Part shown: positions 1 through 15,216 of the stretch, piece after piece
How positions within the stretch are numbered: position 1 is the first letter of the stretch
How the letters are laid out: each line of letters begins with the position of its first letter
Assembly: GCA_029856525.1 (NCBI GenBank)
Contig: JAHQXC010000028.1
Span: 1-15,216 of the forward strand
Length of the DNA: 15,216 bases
Reading direction: 5' to 3'
DNA from: Candidatus Odinarchaeia archaeon
GTDB taxonomy: Archaea; Asgardarchaeota; Odinarchaeia; Odinarchaeales; Odinarchaeaceae
The notes under the pieces: model-generated
Database searches by the model: none
What the model was told of the DNA's origin: nothing
The model's input: only the letters and a program-made list of their open reading frames with translations
Position numbers and translations under genes: made by a program

Positions 1-12
1 TATTTCATAATT

Positions 13-25
13 AATAAATTATAAA
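13..25 (+). promoter_or_regulatory. BRE-TATA promoter candidate (AATAAA-TTATAAA) for a structured transcript starting near 47
   Basis: Purine-rich 6-mer directly before TTATAAA (19-25). The expected start site about 22-25 nt downstream coincides with the hairpin start at 47. Confidence 0.45.
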
Positions 26-46
26 CACACATAAAATTTTTGTTAA

Positions 47-186
47 CAGCTGATAACCCACACTATCCGGAGAAGATCCTCGTATTAGTTAAGCTTTTGA
101 TTTAGCAAAAATACGTAGGAGGCTCCGGTTTCAGCTGGCTTGAAGGTTGATTAGCAGGCAGCTTCCTAGATTGGCATACACTTCAA
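47..186 (+). ncRNA. Unassigned structured RNA candidate (about 90-nt irregular hairpin plus a second smaller hairpin)
   Basis: Nested complementary segments: CAGCTGA 47-53/TCAGCTG 131-137, CCGGAG 67-72/CTCCGG 123-128, TCCT 77-80/AGGA 117-120, CGTATT 81-86/AATACG 110-115, GTTAAG 88-93/TTTAGC 101-106. A GU-rich hairpin spans 146-175. No ORF is present, and the GU wobbles favour the plus strand. Confidence 0.45.
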
Positions 187-473
187 CTATGCTTCAAATA
201 TTTTCAACCATATTTATGAGATATTTAATTTCAGCATAACACTCTTTAAGTGAATAAATAGTCTCTGAATTTTTCTTCGACTACACTTGTAAGCTTTAGG
301 ATAACAATGAATAAGCGCTTTCAACGTTTAGACGCTGTTAAGCTAATATTTAAATCTAATGTGATTTATTTCTAGTTAAAACTAAAGTTCTTATTGTAAT
401 GTTACTAGGAAGATGAAAGCTTGAATTATCTGAAAATTGGACAGGTATTTGAAAAATATAAAAGGCGTTAAAT

Positions 474-1820
474 ATGGTGTTAGAGTCTCTGGGTAGAAAA
501 TTAAGTGAAGCGGTACGTAAGCTTGTAAGAGCTCCCTTAGTTGATGAGAGAGCGGTTAAAGAGTTTATAATTGAGCTTCAAAGAGCACTTTTAGAAGCTG
601 ATACCAATGTTGAACTCGTTTTAGAATTATCTAAAAGAATCGAGAAACGCGCGATGGAGGTGGAGCTCCCTCCAGGTATAACTAGAAGAGAATACGTTTT
701 GAAAATGGTCTACGAGGAGCTTACAAATATTTTAGGTAGGAAAAGCGAGCCTATCAGATTAAAACCAGGCCAGAGTAATGTGATTATGCTTGTGGGAATT
801 CAAGGCTCAGGTAAAACAACCACTGCAGGAAAGCTAGCTTATTATTTTAAGAAAAGGGGTGTAAAAACAGCGCTTATATGCGCGGACACTTTCAGGTTAG
901 GAGCCTACGAGCAGCTTAAACAATTAGCGCAACAATTAGAGATTCCGTTCTACGGCGAACCGTCATCTAAAGACGCTGTTAGAATCGCTAAAAACGGTAT
1001 AAGCCTTTTTAAAGAAGAGGGGGTTGAAGCTATTATAATTGACACAGCTGGCAGGCATAAAGAAGAGAGAAGCCTATTCGAAGAGATGATCACACTTTCC
1101 AATGAGATAAAACCTCAAGAGATTATTCTAGTTATAGACGGTTCATTAGGTCAACAAGCATATATTCAAGCTAAAGCTTTCGCTGAAGCTACAAATATCG
1201 GATCTATAATAGTCACTAAACTAGACGGTTCTGGACGCGGCGGCGGGGCTCTCTCAGCTGTAGCGGCGACCGGGGCGCCTATTAAATTTATCGGAACAGG
1301 AGAGAAAATAGATGATCTCGAATCGTTTGATCCCCCTTCCTTTCTTAGTAGATTGCTTGGAATGGGCGATTTGAAAACACTAGTAGAGAAGATAAAAGAA
1401 GCTGAGGCTGCCCCTGATAGAGAGGAGGCTAAAGCGTTTCTTAAAGGCCAGTTTACTTTAAAAGATATGATGGAGCAGATGGAGAAGTTTAAAAAAGTTG
1501 GTACCTTCAGTAGAATCCTGAGCTACTTCGGCCTAGGCGGGAAACTACCTGAAGGATGGGAGTCAGAAGCCTCTGAGAAGCTAGATAAGTGGAGGATTAT
1601 AATGCAATCAATGAATAAAAAAGAACTTGAAGAACCTAAAATAATAGACAGATCTAGGATAAACAGGATAGCTAGAGGCTCAGGTACAACACCTAAAGAT
1701 GTAAGAGAACTCTTAGACCAGTATAATATGATGAAGAAATTCGCTAAAAGCATAGGTAAGACGAGGGGAAGGGGTAAAATCGGAAAAATGATTCCTAAAG
1801 GATTCAATTATGGTGGTTGA
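474..1820 (+). CDS. srp54: Signal recognition particle protein SRP54
   Basis: 448 aa. NG-domain motifs GIQGSGKTTT, DTFR, DTAGR, TKLDG and GTGE; RLLGMGD linker; Met-rich M domain with RIARGSG. Confidence 0.98.
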   Translation: MVLESLGRKLSEAVRKLVRAPLVDERAVKEFIIELQRALLEADTNVELVLELSKRIEKRAMEVELPPGITRREYVLKMVYEELTNILGRKSEPIRLKPGQSNVIMLVGIQGSGKTTTAGKLAYYFKKRGVKTALICADTFRLGAYEQLKQLAQQLEIPFYGEPSSKDAVRIAKNGISLFKEEGVEAIIIDTAGRHKEERSLFEEMITLSNEIKPQEIILVIDGSLGQQAYIQAKAFAEATNIGSIIVTKLDGSGRGGGALSAVAATGAPIKFIGTGEKIDDLESFDPPSFLSRLLGMGDLKTLVEKIKEAEAAPDREEAKAFLKGQFTLKDMMEQMEKFKKVGTFSRILSYFGLGGKLPEGWESEASEKLDKWRIIMQSMNKKELEEPKIIDRSRINRIARGSGTTPKDVRELLDQYNMMKKFAKSIGKTRGRGKIGKMIPKGFNYGG

Positions 1821-2426
1821 GTGCGCTATATTTTGATAGGAGTCAACTTCACCAATATCACAGATATAAAAGAGGATATCGACAGAGGCTTAATCACAAA
1901 CCAGCTAGATCTTCTATGCAATTGTATTAGATTCGCGTTATTTATAAGCGACGGGGTTAGAAGAGACACGAAGACCATTGTCTTCGACCCTGATTTTAAT
2001 AAAATTATAGTCATAGACGGTTTTAAACTAAAATATATGGGACCGGATTTAAGATCTATCAGCCTTTTAATGGTTAAAGCGTTTAACAAACTAAAAAATG
2101 ATTTAAAAAAACACGTATACCAGTCAACACCAGGGATATACATTATACCGCAGAGTATCATTGAATATCTTACAAATATCGCGAAAACAAATAGTATAAT
2201 ATATTACGCAGAGTATTCTCCAAGCGAAACTGTTATAAAAATTGATAGTAATATTCTGATAATCTATTTTGAATCCTCTATAAAAGATAAAATACTAAGG
2301 AAATTAGAGAGATTCAATATTAAACCGCTTAAATTTGATAGTGGAGTTCAGCTCACCCCATATGAGTTTATAATAATATATCAACATTATCTTGATCTGA
2401 TGTTCAGCCGACCACTACACGAGTAG
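1821..2426 (+). CDS. TrmY-like (tRNA pseudouridine-54 N1-methyltransferase, SPOUT/DUF358) protein, C-terminal SAM knot divergent
   Basis: The GTG start abuts the srp54 stop. Family-like motifs LDLLCNC, FxSxxxRRD, PDxRSI and QSTPGIY are present, and the gene is adjacent to pus10. Confidence 0.7.
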   Translation: MRYILIGVNFTNITDIKEDIDRGLITNQLDLLCNCIRFALFISDGVRRDTKTIVFDPDFNKIIVIDGFKLKYMGPDLRSISLLMVKAFNKLKNDLKKHVYQSTPGIYIIPQSIIEYLTNIAKTNSIIYYAEYSPSETVIKIDSNILIIYFESSIKDKILRKLERFNIKPLKFDSGVQLTPYEFIIIYQHYLDLMFSRPLHE

Positions 2427-2452
2427 AGCTTGGAGTACCCTTAGGTGATCTT

Positions 2453-3823
2453 ATGAGCCTTAACATATTAGATAAAACAGTAAAAATTCTGCGAGAATAC
2501 AAGCTTTGCAGTAATTGTTTAGGTAGAATGTTCGGTATGCTAGGAACAGGGTTAACTAATAAGGAGAGGGGTGAAGCGTTAATAATCGCTTTAATGATGC
2601 TTGCAGATGAAGAGATGAAGAATGAAGCTGCGGATAAGCTAAACGAGATAATCGAGGCTTTAAAAAATGTTGCCGGATTCAAAACACTCTATAAATTTCT
2701 ATCGGAGAGACTTAGTTTAAAACAGAGTGAAAACGTTTGCTACATTTGCGAAAATATTTTTGATCGACTTGAAGAATTAGTAAAGAAAAGTCTAAGTGAA
2801 ATCAACTCCTATGAGTTCAAAACCTTCTTAGTCGGCACGAATATAGATGAGAAGATAATTGAAAGAGAAGACAATTTCAGAGCGAAATTCAGTTTAACAT
2901 GGGGGGAATCTATTAAAAGCGAATTAAACAGGGAGATAGGTAAAATAATAAAAAAGCATTTCCCCGATGTGGAAACCAGTTTCGAAAACCCTCACATAAT
3001 AATCGAGTATAGCATTCCTAGCTTCAATTACAAGATAAACGTCAACCCTGTTTTCATATATGGAAGATATAGAAAATTAGTTAGAGGTATACCTCAAACC
3101 AAGTGGATTTGTAAAAGCTGCAAGGGAACTGGATGTGAAAGATGCGGTTTTAAAGGTAGAATGTATGATATCTCCGTGGAAGAGTTAATTTCTAAGCCTG
3201 TTATAGAGAAACTTAACGGAGTTAACGCGAAATTTCACGGCGCGGGAAGAGAGGATATAGATGCGATAATGACAGGTTTCGGGAGACCGTTCGTATTAGA
3301 GGTGAAAGGTGTTAAAAAAAGATTCATAGAATTAGAAGAACTGAAATCAGAGATCAATAATTACGCTAACGGTAAAGTTGAAGTCTCCGACTTAAAATGG
3401 ACTTCTAGAAATATGATTCGAAAAATTAAAGCACTCTCAAAGATTACAAGGAAAAAATACAGGGCTATTGTCCAATTAAATAATAATATAACAGACGACA
3501 AGATTATTGAAGCTGAAAAATATCTTTCAAACACTATTATTCAACAAAGAACACCTAAGCGAGTAGCTCATAGGAGAAGTGATAAACTTAGAGAAAAGCA
3601 AGTTTACAGCTTAAAAATAACAAGACTATCAGAGGATAAACTTGAAGTAATCGTTGACTGTCAAGGAGGACTCTATGTGAAAGAGCTTGTCAGCGGAGAC
3701 GACGGTAGAACTAAACCAAGCCTATCTGAGATATTAGGGGTTGAAGCGAAATGCATTCAATTAGACGTATTAGACGTTGATCTACCAGATGACGTGGTTA
3801 AAACAGGAATTCTTGATAAGTGA
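2453..3823 (+). CDS. pus10: tRNA pseudouridine(54/55) synthase Pus10
   Basis: N-terminal CxxC...CxxC, THUMP-like region, GRYRKLVRGIPQT, catalytic GAGREDID, QRTPKRVAHRR and GGLYVKELVSGDDGRT motifs. SD AGGTGA lies upstream. Confidence 0.97.
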   Translation: MSLNILDKTVKILREYKLCSNCLGRMFGMLGTGLTNKERGEALIIALMMLADEEMKNEAADKLNEIIEALKNVAGFKTLYKFLSERLSLKQSENVCYICENIFDRLEELVKKSLSEINSYEFKTFLVGTNIDEKIIEREDNFRAKFSLTWGESIKSELNREIGKIIKKHFPDVETSFENPHIIIEYSIPSFNYKINVNPVFIYGRYRKLVRGIPQTKWICKSCKGTGCERCGFKGRMYDISVEELISKPVIEKLNGVNAKFHGAGREDIDAIMTGFGRPFVLEVKGVKKRFIELEELKSEINNYANGKVEVSDLKWTSRNMIRKIKALSKITRKKYRAIVQLNNNITDDKIIEAEKYLSNTIIQQRTPKRVAHRRSDKLREKQVYSLKITRLSEDKLEVIVDCQGGLYVKELVSGDDGRTKPSLSEILGVEAKCIQLDVLDVDLPDDVVKTGILDK

Positions 3824-3835
3824 GCTACTCCTCGA

Positions 3836-3992
3836 CTAAAGTCGGGAGCTTCCAGCGTTCGTCTGAGGCTTTACACCTTCAGTTACACGTGCTGGTTCGC
3901 GGGGCTCACAGCTCCGCCATCCTGTGCCTCTCATTAAGGCATGGGCTATGTTTATGCATGCGTTCCGGTCTTCGGTTGTAGATTAACCCACA
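3836..3992 (-). pseudogene. tnpB: tnpB C-terminal remnant (end of zinc finger and RuvC-III), +1 frameshift
   Basis: Reads CGLIYNR (3992-3972), one extra A (3971), then DRNACINIA...GSSRL-stop. This matches the TnpB CGxxxxRDxNAxxNI motif. Confidence 0.8.
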
Positions 3993-4033
3993 TCAAGGGA
4001 ATATCCCTAAAACTTTTTTAAACACCGCGCGGA

Positions 4034-4046
4034 TATTTAAGTTTCT
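4034..4046 (-). promoter_or_regulatory. BRE-TATA inside E1 (AGAAA-CTTAAATA), predicted start near 4010
   Basis: Lies directly inside the LE hairpin, the same position as the TATA-like boxes in E2, E3 and E4. Confidence 0.5.
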
Positions 4047-4204
4047 GCCCATTCACCCCCTAACTGAAGTTAGGGGTTTTCTGGGCACCCTTTTTTATAA
4101 AAGCTAGTTTTTTAATAGCACACCAAAGAGTTTTTATTTTAATTGAATTATTCAGTTAGTTAACATGAAAGCTAATATGTGTTTAATAAGATAGGGTGCT
4201 AGTT

Positions 4205-4495
4205 ATGGTTAAAAGAACTAAAGGCTATAGAAATAGAACTAGAGACTTATTCTCTAAGAATACTAGGGAAAAAGGTATACCCCCTTTAAGCTACTTATTA
4301 AAAGAATATGAGCCTGGAGAGAAAGTCAGCATATATATAAACCCTACTATCCATAAAGGCCAACCACACCGAAGGTACCATGGTAGAACCGGGACAATTA
4401 TAGGTAGAAGAGGGCGCGCTTACCTTGTCTCTTTCAACATCGGTGGAAAAGAGAAAATAGTGATAACTAGGCCGGAACACATTAAAAGCGCTTAG
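4205..4495 (+). CDS. rpl21e: 50S ribosomal protein L21e (eL21)
   Basis: KGYRNRTR, GEKVSIYINP, KGQPHRRYHGRTG and RPEHIK motifs. ATG 4205 is preferred to GTG 4196 because SD AGGGTG lies at 4193-4198. Confidence 0.97.
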   Translation: MVKRTKGYRNRTRDLFSKNTREKGIPPLSYLLKEYEPGEKVSIYINPTIHKGQPHRRYHGRTGTIIGRRGRAYLVSFNIGGKEKIVITRPEHIKSA

Positions 4496-4513
4496 ATACG
4501 GAGGCTATTATAA

Positions 4514-4843
4514 ATGGTTAAAGAAAAAATCAAAGAGACACCGCTCACGTTAGCGGAGGTTAAAAATATTCTCCAGAAAAGAGAGAAAGAAGGGGAGCTT
4601 AGCTATGTGCAAAGAGTCACATTAGACTATGTTAGTAAGATGACTAGTTTAACTGTCCAGCAAGCTAGAAACCTGGTTAAAGAACTTATTAAATTAGGGG
4701 TTAGCGAGAATACAGCTATTCAAATAGCTAACGCTCTCCCCGAGTATAAAGAGGAGCTAAGTGTTTTCTTAACCGGTGAAAAAACCTTCACCCCTGAAGA
4801 AGTAGAGGAGATACTTAAAAAAATAAAAGAGTATAAGCAATAA
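4514..4843 (+). CDS. rpoF: DNA-directed RNA polymerase subunit F (Rpo4)
   Basis: 109 aa with TLAEVKNIL, LSYVQRVTLDY and AIQIANALP. Conserved position after rpl21e; SD GGAGG. Confidence 0.92.
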   Translation: MVKEKIKETPLTLAEVKNILQKREKEGELSYVQRVTLDYVSKMTSLTVQQARNLVKELIKLGVSENTAIQIANALPEYKEELSVFLTGEKTFTPEEVEEILKKIKEYKQ

Positions 4844-4906
4844 TCTATTTTTATTAGTACTCACTATCAATAAATATAAAATATTTTGTTAAAGAAGTGA
4901 ATTCGA

Positions 4907-5473
4907 ATGAGTTTTCAAAGCTCCAAGAAATACGAGGAATACGCATACGTGTTAGATTTTCTAAGAGACGGCAAACTAGATGTTAAAAGACAGGTTTACA
5001 CACATGAACCTGTTATTCAAGCTGTGGGTGAAGAGTTTTTCACATTACTAGAACTTGCACCGAAGAAAGATGTAACCGTTAACACCCATGAAAGAGTGTT
5101 TATAGGAGTGGGGAATAGGGATAAAATAGACCATGTAAAGAAGAGAATAGAATACGAGGAGTTAACCACCACCGCTAAAATAGAGTTACCTATAGCTGTT
5201 GAAAAAATAGTTGAGAAAAGGGAAGCGGATTTTATAAACTTCTTTAATGAAGCCAGGCCTCTAACGAATAGAATGCACCAGCTTGAATTACTTCCAGGTA
5301 TAGGGAAAAAACTTATGTGGGAGATATTAGAAGAGAGAAAAAAGAAGCCTTTTGAAAGCTTCGAAGATTTGATGAAAAGGGTTAGAATACCTGACCCTAA
5401 GAAGATGATAGTTAAAAGAATACTTAACGAGCTTGAAAAACAAGATAAATACCAGATATTCACAAGATCATGA
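4907..5473 (+). CDS. DUF655 family putative RNA-binding protein
   Basis: EEYAYVLDFL, QAVGEEFFTLLEL and RMHQLELLPGIGKK (HhH-like) motifs. Conserved neighbour of rpoF and ksgA in archaea. Confidence 0.9.
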   Translation: MSFQSSKKYEEYAYVLDFLRDGKLDVKRQVYTHEPVIQAVGEEFFTLLELAPKKDVTVNTHERVFIGVGNRDKIDHVKKRIEYEELTTTAKIELPIAVEKIVEKREADFINFFNEARPLTNRMHQLELLPGIGKKLMWEILEERKKKPFESFEDLMKRVRIPDPKKMIVKRILNELEKQDKYQIFTRS

Positions 5474-5480
5474 AATTCTC

Positions 5481-6320
5481 ATGATGCAAGATTACAATAT
5501 TTTAGATGAAACTAAAAGGATACTACGCGAAAACGGCGTATGGTTGAAGAGAAAACTCGGACAATCATTTCTTATAAATATGGAGTATATTTCGAAGCAG
5601 TTACAGGCTGGAAGACTAAATAAAAATGACATAGTTTTAGAGATAGGCGCAGGTATCGGTAATCTTACAGTTAAGCTCGCTCCGCTAGTTAAGAAAGTTT
5701 ACGCTATTGAATTAGATCACACTCTCGCAGAGATATTAAGAAAGAGGATTACAGCTTACAACAATATTGAAGTCTTTGAATGTGATGCTCTTAAATGCGA
5801 CTTCCCCCAATTTAATAAGATAATAGCGAACATACCTTATAATATCGCTTCTCCTCTCACGTTTAAAATACTCTCATATAAATTTGAACTAGGGGTTCTA
5901 ATGTACCAGCTTGAATTCGCTAAAAGACTTATCGCTAAACCAGGTTATGGAAACTATAGTCGACTAAGCGTTAACGCTGCGTTAAAAGCTGATGTTGAAA
6001 TAATCGACATAGTACCTAGAACCGCATTCTACCCTAAACCGAAAGTCGATTCTGCTATAGTGAAAATCATACCTAAAAATATTAAATTAAAAAGTGATAT
6101 AGAGGAGTTCACCAAGATAGTTAACGGAATCTTCTCTTATAAAAATAAAAAAATCTATTCAGCGATAAAACATTATATGAACAAGTTAAACATAGATAAG
6201 GAGACTCTGAAACAAATTTTATTAAATATACCCTACAGTGATGTAAGAGTCAAAGATATGAGCATAGACATGATAGATGATCTAACAGTTTATATTATAA
6301 ATAAGATGAGAGGGGTCTAA
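5481..6320 (+). CDS. ksgA: 16S rRNA (adenine-N6,N6)-dimethyltransferase KsgA/Dim1
   Basis: LGQSFL, VLEIGAGIG, IANIPYNI, YSRLS and FYPKPKVDSA motifs. ATG 5481 or 5484 is preferred to TTG 5433, which overlaps DUF655. Confidence 0.96.
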   Translation: MMQDYNILDETKRILRENGVWLKRKLGQSFLINMEYISKQLQAGRLNKNDIVLEIGAGIGNLTVKLAPLVKKVYAIELDHTLAEILRKRITAYNNIEVFECDALKCDFPQFNKIIANIPYNIASPLTFKILSYKFELGVLMYQLEFAKRLIAKPGYGNYSRLSVNAALKADVEIIDIVPRTAFYPKPKVDSAIVKIIPKNIKLKSDIEEFTKIVNGIFSYKNKKIYSAIKHYMNKLNIDKETLKQILLNIPYSDVRVKDMSIDMIDDLTVYIINKMRGV

Positions 6321-6321
6321 T

Positions 6322-6939
6322 ATAAAATTCTCATATAACGGTTATCTTTTCAATATTCCTGAAAACGTTTATCCGCCATCAGAGGACAGCTTCCTGCTAT
6401 TAGAAAATATTATTTTAAAACCAGGTGACATCCTACTAGAAATAGGAGCAGGATCAGGGTTCATAGCTATACAGCTAGCTAAAATGGTTAATAAAGTCGT
6501 GGCCACGGATATTTCACCTGAAGCGTTAAAAACAGCCATTGAAAACGCTAAACTAAACAATATTCACCATATAGATTTCAGGTTAGGAGACCTATTCGAT
6601 CCGATAATGGAAGATGAGAAATTCACCGTAATCATTTTCAACCCACCTTATCTGCCTACAAGCGAATGCGATAAAATACACGATCGATTAGAGACAGCTT
6701 GGGATGGGGGTTTTAACGGTAGAAAAGTCATTGATAAATTCATATATTCAGTTAAAAATTTCTTAACAAATACTGGTAGAGTTTATTTAATTCAATCTAC
6801 TCTAGCAGGAATAGAAGAAACTCTGAATAAATTTAACAGGCAAGGGTTTAAAACTAGAATACTTGCACGGAGAAAATATTTTTTCGAAGAACTAGTTGTC
6901 ATAGAAGCTGAAAAACAGGTGGGGGAGAATGCCTACTAA
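6322..6939 (+). CDS. hemK: HemK2/Mtq2-family (release factor glutamine) methyltransferase, start probably ATA 6322
   Basis: The frame is open from 6310. VYPPSEDSFLL and LLEIGAGSGFIA lie upstream of the first ATG (6484), with NPPY and WDGG downstream. SD GAGGGGT at 6310-6316. Confidence 0.85.
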   Translation: MKFSYNGYLFNIPENVYPPSEDSFLLLENIILKPGDILLEIGAGSGFIAIQLAKMVNKVVATDISPEALKTAIENAKLNNIHHIDFRLGDLFDPIMEDEKFTVIIFNPPYLPTSECDKIHDRLETAWDGGFNGRKVIDKFIYSVKNFLTNTGRVYLIQSTLAGIEETLNKFNRQGFKTRILARRKYFFEELVVIEAEKQVGENAY

Positions 6940-8086
6940 CCTGCCGCCGGAGGCACAGGTAGCTGAAGAAAAGTATAATGAAGCGACCACTCTACCTGAG
7001 AAGATTAAAGCACTCCAAGACTTTATCAGTAAGATCCCTAAACATAAAGGCACTGAAAAATTATTAAGCGTTTTGAAAACAAGACTGGCGAAGCTTAAAA
7101 ATGAATTAGAAAACTCTAAAAAAGTTAAGAGGGGAAGCGGTAGAAAGACAAATATACCTAAAGAAGGGGCTGCGCAGGTTGTGTTAATAGGATTAACAAA
7201 CACTGGTAAAAGCTCCCTCCTACACGCTTTAACAGGAGTGGATGTGAAAATCGCAGACTATCCTTTTACAACTAAAGAACCTGAGCTGGGGATGCTCAAC
7301 TATGAAGGTGTTCTAATTCAACTAGTAGAGGTGCCTGCAATATTCAACGGATTATCAAATAGTACAATAGGCCCAACTATATTCAGTATAATCAGAAATG
7401 CGGATGCCATATTAATACTAATAGATTTAACCGAGAACCCTTATGAACAATGGAACACTATTATCAATGAGCTTGATAAAAACAGTATAAAAATAAATAA
7501 AACACCGCCTGCAGTGAAAATTAAAAAAACAGGGAGCGGCGGTATAAATTTCATAGGTTTACAGTATTTTAAAGGCTGCAAAGAAGATCTTATAGAATTG
7601 TTGAAAGAATCGGGTATATACAATGCAACTGTTCATTTCAATGACTATGTGACGTTAACAGATTTCGCGGAAGTGTTAGATGAGCGGATTGTTTATAGAC
7701 CCGCGATTATAGTAGCTACTAAAGGAGACTTAGACGGGTCGGCGTATAATTATGAAGCTTTAAAAAATCATTTAAGAGGATTAGCTGAGATTATCCCCGT
7801 CTCAGTTAATAAAAATATAGGGCTGGAATTATTAAAAAACAAGGTTTTTACAATGTTAAATATTATAAGAGTTTACACTAAAGACGCTGAAAACGGGGTT
7901 TCACCTAAGCCTTTAGTTTTAAAAAAAGGAGCTACAGTAAGAGATGTGGCTAAAAGATTAAGCGTTAAATTCTTAAAAGAATTTAAATACGCGAAGATTT
8001 TCGGGCCTTCAGCTAAGTTCCCTGGAGAAAAAGTGGGGTTAGACCATGAATTAGCGGATAAAGATGTTGTACAAATATTCACATAA
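6929..8086 (+). CDS. DRG/OBG-family GTP-binding protein with C-terminal TGS domain
   Basis: N-terminus MPTNLPPE...IPKHKGTEKL; G1 GLTNTGKS; G2 YPFTT; G4 TKGD; TGS end VGLDHELADKDVVQI. Confidence 0.93.
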   Translation: MPTNLPPEAQVAEEKYNEATTLPEKIKALQDFISKIPKHKGTEKLLSVLKTRLAKLKNELENSKKVKRGSGRKTNIPKEGAAQVVLIGLTNTGKSSLLHALTGVDVKIADYPFTTKEPELGMLNYEGVLIQLVEVPAIFNGLSNSTIGPTIFSIIRNADAILILIDLTENPYEQWNTIINELDKNSIKINKTPPAVKIKKTGSGGINFIGLQYFKGCKEDLIELLKESGIYNATVHFNDYVTLTDFAEVLDERIVYRPAIIVATKGDLDGSAYNYEALKNHLRGLAEIIPVSVNKNIGLELLKNKVFTMLNIIRVYTKDAENGVSPKPLVLKKGATVRDVAKRLSVKFLKEFKYAKIFGPSAKFPGEKVGLDHELADKDVVQIFT

Positions 8087-8145
8087 TATCTCTCGCCTTA
8101 ACCAATTAAATATTTAAAGAGTTGAGAGTTATGAAATCAACTGAT

Positions 8146-8850
8146 ATGCTAGAGAATTTTAGAGTAGTACTTGTTGAACCGGAAAGCAGCGGAAATATAG
8201 GTTTCATAGCTAGATTAATGAAGAATTTCGGTTTAAAAGACCTAGTACTAGTGAATCCTATCGCGAAAGTAAACGAGGAGAGCGTTAATTTTTCAGCTCA
8301 CGCTGTAGACATTATAAATAATATTAAAATAGTAGATAGCTTGGAGGATGCTTTAGAAGACGCTGATCTGATTATAGGGACAACCTCCATACCCGGCTCG
8401 GATTATAATCCTATAAGAACATGCCTATCCTCATATGAATTATGTAAAATGGATTTCGCTGAAAAAAGTATTATAGCACTAGTTTTCGGAAGAGAGAGCA
8501 GAGGGTTAACGAATGAAGAGTTAAATCAATGCGATTTCACGGTTACAATACCGGCTGAACATAGCTATCCAACGTTGAATATTTCTCACGCTGCTTCAAT
8601 AATATTTTATGAATTACGTAAAGTTAAAGCTGAAAGAGGCTTCCAAAAAAGCAGGTTAGCTAGCAAAATCGAGAAGGAAATTATACTAAATTATTTCAAC
8701 GAGATTTTAAGTAAAATCGGATACCCTAGGGTTAAATTTCACATAGCGCGTAGAATAGTTAGAAACATATTCAGCCGGGCTTTAATCAGCGGACGTGAGG
8801 CGCATACTCTAATAGGGATCCTGAGACGGATTTCAGAAAATCTCAGCTAA
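8146..8850 (+). CDS. trmJ: TrmJ-family tRNA (position 32 2'-O)-methyltransferase, SPOUT
   Basis: VVLVEP..GNIG..ARLMKNFG, IGTT, VFGRESRGLTNEEL and YPTLNISHA motifs. The start could be 8122, 8131 or 8146; a TATA-like box at 8111-8118 fits a leaderless start at 8146. Confidence 0.88.
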   Translation: MLENFRVVLVEPESSGNIGFIARLMKNFGLKDLVLVNPIAKVNEESVNFSAHAVDIINNIKIVDSLEDALEDADLIIGTTSIPGSDYNPIRTCLSSYELCKMDFAEKSIIALVFGRESRGLTNEELNQCDFTVTIPAEHSYPTLNISHAASIIFYELRKVKAERGFQKSRLASKIEKEIILNYFNEILSKIGYPRVKFHIARRIVRNIFSRALISGREAHTLIGILRRISENLS

Positions 8851-9021
8851 TTAGAGAAACATAGAAGCCTACCGTATATCGATTGGAATAAGCTAATCTC
8901 TAGCAGAGAAGTAACAGCTTATACTCTTAAAGCATGTTGAAAAACCACTCGACCAGTGCGCTAATTTAAAGGTGTTTAGCTTTCAAACTATACTTTAACG
9001 AATAGAAGCGGTAGCTGAAAA

Positions 9022-9201
9022 GTGAACTACCCCTCCTTATCGGATGGGGTTTCCTGCTTCAATGATGAAGCCTGCCGGTATTTTCGACCGGTAGAGGCCC
9101 CGTCTCAGCCCGCATCTCTATCCTTTTTTACACTTGAAAACCGTAAATACTTTTCAGCTTTCAACCCCTAGCTTTCGCAGGGTGACTTCCAGCCGATAAA
9201 G
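9022..9201 (-). mobile_element. Element E2: 180-bp non-coding IS200/IS605-type mini-element (LE, promoter, about 100-nt scaffold, RE)
   Basis: RE reads GAAGCAGGAAA-CCCC-A-TCC-GATAA-GGA-GGGG-TAGTTCAC. LE reads TTTAA|CTTTATCGGCTGGAAG plus a CCCTGC-GAAA-GC-T-AGGG hairpin. Colinear with E3 end to end. The LE boundary is uncertain by about 3 nt. Confidence 0.88.
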
Positions 9202-9501
9202 TTAAAAGCCGAGTATTTTTCTAGCTTCAGGGGACATCATTTCAGGAGACCATGGGGGATCCCAAACCACTTGAACCTCTACTTTACCGATACCTTTAAT
9301 ATTACTCAATTTATTACGAACCTCGTTAGCTATTAAAGAGTGTAACGGACATCCTGGAGCTGTTAAAGTCATTTTCACATAAACATCCTTGCCGTCTTTA
9401 ATCTGAACATCGTATATTAAACCTAAATCAACAATATTAACAGGTATTTCGGGATCATAACAGGTTTTTAAAACTTTTATTACTTCCTCTTTTGAAATCA
9501 T
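9202..9501 (-). CDS. DUF59/MIP18 (SufT/PaaD-like) Fe-S cluster assembly protein
   Basis: 99 aa with DPEIPVNIVDLGLIY, TAPGCP and PPWSPEMM. SD GGTGGT at 9514-9509. Confidence 0.93.
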   Translation of the reverse strand: MISKEEVIKVLKTCYDPEIPVNIVDLGLIYDVQIKDGKDVYVKMTLTAPGCPLHSLIANEVRNKLSNIKGIGKVEVQVVWDPPWSPEMMSPEARKILGF

Positions 9502-9544
9502 TTAAGCAACCACCGTTAATTTTAAGTTATTTTATAGTAGCTTA

Positions 9545-9764
9545 GTGAATCACTCCAGCTCTCATAAACGGCTTCCGCTTCATAGAGAAGACTCACCGCG
9601 AGCGCAACCCGGAGGGAGTTGAATGCTACTCTTCGCCGGCTTCTCAGAGCTAACACAGCTCTAATAATCCTCTATGAGAGTGGAGCTCTCACAAAATATA
9701 ATGTAACCACGTCTTTATAAGAGTATCAGCCCCAAGACTGAGATGGGGATTCTAGCCTATAAAG
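9545..9764 (-). mobile_element. Element E4: 220-bp IS200/IS605-type mini-element with a remodelled RNA scaffold
   Basis: LE TTTAAA|CTTTATAGGCTAGAAT-CCCCA..TGGGG-CTGA is homologous to the E2/E3 LE. TTATAAAG at 9720-9713. RE-like TGAAGCGGAAGCC...GGAG-TGATTCAC. GTGAGTC (9596-9590) is complementary to the terminal GATTCAC (9551-9545). Confidence 0.72.
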
Positions 9765-9974
9765 TTTAAATATTGCAGCCGCAGCCTCAAAGAAAATTAG
9801 ATTAAGCGCATAGAATAACTCTGAAGCTTCTATATTATACTAATAAACTCCGACAAAGTTAAATATAGTAATGCATAACGTTAAGAATACTTAACTTGAG
9901 TGAAAAATGGAATGCTCGGTTAAATCACTATTATATTTCAAAAAACTCTAGTAGTCAATGCAGGTGAATTTAAT

Positions 9975-10505
9975 ATGCCTAAAAGACCTGGACATTGTTA
10001 TAGCAAGCTAGAGCCTAGACCATACGTGAAAAAAAAGACACGTAAGAAGAAAGAGCTAGTTAGAGGGGTCCCGGACAGTAAGATTCAAGTATTCGAGATG
10101 GGTGCGAAAGGGGTAAAATTCCCTGTTTATGTTCATCTCGTAGCTAAAGAAGCTGGACAGATAAGACATTTCGCGCTTGAAGCCGCCCGTGTCTCAGCTA
10201 ACCGTCTTCTAGAGAAGCAGGCAGTAAGCAAAGAGAGCTATCATTTGAAGGTTAGAGTTTATCCTCACCATGTTTTACGTGAAAATAAAATGATGGCTTT
10301 TGCTGGAGCGGATAGACTTCAAGACGGTATGAGAAGAGCTTTCGGTAAACCTATAGGAACAGCTGCGAGGGTTAGAGCTAACCAGGAGATTATTACTATA
10401 GGAGTTGTCCCACAGCTTCTAGAAACCGCTAAATTAGCTCTTAAGAGAGCTGCGGCGAAGATCCCTCTCCCATGCTCGATAGTAGTTACATCAAGTAACG
10501 ATTAA
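9975..10505 (+). CDS. rpl10e: 50S ribosomal protein L10e/L16 (uL16)
   Basis: RGVPDSKI, IRHFALEAARV, RVYPHHVLRENK and ADRLQDGMRRAFGKPIGTAARV motifs. SD AGGTGA. Confidence 0.97.
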   Translation: MPKRPGHCYSKLEPRPYVKKKTRKKKELVRGVPDSKIQVFEMGAKGVKFPVYVHLVAKEAGQIRHFALEAARVSANRLLEKQAVSKESYHLKVRVYPHHVLRENKMMAFAGADRLQDGMRRAFGKPIGTAARVRANQEIITIGVVPQLLETAKLALKRAAAKIPLPCSIVVTSSND

Positions 10506-10510
10506 CACTA

Positions 10511-10556
10511 TATTTTTATTTTTTATAAAAGATTAGCTGATTTAAAAAATATTTTT
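10511..10556. terminator. Oligo-T terminator zone between convergent rpl10e and ppsA
   Basis: T-runs at about 10511-10524 on the plus strand and A-runs at 10527-10530 and 10544-10549 (T-runs on the minus strand). Confidence 0.5.
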
Positions 10557-12951
10557 ATGAGAGGATTTTCCAGAAGTCTAGTTCATCCTCATCTAATCCG
10601 CTTATTCTAAGCTTAGATTTACCTGTAACCTTCTCTAACGCGAGTTTCCTTTCAATTTGAGCTACGTGCATCCTAGTTGATATAACAGCGTCAGGGTTCA
10701 CGCTTATACTTGTAACGCCGAGTCTTACAAGAAATTCAGCATATTCAGGGTAAACGCTGGGAGCTTGACCGCATATGGAAACAGTTACACCGTATTTTTT
10801 ACAAACCTTTGTAACATAATTTATAGCTCTTAACACAGCTATATCCCGTTCATCATAGATCTCTTGTACACTAGCATCGTTTCTGTCAACTCCTAAAATT
10901 AACATAGTCAGATCATTAGAGCCTATGCTAATACCGTTAATGCCTTCAGCGCATAATTTATCTATGATGAAAACAGCTGATGGGACTTCTAGCATTATCC
11001 AAAGCCAGAAGTCATGATCCTGCTCCGGGTTTAATCCTTCACTGTAAATTATCTCTTTGACCTTTCTAAACTCTCCTATAGTTCTAACAAAAGGTATCAT
11101 TAAATGAACGTTTTTTAGATTATATTTTTCTCTCACTCTTTTAATCGCTGCTAACTCTAATTTGAATATCTCCGGTTCCTTAGTGTACCTAAACTGGCCT
11201 CTGTAACCGATCATAGGATTAGGCCCGATATGCCCGGCTTCGCGCTCATATTTTTCACCGCCTTCTAGAGCTAAAAATTCATCAGGTTTAAAATCTAAGG
11301 CTCTGTATATAACCGGTTTAGGATGGAAAGCTTGAGCTACCATCCTTATGCTTTCAGCGAATTTATCAATCATTAGTTCAGCGCCACCCTCCTCTATTAG
11401 AAGCTTAGGATGCTTCCCTATTGAGAGCATCATATGCTCAGCTCTTAGAAGACCTACACCGTCAGCTAAGGTTTCACGCGCTACTTGCTCGGCTTTTTCA
11501 GGTATTGATAGATTGACATAGATTTTTGTAGCTGTAATAGGCTGCTCGAAAACTGTCCCTGTTACAGATGCTTTCCGCTCTTCTATTCCTTGAACTAAAC
11601 CATCGTATACAAATCCTTTGCTGCCGTCAACCGTCACTAACTGAGTATTTTTTAAAATAGTTGTCGCATTTCCAGCTCCTACAACACATGGAACACCTAG
11701 TTCTCTACTGACGATCGCGGCGTGACATGTATAGCCGCCTTCATCGGTCACTATAGCACTCGCCTTCTTCATAGCTGGAACCCATGAAGGCGTAGTCATT
11801 TTTGTAACTAATACATCCCCGTTCTGAATTTTATTAATTTCACTAGAATCTAAAATTATGTTAACCTTACCTGCGCCAACACCAGGGCTTACAGGCAAAC
11901 CTTTAACTAGAATTTTACTCTCGGAAACCGCTTGAACAGCCTCTGTTTTTTTAACACCTTGAGCCCCGTAAACTGTTTCAGGTCTAGCTTGAAGAATATA
12001 TATTTTATGAGTTTCTCTATCTATAGCCCATTCAATATCCATCGGGATACCGTAGTGTTCTTCTATTTTTTTAGCTATACGCGCCAATTCTAAAACATAT
12101 TCATCTGAGATACATAATTTCTCCTGCTCCTCTTTAGGAACAGGGACTGTAACCACTTTACCTGTTTTAATATCGATAATATCTTTTGTAGCTTTCTTAC
12201 CGATCTGTTTTTCAACTATCCTCATAGTGTTCTTGTCTACGATGAATGTGTCAGGTGTTACAGATCCGCTTACCACCGCCTCACCGAGGCCGTAGCTTGC
12301 GTCTATTAATATTTTAGTTGGGTCACCTGTAACGGGATGTATAGTAAACATAACTCCCTGAGCTTCAGGATCCGGGGCAACCATCTCCTGAACGGCGACG
12401 CTTATCAGTATTTTTTCATGATCGAATCCTTTCTCATGCCGGTAGGATATAGCTCTAGGTGTGTAAAGTGAACTCCAGCATTTCATTACCGCTTCTATTA
12501 AATGATCTTTATCAACATTCAGAAAAGTATCTTGTTGACCTGCGAAGCTGGCTCCTGGAAGATCTTCAGCTGTAGCGCTTGATCGAATAGATAAGCGGAC
12601 GTTTTTATGAGTTAAACTTTCCAGCCGATTATACGCTTCTAGTATCGCCTGCTTTATTTCAGGGAACATTGGAGTTGACTCGATTAAAGTTCTTATCTCG
12701 CGTGAAATTTGATTAAGCTTGTTAAGATCAGATAAATCTATGTTTTTCAAAGCTGATTTTATTTTATTTAACAATCCAGACTCAGTGATGAATCTTTTAT
12801 ACGCGTAAGCTGTTACAGCGAAGCCTTTAGGTGTAGGAGCTCCAGCTCGAGTGAGCTCGCCTAAATTAGCGCATTTCCCTCCCACGTAAGGTATGTCTGA
12901 TTTTGAGAGTTCATCGAACCATAATATGAGCTTCTTTGACTTATCAGACAT
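10555..12951 (-). CDS. ppsA: Phosphoenolpyruvate synthase (pyruvate, water dikinase)
   Basis: 798 aa with VGGKCANLGEL, RSSATAEDLPGASFAGQQDT, phospho-His motif GGYTCHAAIVSRELG, NPMIGYRG, SIGSNDLT and ICGQAPS. SD AGGTGG. Confidence 0.97.
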   Translation of the reverse strand: MSDKSKKLILWFDELSKSDIPYVGGKCANLGELTRAGAPTPKGFAVTAYAYKRFITESGLLNKIKSALKNIDLSDLNKLNQISREIRTLIESTPMFPEIKQAILEAYNRLESLTHKNVRLSIRSSATAEDLPGASFAGQQDTFLNVDKDHLIEAVMKCWSSLYTPRAISYRHEKGFDHEKILISVAVQEMVAPDPEAQGVMFTIHPVTGDPTKILIDASYGLGEAVVSGSVTPDTFIVDKNTMRIVEKQIGKKATKDIIDIKTGKVVTVPVPKEEQEKLCISDEYVLELARIAKKIEEHYGIPMDIEWAIDRETHKIYILQARPETVYGAQGVKKTEAVQAVSESKILVKGLPVSPGVGAGKVNIILDSSEINKIQNGDVLVTKMTTPSWVPAMKKASAIVTDEGGYTCHAAIVSRELGVPCVVGAGNATTILKNTQLVTVDGSKGFVYDGLVQGIEERKASVTGTVFEQPITATKIYVNLSIPEKAEQVARETLADGVGLLRAEHMMLSIGKHPKLLIEEGGAELMIDKFAESIRMVAQAFHPKPVIYRALDFKPDEFLALEGGEKYEREAGHIGPNPMIGYRGQFRYTKEPEIFKLELAAIKRVREKYNLKNVHLMIPFVRTIGEFRKVKEIIYSEGLNPEQDHDFWLWIMLEVPSAVFIIDKLCAEGINGISIGSNDLTMLILGVDRNDASVQEIYDERDIAVLRAINYVTKVCKKYGVTVSICGQAPSVYPEYAEFLVRLGVTSISVNPDAVISTRMHVAQIERKLALEKVTGKSKLRISGLDEDELDFWKILS

Positions 12952-12995
12952 TTAAACCACCTTAAACAGAATACCAATTTTATACTTTTATACAA

Positions 12996-13010
12996 ATATA
13001 TATTTTTTAC
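12996..13010 (-). promoter_or_regulatory. BRE-TATA candidate for ppsA (GTAAAAAA-TATATAT)
   Basis: About 45 nt upstream of the ATG, which puts the expected start site upstream of the SD. Confidence 0.5.
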
Positions 13011-13020
13011 TATTCAGATA

Positions 13021-13196
13021 GTGAACTACCCTTATCGGAAGGGGGTTTCCTGTTTTAATGATGAAGCTTACTGGTGTGTTTCGCCCAGTAGAGGCTCCGT
13101 CTCAGCCCCGCATCTTTATCTTTTTTGAAGATTTGGAATTATAAATATCTTCTGGCTTCAGCCTCCAGCTTTAGCAGGGGCTTCCCGCCGATGAAG
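13021..13196 (-). mobile_element. Element E3: 176-bp sister of E2 with a shortened RE hairpin
   Basis: LE TTTAA|CTTCATCGGCGGGAAG-CCCCTGC-TAAA-GC-TGGAGG-CTGA; TATTTATA at 13147-13140; RE GGAAACCCCCTTCCGATAAGGGTAGTTCAC. Aligns to E2 over its full length. Confidence 0.88.
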
Positions 13197-13224
13197 TTAA
13201 AATGAGAGGATTAGAAAAGTTCGC

Positions 13225-13659
13225 TCATAGATTATATGAGAGGAGAATGCTTTTACTAGTATTAGTGGTTTTGAAAAACTTTAAAATATTCTCTGAGGGG
13301 AACTCGCCTGATAGACATCTTATAATGAGAGAGCTGTTAACTTTTATCGAGAGTGTGAGAAGATCCATTATAATTTCTATAGGCGGTCTGATACTGTAAA
13401 TTAAATCAGTATCATAGTAATTCTCGAGATGAGGGTTGCTTACGTCGTCGAGTATTATTTTTAAATCAGTTTTTTCATTGATAAACTCGCTTACCTCTAA
13501 TGATCTATCTACTACTAGTATTTCTGTTTTAGGATACAGTGCTTTCAGTTTCAAAGCTATATCAGGATAGAAGCCTACTCCGATTTCAACTATTTTTTTA
13601 GGCGAAGTAAATCTTTCCGATATAAAGTTTATTATTTCATCTTGGTCTAGTAAAGGCAC
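13225..13659 (-). CDS. UPF0146 family protein (Rossmann, methyltransferase-like)
   Basis: GTG start 4 nt after the eno stop. KIVEIGVG, DD..P and DLIYSIRPP.E are family-like motifs. Confidence 0.8.
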   Translation of the reverse strand: MPLLDQDEIINFISERFTSPKKIVEIGVGFYPDIALKLKALYPKTEILVVDRSLEVSEFINEKTDLKIILDDVSNPHLENYYDTDLIYSIRPPIEIIMDLLTLSIKVNSSLIIRCLSGEFPSENILKFFKTTNTSKSILLSYNL

Positions 13660-13663
13660 GGTC

Positions 13664-14962
13664 TCAGCACTCTATTAAACCGATTTTATTAGTAGGATAA
13701 ACCGAGTTATCTCCAAGCTGCTCTTCTATTCTTATCAGTTGATTATATTTTGCAGTCCGCTCGGATCTGGCCGGTGCGCCGCTTTTAATTTGACCGCATG
13801 AAAGAGCGACAGCTATATCCGCTATACTAGTATCCTCGGTTTCACCTGATCGATGACTGACCATAACAGAGTACCTGTTTTCAAAAGCTTTTCTAGCAGT
13901 GTTAAAAGCTTCAGTTAAAGTACCGATCTGGTTTATTTTAAGTAGTATACTGTTAGCGGCGCCTACTCTTATCCCTTCAGTGAGACGTTTAATATTCGTT
14001 GTGAAAAGATCATCCCCGATAATCTGTACTCTATTATTTAATTCACGTGTTAAATCTCTGAATAATTCAAACTGATTTTCTTCAAACGGATCCTCTATTG
14101 AAATAACCTTATATTTTTTATAAAGCTGCTTATAGTAATCTATCATTTGAAGGGGGGTGAATCTCTCACCATCTATATTATAATAGCCGTTTTCATAGAA
14201 CACGCTAGCCGCAGCGTCTATCGCTAAACTGATATCTTTTGCAACTCTGTAACCTGACTCCTCTATCGCAGAGGAGATGGCTTCAAGCGCCTCAGAGGTG
14301 GATTTCATAGAAGGAGCGAACCCGCCTTCATCTCCTATATTTTTAGCGGTAACACCGTATTTTTTAACCAGAATATTTTTCAAAGTATGATAAACCTCAG
14401 AGCCCATACGAATAGCTTCAGAGCAGGATTTTGCACCTGTAGGCGCGATAAGAAACTCTTGAATTGATAATTTATTACCTGCATGAGCCCCTCCGTTTAT
14501 TATATTCATGAATGGAACAGGAAGAATATATTTACCAGAGTTTACGCGCAGATACTCGAATAATGGAACATTCAGAGAATTAGCAGCTGCGTGAGCTGAA
14601 GCTAAAGATACGCCGAGTATAGCGTTCGCGCCTAGATTACTTTTATTCTCGGTTCCATCTAATTCTATAAGAAGGCGGTCTATTTCACTCTGAGCTAATA
14701 CGTTAAAGCCTAAAAGTTTTTTTGAAATCACGTCGTTAACGTTTCTCACAGCTTTCAACACGCTTTTACCATGGTAATTTCTCAAATCACCATCTCGTAG
14801 TTCAACAGCCTCGTATTTGCCTTTAGATGCACCAGCGGGAACAGCGGCTCTCCCTAAAGCGCCTGTATCAGTTACAACATCGACTTCAATCGTCGGGTTA
14901 CCTCTAGAATCTAATATTTGCCGGGCGTGAACTCTTTTTATAGTTATAGGCTTATCAATCAT
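13664..14962 (-). CDS. eno: Enolase (phosphopyruvate hydratase)
   Basis: DSRGNPTIE, GDEGGFAP, IEDPF, GDDLF, VSHRSGETED and ARSERTAKYNQLIRIEE motifs. SD GAGGTG. Confidence 0.98.
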   Translation of the reverse strand: MIDKPITIKRVHARQILDSRGNPTIEVDVVTDTGALGRAAVPAGASKGKYEAVELRDGDLRNYHGKSVLKAVRNVNDVISKKLLGFNVLAQSEIDRLLIELDGTENKSNLGANAILGVSLASAHAAANSLNVPLFEYLRVNSGKYILPVPFMNIINGGAHAGNKLSIQEFLIAPTGAKSCSEAIRMGSEVYHTLKNILVKKYGVTAKNIGDEGGFAPSMKSTSEALEAISSAIEESGYRVAKDISLAIDAAASVFYENGYYNIDGERFTPLQMIDYYKQLYKKYKVISIEDPFEENQFELFRDLTRELNNRVQIIGDDLFTTNIKRLTEGIRVGAANSILLKINQIGTLTEAFNTARKAFENRYSVMVSHRSGETEDTSIADIAVALSCGQIKSGAPARSERTAKYNQLIRIEEQLGDNSVYPTNKIGLIEC

Positions 14963-15010
14963 CTCGTTTAGACACCTCTCAAATTTAATGAGATTCTGGG
15001 ATAATACATA

Positions 15011-15049
15011 GGTTGCCGCCTCCGCTTTAAAGCTGTGTTCCCCGGTTTT
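15011..15049 (-). repeat. Possible decayed solo left end of the E2/E3 family
   Basis: TTAA-AAAACCGGGGAACACAGCTTTAAAGCGGAGGCGGCAACC resembles the E3 LE (GGGAAG..GC-TAAAGC-TGGAGGC-TGAAGCC). No RE follows. Confidence 0.3.
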
Positions 15050-15216
15050 TTAACAGGCTTTGATATTGTTTACTCTATGATTTCTCTAGTGTTTTGGAAT
15101 ATGCGCGAGTGTTAGGTGAGTGTAGTTGAAATATTCAAAACAAATATTCCCATACCATTCTATTTAAACATTTACAGCTAATTCAAACAGCTGAAAAGCA
15201 AATAGTAAAAACGGTT

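What the first reader, a model, noticed from the sequence alone, without database searches (positions are those of the whole stretch)
3820..13196. Four protein-less IS200/IS605 mini-elements built like stand-alone TnpB guide-RNA cassettes in a core gene region
Seen in sequence: E1 (3820-4096), E2 (9022-9201), E4 (9545-9764) and E3 (13021-13196) each have an LE hairpin, a TATA-like box just inside it, a structured 100-190 nt segment and a right end ending in TCAC. No tnpA or intact tnpB is in the window. Established: TnpB reRNA derives from the IS200/IS605 right end, and the flanking DNA after the terminal tetranucleotide becomes the guide. Inference: internal deletion has fused the LE promoter directly to the scaffold, so each element could express a guide RNA for a TnpB, or a nuclease-dead TnpB, encoded elsewhere. 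Predicted 20-nt guides: E1 TTATCAAGAATTCCTGTTTT, E2 TTTTCAGCTACCGCTTCTAT, E4 TAAGCTACTATAAAATAACT, E3 TATCTGAATAGTAAAAAATA. At least three scaffold types occur within 10 kb.
Basis: partly seen in the sequence, partly recalled or inferred. Interest (0 to 1): 0.9.

Follow-up and report, generated by a model that had tools for sequence, protein, structure and literature searches.

The report
Protein-less IS200/IS605 mini-elements with guide-RNA remnants
Four short, gene-less relics of TnpB transposons sit between core genes of an archaeal genome; one keeps a complete guide-RNA gene behind its own promoter, but such stand-alone guide-RNA elements are already described, so this is a clean new example and not a new kind of system.

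Summary
E1 (3820-4096), E2 (9022-9201), E4 (9545-9764) and E3 (13021-13196) are minus-strand, protein-less IS200/IS605 derivatives of the PATE type. Each follows TTTAT (E1) or TTTAA (E2-E4) and ends in TCAC. All four sites are empty in three same-genus genomes.

- **E1:** an internal-deletion copy of a full-length tnpB-only IS in the same genome (C93). The conserved tnpB promoter is fused to 174 nt of right end. That stretch holds the whole covariation-supported omega-RNA scaffold (35 of 37 pairs). The cognate TnpB has an intact RuvC triad.
- **E2 and E3:** members of a family of about 22 copies. Their scaffold is homologous to TnpB-linked right ends in other genomes, but they lack its first conserved hairpin and part of a long-range helix. 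E2's TATA box is mutated. No cognate tnpB is in the 93%-complete assembly, and the copies show no covariation above controls.
- **E4:** a single-copy orphan with a fuller scaffold.

No RNA data exist, so expression is untested. Stand-alone, mobilised omega-RNAs that act in trans are already published (Altae-Tran 2021 as cited in PMC10691335; Meers 2023; SisTnpB7). Other first readers of this scan noted the same families in other windows of this genome. Verdict: new members of a known kind. Interest 0.3.

The parts
3820..4096 (-). E1: 277-bp non-autonomous IS200/IS605 element (PATE), an internal-deletion derivative of the tnpB-only IS at G000:C93:25965-27305
   Evidence: Sense positions 1-103 equal the C93 left end (91% identity) and 104-277 equal the C93 right end (95%). 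The same junction occurs in the copies on C71 and C125. The site is empty in relatives.
3820..3993 (-). E1 right-end part: the complete omega-RNA scaffold (8 helices) ending in GCTCAC. It includes a start-less 48-aa TnpB C-terminal stub.
   Evidence: Alignment A2 with 12 TnpB-linked right ends gives 37 pairs, 95.6% paired, 17 pairs with compensatory changes and 0 of 500 shuffles as good. E1 forms 35 of 37 pairs. Fold z-score is -3.6.
3994..4096 (-). E1 left end: hairpin 4056-4076, GGATGAAT-like motif, TATA box 4033-4040, and tnpB 5' leader up to the TTG start codon
   Evidence: The same order (hairpin, ATGAAT, TTTAAATA, about 25-30 nt, GGGATGTTCCC, start codon) is conserved upstream of tnpB in 11 relatives.
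4097..4101 (-). Target/TAM of E1: TTTAT on the element strand
   Evidence: The 5' flank is conserved in all E1-family copies.
3800..3819 (-). Predicted E1 guide (flank after TCAC), antisense to the 3' end of pus10
   Evidence: Sequence. Its only perfect genomic match is this flank.
9022..9201 (-). E2: short-form member of a PATE family of about 22 copies. Left-end hairpin, mutated TATA (9141-9150), ATG remnant, truncated omega-RNA scaffold (about 9022-9118), end GTAGTTCAC.
   Evidence: Family membership. Model R1 gives 58.9 bits with hairpin P-a absent and 2 broken pairs in the long-range helix. Site empty in relatives.
9202..9206 (-). Target/TAM of E2: TTTAA. It contains the stop codon of the Fe-S assembly gene 9202-9501.
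9545..9764 (-). E4: single-copy PATE. Left-end hairpin 9730-9748, TATA 9712-9720, scaffold of about 146 nt with hairpin P-a kept, end GATTCAC. It lies 43 bp upstream of the Fe-S assembly gene in sense orientation.
   Evidence: R1 gives 21.5 bits, E 2e-5. Fold z-score -3.0. No relatives among 400 genomes of the phylum.
13021..13196 (-). E3: diverged short-form member of the E2 family (77% identity to E2). TATA 13139-13147 intact, truncated scaffold. It lies 69 bp upstream of ppsA in sense orientation.
   Evidence: R1 gives 35.0 bits with P-a absent. Fold z-score only -1.0. Site empty in relatives.
13197..13201 (-). Target/TAM of E3: TTTAA

Best explanation
The four elements are non-autonomous IS200/IS605 derivatives (palindrome-associated transposable elements, PATEs).

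Origin and spread: each arose from a tnpB-carrying insertion sequence by an internal deletion that removed almost the whole tnpB reading frame. What remains is the left end (TnpA hairpin plus the tnpB promoter and start codon) joined to the right end (the omega-RNA scaffold plus the TnpA hairpin). The mini-elements then spread by single-strand 'peel-and-paste' transposition, using a Y1 transposase supplied in trans. The only tnpA in the assembly is on contig C44. They inserted 3' of TTTAT (E1) or TTTAA (E2-E4).

E1: it has a complete scaffold, a conserved promoter and an intact cognate TnpB in the genome. E1 most likely makes an omega-RNA whose guide is its own flank. TnpB would then cut the empty TAM+guide site left after excision, and recombination would restore the element (the homing/retention model). 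I put this at about 0.5.

E2 and E3: they have lost part of the scaffold and have no cognate TnpB in the assembly. As guide genes they are probably decaying relics (about 0.2 that they work).

E4: an orphan of unknown standing.

Shown here: identity, origin by deletion, boundaries, targets, mobility, and scaffold completeness. Inferred: transcription, TnpB loading, homing, and which TnpA moves the elements.
For: - Full-length parent of E1 with the exact deletion junction.
- Three mini copies share this junction at different loci, each after TTTAT.
- All four sites are empty in three same-genus genomes.
- The E1 scaffold is supported by covariation across 12 TnpB-linked relatives, and E1 forms 35 of 37 pairs.
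- The promoter layout upstream of tnpB is conserved in relatives and kept in E1.
- C93 TnpB keeps the D/E/D motifs that its relatives conserve.
- The E2-family left end and right end are homologous to the ends of tnpB elements in other genomes of the phylum.
- Model R1, built only from TnpB-linked right ends, finds E2, E3, E4 and E1.
- TTTAA as TAM, TTCAC as right end, the guide starting directly after it, and guide RNA working from a separate locus are all shown experimentally for Sulfolobus islandicus TnpB7 (PMC11043419).
- PATEs arising from IS605-type elements by core deletion are described in PMC3119063.
- PATEs and stand-alone omega-RNAs acting in trans are described in PMC10055086 and PMC10691335.
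Against: - Expression is untested.
- The window's E1 copy has two adjacent mismatches at the base of helix 2.
- E2 and E3 lack hairpin P-a and two pairs of the long-range helix, and E2's TATA box is mutated.
- The E2-family copies show no covariation above shuffled controls.
- No cognate tnpB for E2, E3 or E4 is in the assembly. The assembly is only 93% complete and breaks at these repeats.
- Whether the single TnpA on C44 recognises these ends was judged only by eye, from similar left-end motifs.
Confidence: 0.75

Rival explanations
1. One reading: all four elements are working stand-alone guide-RNA genes. Each is expressed from its left-end promoter and loaded onto a TnpB, or a nuclease-dead TnpB, encoded elsewhere. 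Together they form a dispersed guide repertoire.
For: - The promoter-plus-scaffold layout recurs in independent families.
- Model R1 hits all four elements.
- Trans action of separately encoded guide RNA is shown in Sulfolobus and reported for stand-alone omega-RNAs.
- The C44 TnpB has Gly at the canonical RuvC-II Glu, so a non-canonical TnpB does exist in the genome.
Against: - E2 and E3 lack a hairpin that covaries in every TnpB-linked relative, and part of a helix.
- They keep about 90 nt of scaffold, where the Sulfolobus enzyme needs about 176 nt.
- E2's TATA box is mutated.
- No tnpB of the matching clade is in the assembly.
- The right end of the C44 element looks unrelated by eye.
- Each guide matches only its own flank, which sits behind TCAC and not behind a TAM.
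Confidence: 0.12
2. Inert debris: none of the four is transcribed into a used RNA. They are neutral remains of past transposition, and the retained scaffold only reflects where the deletions happened to fall.
For: - No covariation above controls among the E2-family copies.
- Many copies carry C.A mismatches, left-end hairpin deletions or right-end deletions.
- E2's TATA box is mutated, and E3 folds no better than shuffles.
- E1 in the window carries two stem mismatches and a frameshifting insertion.
Against: - The E1 family is young (94-99% identity) and has moved after the deletion.
- Its promoter and all 8 helices are intact, and its TnpB is intact.
- Independent families kept much more right end than TnpA hairpin recognition should need. 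The size of that need rests on my knowledge of IS608 and was not tested here.
Confidence: 0.25
3. Their main effect is on neighbouring genes. The outward-reading internal promoters of E3 and E4 feed into ppsA and the Fe-S assembly gene. E1 and E2 sit at gene 3' ends, giving antisense or terminator effects.
For: - E4 ends 43 bp and E3 ends 69 bp upstream of minus-strand genes, in the same orientation.
- E1 supplies the pus10 stop codon, and E2's TAM holds the Fe-S gene's stop codon.
Against: - The same genes sit at the same places without the elements in three relatives. The native upstream sequence of ppsA is conserved downstream of E3, so the genes do not depend on the elements.
- AT-rich TTTAA/TTTAT targets are simply common at gene ends.
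- There are no expression data.
Confidence: 0.1

Closest known systems
Palindrome-associated transposable elements (PATEs) of IS200/IS605, first defined in Haloquadratum walsbyi (PMC3119063)
   Same: No inverted terminal repeats, no target duplication, subterminal hairpins at both ends, too short to encode a protein, multi-copy, and derived from IS605-type elements by deletion of the core.
   Different: Here the parent and the exact deletion junction can be shown for E1. The deletions in two families fall so that the tnpB promoter abuts the omega-RNA scaffold.
Stand-alone / PATE-borne omega-RNAs acting in trans (Altae-Tran 2021 as cited in PMC10691335; Meers et al. 2023, PMC10055086)
   Same: Mobilised omega-RNA loci without effector or transposase, in genomes that also hold effector-carrying elements. 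The guide is the flank after the right end.
   Different: Those cases are bacterial and were tested experimentally. Here the host is an uncultured archaeon with a small (1.3 Mb) genome and nothing is tested. Most copies (the E2 family) have a truncated scaffold and no cognate effector in the assembly.
Sulfolobus islandicus IS605-type TnpB7 and its reRNA (PMC11043419)
   Same: TAM TTTAA, right end ...TTCAC, guide starting directly after it, and guide RNA functional when transcribed from another locus. These are the same signals as in E2, E3 and E4.
   Different: TnpB7 needs about 176 nt of reRNA, while E2 and E3 keep about 90 nt. E1 uses TTTAT and ...GCTCAC and belongs to another TnpB clade.
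TldR (TnpB-like nuclease-dead repressors) with guide RNAs
   Same: A TnpB-family protein using a right-end-derived guide RNA. One TnpB in this genome (C44) lacks the canonical RuvC-II glutamate.
   Different: TldR guides target promoters elsewhere and the loci are immobile. Here each guide matches only its own flank, the elements are mobile, and E1's cognate TnpB has an intact triad.

Membership tests
IS200/IS605 non-autonomous element (PATE) | Insertion 3' of a fixed tetra- or pentanucleotide, without target duplication or terminal inverted repeats | tested here: met
   TTTAT (ATTAT in one copy) precedes all E1-family copies and TTTAA precedes the E2 family and E4. The flanks after TCAC are unrelated. 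The empty sites in relatives fit a simple insertion.
IS200/IS605 non-autonomous element (PATE) | Subterminal hairpins at both ends, related to those of transposase- or TnpB-carrying IS elements | tested here: met
   The E1 ends are 91-95% identical to the C93 IS ends. The E2-family left and right ends are homologous to the ends of tnpB elements in G014, G108, G037 and others.
IS200/IS605 non-autonomous element (PATE) | No protein-coding capacity | tested here: met
   No conserved ORF. E1 has only a start-less TnpB tail stub, and the C71 and C125 copies have a stop right after the junction.
IS200/IS605 non-autonomous element (PATE) | Mobilised as a mini-element: the same internal structure at several loci | tested here: met
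   Three E1-type copies share one deletion junction at different loci. The E2 family has about 22 copies. E4 is single-copy, so this is not shown for E4.
IS200/IS605 non-autonomous element (PATE) | Excision and insertion by a Y1 TnpA supplied in trans | not testable with these tools
   One tnpA is in the assembly (C44). Its left end shares the hairpin plus GGATGAAT layout by eye.
TnpB omega-RNA (reRNA) gene | Sequence derived from the tnpB 3' end plus the right end, ending at the element boundary | tested here: met
   E1 against C93. E2 family against TnpB-linked right ends. R1 hits on all four elements end exactly at TCAC.
TnpB omega-RNA (reRNA) gene | Complete conserved secondary structure of the cognate clade | tested here: inconclusive
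   Met for E1: 35 of 37 pairs, within the 32-37 range of TnpB-linked sequences. Not met for E2 and E3: hairpin P-a is absent and the long-range helix is weakened. E4 keeps P-a but scores low, at 21.5 bits.
TnpB omega-RNA (reRNA) gene | A cognate TnpB with an intact RuvC triad in the same genome | tested here: inconclusive
   Met for E1: C93 TnpB has the IDRG, MENL and NRDL motifs, conserved in its relatives. Not found for E2, E3 or E4, in an assembly that is 93% complete and fragmented.
TnpB omega-RNA (reRNA) gene | Transcribed and bound by TnpB | not testable with these tools
   No RNA run holds this DNA. A promoter is inferred from a TATA box conserved at a fixed distance from the tnpB start.
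TldR-type guide for a nuclease-dead TnpB | Guide complementary to a distinct genomic target next to a TAM | tested here: not met
   Each 16-nt guide core has one perfect match, its own flank behind TCAC. The best other hit is 1 mismatch for E4, behind ATAAA.

The most novel reading that the evidence does not exclude
In this small archaeal genome, independent TnpB transposon families have each been pared down to a minimal 'promoter plus omega-RNA' cassette. These cassettes outnumber the two tnpB genes by more than ten to one. One or both TnpBs would then serve a dispersed set of trans-encoded guides, including cross-use of E2-type or E4-type RNAs. That would be a natural intermediate between one-guide transposon nucleases and multi-guide systems.
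Probability: 0.08. Interest if true: 0.6.

Novelty: new member of a known kind. Interest (0 to 1): 0.3.

Why it matters
If E1 is expressed and used, it would be a natural archaeal example of a minimal, self-promoted omega-RNA gene that works with a TnpB encoded elsewhere. The parent element sits in the same genome and the TAM (TTTAT) is already readable from the insertion sites. That makes it a convenient test case for trans-guided homing and a compact guide-expression design.

The E2 family shows the other outcome. Its copies went on spreading after losing part of the scaffold and, apparently, their nuclease. This suggests TnpA alone can drive the spread of such elements.

For genome annotation, these GC-rich islands should be labelled as IS200/IS605 PATEs and not as new RNA genes.

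Tried and rejected
- **Rfam:** no family reached its gathering score. At E<=1 there was only a weak sR24 C/D-box hit at 13318-13350, outside the elements.
- **Sequencing runs:** no RNA holder is listed for this DNA. The only holder is the probable source sediment metagenome.
- **Logan contigs of that metagenome:** no contig joins across any element as an empty site. Contigs break inside E1, E2 and E3 and run through E4. The joints listed lie inside E1 or have short sides.
- **E4 relatives:** none among 400 genomes of the phylum, apart from short patches.
- **Covariation in the E2 family:** a four-hairpin structure gave 78% paired cells and a covariation score of 0.123 against 0.119 in shuffles, so it shows nothing either way.
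- **Second targets for the guides:** none.
- **Cognate tnpB for E2/E3:** not found by tblastn with the G037 TnpB, by the family search, or beside any R1 hit.
- **C44 as the E2 parent:** I suspected C44:8000-8140 to be part of that IS and homologous to the E2 scaffold. nhmmer did not support this. It looks more like a degenerate E2-like remnant next to the IS, and I left it open.
- **Bacterial promoter/terminator scan:** not used, because the host is an archaeon.
Full report
**Context.** The window is contig C29 of a 1.32-Mb archaeal metagenome-assembled genome (127 contigs, 93% complete). It carries core genes: SRP54, Pus10, L21e, RpoF/Rpb4, DUF655, KsgA, a Drg-type GTPase, a SpoU methylase, a DUF59 Fe-S assembly protein, L10e, PEP synthase (ppsA) and enolase. 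The window is 37% GC and the four elements are 47-50% GC.

**Observation.** All four elements are real and their boundaries are exact.
- E1 (3820-4096) matches two other full mini copies (C71, C125) at 94% identity, and several contig-end fragments.
- All E1-family copies follow TTTAT (one ATTAT) and end ...GTAGCTCAC, with unrelated flanks beyond.
- E2 (9022-9201) and E3 (13021-13196) are 77% identical to each other. They belong to a family of about 22 copies that always follows TTTAA and ends ...GTAGTTCAC.
- E4 (9545-9764) is single-copy. It follows TTTAAA and ends GATTCAC.
- Three same-genus genomes keep the same gene order at 75-86% identity but lack all four elements. In one, the TTAAAA next to E2 is plainly host sequence. 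In another, the E1 site reads as the joined flanks.
- The window has no tnpA and no intact tnpB.

**Origin of E1.** Contig C93 holds a full-length tnpB-only insertion sequence (25965-27305).
- Its first 101 nt and last 173 nt are 91% and 95% identical to the two halves of E1.
- The deletion junction lies at the tnpB start codon on one side and 157 nt before the tnpB stop on the other.
- The three mini copies share this junction at different loci. One deletion was therefore followed by transposition of the mini-element.
- The C93 TnpB (open frame 426 aa) keeps the RuvC motifs IDRG, MENL and NRDL and the zinc-ribbon cysteines. These are conserved in relatives with 72-81% amino-acid identity, found in assemblies labelled as several archaeal phyla.

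**The E1 scaffold.** I aligned the 174-nt right-end part of E1 with the C93 element, the two other mini copies and 12 TnpB-linked right ends from other genomes.
- RNAalifold gave 37 pairs in 8 helices.
- On this structure 95.6% of cells pair, 17 pairs show changes on both sides, and none of 500 shuffles reaches the observed values. Sliding the partners drops pairing to 35-51%.
- E1 in the window forms 35 of 37 pairs, within the 32-37 range of TnpB-linked sequences. Its two failures are adjacent C.A and A.C mismatches at the base of helix 2.
- E1 therefore carries the entire scaffold.

**The E1 promoter.** Upstream of tnpB, 11 relatives share one order: hairpin, ATGAAT motif, a TTTAAATA-type TATA box, about 25-30 nt, a GGGATGTTCCC motif, then the start codon. 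E1 keeps all of this up to the start codon. A transcript starting near 4012 would run straight into the scaffold and out into the flank. That the box works as a promoter is inferred from its conservation and spacing.

**E2 and E3.**
- The family's left end (TTTAA, CTTTATCGG..., hairpin, TATTTATAG, about 22 nt, ATG) is homologous to the left end of a tnpB element in genome G014. Its right end is homologous to right ends that directly follow tnpB genes in G037, G014, G007, G017 and others. The family is therefore again 'promoter, ATG, right end'.
- The TnpB-linked right ends of this clade share a covarying hairpin (P-a), a long-range helix (CCUG with CAGG), an inner helix and the terminal hairpin.
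- Model R1, built only from 14 such right ends of other genomes, scores a long family variant (C32) at 85 bits with all helices. E2 scores 58.9 bits and E3 35.0 bits. In both, P-a is missing and two pairs of the long-range helix are broken.
- Most family copies are such short forms, made by at least two different deletions.
- E2 also has two substitutions in the otherwise near-invariant TATA box.
- Among 19 family sequences, a four-hairpin structure shows 78% pairing and no covariation above shuffles. Many copies also have deleted left-end hairpins. This fits neutral decay.
- No tnpB of the matching clade is in the assembly. None of the 23 R1 matches in the genome lies beside a tnpB. The assembly is incomplete and breaks at these repeats, so absence is not proven.
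- In Sulfolobus islandicus, TnpB7 uses the same TAM (TTTAA) and right end (TTCAC). It accepts guide RNA made from another locus, but loses activity when the RNA is shortened below about 176 nt (PMC11043419). E2 and E3 keep about 90 nt.

**E4.** R1 aligns E4 at 21.5 bits (E about 2e-5) with hairpin P-a intact. The predicted 146-nt RNA folds better than shuffles (z -3.0). No relatives were found in 400 genomes of the phylum, and no cognate tnpB is known.

**Guides.** Each guide's only perfect match in the genome is its own flank, which lies behind the right end and not behind a TAM. This is what the homing model expects, since the target exists only after excision. It gives no support to a regulator role.

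**Mobilisation.** The assembly holds one tnpA (C44). The left end of that element shows the same hairpin plus GGATGAAT layout as the E1 clade. That one TnpA could serve families with different target motifs rests on my knowledge of IS608, where the target is read by DNA base pairing within the left end. This was not tested here.

**Prior knowledge.**
- PATEs, including their origin from IS605-type elements by core deletion, were described in Haloquadratum (PMC3119063).
- Meers et al. state that PATEs often encode omega-RNAs that must be used in trans by TnpB from other elements (PMC10055086).
- Altae-Tran et al. 2023 summarise that stand-alone, mobilised omega-RNAs without an effector occur and work in trans (PMC10691335).
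- Other first readers of this scan noted the same families in other windows of this genome.

**Expression.** No RNA run holds this DNA, so expression could not be examined. Contigs of the probable source metagenome show no empty-site joints. Summed word depth over E1 is about 4200, against about 19 for the flanking genome. This includes other organisms and suggests the E1/C93 family is widespread in that community.

**Verdict.** These are PATE-type derivatives of TnpB transposons. E1 is a credible self-promoted omega-RNA gene with its nuclease in the genome. E2 and E3 are truncated orphans, and E4 is an orphan with a fuller scaffold. They are new members of a known kind. Interest 0.3.

Noticed in passing
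G000:C44:8222-9899 (L035:213-1893): The only tnpA plus tnpB element of the assembly. Its TnpB has Gly where the canonical RuvC-II Glu lies: IVVGNL aligned to IQMEDL of a solved TnpB-like protein. It may belong to the 'RuvC-II rearranged' branches that PMC10691335 reports as mostly archaeal, or it may be inactive.
   Followed up: partly
G000:C121:4020-4445: Another mini-element. It has a left-end-like start after TTTAT, a TnpB stub holding only the zinc ribbon and the RuvC-III motif, and then a structured right end. It is a third deletion-derivative family.
   Followed up: no
window 3818-3823 and 9202-9204: The pus10 reading frame now ends in a TGA supplied by the first bases of E1; the joined flanks would read AAA TAA. 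The Fe-S assembly gene's stop codon lies inside E2's TTTAA target.
   Followed up: partly
The gene sits at the same place in three relatives that lack both elements, so it was not brought in by them.
   Followed up: partly
window 12952-13020 and 9502-9544: E3 and E4 end 69 and 43 bp upstream of ppsA and the Fe-S gene, in sense orientation. Read-through from their internal promoters could reach these genes.
   Followed up: no
L079-L094 (other genomes): TnpB proteins 72-81% identical to the C93 TnpB occur in assemblies labelled Terraquivivens, Methanodesulfokora, Culexmicrobium, Baldrarchaeota, Odinarchaeota, Bathyarchaeota and Methanomethylicota. This suggests recent horizontal spread among thermal-habitat archaea. 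The terminal hairpin of one (L082) is of the E2 type, which hints at end swapping.
   Followed up: no
window 3834-4167 in run X1: Summed contig word depth over E1 is about 4200, against about 19 for the neighbouring genome. The E1/C93 element family is far more abundant in the source community than this genome.
   Followed up: no
G000:C119:7732-8025: Two R1 (omega-RNA-like) matches lie head to tail (7732-7849 and 7917-8025). This may be a tandem or nested insertion of two family members.
   Followed up: no
G000:C44:7993-8140: Directly upstream of the tnpA element, after TTTAA, lies CTTCATAGAAGCGG... and a stretch that resembles the long E2-family scaffold by eye. nhmmer did not detect it. It may be a degenerate family member beside the IS.
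   Followed up: partly
window 13318-13350: Weak match to the C/D-box sRNA family sR24: 23.6 bits against a gathering score of 36, E 0.1.
   Followed up: no

What the first reader, a model, noticed from the sequence alone, without database searches (positions are those of the whole stretch)
3815..4101. Stop-codon swap: E1 inserted in the last codon of pus10 without changing the protein
Seen in sequence: with E1 present, pus10 ends GAT AAG TGA, where the G and TGA come from the element end (GTGA, the complement of TCAC). Deleting 3820-4096 gives GAT AAA TAA, which is also Asp-Lys-stop. The target motif TTTAT read on the other strand is A-TAA-A and the RE end is G-TGA, so both carry a stop in the same register. 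Established: the IS608 rule pairs the 4 nt before the hairpin with the cleavage tetranucleotide. AAAA predicts TTxT (TTAT is seen) and GAAG predicts TCxC (TCAC is seen). Inference: this end chemistry makes antisense insertion at NNA-TAA gene ends nearly neutral, giving a safe-harbour niche in essential operons. E2 likewise sits immediately after the TAA of DUF59 (TTT TAA is its target motif). The E1 guide is antisense to the pus10 mRNA 3' end.
Basis: partly seen in the sequence, partly recalled or inferred. Interest (0 to 1): 0.7.

Follow-up and report, generated by a model that had tools for sequence, protein, structure and literature searches.

The report
Mini-transposon that swaps a stop codon
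A 277-base gene-less IS200/IS605 mini-transposon sits inside the last codon of the pus10 gene of an Asgard archaeon, and its own end rebuilds "Lys-stop", so the protein is unchanged; this recurs in other archaea but follows from known transposon chemistry plus selection.

Summary
E1 (3820-4096, read on the minus strand) is a deletion derivative (PATE) of a TnpB-only IS200/IS605 element. A 1341-nt parent lies on another contig of the same genome. E1 inserted 3' of TTTAT, between bases 2 and 3 of the last pus10 codon. AAA-TAA became AAG-TGA, with the G and the TGA supplied by the right end (TCAC).

Three congeners have no element at this site. Their pus10 ends at the same place, and one ends in AAA TAA.

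The IS608 guide/cleavage rule fits both E1 ends.

The swap recurs:
- Two more cases occur in this genome with a second PATE family (Toprim and EamA genes).
- Seven of 69 related right ends from other archaeal phyla show it, six of them in Pfam-supported genes.
- This is about three times the roughly 3.5-4% expected from target-motif counts (combined P about 0.002).

Limits:
- One E1 copy lies inside a peptidase reading frame.
- A broader metagenome sample shows no clear excess.
- The pus10 case alone is not surprising (P about 0.16-0.19).
- No empty pus10 allele was found.

I read the swap as a by-product of the TxAx cleavage sites plus purifying selection, not as a dedicated niche. Earlier notes of this scan had already described these mini-elements elsewhere in this genome.

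The parts
2453..3823 (+). pus10 coding sequence (456 aa). The last sense codon AAG is at 3818-3820 and the stop TGA is at 3821-3823.
   Evidence: ORF list. Pfam Pus10_C 6.5e-72 and Pus10_THUMP_arc 2.8e-20. Orthologues in 39 of 41 related genomes.
3820..4096 (-). E1: a 277-nt protein-less IS200/IS605 derivative (PATE). It consists of the left end (element positions 1-103) fused to the tnpB 3' end plus right end (positions 104-277).
   Evidence: BLAST against the own genome. The parent at C93:25965-27305 has the same ends around a 426-codon TnpB frame.
3820..3823 (-). Right-end cleavage tetranucleotide TCAC. Its complement GTGA supplies the third base of the Lys codon and the TGA stop of pus10.
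3828..3848 (-). Right-end imperfect hairpin CTCCCGAC-TTTA-GTCGAGGAG, with one bulged A.
   Evidence: The same architecture is seen in related elements and in the tnpA-tnpB element on C44.
3849..3852 (-). Right guide tetranucleotide GAAG, 5' of the hairpin foot. By the IS608 rule it pairs with TCAC.
   Evidence: Rule taken from PMC3201880.
3800..3819 (-). Flank immediately 3' of the right end, TTATCAAGAATTCCTGTTTT. This is the predicted guide part of an E1-derived omega-RNA and is complementary to the last pus10 codons.
   Evidence: Sequence. The guide role is inferred from the known TnpB omega-RNA layout. No RNA data exist.
4057..4076 (-). Left-end hairpin CCCCTAAC-TTCA-GTTAGGGG.
4077..4080 (-). 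Left guide tetranucleotide AAAA. By the IS608 rule it pairs with the target TTAT.
4097..4101 (-). Target motif TTTAT (plus strand ATAAA). It holds the displaced third base of the old Lys codon (4097) and the old stop TAA (4098-4100).
4196..4495 (+). rpl21e, the next gene. Its conserved upstream block (about 4123-4165) lies beyond E1 and is intact.
   Evidence: Pfam Ribosomal_L21e 1.2e-36. Alignment by eye with the congeners.
9022..9201 (-). E2, a member of a second PATE family (target TTTAA, right end GTAGTTCAC). It starts at the base after the TAA of the DUF59 gene.
9202..9501 (-). DUF59 / FeS_assembly_P gene. Its stop TAA (9202-9204) is the end of the E2 target motif.

Best explanation
E1 is a non-autonomous IS200/IS605 element (a PATE). 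It arose by internal deletion of a TnpB-only parent that is still present in this genome. It keeps both subterminal hairpins, the parent's left-end region, and the tnpB 3' end plus right end, which form the omega-RNA scaffold.

A Y1 transposase supplied in trans is the likely mover; the genome has one tnpA. It inserted the single-stranded element 3' of TTTAT on the minus strand. On the pus10 strand that point lies between the second and third base of the last codon (AA|A TAA).

In IS608-like elements both cleavage tetranucleotides have the form T-x-A-x. Read on the opposite strand, the target TTAT is A-TAA and the right end TCAC is G-TGA, in the same register. An antisense insertion at NNA-TAA therefore turns the gene end into NNG-TGA. 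This is synonymous for almost every codon; here it is Lys to Lys.

Such insertions are invisible to selection on the protein. They therefore persist and recur across archaea at roughly 10% of copies of this family.

Shown here: the anatomy, the boundaries, the unchanged protein, the recurrence and the modest excess. Inferred: the actual transposition route, the neutrality in vivo, and that selection rather than targeting produces the excess.
For: - Copies and boundaries.
- Full-length parent with a TnpB frame: Pfam TNB domain 4.6e-17; Cas12f/TnpB structures 9e-14 to 2e-9; zinc-ribbon and NRDLDACINIA motifs.
- One Y1_Tnp gene in the genome, 1.1e-39. Its element has IS608-identical AAAG/TTAC and GAAT/TCAA.
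- Rule read from PMC3201880. E1 has AAAA/TTAT and GAAG/TCAC. A relative with GL AAAG has a TTAC flank (L077).
- Congeners lack the element and end pus10 at the same position.
- Two further swaps in this genome were checked against congeners. The Toprim gene changed GAT TAA to GAG TGA. The EamA gene changed GTT TAA to GTG TGA.
- In 69 related right ends from Bathyarchaeia, Methanomethylicia, Korarchaeia, Nitrososphaerota and others, 7 long antisense ORFs end on the element's TGA. Six have Pfam domains that reach the model end.
- Reconstructed empty sites read AGA, CTA, AGA, ACA and TTA followed by TAA.
- The expected share is 3.2-4.2%. The combined count is 10 of 93, P about 0.002.
- Of 12 gene-like ORFs that cross a right-end junction, 8 are in the stop register, P 0.019.
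Against: - No empty pus10 allele was recovered, so the pre-insertion sequence is a reconstruction.
- The null model treats all non-coding motif sites as equally tolerated. That is surely wrong, so the size of the excess is uncertain.
- One E1 copy (C78/C125) interrupts the last 20 codons of an M28 peptidase frame, so the family does not avoid coding DNA.
- In 103 distinct right ends of the wider TTGAAGCAGGAA...TAGTTCAC group, only 3 Pfam-supported swaps were found, which is about the chance level.
- There are no RNA or transposition data.
Confidence: 0.8

Rival explanations
1. Dedicated niche. The family prefers or has adapted to gene ends. The stop-bearing end sequences would be kept because they allow harmless antisense insertion. 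This also places the omega-RNA guide in conserved coding DNA, which would help TnpB-driven homing into empty alleles.
For: There is a threefold excess in the E1-type family and in this genome. In 37 elements with both flanks, 5 have only the right flank in coding DNA and none has only the left flank. TCAC is conserved at right ends across phyla.
Against: The T-x-A-x form of both cleavage sites is already explained by the TnpA chemistry (T-4:A-2 contact and guide pairing). About 90% of copies are not at stop codons. One copy lies inside a gene. There is no clear excess in the wider sample. The genes hit are not notably essential.
Confidence: 0.15
2. The boundaries are misread. TTAT flanks E1 on both sides (TTTAT|E1|TTATC). 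It could therefore be a 4-bp target duplication, in which case pus10 originally ended ...Leu-Asp-Lys-Ser-TAG and the insertion removed one residue.
For: The right flank of the pus10 copy does begin with TTAT.
Against: The other right flanks begin ATAG, ATGA and TACT. At the M28 site a congener's uninterrupted sequence has ATAA once. The IS200/IS605 family makes no target duplications (PMC3201880). G001 pus10 ends with Lys-TAA and a tail of the same length.
Confidence: 0.03
3. Assembly artefact. A repeat was wrongly joined between pus10 and rpl21e in a fragmented MAG.
For: The genome has 127 contigs, and many of them break inside these repeats.
Against: The contig spans the whole element with unique DNA on both sides. 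Independent Logan contigs run from unique flank into each end of E1. The junctions follow the family's exact end rules.
Confidence: 0.02

Closest known systems
PATEs (palindrome-associated transposable elements) of Haloquadratum walsbyi and other haloarchaea (Dyall-Smith et al. 2011, PMC3119063)
   Same: These are protein-less derivatives of IS605/IS1341-type transposons made by core deletion. They have subterminal palindromes, no inverted terminal repeats and no target duplication, and some keep part of the tnpB 3' coding region.
   Different: The host here is an Asgard archaeon. That paper, as far as its text was searched, does not mention insertions that overlap and rebuild stop codons.
IS608 of Helicobacter pylori (He et al. 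2011, PMC3201880; Barabas et al. 2008, as cited there)
   Same: The layout matches: a target/left cleavage site outside the element, a guide tetranucleotide 5' of each hairpin foot, and a right cleavage site as the last four bases. The pairing pattern fits E1 (AAAA/TTAT, GAAG/TCAC). The IS608 sites TTAC and TCAA also read G-TAA and T-TGA on the other strand, in the same register.
   Different: E1 has no tnpA or tnpB. Its cleavage sites differ in sequence. Its right cleavage site starts 4 nt after the hairpin foot, against about 10 nt in IS608. No biochemistry exists for E1.
TnpB omega-RNA homing (IS605-family TnpB cleaves vacant sites; abstract of bioRxiv 10.1101/2023.11.20.567912)
   Same: E1 keeps the tnpB 3' end plus right end, which encode the scaffold. 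The predicted guide is the 3' flank. The empty site would read TTTAT followed by that guide.
   Different: E1 has no nuclease of its own and would depend on the TnpB of the C93 copy. Expression and cleavage are untested.
IStrons (IS200/IS605-type elements fused to group I introns; PMC4227781, abstract)
   Same: This is another way in which an IS200/IS605-type insertion is made harmless to the host gene.
   Different: IStrons act by RNA splicing and can sit anywhere in a gene. The stop swap acts at the DNA level and only at NNA-TAA (or NNT-TAA) gene ends.
Integrative elements that rebuild the 3' end of a tRNA or protein gene on insertion (own knowledge, not checked here)
   Same: The inserted DNA replaces the displaced end of the target gene with an equivalent copy.
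   Different: Those elements use site-specific recombinases and long attachment sites. Here four bases are replaced, and this happens because of the composition of the cleavage sites.

Membership tests
IS200/IS605 non-autonomous derivative (PATE) | Subterminal imperfect hairpins at both ends and no terminal inverted repeats | tested here: met
   The left hairpin is at 4057-4076 and the right hairpin at 3828-3848. The ends are not inverted repeats.
IS200/IS605 non-autonomous derivative (PATE) | Insertion 3' of a fixed tetra- or pentanucleotide, with no target duplication | tested here: met
   All 5 left flanks end in TTAT. The 4 right flanks are unrelated to each other. A congener's uninterrupted M28 site has ATAA once. 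Relatives in other phyla show TTAT|.
IS200/IS605 non-autonomous derivative (PATE) | Guide tetranucleotide 5' of each hairpin matches its cleavage site (IS608 rule) | tested here: met
   AAAA/TTAT and GAAG/TCAC fit the rule as read in PMC3201880. The internal control on C44 has AAAG/TTAC and GAAT/TCAA. This is sequence-level evidence only.
IS200/IS605 non-autonomous derivative (PATE) | Derived from a transposase/TnpB-bearing parent; too short to encode a protein | tested here: met
   C93:25965-27305 shares positions 1-103 and 104-277 around a TnpB frame. The longest frame in E1 after its ATG is 13 codons (read from the sequence).
IS200/IS605 non-autonomous derivative (PATE) | A Y1 (HUH) TnpA available in trans and able to move it | tested here: inconclusive
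   One Y1_Tnp gene is present at C44:8252-8602, 1.1e-39. Whether it acts on the E1 ends cannot be tested here.
TnpB omega-RNA (reRNA) gene | Scaffold encoded by the tnpB 3' end plus right end, with the guide taken from the 3' flank | tested here: met
   E1 positions 104-277 align with the last 173 nt of the parent, including the tnpB stop 5 nt from the end. The fold z-score is -2.9.
TnpB omega-RNA (reRNA) gene | Transcribed and bound by a TnpB | not testable with these tools
   No RNA runs hold this DNA. There is no Rfam match at gathering score.
Site-specific 'safe-harbour' integration system | Most copies sit at one defined kind of harmless site through a targeting mechanism | tested here: not met
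   Only 3 of 24 right ends in this genome and 7 of 69 in relatives are at stop codons. One copy is inside a coding frame.

The most novel reading that the evidence does not exclude
The T-x-A-x shape that TnpA chemistry imposes on both cleavage sites may make IS608-like elements intrinsically stop-codon-preserving when they insert antisense at gene ends. Lineages may exploit this. The insertion costs the host nothing, while the omega-RNA guide falls in the conserved last codons of a gene. TnpB homing into empty alleles would then stay effective for longer than with intergenic guides.
Probability: 0.15. Interest if true: 0.6.

Novelty: new member of a known kind. Interest (0 to 1): 0.38.

Why it matters
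This is a clean example of how a transposon can sit inside a housekeeping gene at no cost to the protein. It gives a simple, checkable rule for IS608-like elements: target T-T-A-N and right end T-C-A-N read as N-TAA and N-TGA on the other strand, in the same register.

For annotation, gene ends that run a few bases into such repeats are genuine and should not be trimmed or flagged as disrupted.

For TnpB biology, it points to a class of natural guides that lie in coding sequence.

It does not reveal a new mechanism. The paper searches here found no earlier description, but the effect is a corollary of established chemistry.

Tried and rejected
- Empty allele, reads: Logan contigs of three runs were laid on 3300-4600. 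None joins across 3820-4096. These are contigs only, so this says nothing about absence.
- Empty allele, protein look-up: an exact-protein look-up of Pus10, which would find filled and empty alleles alike, returned only the source sample's own contig.
- Rfam: no family matched at gathering score in the window.
- More copies in congeners: a right-end pattern search gave zero matches in G001-G003. Both PATE families appear to be confined to this species, so the sample could not be enlarged there.
- Phylum-wide DNA search with E1: only two matches per genome were scored, so it was of little use for counting.
- A 51-codon antisense ORF ending on the right-end TGA at C119:885 was rejected. It overlaps a DUF134 gene on the other strand.
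- Six of the nine ORFs of 100 codons or more in the stop register of the metagenome sample have no Pfam support. They were not counted as genes.
- The left-end guide rule could not be fitted by eye to the E2 family (target TTTAA). This was left open.
- The target-duplication reading of the TTAT on both sides of E1 was rejected (see the rival explanations).

Full report
**What is in the sequence**

The pus10 ORF (2453-3823, plus strand) has Pfam Pus10_C (6.5e-72) and an archaeal Pus10 THUMP domain. It ends CTT GAT AAG TGA. Bases 3820-4096 are a repeat. Read on the minus strand, it begins AAAAAAGGGTGCCCAG directly after TTTAT and ends GTAGCTCAC directly before TTATCAAG. Deleting it gives GGAATTCTTGATAA|ATAAAAGCTAG, which reads GAT AAA TAA.

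**What E1 is**

BLAST against the whole genome (1.32 Mb, 127 contigs; the window is the whole of contig C29) finds several copies:
- two further 274-277-nt copies, 93.5-94% identical to E1;
- several partial copies at contig ends;
- one 1341-nt copy at C93:25965-27305.

In the 1341-nt copy, E1 positions 1-103 and 104-277 flank a 426-codon frame. That frame has:
- the Cas12f1-like TNB domain (4.6e-17);
- matches to solved Cas12f and TnpB chains (9e-14 to 2e-9);
- two CxxC pairs and an NRDLDACINIA motif.

E1 is thus a core-deleted, protein-less derivative of a TnpB-only IS200/IS605 element, the kind named PATE in Haloquadratum (PMC3119063). It keeps the last roughly 58 tnpB codons and the right end, which together form the omega-RNA scaffold region. 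The tnpB stop TAG lies 5 nt from the element end.

The genome holds one Y1 transposase gene next to a second tnpB (C44).

**Boundaries**

- All five left flanks end in TTAT, four of them in TTTAT.
- The four right ends that have a flank all stop at TCAC, followed by unrelated DNA (TTAT, ATAG, ATGA, TACT).
- The E1 copy split between contigs C78 and C125 can be compared with congeners. Their uninterrupted DNA carries ATAA once at the insertion point. So TTAT is the target and is not duplicated.

This rules out reading the TTAT on both sides of the pus10 copy as a target duplication.

**The IS608 rule**

He et al. 2011 (PMC3201880) give GL AAAG for CL TTAC, and a GR beginning G-35 A-34 for CR TCAA. 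They also report a T-4:A-2 contact inside each cleavage site.

- E1 has AAAA before the left hairpin and TTAT as target. It has GAAG before the right hairpin and TCAC as its last four bases. This follows the same pairing pattern.
- The tnpA-tnpB element on C44 has exactly AAAG/TTAC and GAAT/TCAA. This is an internal positive control.
- A relative of E1 with GL AAAG has a TTAC flank (L077).

My inference is as follows. Because T-4 and A-2 are fixed, each cleavage site read on the other strand is N-T-N-A. That is a stop codon whenever position -3 is T (giving TAA) or C (giving TGA). This explains why the target and the right end carry stops in the same register, in IS608 itself as well.

**Relatives of the host**

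Pus10 was found in 39 of 41 related genomes. The three congeners have pus10 followed by rpl21e with no element.
- G001 ends ...STK, ACC AAA TAA, with a tail of the same length as here.
- In G002 the TAA aligns with the reconstructed TAA, upstream of a conserved block shared by all four genomes.

Neither PATE family was detected in the congeners, so the elements entered after speciation.

Earlier notes of this scan call the organism an Odinarchaeon. I did not verify this. However, genomes reported as phylum-mates carry the same loci as named Odinarchaeota, Baldrarchaeota and Jordarchaeia MAGs.

**Is the assembly right, and is there an empty allele?**

One sediment-metagenome run holds the stretch. 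Its independent contigs run from unique flank into each end of E1 (3300-3845 and 4074-4600). None skips the element. An exact-protein look-up of Pus10, which would retrieve filled and empty alleles alike, found only that sample. The junctions are therefore real, and the empty allele remains a reconstruction.

**Is it more than chance?**

I called genes in the genome with a simple ORF caller: 1376 genes, 89% coding.

Counts from this genome:
- Stop context: A-TAA-A occurs at 79 of 1306 gene ends and T-TAA-A at 134.
- Among TTTAT sites that are non-coding or overlap a stop, 4.2% are antisense stop overlaps. For TTTAA the figure is 3.8%.
- With 4-5 E1 copies, the chance of at least one such hit is 0.16-0.19. 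The pus10 event alone is unremarkable.

The second PATE family (target TTTAA, right end GTAGTTCAC, about 20-25 copies) adds two more cases:
- A Toprim-domain gene: reconstructed GAT TAA became GAG TGA, a change from Asp to Glu.
- An EamA transporter gene: GTT TAA became GTG TGA, which is synonymous.

Both genes end at the same position as their orthologues in the congeners. That makes 3 of 24 right ends, P = 0.07.

**An independent sample**

A scan of one genome per species with the E1-type right-end pattern returned 83 stretches. About 76 are archaeal. They come from Bathyarchaeia, Methanomethylicia, Methanodesulfokora, Terraquivivens and other Nitrososphaerota, Archaeoglobi, Jordarchaeia, Odinarchaeota and Baldrarchaeota. 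Five are bacterial chance hits.

- Of 69 right ends with at least 400 nt of flank, 7 have an antisense ORF of 134-463 codons that ends exactly on the element's TGA.
- Six of these have Pfam domains that reach the end of the model: AAA+ ATPase, PIN, URO-D, HMG-CoA synthase, Pup-ligase-like and HypD.
- Where the left end was found, the flank ends in TTAT. The reconstructed ends are AGA, CTA, AGA, ACA and TTA followed by TAA, all synonymous after the change to NNG.
- L077 uses TTAC and keeps its GTG codon unchanged.
- If L120 also uses TTAT (its left end was not recovered), TGA TAA became TGG TGA, a one-residue extension.
- The same loci give an expected share of 3.2-3.5%. P is 0.007-0.03. Combined with this genome the count is 10 of 93, P about 0.002.
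- Among 12 gene-like ORFs (10 with a Pfam domain) that run into a right end, 8 are in the stop register. One third would be expected, P = 0.019.

**Limits**

- The E1 copy on C78/C125 lies 20 codons before the stop of an M28 peptidase. It replaces that tail with element-encoded residues, and it sits about 17 nt upstream of the next gene's start.
- Three genes in the wider sample (QueT, PIN, adenosine kinase) read 17-21 nt into the element in other frames.
- A metagenome scan for the very widespread right end TTGAAGCAGGAA-hairpin-TAGTTCAC gave 103 distinct flanks. Only 3 had Pfam-supported swaps (Nramp, Flavoprotein, Rep3), which is about the chance level. Counting every ORF of 100 codons or more gives 9.
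- The null model assumes that all non-coding motif sites are equally tolerated. Promoter regions surely are not, and that alone can produce a threefold excess at gene ends.

**Conclusion**

The swap is real, follows a rule and recurs. It is best explained as a by-product of the cleavage-site chemistry filtered by purifying selection. I found no evidence for a link to essential operons or for active targeting of stop codons.

The guide side of every such insertion is antisense to the last codons of the gene. This is a matter of geometry; its expression and any effect are untested.

Searches of the held literature found PATEs, the IS608 rule, TnpB homing and IStrons, but no description of this swap.

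Noticed in passing
G000 contigs C78:10429-10531 and C125:1-274 (loci L005, L003): One E1 copy is split between two contig ends. It lies inside the 3' tail of an M28 peptidase gene, 20 codons before the congeners' stop. The frame reads on into the element (GTG AGC TAC ...). The copy sits about 17 nt upstream of the GTG start of the next gene, which looks ThiD-like.
   Followed up: partly
G000 contig C44, about 8120-9880 (locus L140): This is the only tnpA (Y1_Tnp) in the genome and it has an adjacent tnpB. The element's guide and cleavage tetranucleotides are identical to those of Helicobacter IS608 (AAAG/TTAC and GAAT/TCAA).
   Followed up: partly
loci L141-L260 (metagenome contigs): The right-end motif TTGAAGCAGGAAGC-hairpin-GTAGTTCAC is extremely widespread. 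Nearly every match has a clean hairpin.
   Followed up: partly
window 4123-4165 and the matching DNA of L009-L011: A block of about 45 nt, CACCAAAGAGTTTTTATTTTAATTGA(A)TTATTCAGTTAGTTAAC, upstream of rpl21e is almost invariant in all four genomes of the genus, although the neighbouring pus10 tail varies freely. It is probably the rpl21e promoter and leader.
   Followed up: no
G001, G002, G003 (whole genomes): Neither PATE family of this genome gives a match in the three congeners, two of which are nearly closed assemblies. The roughly 30 mini-elements are a species-specific expansion. They probably explain why this assembly is in 127 contigs.
   Followed up: partly
L164:2379-2810 and L120:335-1429: Two variant outcomes were seen. 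In L164, a 143-codon ORF with no Pfam hit has its stop TAG formed across the junction (flank TA plus element G). In L120 (HypD), the reconstructed TGA TAA became TGG TGA, adding one Trp.
   Followed up: no
C93:27282-27305, equivalent to window 3820-3843 on the minus strand: The tnpB reading frame of the parent runs through the right-end hairpin and stops only 5 nt before the element end. The last 24 nt therefore serve at once as coding sequence, TnpA hairpin and cleavage site, omega-RNA 3' scaffold and, on the other strand, a stop codon.
   Followed up: no

What the first reader, a model, noticed from the sequence alone, without database searches (positions are those of the whole stretch)
9022..13196. 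E2/E3 define a compact scaffold of about 100 nt with compensatory base changes
Seen in sequence: E2 and E3 are colinear. By eye the RE-proximal 100 nt are clearly more similar than the promoter spacer. The stem CTACCGGT/ACCGGCAG in E2 (9094-9072) becomes TACTGG/CCAGTA in E3 (13090-13069), with a C-G to T-A double change and an A-C mismatch repaired to A-T. GGGGCCT/AGGCTTC becomes GGAGCCT/AAGCTTC, a G-U to A-U change, though one other pair is lost. An invariant GCTGAGAC could pair (UGAG/UUCA) with the 3' end. A related motif GATG(G)CGG(A)GCTG(T)GAG lies about 95-100 nt from the end in E1 as well. Inference: selection acts on RNA structure, and the scaffold is short for a TnpB reRNA.
Basis: partly seen in the sequence, partly recalled or inferred. 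Interest (0 to 1): 0.7.

Follow-up and report, generated by a model that had tools for sequence, protein, structure and literature searches.

The report
Truncated TnpB guide-RNA scaffold in mini-transposons
E2 and E3 are two of about 21 gene-less IS200/IS605 mini-transposons (PATEs) in an Odinarchaeal genome; each carries a promoter fused to a TnpB guide-RNA scaffold whose stems are real and conserved across Asgard archaea, but it is short only because a 22-base deletion removed its 5' core, so this is a clean example of a known kind of element.

Summary
E2 (9022-9200, minus strand) and E3 (13021-13195, minus strand) are copies of a ~180-bp PATE with about 21 near-full copies in this genome. 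Other agents in this scan already identified the family on other contigs, and my independent work agrees.

- **Stems are real.** Homologous scaffolds overlap the 3' end of intact TnpB genes in related Asgard genomes. On a structure-blind alignment of 55 such scaffolds the stems covary strongly (0 of 500 shuffles reach the observed values).
- **E2/E3 changes do not show selection.** Among 13 same-genome copies covariation is no higher than in shuffles, and the CCGG stem pair is C-A in 5 copies.
- **The scaffold is not the best-kept part.** It is less conserved (77%) than the spacer (82%) or the TATA box (88%).
- **The 100-nt size comes from a deletion.** The family's full scaffold is about 114 nt with an ISDra2-like layout. 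E2 and E3 lack 22 nt: half of stem 1, the best-supported candidate for the pseudoknot loop, and one strand of stem 2.
- **No partner found.** No cognate TnpB is in the assembly, and no RNA data exist.

This is a known kind of element and of low interest.

The parts
9201..9206 (-). TTTAAC target motif (TAM) next to the E2 left end. It overlaps the stop codon of the DUF59 gene.
   Evidence: TTTAAC precedes every copy, and the sequence upstream of it is unrelated between copies. The same GGCTTTTAAC is present at the empty site in same-genus genome G002.
9022..9200 (-). E2: a 179-bp PATE made of an LE hairpin, a BRE/TATA box, a spacer, a truncated omegaRNA scaffold and the RE ending GTAGTTCAC.
   Evidence: Best nhmmer and CM hit of the family. 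The locus in G001/G002 has an intergenic region about 177 nt shorter.
9137..9149 (-). BRE/TATA-like box (AAAAGTATTTACG in E2; family consensus AAAAGTATTTATA). The predicted transcription start is near 9123-9125.
   Evidence: This is the most conserved segment of the family, at 88% pairwise identity. Its function as a promoter is inferred from the archaeal consensus and was not tested.
9067..9101 (-). Stem 3 of the scaffold. Stem 3a is GGGGCCU (9095-9101) paired with AGGCUUC (9067-9073). Stem 3b is ACCGGU (9087-9092) paired with ACCGGC (9074-9079).
   Evidence: Covariation across genomes: the stem 3a pair reads GC:22 AU:15 CG:4, and all six stem 3b pairs show changes on both sides.
9029..9050 (-). 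Stem 4, which is also the RE subterminal hairpin (ACCCCAUCC GAUAA GGAGGGGU).
   Evidence: 73-96% of cells are paired and 5 of 9 pairs show changes on both sides. It has the same form as the LE hairpin, so TnpA recognition of the DNA may also constrain it (inference).
9022..9028 (-). 3' tail AGUUCAC. The guide would start at 9021 and run downward.
   Evidence: GUAGUUCAC is near-invariant in 55 scaffolds. GUUC pairs with the stem-1 loop GGAC in full-length relatives.
9102..9112 (-). Deletion junction GAUGCGGGCUGAGAC. Half of stem 1, the pseudoknot loop and the CCUG strand of stem 2 are missing here.
   Evidence: Alignment with the long copies C32 and C119b and with TnpB-linked relatives shows 22-23 columns absent.
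13021..13195 (-). E3: a 175-bp PATE of the same subtype with the same deletion. Its TAM TTTAAC is at 13196-13201. Its RE lies 70 nt upstream of the ppsA start codon, in the same orientation.
   Evidence: There is an empty site in G001 and G002, where the flanks at 13023 and 13200 abut.
3820..4100 (-). E1: a PATE of a different family, an internally deleted copy of the TnpB element on contig C93. The internal GUGAGC (3905-3910) is complementary to the terminal GCUCAC (3820-3825).
   Evidence: blastn: E1 positions 1-107 and 108-281 match C93:25961-26065 and 27133-27305, which flank a 426-aa TnpB.

Best explanation
E2 and E3 are non-autonomous, gene-less derivatives (PATEs) of an IS200/IS605-type TnpB transposon.

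**Anatomy.** Each copy sits directly 3' of a TTTAAC target motif. It carries, in order, a left-end hairpin, the parent's archaeal BRE/TATA promoter, and the 3' part of the parent's omegaRNA (reRNA) scaffold, which ends GUAGUUCAC at the right end.

**Full scaffold in relatives.** In TnpB-encoding relatives the scaffold is about 114 nt and has an ISDra2-like layout:
- a stem-1 hairpin whose loop GGAC pairs with the 3' GUUC to form a pseudoknot;
- a long-range stem 2 (CCUG with CAGG);
- stem 4, which is also the right-end hairpin.

**What E2 and E3 are.** They belong to a subtype of 9-10 copies that descends from one copy. That copy lost 22 nt between GCUG direct repeats, which removed the 3' half of stem 1, the pseudoknot loop and the 5' strand of stem 2.

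**Shown.** Family membership, anatomy, homology to TnpB-linked scaffolds, cross-genome covariation, the deletion, and empty sites in sister genomes.

**Inferred.**
- The promoter drives a roughly 100-nt RNA that runs into the flank.
- Copies were spread in trans by a Y1 TnpA.
- This truncated RNA is probably a decaying relic rather than an efficient guide. It lacks core elements, no cognate TnpB is in the assembly, and same-genome copies show no structural selection.
For: - **Copy number.** There are about 21 near-full copies and about 11 fragments in the 1.32-Mb genome, with sharp boundaries at TTTAAC| and GTTCAC|.
- **Distribution.** CM R1 finds homologues in 16 of 61 genomes searched (G000 included; the other 15 are related Asgard genomes), and in none of the 3 same-genus genomes.
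- **TnpB link.** In at least 6 relatives the scaffold overlaps the 3' end of 377-408-aa ORFs. The four scanned against Pfam carry HTH_OrfB_IS605, OrfB_IS605 and Cas12f1-like TNB domains.
- **Covariation.** On the structure-blind MAFFT alignment of 55 scaffolds:
  - 87.6% of cells are paired against 79.7% in shuffles;
  - 150 double-change cells are seen against 59 in shuffles;
  - 0 of 500 shuffles reach the observed values;
  - structures with partners slid by 1-3 columns pair in 35-46% of cells.

  The CM-fitted alignment gives the same result.
- **Strand.** G-U/U-G cells outnumber A-C/C-A cells by 180 to 76, and 30 of the 76 are one conserved C-A pair. This fits a structure on the GTTCAC strand.
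- **Deletion.** The 22-nt deletion is documented.
- **Empty sites.** E2 and E3 are absent from the orthologous sites in same-genus genomes.
- **Literature.**
  - PATEs arise from IS605-type elements by repeat-mediated core deletion (PMC3119063).
  - PATEs often encode omegaRNAs that TnpB acts on in trans (PMC10055086).
  - Standalone omegaRNAs function in trans (PMC10691335).
  - The ISDra2 scaffold is 116 nt, with a pseudoknot between nucleotides -5..-3 and -103..-105 (PMC10097598).
Against: - The truncated subtype is the most numerous in the genome, so it spread after the deletion. If spread depended on the RNA, the RNA would have to work. TnpA-only mobilisation explains the spread equally well.
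- The promoter is the best-conserved segment, which could mean that transcription still matters.
- The assembly is 93% complete in 127 contigs, and several copies sit at contig ends, so a cognate TnpB could be unassembled.
- Stem-4 covariation may reflect TnpA recognition of the DNA hairpin rather than RNA.
- The pseudoknot assignment rests on two sequences with double changes and on analogy to ISDra2.
Confidence: 0.85

Rival explanations
1. E2/E3-type RNAs are functional, naturally minimised omegaRNAs. The roughly 100-nt scaffold without stem 1 is loaded in trans by a TnpB, either the 426-aa C93 protein or an unassembled cognate, and it guides cleavage of TTTAAC-flanked empty sites.
For: - The truncated subtype reached 9-10 copies.
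- The promoter and spacer are well conserved.
- The E1-type omegaRNA of the C93 TnpB shares the 3' module GGAAGC, hairpin, GUAG(C/U)UCAC.
- Other PATEs in relatives (L027, L071) also have junctions inside stem 1.
- Standalone omegaRNAs work in trans (PMC10691335).
- 5' trimming of the ISDra2 omegaRNA down to -116 is tolerated (PMC10097598).
Against: - The deletion removes the best-supported pseudoknot partner and one strand of stem 2. The ISDra2 structure paper describes this core as conserved and important for cleavage (PMC10097598).
- Same-genome copies show no excess of pair-preserving change.
- The own-genome TnpBs are only about 24% identical to the cognate type.
- Several independent deletions in the same region (A1, A2 and C40 types) look like unconstrained slippage.
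Confidence: 0.12
2. The conserved pairings are DNA hairpins used by the TnpA transposase on single-stranded DNA, not RNA structure.
For: Stem 4 has the same form as the LE hairpin (CCCCCUGC GAAA GCUGGGGG). It sits where IS200/IS605 subterminal palindromes lie, as established for the family (PMC3119063).
Against: - Stems 1, 2 and 3 and the long-range pseudoknot lie 30-114 nt inside the end. They overlap the tnpB coding tail, where known omegaRNAs lie (PMC10097598).
- Stem 2 and the pseudoknot are long-range pairings, not simple hairpins.
- There is a roughly 4:1 excess of wobble cells over A-C cells once the one conserved C-A pair is set aside.
Confidence: 0.05
3. The elements have been domesticated as mobile promoters or regulatory RNAs. 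For example, E3 could drive or modulate ppsA, whose start lies 70 nt downstream.
For: The BRE/TATA box is the best-conserved segment. E3 is co-oriented with ppsA and directly upstream of it.
Against: - Sister genomes express the same gene arrangement without the element.
- E2 points into a convergent gene end.
- Copies are scattered with no common neighbour.
Confidence: 0.04

Closest known systems
PATEs (palindrome-associated transposable elements) of IS605/IS1341-type transposons, defined in Haloquadratum walsbyi (PMC3119063) and noted in Geobacillus stearothermophilus (PMC10055086)
   Same: - Too short to encode a protein.
- No inverted terminal repeats and no target duplication.
- Near-terminal palindromes like those of TnpB-bearing elements.
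- Insertion next to a short target motif.
- Origin by repeat-mediated core deletion.
- Many diverged copies.
- Often carry an omegaRNA.
   Different: The host is an Odinarchaeial (Asgard) archaeon. The parent's promoter is fused directly to the scaffold. The dominant subtype has a second deletion inside the scaffold.
ISDra2 TnpB omegaRNA (Deinococcus radiodurans; cryo-EM, PMC10097598)
   Same: - The scaffold overlaps the tnpB 3' end and runs to the right end.
- The functional scaffold is about 114-116 nt.
- A stem-1 hairpin loop pairs with the nucleotides just 5' of the guide to form a pseudoknot.
- A 4-bp long-range stem 2 is present.
- A long stem 3 has a dispensable or variable tip.
- A terminal stem 4 has a loop about 17-20 nt from the end.
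   Different: There is no sequence similarity and no Rfam match. The TAM is TTTAAC rather than TTGAT. The architecture here is inferred from covariation, not solved. E2 and E3 lack stem 1, the pseudoknot loop and the stem-2 strand.
Standalone (effector-less) omegaRNAs of OMEGA systems (as summarised in PMC10691335)
   Same: They are mobilised omegaRNA loci without an effector or transposase gene, and can be used in trans by a compatible effector in the same genome.
   Different: No compatible effector was found in this assembly, and the scaffold is truncated.

Membership tests
PATE / non-autonomous IS200/IS605 element | Too short to encode a transposase or TnpB | tested here: met
   The elements are 175-179 bp and contain no ORF of 80 aa or more.
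PATE / non-autonomous IS200/IS605 element | Ends homologous to those of TnpB-bearing IS elements, with near-terminal palindromes and no inverted terminal repeats | tested here: met
   The RE and scaffold are homologous to the 3' ends of TnpB genes in relatives. The LE and RE hairpins have the same form on the same strand.
PATE / non-autonomous IS200/IS605 element | Insertion 3' of a short conserved target motif, without target duplication | tested here: met
   TTTAAC precedes all copies and the flanks are otherwise unrelated. The motif pre-exists at the empty E2 site in G002. No duplicated flank is visible at E2 or E3.
PATE / non-autonomous IS200/IS605 element | Mobile: multi-copy, with presence/absence polymorphism | tested here: met
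   About 21 copies are present. Both sites are empty in same-genus genomes.
PATE / non-autonomous IS200/IS605 element | A Y1 TnpA available in trans | tested here: inconclusive
   One tnpA-tnpB element lies on C44, with an LE that also follows TTTTTAAC and starts TTCATAG. Whether its TnpA recognises the E2-family ends was not tested.
TnpB omegaRNA (reRNA) | Encoded at and overlapping the 3' end of tnpB and ending at the transposon right end | tested here: met
   This holds for homologues in relatives. For example, in L028 the ORF spans 384-1580 and the scaffold ends at 1598. E2 and E3 themselves have no tnpB.
TnpB omegaRNA (reRNA) | Conserved secondary structure supported by covariation | tested here: met
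   Met at family level. Not detectable among same-genome copies.
TnpB omegaRNA (reRNA) | Pseudoknot between the nucleotides just 5' of the guide and an upstream stem-1 loop (the core conserved in TnpB and Cas12 guides, PMC10097598) | tested here: not met
Present in full-length relatives: loop GGAC with GUUC, 95.8% paired, with two A-U to G-C double changes. In E2 and E3 the loop is deleted.
TnpB omegaRNA (reRNA) | Cognate TnpB present and RNA bound or used | tested here: not met
   The best own-genome match to the relatives' TnpB is 24% identical. Binding cannot be tested with these tools.
TnpB omegaRNA (reRNA) | Transcribed | not testable with these tools
   No RNA run is listed for this organism.
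Any Rfam family | Covariance-model match | tested here: not met
   No hit at E<=1 on E1, E2 or E3.

The most novel reading that the evidence does not exclude
The E2/E3 subtype is a naturally minimised omegaRNA that still guides a TnpB in trans, even though it lacks stem 1, the canonical pseudoknot loop and one strand of stem 2. GAGAC or CUG would substitute for the lost partners. Its expansion to 9-10 copies would then reflect selection for a compact guide cassette with its own promoter.
Probability: 0.1. Interest if true: 0.5.

Novelty: new member of a known kind. Interest (0 to 1): 0.25.

Why it matters
The result settles what the repeats are. It also shows that the attractive 'compensatory change' reading from two copies does not hold at that level, although the helices themselves are genuine.

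Two useful by-products follow. The first is a covariation-supported, ISDra2-like structural model of about 114 nt for an Asgard TnpB omegaRNA family that Rfam does not cover. The second is a set of natural truncation variants (A1, A2, C40 and the stem-3 tip insertions) that could guide trimming experiments on the cognate 377-408-aa TnpBs.

It does not reveal a new system.

Tried and rejected
- **tRNA or known RNA family.** ARAGORN found nothing. Rfam at E<=1 gave only a sub-threshold sR24 hit elsewhere in the window.
- **RNAalifold on 21 own-genome copies.** It recovered only the ACCGG hairpin, with essentially no covariation term.
- **Local hairpin GCUUCA/UGAAGC as an alternative to stem 3a.** It pairs in 69% of cells, its two central pairs are mostly unpaired, and shuffles reach the observed pairing in 57 of 500 trials. 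Rejected in favour of the nested stem.
- **Two other pseudoknot candidates with the 3' UUCA.** Both can pair (83% and 90% of cells), but the columns are near-invariant, so neither can be tested.
- **Cognate TnpB in the own genome.** Sought with Pfam PF07282 and PF01385 and with relatives' proteins. Only the C93 and C44 TnpBs were found, at 23-28% identity.
- **Expression.** No RNA holder is listed for this stretch. The only holder is a sediment metagenome DNA run, probably the source sample.
- **First E2 empty-site alignment.** It used the wrong sub-window and was redone.
- **Mistyped calls.** Searches were formatting errors and were corrected.
Full report
**What is there.** The window is contig C29 of a 1.32-Mb, 127-contig archaeal assembly. 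Earlier notes of this scan call it an Odinarchaeia (Asgard) genome. The genes around the finding are ordinary archaeal housekeeping genes (SRP54, L21e, KsgA, L10e, PEP synthase, enolase).

E2 and E3 are colinear on the minus strand.

blastn and iterative nhmmer against the whole genome show that E2 and E3 belong to a repeat family with about 21 near-full copies and about 11 fragments. The multiple alignment gives sharp boundaries. Unrelated flank is followed by TTTAAC. Then come a left-end hairpin, a conserved AAAAGTATTTATA box, about 25 nt of spacer, a GC-rich scaffold of about 93 nt ending GGGGTAGTTCAC, and unrelated flank again.

By these boundaries E2 is 9022-9200 and E3 is 13021-13195, both on the minus strand. 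E1 (3820-4100) belongs to a different family. It is an internally deleted copy of the element on contig C93 that encodes a 426-aa TnpB.

**Is it a TnpB guide-RNA scaffold?** A covariance model built from 13 short copies found homologues in 16 of 61 genomes searched (G000 included; the other 15 are related Asgard genomes). None of the three genomes of the same genus had one.

In at least six relatives the match overlaps the last ~100 nt of a 377-408-aa ORF and ends about 18 nt after its stop codon. The four ORFs scanned carry HTH_OrfB_IS605, OrfB_IS605 and Cas12f1-like TNB domains. That is the position of a TnpB omegaRNA (PMC10097598). Other relatives hold protein-less versions with a TATA box fused to the scaffold, like E2 and E3.

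The own genome has only two full TnpB genes, on C93 and C44. Both are 23-28% identical to the cognate type. E2 and E3 are therefore PATEs that carry an orphan omegaRNA scaffold.

This kind of element is described in three sources:
- PATEs arise from IS605-type elements by repeat-mediated core deletion (PMC3119063).
- PATEs 'often encode omegaRNAs' that TnpB acts on in trans (PMC10055086).
- Standalone omegaRNAs function in trans (PMC10691335).

Several earlier reports of this scan reached the same reading for other copies of this family. My analysis agrees with them. The term PATE and the PMC3119063 lead came from those notes; I then checked the papers myself.

**Mobility and target.** The orthologous sites in same-genus genomes G001 and G002 lack both elements. 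For E3 the flanks at window 13023 and 13200 abut in G001. For E2 the intergenic region is about 177 nt shorter, and G002 carries GGCTTTTAAC at the junction. TTTAAC is therefore the target motif rather than part of the element.

The covariation score is below the shuffle mean. An alternative fold does no better. The quoted C-G to U-A change sits in a column pair that reads CG:6, UA:2, C-A:5. Both U-A copies lie on the A background, which would happen by chance about one time in four.

The 'repaired' and 'lost' pairs are also misread. C-A at the second-last pair of stem 3a is the family consensus (37 of 39 sequences).

The scaffold is not better conserved than the spacer. E2 against E3 gives scaffold 77%, spacer 71% and LE 74%. 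Twelve short copies give TATA 88%, spacer 82% and scaffold 77%.

*Across genomes.* Here the answer reverses. On the CM-fitted alignment of 48 scaffolds, 19 of 21 pairs show changes on both sides, and no shuffle reaches any of the five measures.

That alignment leans towards the model, so I repeated the test on a structure-blind MAFFT alignment of 55 full scaffolds with an extended structure:

| Measure | Observed | Shuffled mean | Shuffles reaching observed |
|---|---|---|---|
| Cells paired | 87.6% | 79.7% | 0/500 |
| Double-change cells | 150 | 59 | 0/500 |
| Pairs with a change on both sides | 21 | 15.2 | 2/500 |

Versions with the 3' partners slid by 1-3 columns pair in only 35-46% of cells.

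It is better supported than the competing local hairpin GCUUCA/UGAAGC. The ACCGG hairpin (stem 3b) covaries at every pair and tolerates tip insertions of up to about 30 nt.

Wobble pairs outnumber A-C cells by 180 to 76, and 30 of the 76 are the single conserved C-A pair. This places the structure on the strand that ends GTTCAC.

**Architecture and the 'compact' scaffold.** The family's full scaffold is about 114 nt. Its parts, from 5' to 3', are:
- a stem-1 hairpin (GGGCAG-GGAC-CUGCCC);
- a linker;
- GCCUG;
- YGGAGAY;
- stem 3a and 3b;
- a conserved single strand (A/G)UC(A/G)UUGAA;
- CAGGAAGC;
- stem 4;
- the tail GUAGUUCAC.

CCUG pairs with CAGG as stem 2. This is 97.7% paired, with G-C to C-G swaps in two sequences, and the E1 type has CCAGC/GCUGG instead.

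The stem-1 loop GGAC can pair with the 3' GUUC. This is 95.8% paired. The two relatives whose tail reads GCUC (L029 and L041) have G in place of A in the loop.

This layout mirrors ISDra2. There, a 116-nt scaffold has stems 1-4, and nucleotides -5..-3 pair with -103..-105 inside the stem-1 region to form a pseudoknot (PMC10097598).

Aligned with this genome's long copies (C32, C119b) and with TnpB-linked relatives, E2 and E3 lack 22-23 nt between GCUG direct repeats. The missing part comprises the 3' half of stem 1, the GGAC loop, the linker and the CCUG strand of stem 2.

Other copies carry different deletions in the same spot (A2 type: C11a, C24, C109; also C40). The roughly 100-nt 'compact scaffold' is therefore a truncated derivative and not a short native design.

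A third option, UUGAA/UUCA, pairs even better. In E1 the analogous pairing GUGAGC/GCUCAC is a clean 6 bp.

**How it most likely works.**

*Shown:* element anatomy, homology, structure conservation, the deletion, and insertion polymorphism.

*Inferred:* A Y1 TnpA supplied in trans excises and inserts the element next to TTTAAC; one tnpA-tnpB element exists on C44, and its LE follows the same motif. The retained tnpB promoter would start a transcript about 24 nt downstream of the TATA box. That transcript would run through the scaffold into the flank and so carry a guide for the element's own empty site.

The RNA lacks the pseudoknot and stem-2 core, no cognate TnpB is assembled, same-genome copies show no structural selection, and the region has suffered repeated slippage deletions. 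I therefore consider the E2/E3 RNA most likely a decaying relic.

The main counter-arguments are that the truncated subtype is the most numerous and that its promoter is the best-kept part. I give a functional compact guide about 10-12%. No RNA data were available.

**Verdict.** The element is a new member of a known kind (PATE with omegaRNA), and interest is low.

Noticed in passing
window 9540-9765 (minus strand): A fourth GC-rich mini-element ('E4') ends GGAGTGATTCAC near 9547. It has only one short match elsewhere in the genome (C71). Together with E2 it brackets the 99-aa DUF59 gene in the same orientation.
   Followed up: partly
window 12951-13021: The right end of E3 lies 70 nt upstream of the PEP synthase (ppsA) start codon and is co-oriented with it. 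Read-through from the element's promoter into ppsA is possible. Sister genomes have the same gene order without the element.
   Followed up: partly
G000 contigs C18:1814-2049, C93:3500-3760, C125:9465-9551, C10, C3, C84, C82, C13: The left-end module TTTAAC-TTTATCGGCGGGAAGCCC-GTGAAAGC-GGGG is shared by several otherwise different short elements. The genome therefore holds more PATE families with a common LE type than the E2 family alone.
   Followed up: partly
L034, L038, L039, L040, L050, L051 (relatives G032, G049, G051, G058): Stem 3b of the omegaRNA carries lineage-specific tip insertions of 20-30 nt that themselves look like hairpins. This parallels the dispensable stem 3b of ISDra2.
   Followed up: no
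relatives G004, G005, G006, G014 (e.g. L035, L046, L072): A PATE subtype in these genomes replaces the long stem 3 with a short hairpin (UCCC-GUU-GGGG) while keeping stem 1, GCCUG, CAGGAAGC, stem 4 and the tail. It is a different natural minimisation from that of E2 and E3.
   Followed up: no
window 13318-13350 (plus strand): A sub-threshold Rfam hit to the C/D-box sRNA sR24 (23.6 bits against a gathering score of 36, E=0.1) lies inside the 144-aa ORF on the opposite strand. It is probably chance.
   Followed up: no
PMC10691335 (literature): Asgard Cas1-associated TnpB loci are reported to have a conserved GTTCACTCA motif downstream of a hypervariable region. GTTCAC is also the terminal motif of this family's right end. 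A possible link was not examined.
   Followed up: no

What the first reader, a model, noticed from the sequence alone, without database searches (positions are those of the whole stretch)
9545..9764. E4: remodelled reRNA-like fold that lost the RE hairpin but keeps a 7-bp terminal pseudoknot
Seen in sequence: E4 has an E2/E3-type LE and an RE-like tail (TGAAGC-GGAAG-CC...GGAG-TGAT-TCAC), but its subterminal RE hairpin is reduced to about 3 bp. That arm instead pairs over 13 bp with the predicted 5' end (9685-9673 with 9566-9553, one bulge). Other helices are ATAGAGGA/TTCTCTAT (9675-9668/9589-9582), the hairpin AGAGCT/AGCTCT (9662-9646) and GAGT/ACTC. GTGAGTC (9596-9590) can pair with the terminal GATTCAC (9551-9545). 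A TGAGAGCT direct repeat (9691-9684 and 9564-9557) allows an alternative 5' hairpin. Inference: loss of the TnpA-binding hairpin with retention of the promoter, the fold and the 3'-end pseudoknot is what a domesticated, immobile guide or regulatory RNA would look like. The two folds could act as a switch.
Basis: partly seen in the sequence, partly recalled or inferred. Interest (0 to 1): 0.8.

Follow-up and report, generated by a model that had tools for sequence, protein, structure and literature searches.

The report
Degenerate solo IS200/IS605 mini-element
E4 is a one-off, species-specific remnant of a protein-less mini-transposon of the IS200/IS605 kind, sitting just upstream of an iron-sulfur assembly gene. 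Its long RNA hairpin is real, but nothing shows it has become a domesticated guide or regulatory RNA.

Summary
E4 (window 9545-9764, minus strand) is real and derives from an IS200/IS605-type element. Its left end aligns end to end with six other left ends in this 1.32 Mb archaeal MAG. Its last 39 nt match the right end of a sibling copy (C119) at 30/39.

Confirmed:
- The subterminal right-end hairpin is gone.
- The 5' and 3' ends of the predicted transcript pair in a roughly 21-bp helix (-31.1 kcal/mol against -13.2 +/- 4.0 for shuffles; 1 of 2000 as good).

Not confirmed:
- The "7-bp pseudoknot" is 6 Watson-Crick pairs plus one G-U. It is matched or beaten in 24% of shuffles and has no conserved equivalent in the E2-type copies.
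- "Keeps the fold" fails. Neither the E2-family profile nor a covariance model of the resident tnpB 3' end recognises the E4 body.

Against domestication: the body is single-copy and absent from the syntenic DUF59-L10e spacer of three congeners. It is also absent, by sequence and structure model, from all seven genomes of its class. Congeners lack the whole mini-element family. No RNA data exist.

Best reading: a young, immobilised, decaying PATE/MITE-type relic whose promoter probably still reads into DUF59. Earlier notes of this scan describe the same family elsewhere in this genome.

The parts
9765..9770 (-). Flanking TTTAAA: the TAM-like target motif (TTTAA) that precedes every copy of the family
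   Evidence: All ~29 family loci are preceded by TTTAA-C-TTTAT or TTTAA-C-TTCAT. Congener G003 has TTTAAATTTTAG at the aligned place without any element.
9722..9764 (-). Left end: CTTTAT start plus subterminal hairpin CCCCA(9748-9744)/TGGGG(9734-9730)
   Evidence: 17/20 identity to the E2 LE start, 0 of 500 shuffles as good. Aligns with six other LEs (A3). ssDNA hairpin predicted at -3.7 kcal/mol.
9701..9730 (-). Promoter module GCTGATACTCTTATAAAGA...TTACATTATA, with an archaeal TATA-like box at 9721-9713
   Evidence: TCTTATAAA is invariant in all 7 'type-2' LEs. 31/34 identity to C71:1732-1765, E 4.8e-7. Promoter function is inferred, not shown.
9666..9692 (-). 5' arm of the terminal helix. 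It starts at the predicted transcription start (about 28-31 nt after the TATA box) and contains the alternative local hairpin TGAGAG/CTCTCA
   Evidence: This segment is an insertion relative to sibling C119 in a global alignment.
9646..9662 (-). Hairpin AGAGCT-GTGTT-AGCTCT
   Evidence: Present in the MFE and centroid folds. The GAGCTGTG core is shared with the tnpB 3' region of E1/C93, but only as an 8-mer that is not significant.
9635..9650 (-). Mid-body block GCTCTGAGAAGCCGGC, colinear with the long variants of the family
   Evidence: 14/16 with C119 (4 of 1000 shuffles as good) and 12/13 with C16 (22 of 1000).
9590..9596 (-). GTGAGTC, the proposed pseudoknot partner of the terminal GATTCAC
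   Evidence: 6 Watson-Crick pairs plus 1 G-U, -7.0 kcal/mol. Chance level, 236 of 1000 shuffles.
9545..9582 (-). Right-end tail TGAAGCGGAAGCC...GGAGTGATTCAC. Homologous to the family RE but without the subterminal hairpin. 9575-9545 is also the 3' arm of the terminal helix
   Evidence: 30/39 with C119:846-885, 0 of 200 shuffles as good. No hairpin as ssDNA. Terminal duplex -31.1 kcal/mol.
9499..9544 (-). Downstream flank: 8 nt, then the native DUF59 TATA box (9536-9529), a GGTGG ribosome-binding site and the ATG (9501-9499). No run of five or more T lies between the E4 promoter and the ATG
   Evidence: Read directly from the sequence. The TATAAAT...GGTG arrangement is conserved in congeners. 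No terminator-like site was found (a bacterial-type scan only).

Best explanation
E4 is a solitary, immobilised and decaying non-autonomous derivative (PATE/MITE type) of the IS200/IS605-like mini-element family. That family has about 29 loci in this one archaeal species.

E4 entered the DUF59-L10e spacer after this species split from its congeners. It keeps the left end: the TTTAA flank, the CTTTAT start, the CCCCA/TGGGG hairpin and the family's TATA block. It also keeps a colinear mid-body block and the last roughly 39 nt of the right end. The right-end hairpin that a Y1 transposase (TnpA) would need has eroded.

About 30 nt complementary to the right-end tail now sit just after the predicted transcription start. 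The predicted 148-nt RNA therefore closes into a roughly 21-bp terminal helix.

Shown here: the homology, the single-copy and species-specific status, the loss of the hairpin, and the non-random helix.

Inferred: the left-end promoter still fires. Because no oligo-T stretch follows, transcription would run through the element into DUF59. The element would then act at most as an extra upstream promoter and structured leader, not as a selected guide or regulatory RNA.
For: - LE homology: a full-length alignment with six other LEs, with an invariant TATA block; 17/20 with E2's LE start; 31/34 with C71.
- RE tail: 30/39 with C119.
- Mid block: 14/16 with C119.
- No ORF of 60 aa or more in 9502-9974.
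- Family size: about 29 loci.
- RE hairpin absent in E4, and also in its sibling C119.
- E4 body is unique in the genome.
- E4 is absent from the syntenic spacers of G001-G003, which are 309-427 nt against 473 nt here.
- No hit with DNA or with covariance model R1 in the 7 genomes of the order/class.
- The family is absent from the congeners. They have no TnpA, and only G001 has broken TnpB remnants.
- The assembly is sound: an independent Logan contig spans 9084-10505 with no differences.
- PATEs that carry omega-RNA genes are already described (PMC10055086).
Against: - The terminal helix is far stronger than chance (1 of 2000). The overall fold z-score (-3.4 to -3.8) equals that of the genuine tnpB 3' region of E1/C93 (-3.5). 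Simple decay does not predict this.
- The helix has two G-U pairs and no A-C pairs.
- The predicted start and the element's exact last base pair with each other.
- The TATA block is intact.
- None of these can be weighed properly without orthologues or RNA data.
Confidence: 0.65

Rival explanations
1. E4 is a working stand-alone omega-RNA (reRNA) cassette. The LE promoter makes a scaffold ending at TTCAC plus about 16-20 nt of flank as guide. A resident TnpB (C93 type, 426 aa, or C44 type, 440 aa) binds it in trans. The pairing of the 3'-terminal nucleotides with a 5' segment plays the role of the omega-RNA pseudoknot.
For: - Two intact TnpB-like ORFs exist in the genome.
- PATEs often encode omega-RNAs used in trans (PMC10055086).
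- In ISDra2 omega-RNA, positions -5 to -3 pair with -103 to -105 (PMC10097598). E4's terminal UUCAC likewise pairs with a far-upstream GUGAG.
- The fold z-score matches that of the real tnpB 3' region.
Against: - Covariance model R2, built from the resident tnpB 3' end, scores E4 at 4.8 bits (E 1.8), and the match does not end at the element boundary. E2 and E3 score 9.4-9.8 bits and end exactly at TTCAC.
- The E2-family profile gives no hit on E4.
- No Rfam family matches.
- The architecture differs from both E1 and E2.
- The would-be guide has only a 15/16 match elsewhere (C14:33323), without a TTTAA-type flank.
Confidence: 0.12
2. E4 has been co-opted as a cis-regulatory unit of DUF59. It would provide an IS-borne upstream promoter plus a structured leader. 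The alternative folds (5' local hairpin against long terminal helix; terminal helix against GTGAGTC pairing) would modulate read-through or mRNA stability.
For: - E4 is co-oriented with DUF59 and ends 8 nt before its TATA box and 43 nt before its ATG.
- No T-run intervenes.
- Mutually exclusive helices exist.
Against: - The native DUF59 promoter and ribosome-binding site are intact and conserved in congeners that lack E4, so the gene does not need E4.
- The element is young.
- No ligand or protein sensor motif is known, and there is no expression evidence.
Confidence: 0.12
3. The transcribed body (9545-9692) is a separate piece with about 22-bp terminal inverted repeats. It would be either a small TIR-type insertion or an inverted duplication or template-switch product of the right-end tail, lodged next to a solo LE. 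In that case the 'fold' is a by-product of DNA rearrangement.
For: - The reverse complement of the 5' arm matches the RE tail at 13/14 in the core TATGAGAG(C)TGGAG; score 22 against 11.1 +/- 2.2, with a maximum of 20 in 1000 shuffles.
- It also ends in TCAC.
- The 5' arm is an insertion relative to C119.
- Solo LE fragments exist elsewhere, at C3, C10, C82 and C85.
Against: - No second copy of such a TIR element exists in the genome.
- There is no target-site duplication at 9545/9692.
- The arms are not perfect, with 2 G-U pairs and 3 bulged positions.
- The mid block and RE tail are colinear with C119.
Confidence: 0.1

Closest known systems
PATEs, the palindrome-associated transposable elements: protein-less IS200/IS605 derivatives (Haloquadratum, PMC3119063; Geobacillus, PMC10055086)
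   Same: No protein gene. IS200/IS605-type left and right ends without terminal inverted repeats or target duplications. A conserved flank motif on the left and a conserved terminal motif on the right. An RNA-coding segment next to the right end. Dependence on proteins supplied in trans.
   Different: E4 is a single copy with a unique body, has no right-end hairpin, and carries a long internal inverted repeat. No cognate TnpA for this family is in the 93%-complete assembly: the only Y1 transposase (C44) belongs to an IS608-like element with different ends.
TnpB omega-RNA / reRNA (ISDra2; PMC10097598)
   Same: Position at the right end with the 3' boundary at the element end. Long-range pairing of the last few scaffold nucleotides with an upstream segment. 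A strongly structured RNA of 100-150 nt.
   Different: No sequence or structure similarity to the resident tnpB 3' region or to any Rfam family. Driven by its own LE promoter rather than lying inside tnpB. The ~21-bp closing helix has no counterpart in the ISDra2 description read here.
The E2/E3-type mini-element family of the same genome (about 29 loci) and its sibling copy C119:675-885
   Same: LE start, TTTAA flank, TTCAC end, the mid block CTGAGAAGCC, and the RE tail (30/39 with C119).
   Different: The body between the promoter and the RE tail is not recognised by the family profile. The fold architecture differs. The promoter module is the 'type-2' version shared with C119, C93:3545, C33, C9, C44:7995-8137 and C71.
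TldR, the nuclease-dead TnpB-derived repressors with guide RNAs (PMC13622181; abstract only seen)
   Different: No evidence here of a dead TnpB, of conservation, or of a guide-target pair away from the element itself.

Membership tests
Non-autonomous IS200/IS605 derivative (PATE/MITE type) | No protein-coding gene inside the element | tested here: met
   No ORF of 60 aa or more in 9502-9974 on either strand. The three forward frames of E4 show no TnpB-like reading.
Non-autonomous IS200/IS605 derivative (PATE/MITE type) | Left end homologous to other copies, with a subterminal hairpin | tested here: met
   Alignment A3 with six other LEs. 17/20 with E2's LE start, 0 of 500 shuffles as good. CCCCA/TGGGG hairpin.
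Non-autonomous IS200/IS605 derivative (PATE/MITE type) | Right end with a subterminal hairpin resembling the left-end hairpin | tested here: not met
   The tail is homologous (30/39 with C119), but no hairpin forms: -2.3 kcal/mol, z -0.55, against E2's -6.7, z -2.95.
Non-autonomous IS200/IS605 derivative (PATE/MITE type) | Conserved flank motif on the left and conserved terminal motif on the right; no inverted terminal repeats of the element, no target duplication | tested here: met
   TTTAA(A) before CTTTAT, and a terminal TTCAC as in the other copies. The flanks differ on the two sides.
Non-autonomous IS200/IS605 derivative (PATE/MITE type) | Cognate Y1 transposase (TnpA) available in the genome | tested here: inconclusive
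   One Y1_Tnp gene only (C44). It belongs to an IS608-like element with TTTAC/GTCAA ends and different hairpins. The assembly is 93% complete in 127 contigs.
TnpB omega-RNA / reRNA | Scaffold similar to that encoded at the 3' end of a resident tnpB | tested here: not met
   Covariance model R2 (E1/C93 tnpB 3' end) scores E4 at 4.8 bits, E 1.8, rank 10, with the end not at 9545. Family profile A1 gives no hit.
TnpB omega-RNA / reRNA | Match to a curated RNA family | tested here: not met
   No Rfam match at gathering score. Only noise was returned at E up to 10 on 9480-9800.
TnpB omega-RNA / reRNA | Pseudoknot between the last scaffold nucleotides and an upstream segment | tested here: inconclusive
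   Two candidate partners for UUCAC exist (9692-9688 and 9596-9590). Complementarity of this size occurs in 24% of shuffles and is not conserved in the family. The ISDra2 precedent needs only 3-5 pairs.
TnpB omega-RNA / reRNA | Expressed, and bound by TnpB | not testable with these tools
   No RNA run holds the locus.
Domesticated / conserved non-coding RNA | Orthologues at the syntenic locus or elsewhere in related genomes | tested here: not met
   Absent from the DUF59-L10e spacer of G001-G003. No DNA hit and no R1 hit in the 7 genomes of the order/class. No hit in 15 archaeal IS loci.
Domesticated / conserved non-coding RNA | Covariation supporting the fold | not testable with these tools
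   Only one sequence exists. One DNA run, probably the source sample, holds it, without variants.

The most novel reading that the evidence does not exclude
E4 is a very recent exaptation caught early: an immobilised mini-transposon whose promoter-driven RNA has been reshaped. An inverted copy of its own right-end tail would turn it into a closed, stable ~150-nt RNA. That RNA would either load a resident TnpB with a guide lying over the DUF59 promoter, or act as a switchable leader for DUF59.
Probability: 0.1. Interest if true: 0.55.

Novelty: new member of a known kind. Interest (0 to 1): 0.25.

Why it matters
As read here, E4 is one more decaying protein-less IS200/IS605 derivative, of local interest only. 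It shows how such elements lose mobility: the right-end hairpin erodes while the left end and promoter survive. It also shows how they can leave an outward-reading promoter next to a housekeeping gene.

The wider context is more notable than E4 itself. About 29 promoter-carrying mini-elements sit in a 1.3 Mb archaeal genome, and congeners have none. If the unusually strong terminal helix proved to be selected, E4 would be a rare snapshot of the first step from transposon guide RNA to host RNA. Nothing found here demonstrates that.

Tried and rejected
- RNA evidence: no RNA holder listed for 9202-10505. Only one DNA run, probably the source sediment sample, holds it. Laying its contigs gave one contig over E4 with no variants and no joint.
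- Metagenome scan with the L10e protein returned only distant relatives (61% identity or less), so it gave no extra syntenic loci.
- E4 DNA against phage and plasmid collections: no match. The LE promoter pattern in viral contigs: no match.
- Covariance model R1 of the E4 fold: no hit in the 7 genomes of the order/class or in 15 archaeal loci carrying relatives of the C44 IS.
- I first took the C44 tnpA-tnpB element to be the autonomous parent because the E4-type LE lies just upstream of it. Comparison with copies in other archaea shows that IS starts about 140 nt further in, after TTTAC. The E4-type LE there is a separate mini-element, so this was rejected.
- TnpB-remnant reading of the E4 tail (MKRKPF... 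against C44's MKWKPK...): a 13/14-nt match, with 1 of 200 shuffles as good. It is not colinear with the element end, so I treat it as probably coincidental.
- 5' arm as a degenerate duplicate of the promoter module: 19/23 with C71, but 31 of 200 shuffles are as good. Not significant.
- Search for a trans target of the would-be guide: the best hit is 15/16 at C14:33323, without the family's flank motif.
- RNAalifold on 14 E2-type copies gave a weak consensus (covariation term -0.03), so no family fold was available to compare E4 with in detail.
- Complex prediction and the structure tools were not used, because the question concerns an RNA.

Full report
**Setting**

The window is contig C29 of a 1.32 Mb archaeal MAG (127 contigs, 38.5% GC, 93% complete). 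Pus10, L10e, DUF655 and UPF0146 mark it as archaeal. E4 lies on the minus strand in the 473-nt spacer between a DUF59/FeS_assembly_P gene (9501-9202, minus) and the L10e gene (9975-10505, plus). Only seven genomes represent its order and class in the reference set. Three of them are congeners.

**The observation**

- The 13-bp arm pairing (9685-9673 with 9566-9553) is real. It extends into a terminal helix of about 21 bp between 9692-9666 and 9575-9545.
- That helix has a duplex energy of -31.1 kcal/mol, against -13.2 +/- 4.0 for shuffles. One of 2000 shuffles is as good.
- The 148-156 nt RNA folds at -59.2 kcal/mol with z = -3.4 to -3.8. The opposite strand gives -47.5 kcal/mol, z = -2.7.
- The helix starts at GUGAG, about 28-31 nt after the TATA-like box, where an archaeal start site is expected. 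It closes on the element's very last bases, UUCAC.

The subterminal right-end hairpin is indeed missing. As ssDNA the last 40 nt fold at -2.3 kcal/mol (z -0.55), against -6.7 (z -2.95) for E2.

Two parts of the observation do not hold up:

- The '7-bp pseudoknot' GTGAGTC/GATTCAC is 6 Watson-Crick pairs plus one G-U (-7.0 kcal/mol). A complement of equal or better quality to the last 10 nt occurs in 236 of 1000 shuffles. No conserved counterpart exists in 14 E2-type copies. It also competes with the terminal helix for the same UUCAC.
- The ATAGAGGA/TTCTCTAT helix overlaps the long arm by three bases, so the listed helices are alternatives rather than one fold.

**What E4 is related to**

The E2/E3-type element is a repeat of about 180-190 nt with roughly 29 loci in this genome. 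Each copy follows TTTAA, starts CTTTAT, and carries a GC hairpin, a TATA box and a roughly 100-nt GC-rich segment. It ends in a second hairpin and TTCAC.

- E4's first 20 nt match E2's at 17/20, with 0 of 500 shuffles as good.
- E4's promoter module (GCTGATAnTCTTATAAA...TTACATTATAA) is a second type. It is shared with C119:675-885, C93:3500-3592, C33:21297-, C9:18461-, C44:7995-8137 and C71:1732-. The block TCTTATAAA is invariant in all seven.
- E4's last 39 nt align with the right end of C119 at 30/39 (score 31 against 15.5 +/- 2.1).
- A mid-body block, GCTCTGAGAAGCCGGC, matches C119 at 14/16 in colinear position (4 of 1000 shuffles as good).

C119 is therefore E4's closest sibling. It too lacks a right-end hairpin. 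The two share derived characters (GAGT.ATTCAC instead of GGGTAGTTCAC), so the erosion may predate their separation.

The rest of the E4 body is not recognisably related to anything:

- A profile HMM of 14 E2-type copies detects about 24 loci in the genome but not E4, even when E4 alone is searched.
- BLAST finds no second copy.
- Rfam has nothing.

**Link to IS200/IS605**

The genome has one Y1 transposase with a 440-aa TnpB (C44) and a 426-aa TnpB-only element (C93). E1 in this window is an internal deletion derivative of the C93 element.

The mini-element ends resemble the C93/E1 ends at both termini, 12/14 each with p about 0.02. A covariance model of the E1/C93 tnpB 3' region picks up E3 and E2 weakly (9.8 and 9.4 bits). 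Both matches end exactly at TTCAC. The same model scores E4 at only 4.8 bits (E 1.8), and that match does not end at the element boundary.

I first thought the C44 element was the autonomous parent, because an E4-type LE lies just upstream of its tnpA. Copies of that IS in Methanomethylicota, Bathyarchaeota, Archaeoglobales, Thermoprotei and Jordarchaeia have 80-86% TnpA identity. They show that the IS begins after TTTAC, about 140 nt further in, and ends in GTCAA, with different hairpins. The upstream piece is a separate mini-element. No cognate TnpA for the family is in the assembly.

**Age and conservation**

DUF59 and L10e are adjacent and divergent in all three congeners, with spacers of 309, 427 and 318 nt. 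Only the L10e-proximal part and the DUF59 TATA and ribosome-binding region align. E4 is not there.

- No E4 DNA match exists in any of the seven genomes of the order/class.
- A covariance model of the E4 fold finds nothing in them either.
- The E2 family is absent from the congeners. C119 used as a query finds nothing outside this genome.
- The congeners have no TnpA, and only G001 has broken TnpB remnants.

E4 is therefore a product of an IS burst specific to this species, and it is young. Covariation cannot be assessed with one sequence. An independent assembly of the one run that holds the locus reproduces it without differences, so it is not an assembly artefact.

**How it most likely works**

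Shown: the element has an intact LE and no RE hairpin. A TnpA-type transposase, which needs both hairpins on the same strand, should not be able to excise it.

Inferred: the LE TATA block is intact, and no run of T separates it from the DUF59 start codon 190 nt downstream. Transcription from E4 would therefore continue into DUF59. The native TATA box (9536-9529) and ribosome-binding site of DUF59 remain, as in congeners.

The roughly 21-bp closing helix comes from an inverted, imperfect copy of the right-end tail placed just after the start site. The core match is 13/14 (score 22 against 11.1 +/- 2.2). This segment is an insertion relative to C119.

Whether the helix is a rearrangement by-product or selected cannot be decided here. 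It has two G-U pairs, no A-C pairs and three bulged positions, so it is not a fresh perfect duplication. The overall z-score equals that of the genuine tnpB 3' region (-3.5). E2-type RNAs are only weakly structured (z -0.2 to -2.4).

**Comparison with known systems**

Protein-less IS200/IS605 derivatives (PATEs) that encode omega-RNAs used in trans by TnpB are described (PMC10055086). In ISDra2 omega-RNA the last scaffold nucleotides (-5 to -3) pair with -103 to -105 to form the pseudoknot (PMC10097598). Long-range pairing of E4's UUCAC is compatible with an omega-RNA-like layout, but complementarity of this size is also expected by chance.

E4 meets the PATE criteria except for the right-end hairpin, copy number and a cognate TnpA. 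It fails the tests for similarity to a resident omega-RNA scaffold and for conservation.

**Verdict**

E4 is a real, correctly located feature. It is a degenerate, single-copy member of a known kind of element. The domesticated-RNA reading is not supported, though it is not excluded (about 10%). The one thing left unexplained is the strength of the terminal helix.

Noticed in passing
G000 contig C44:7995-9877 (loci L024, L082): An IS608-like tnpA-tnpB element (flank TTTAC, end GTCAA) sits immediately after a short E4-type mini-element that ends ...GGAACCTTTAC. Its TnpA is 80-86% identical to copies in Methanomethylicota, Bathyarchaeota, Archaeoglobales, Thermoprotei and Jordarchaeia MAGs, which suggests horizontal spread among archaea.
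   Followed up: partly
window 9835-9915 (both strands): A block of about 60-80 nt upstream of L10e is conserved in three congeners although the rest of the spacer is not. It contains TTTAACTTTGTCGG, 13/14 identical to the flank plus LE start of the mini-element family. It may be the L10e promoter or leader, or a preferred or ancient target site.
   Followed up: no
G000 contig C71:1690-1945 (L002, L084): A locus with a promoter 31/34 identical to E4's. It is followed by a unique sequence of about 170 nt that ends in a T-run, without the TTTAA-CTTTAT start. The fold is not unusual (z -0.4). It is absent from congeners. An intron-sized tRNA hit and a sub-threshold 5S hit lie about 500-900 nt downstream.
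   Followed up: partly
window 9022-9764, minus strand: E4 (intact LE, dead RE), DUF59 and E2 (intact RE) are co-oriented and contiguous. In principle E4's LE and E2's RE could be used together as a composite unit carrying DUF59. The gene's position is ancestral, since the synteny holds in congeners, so no such move has happened.
   Followed up: no
window 3820-3960, minus strand (E1), and C93:27165-27305: The tnpB 3' region of the resident TnpB-only element is strongly structured (-50.4 kcal/mol, z -3.5). It has GUGAGC about 85-90 nt upstream that is complementary to the terminal GCUCAC, a layout like the ISDra2 pseudoknot.
   Followed up: partly
whole genome G000 against G001-G003: About 29 mini-element loci lie in 1.32 Mb, and many sit at contig ends (C35, C17, C31, C93, C9). 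The three congeners have none, no TnpA, and only broken TnpB remnants in G001. This points to a species-specific burst that probably fragments the assembly.
   Followed up: partly
window 9022-9136 and 13021-13151, minus strand: E2 and E3 are weakly recognised (9.4 and 9.8 bits) by a covariance model of the resident tnpB 3' end, with both matches ending exactly at TTCAC. This supports the view that the E2-type body is a shortened omega-RNA-like scaffold.
   Followed up: partly
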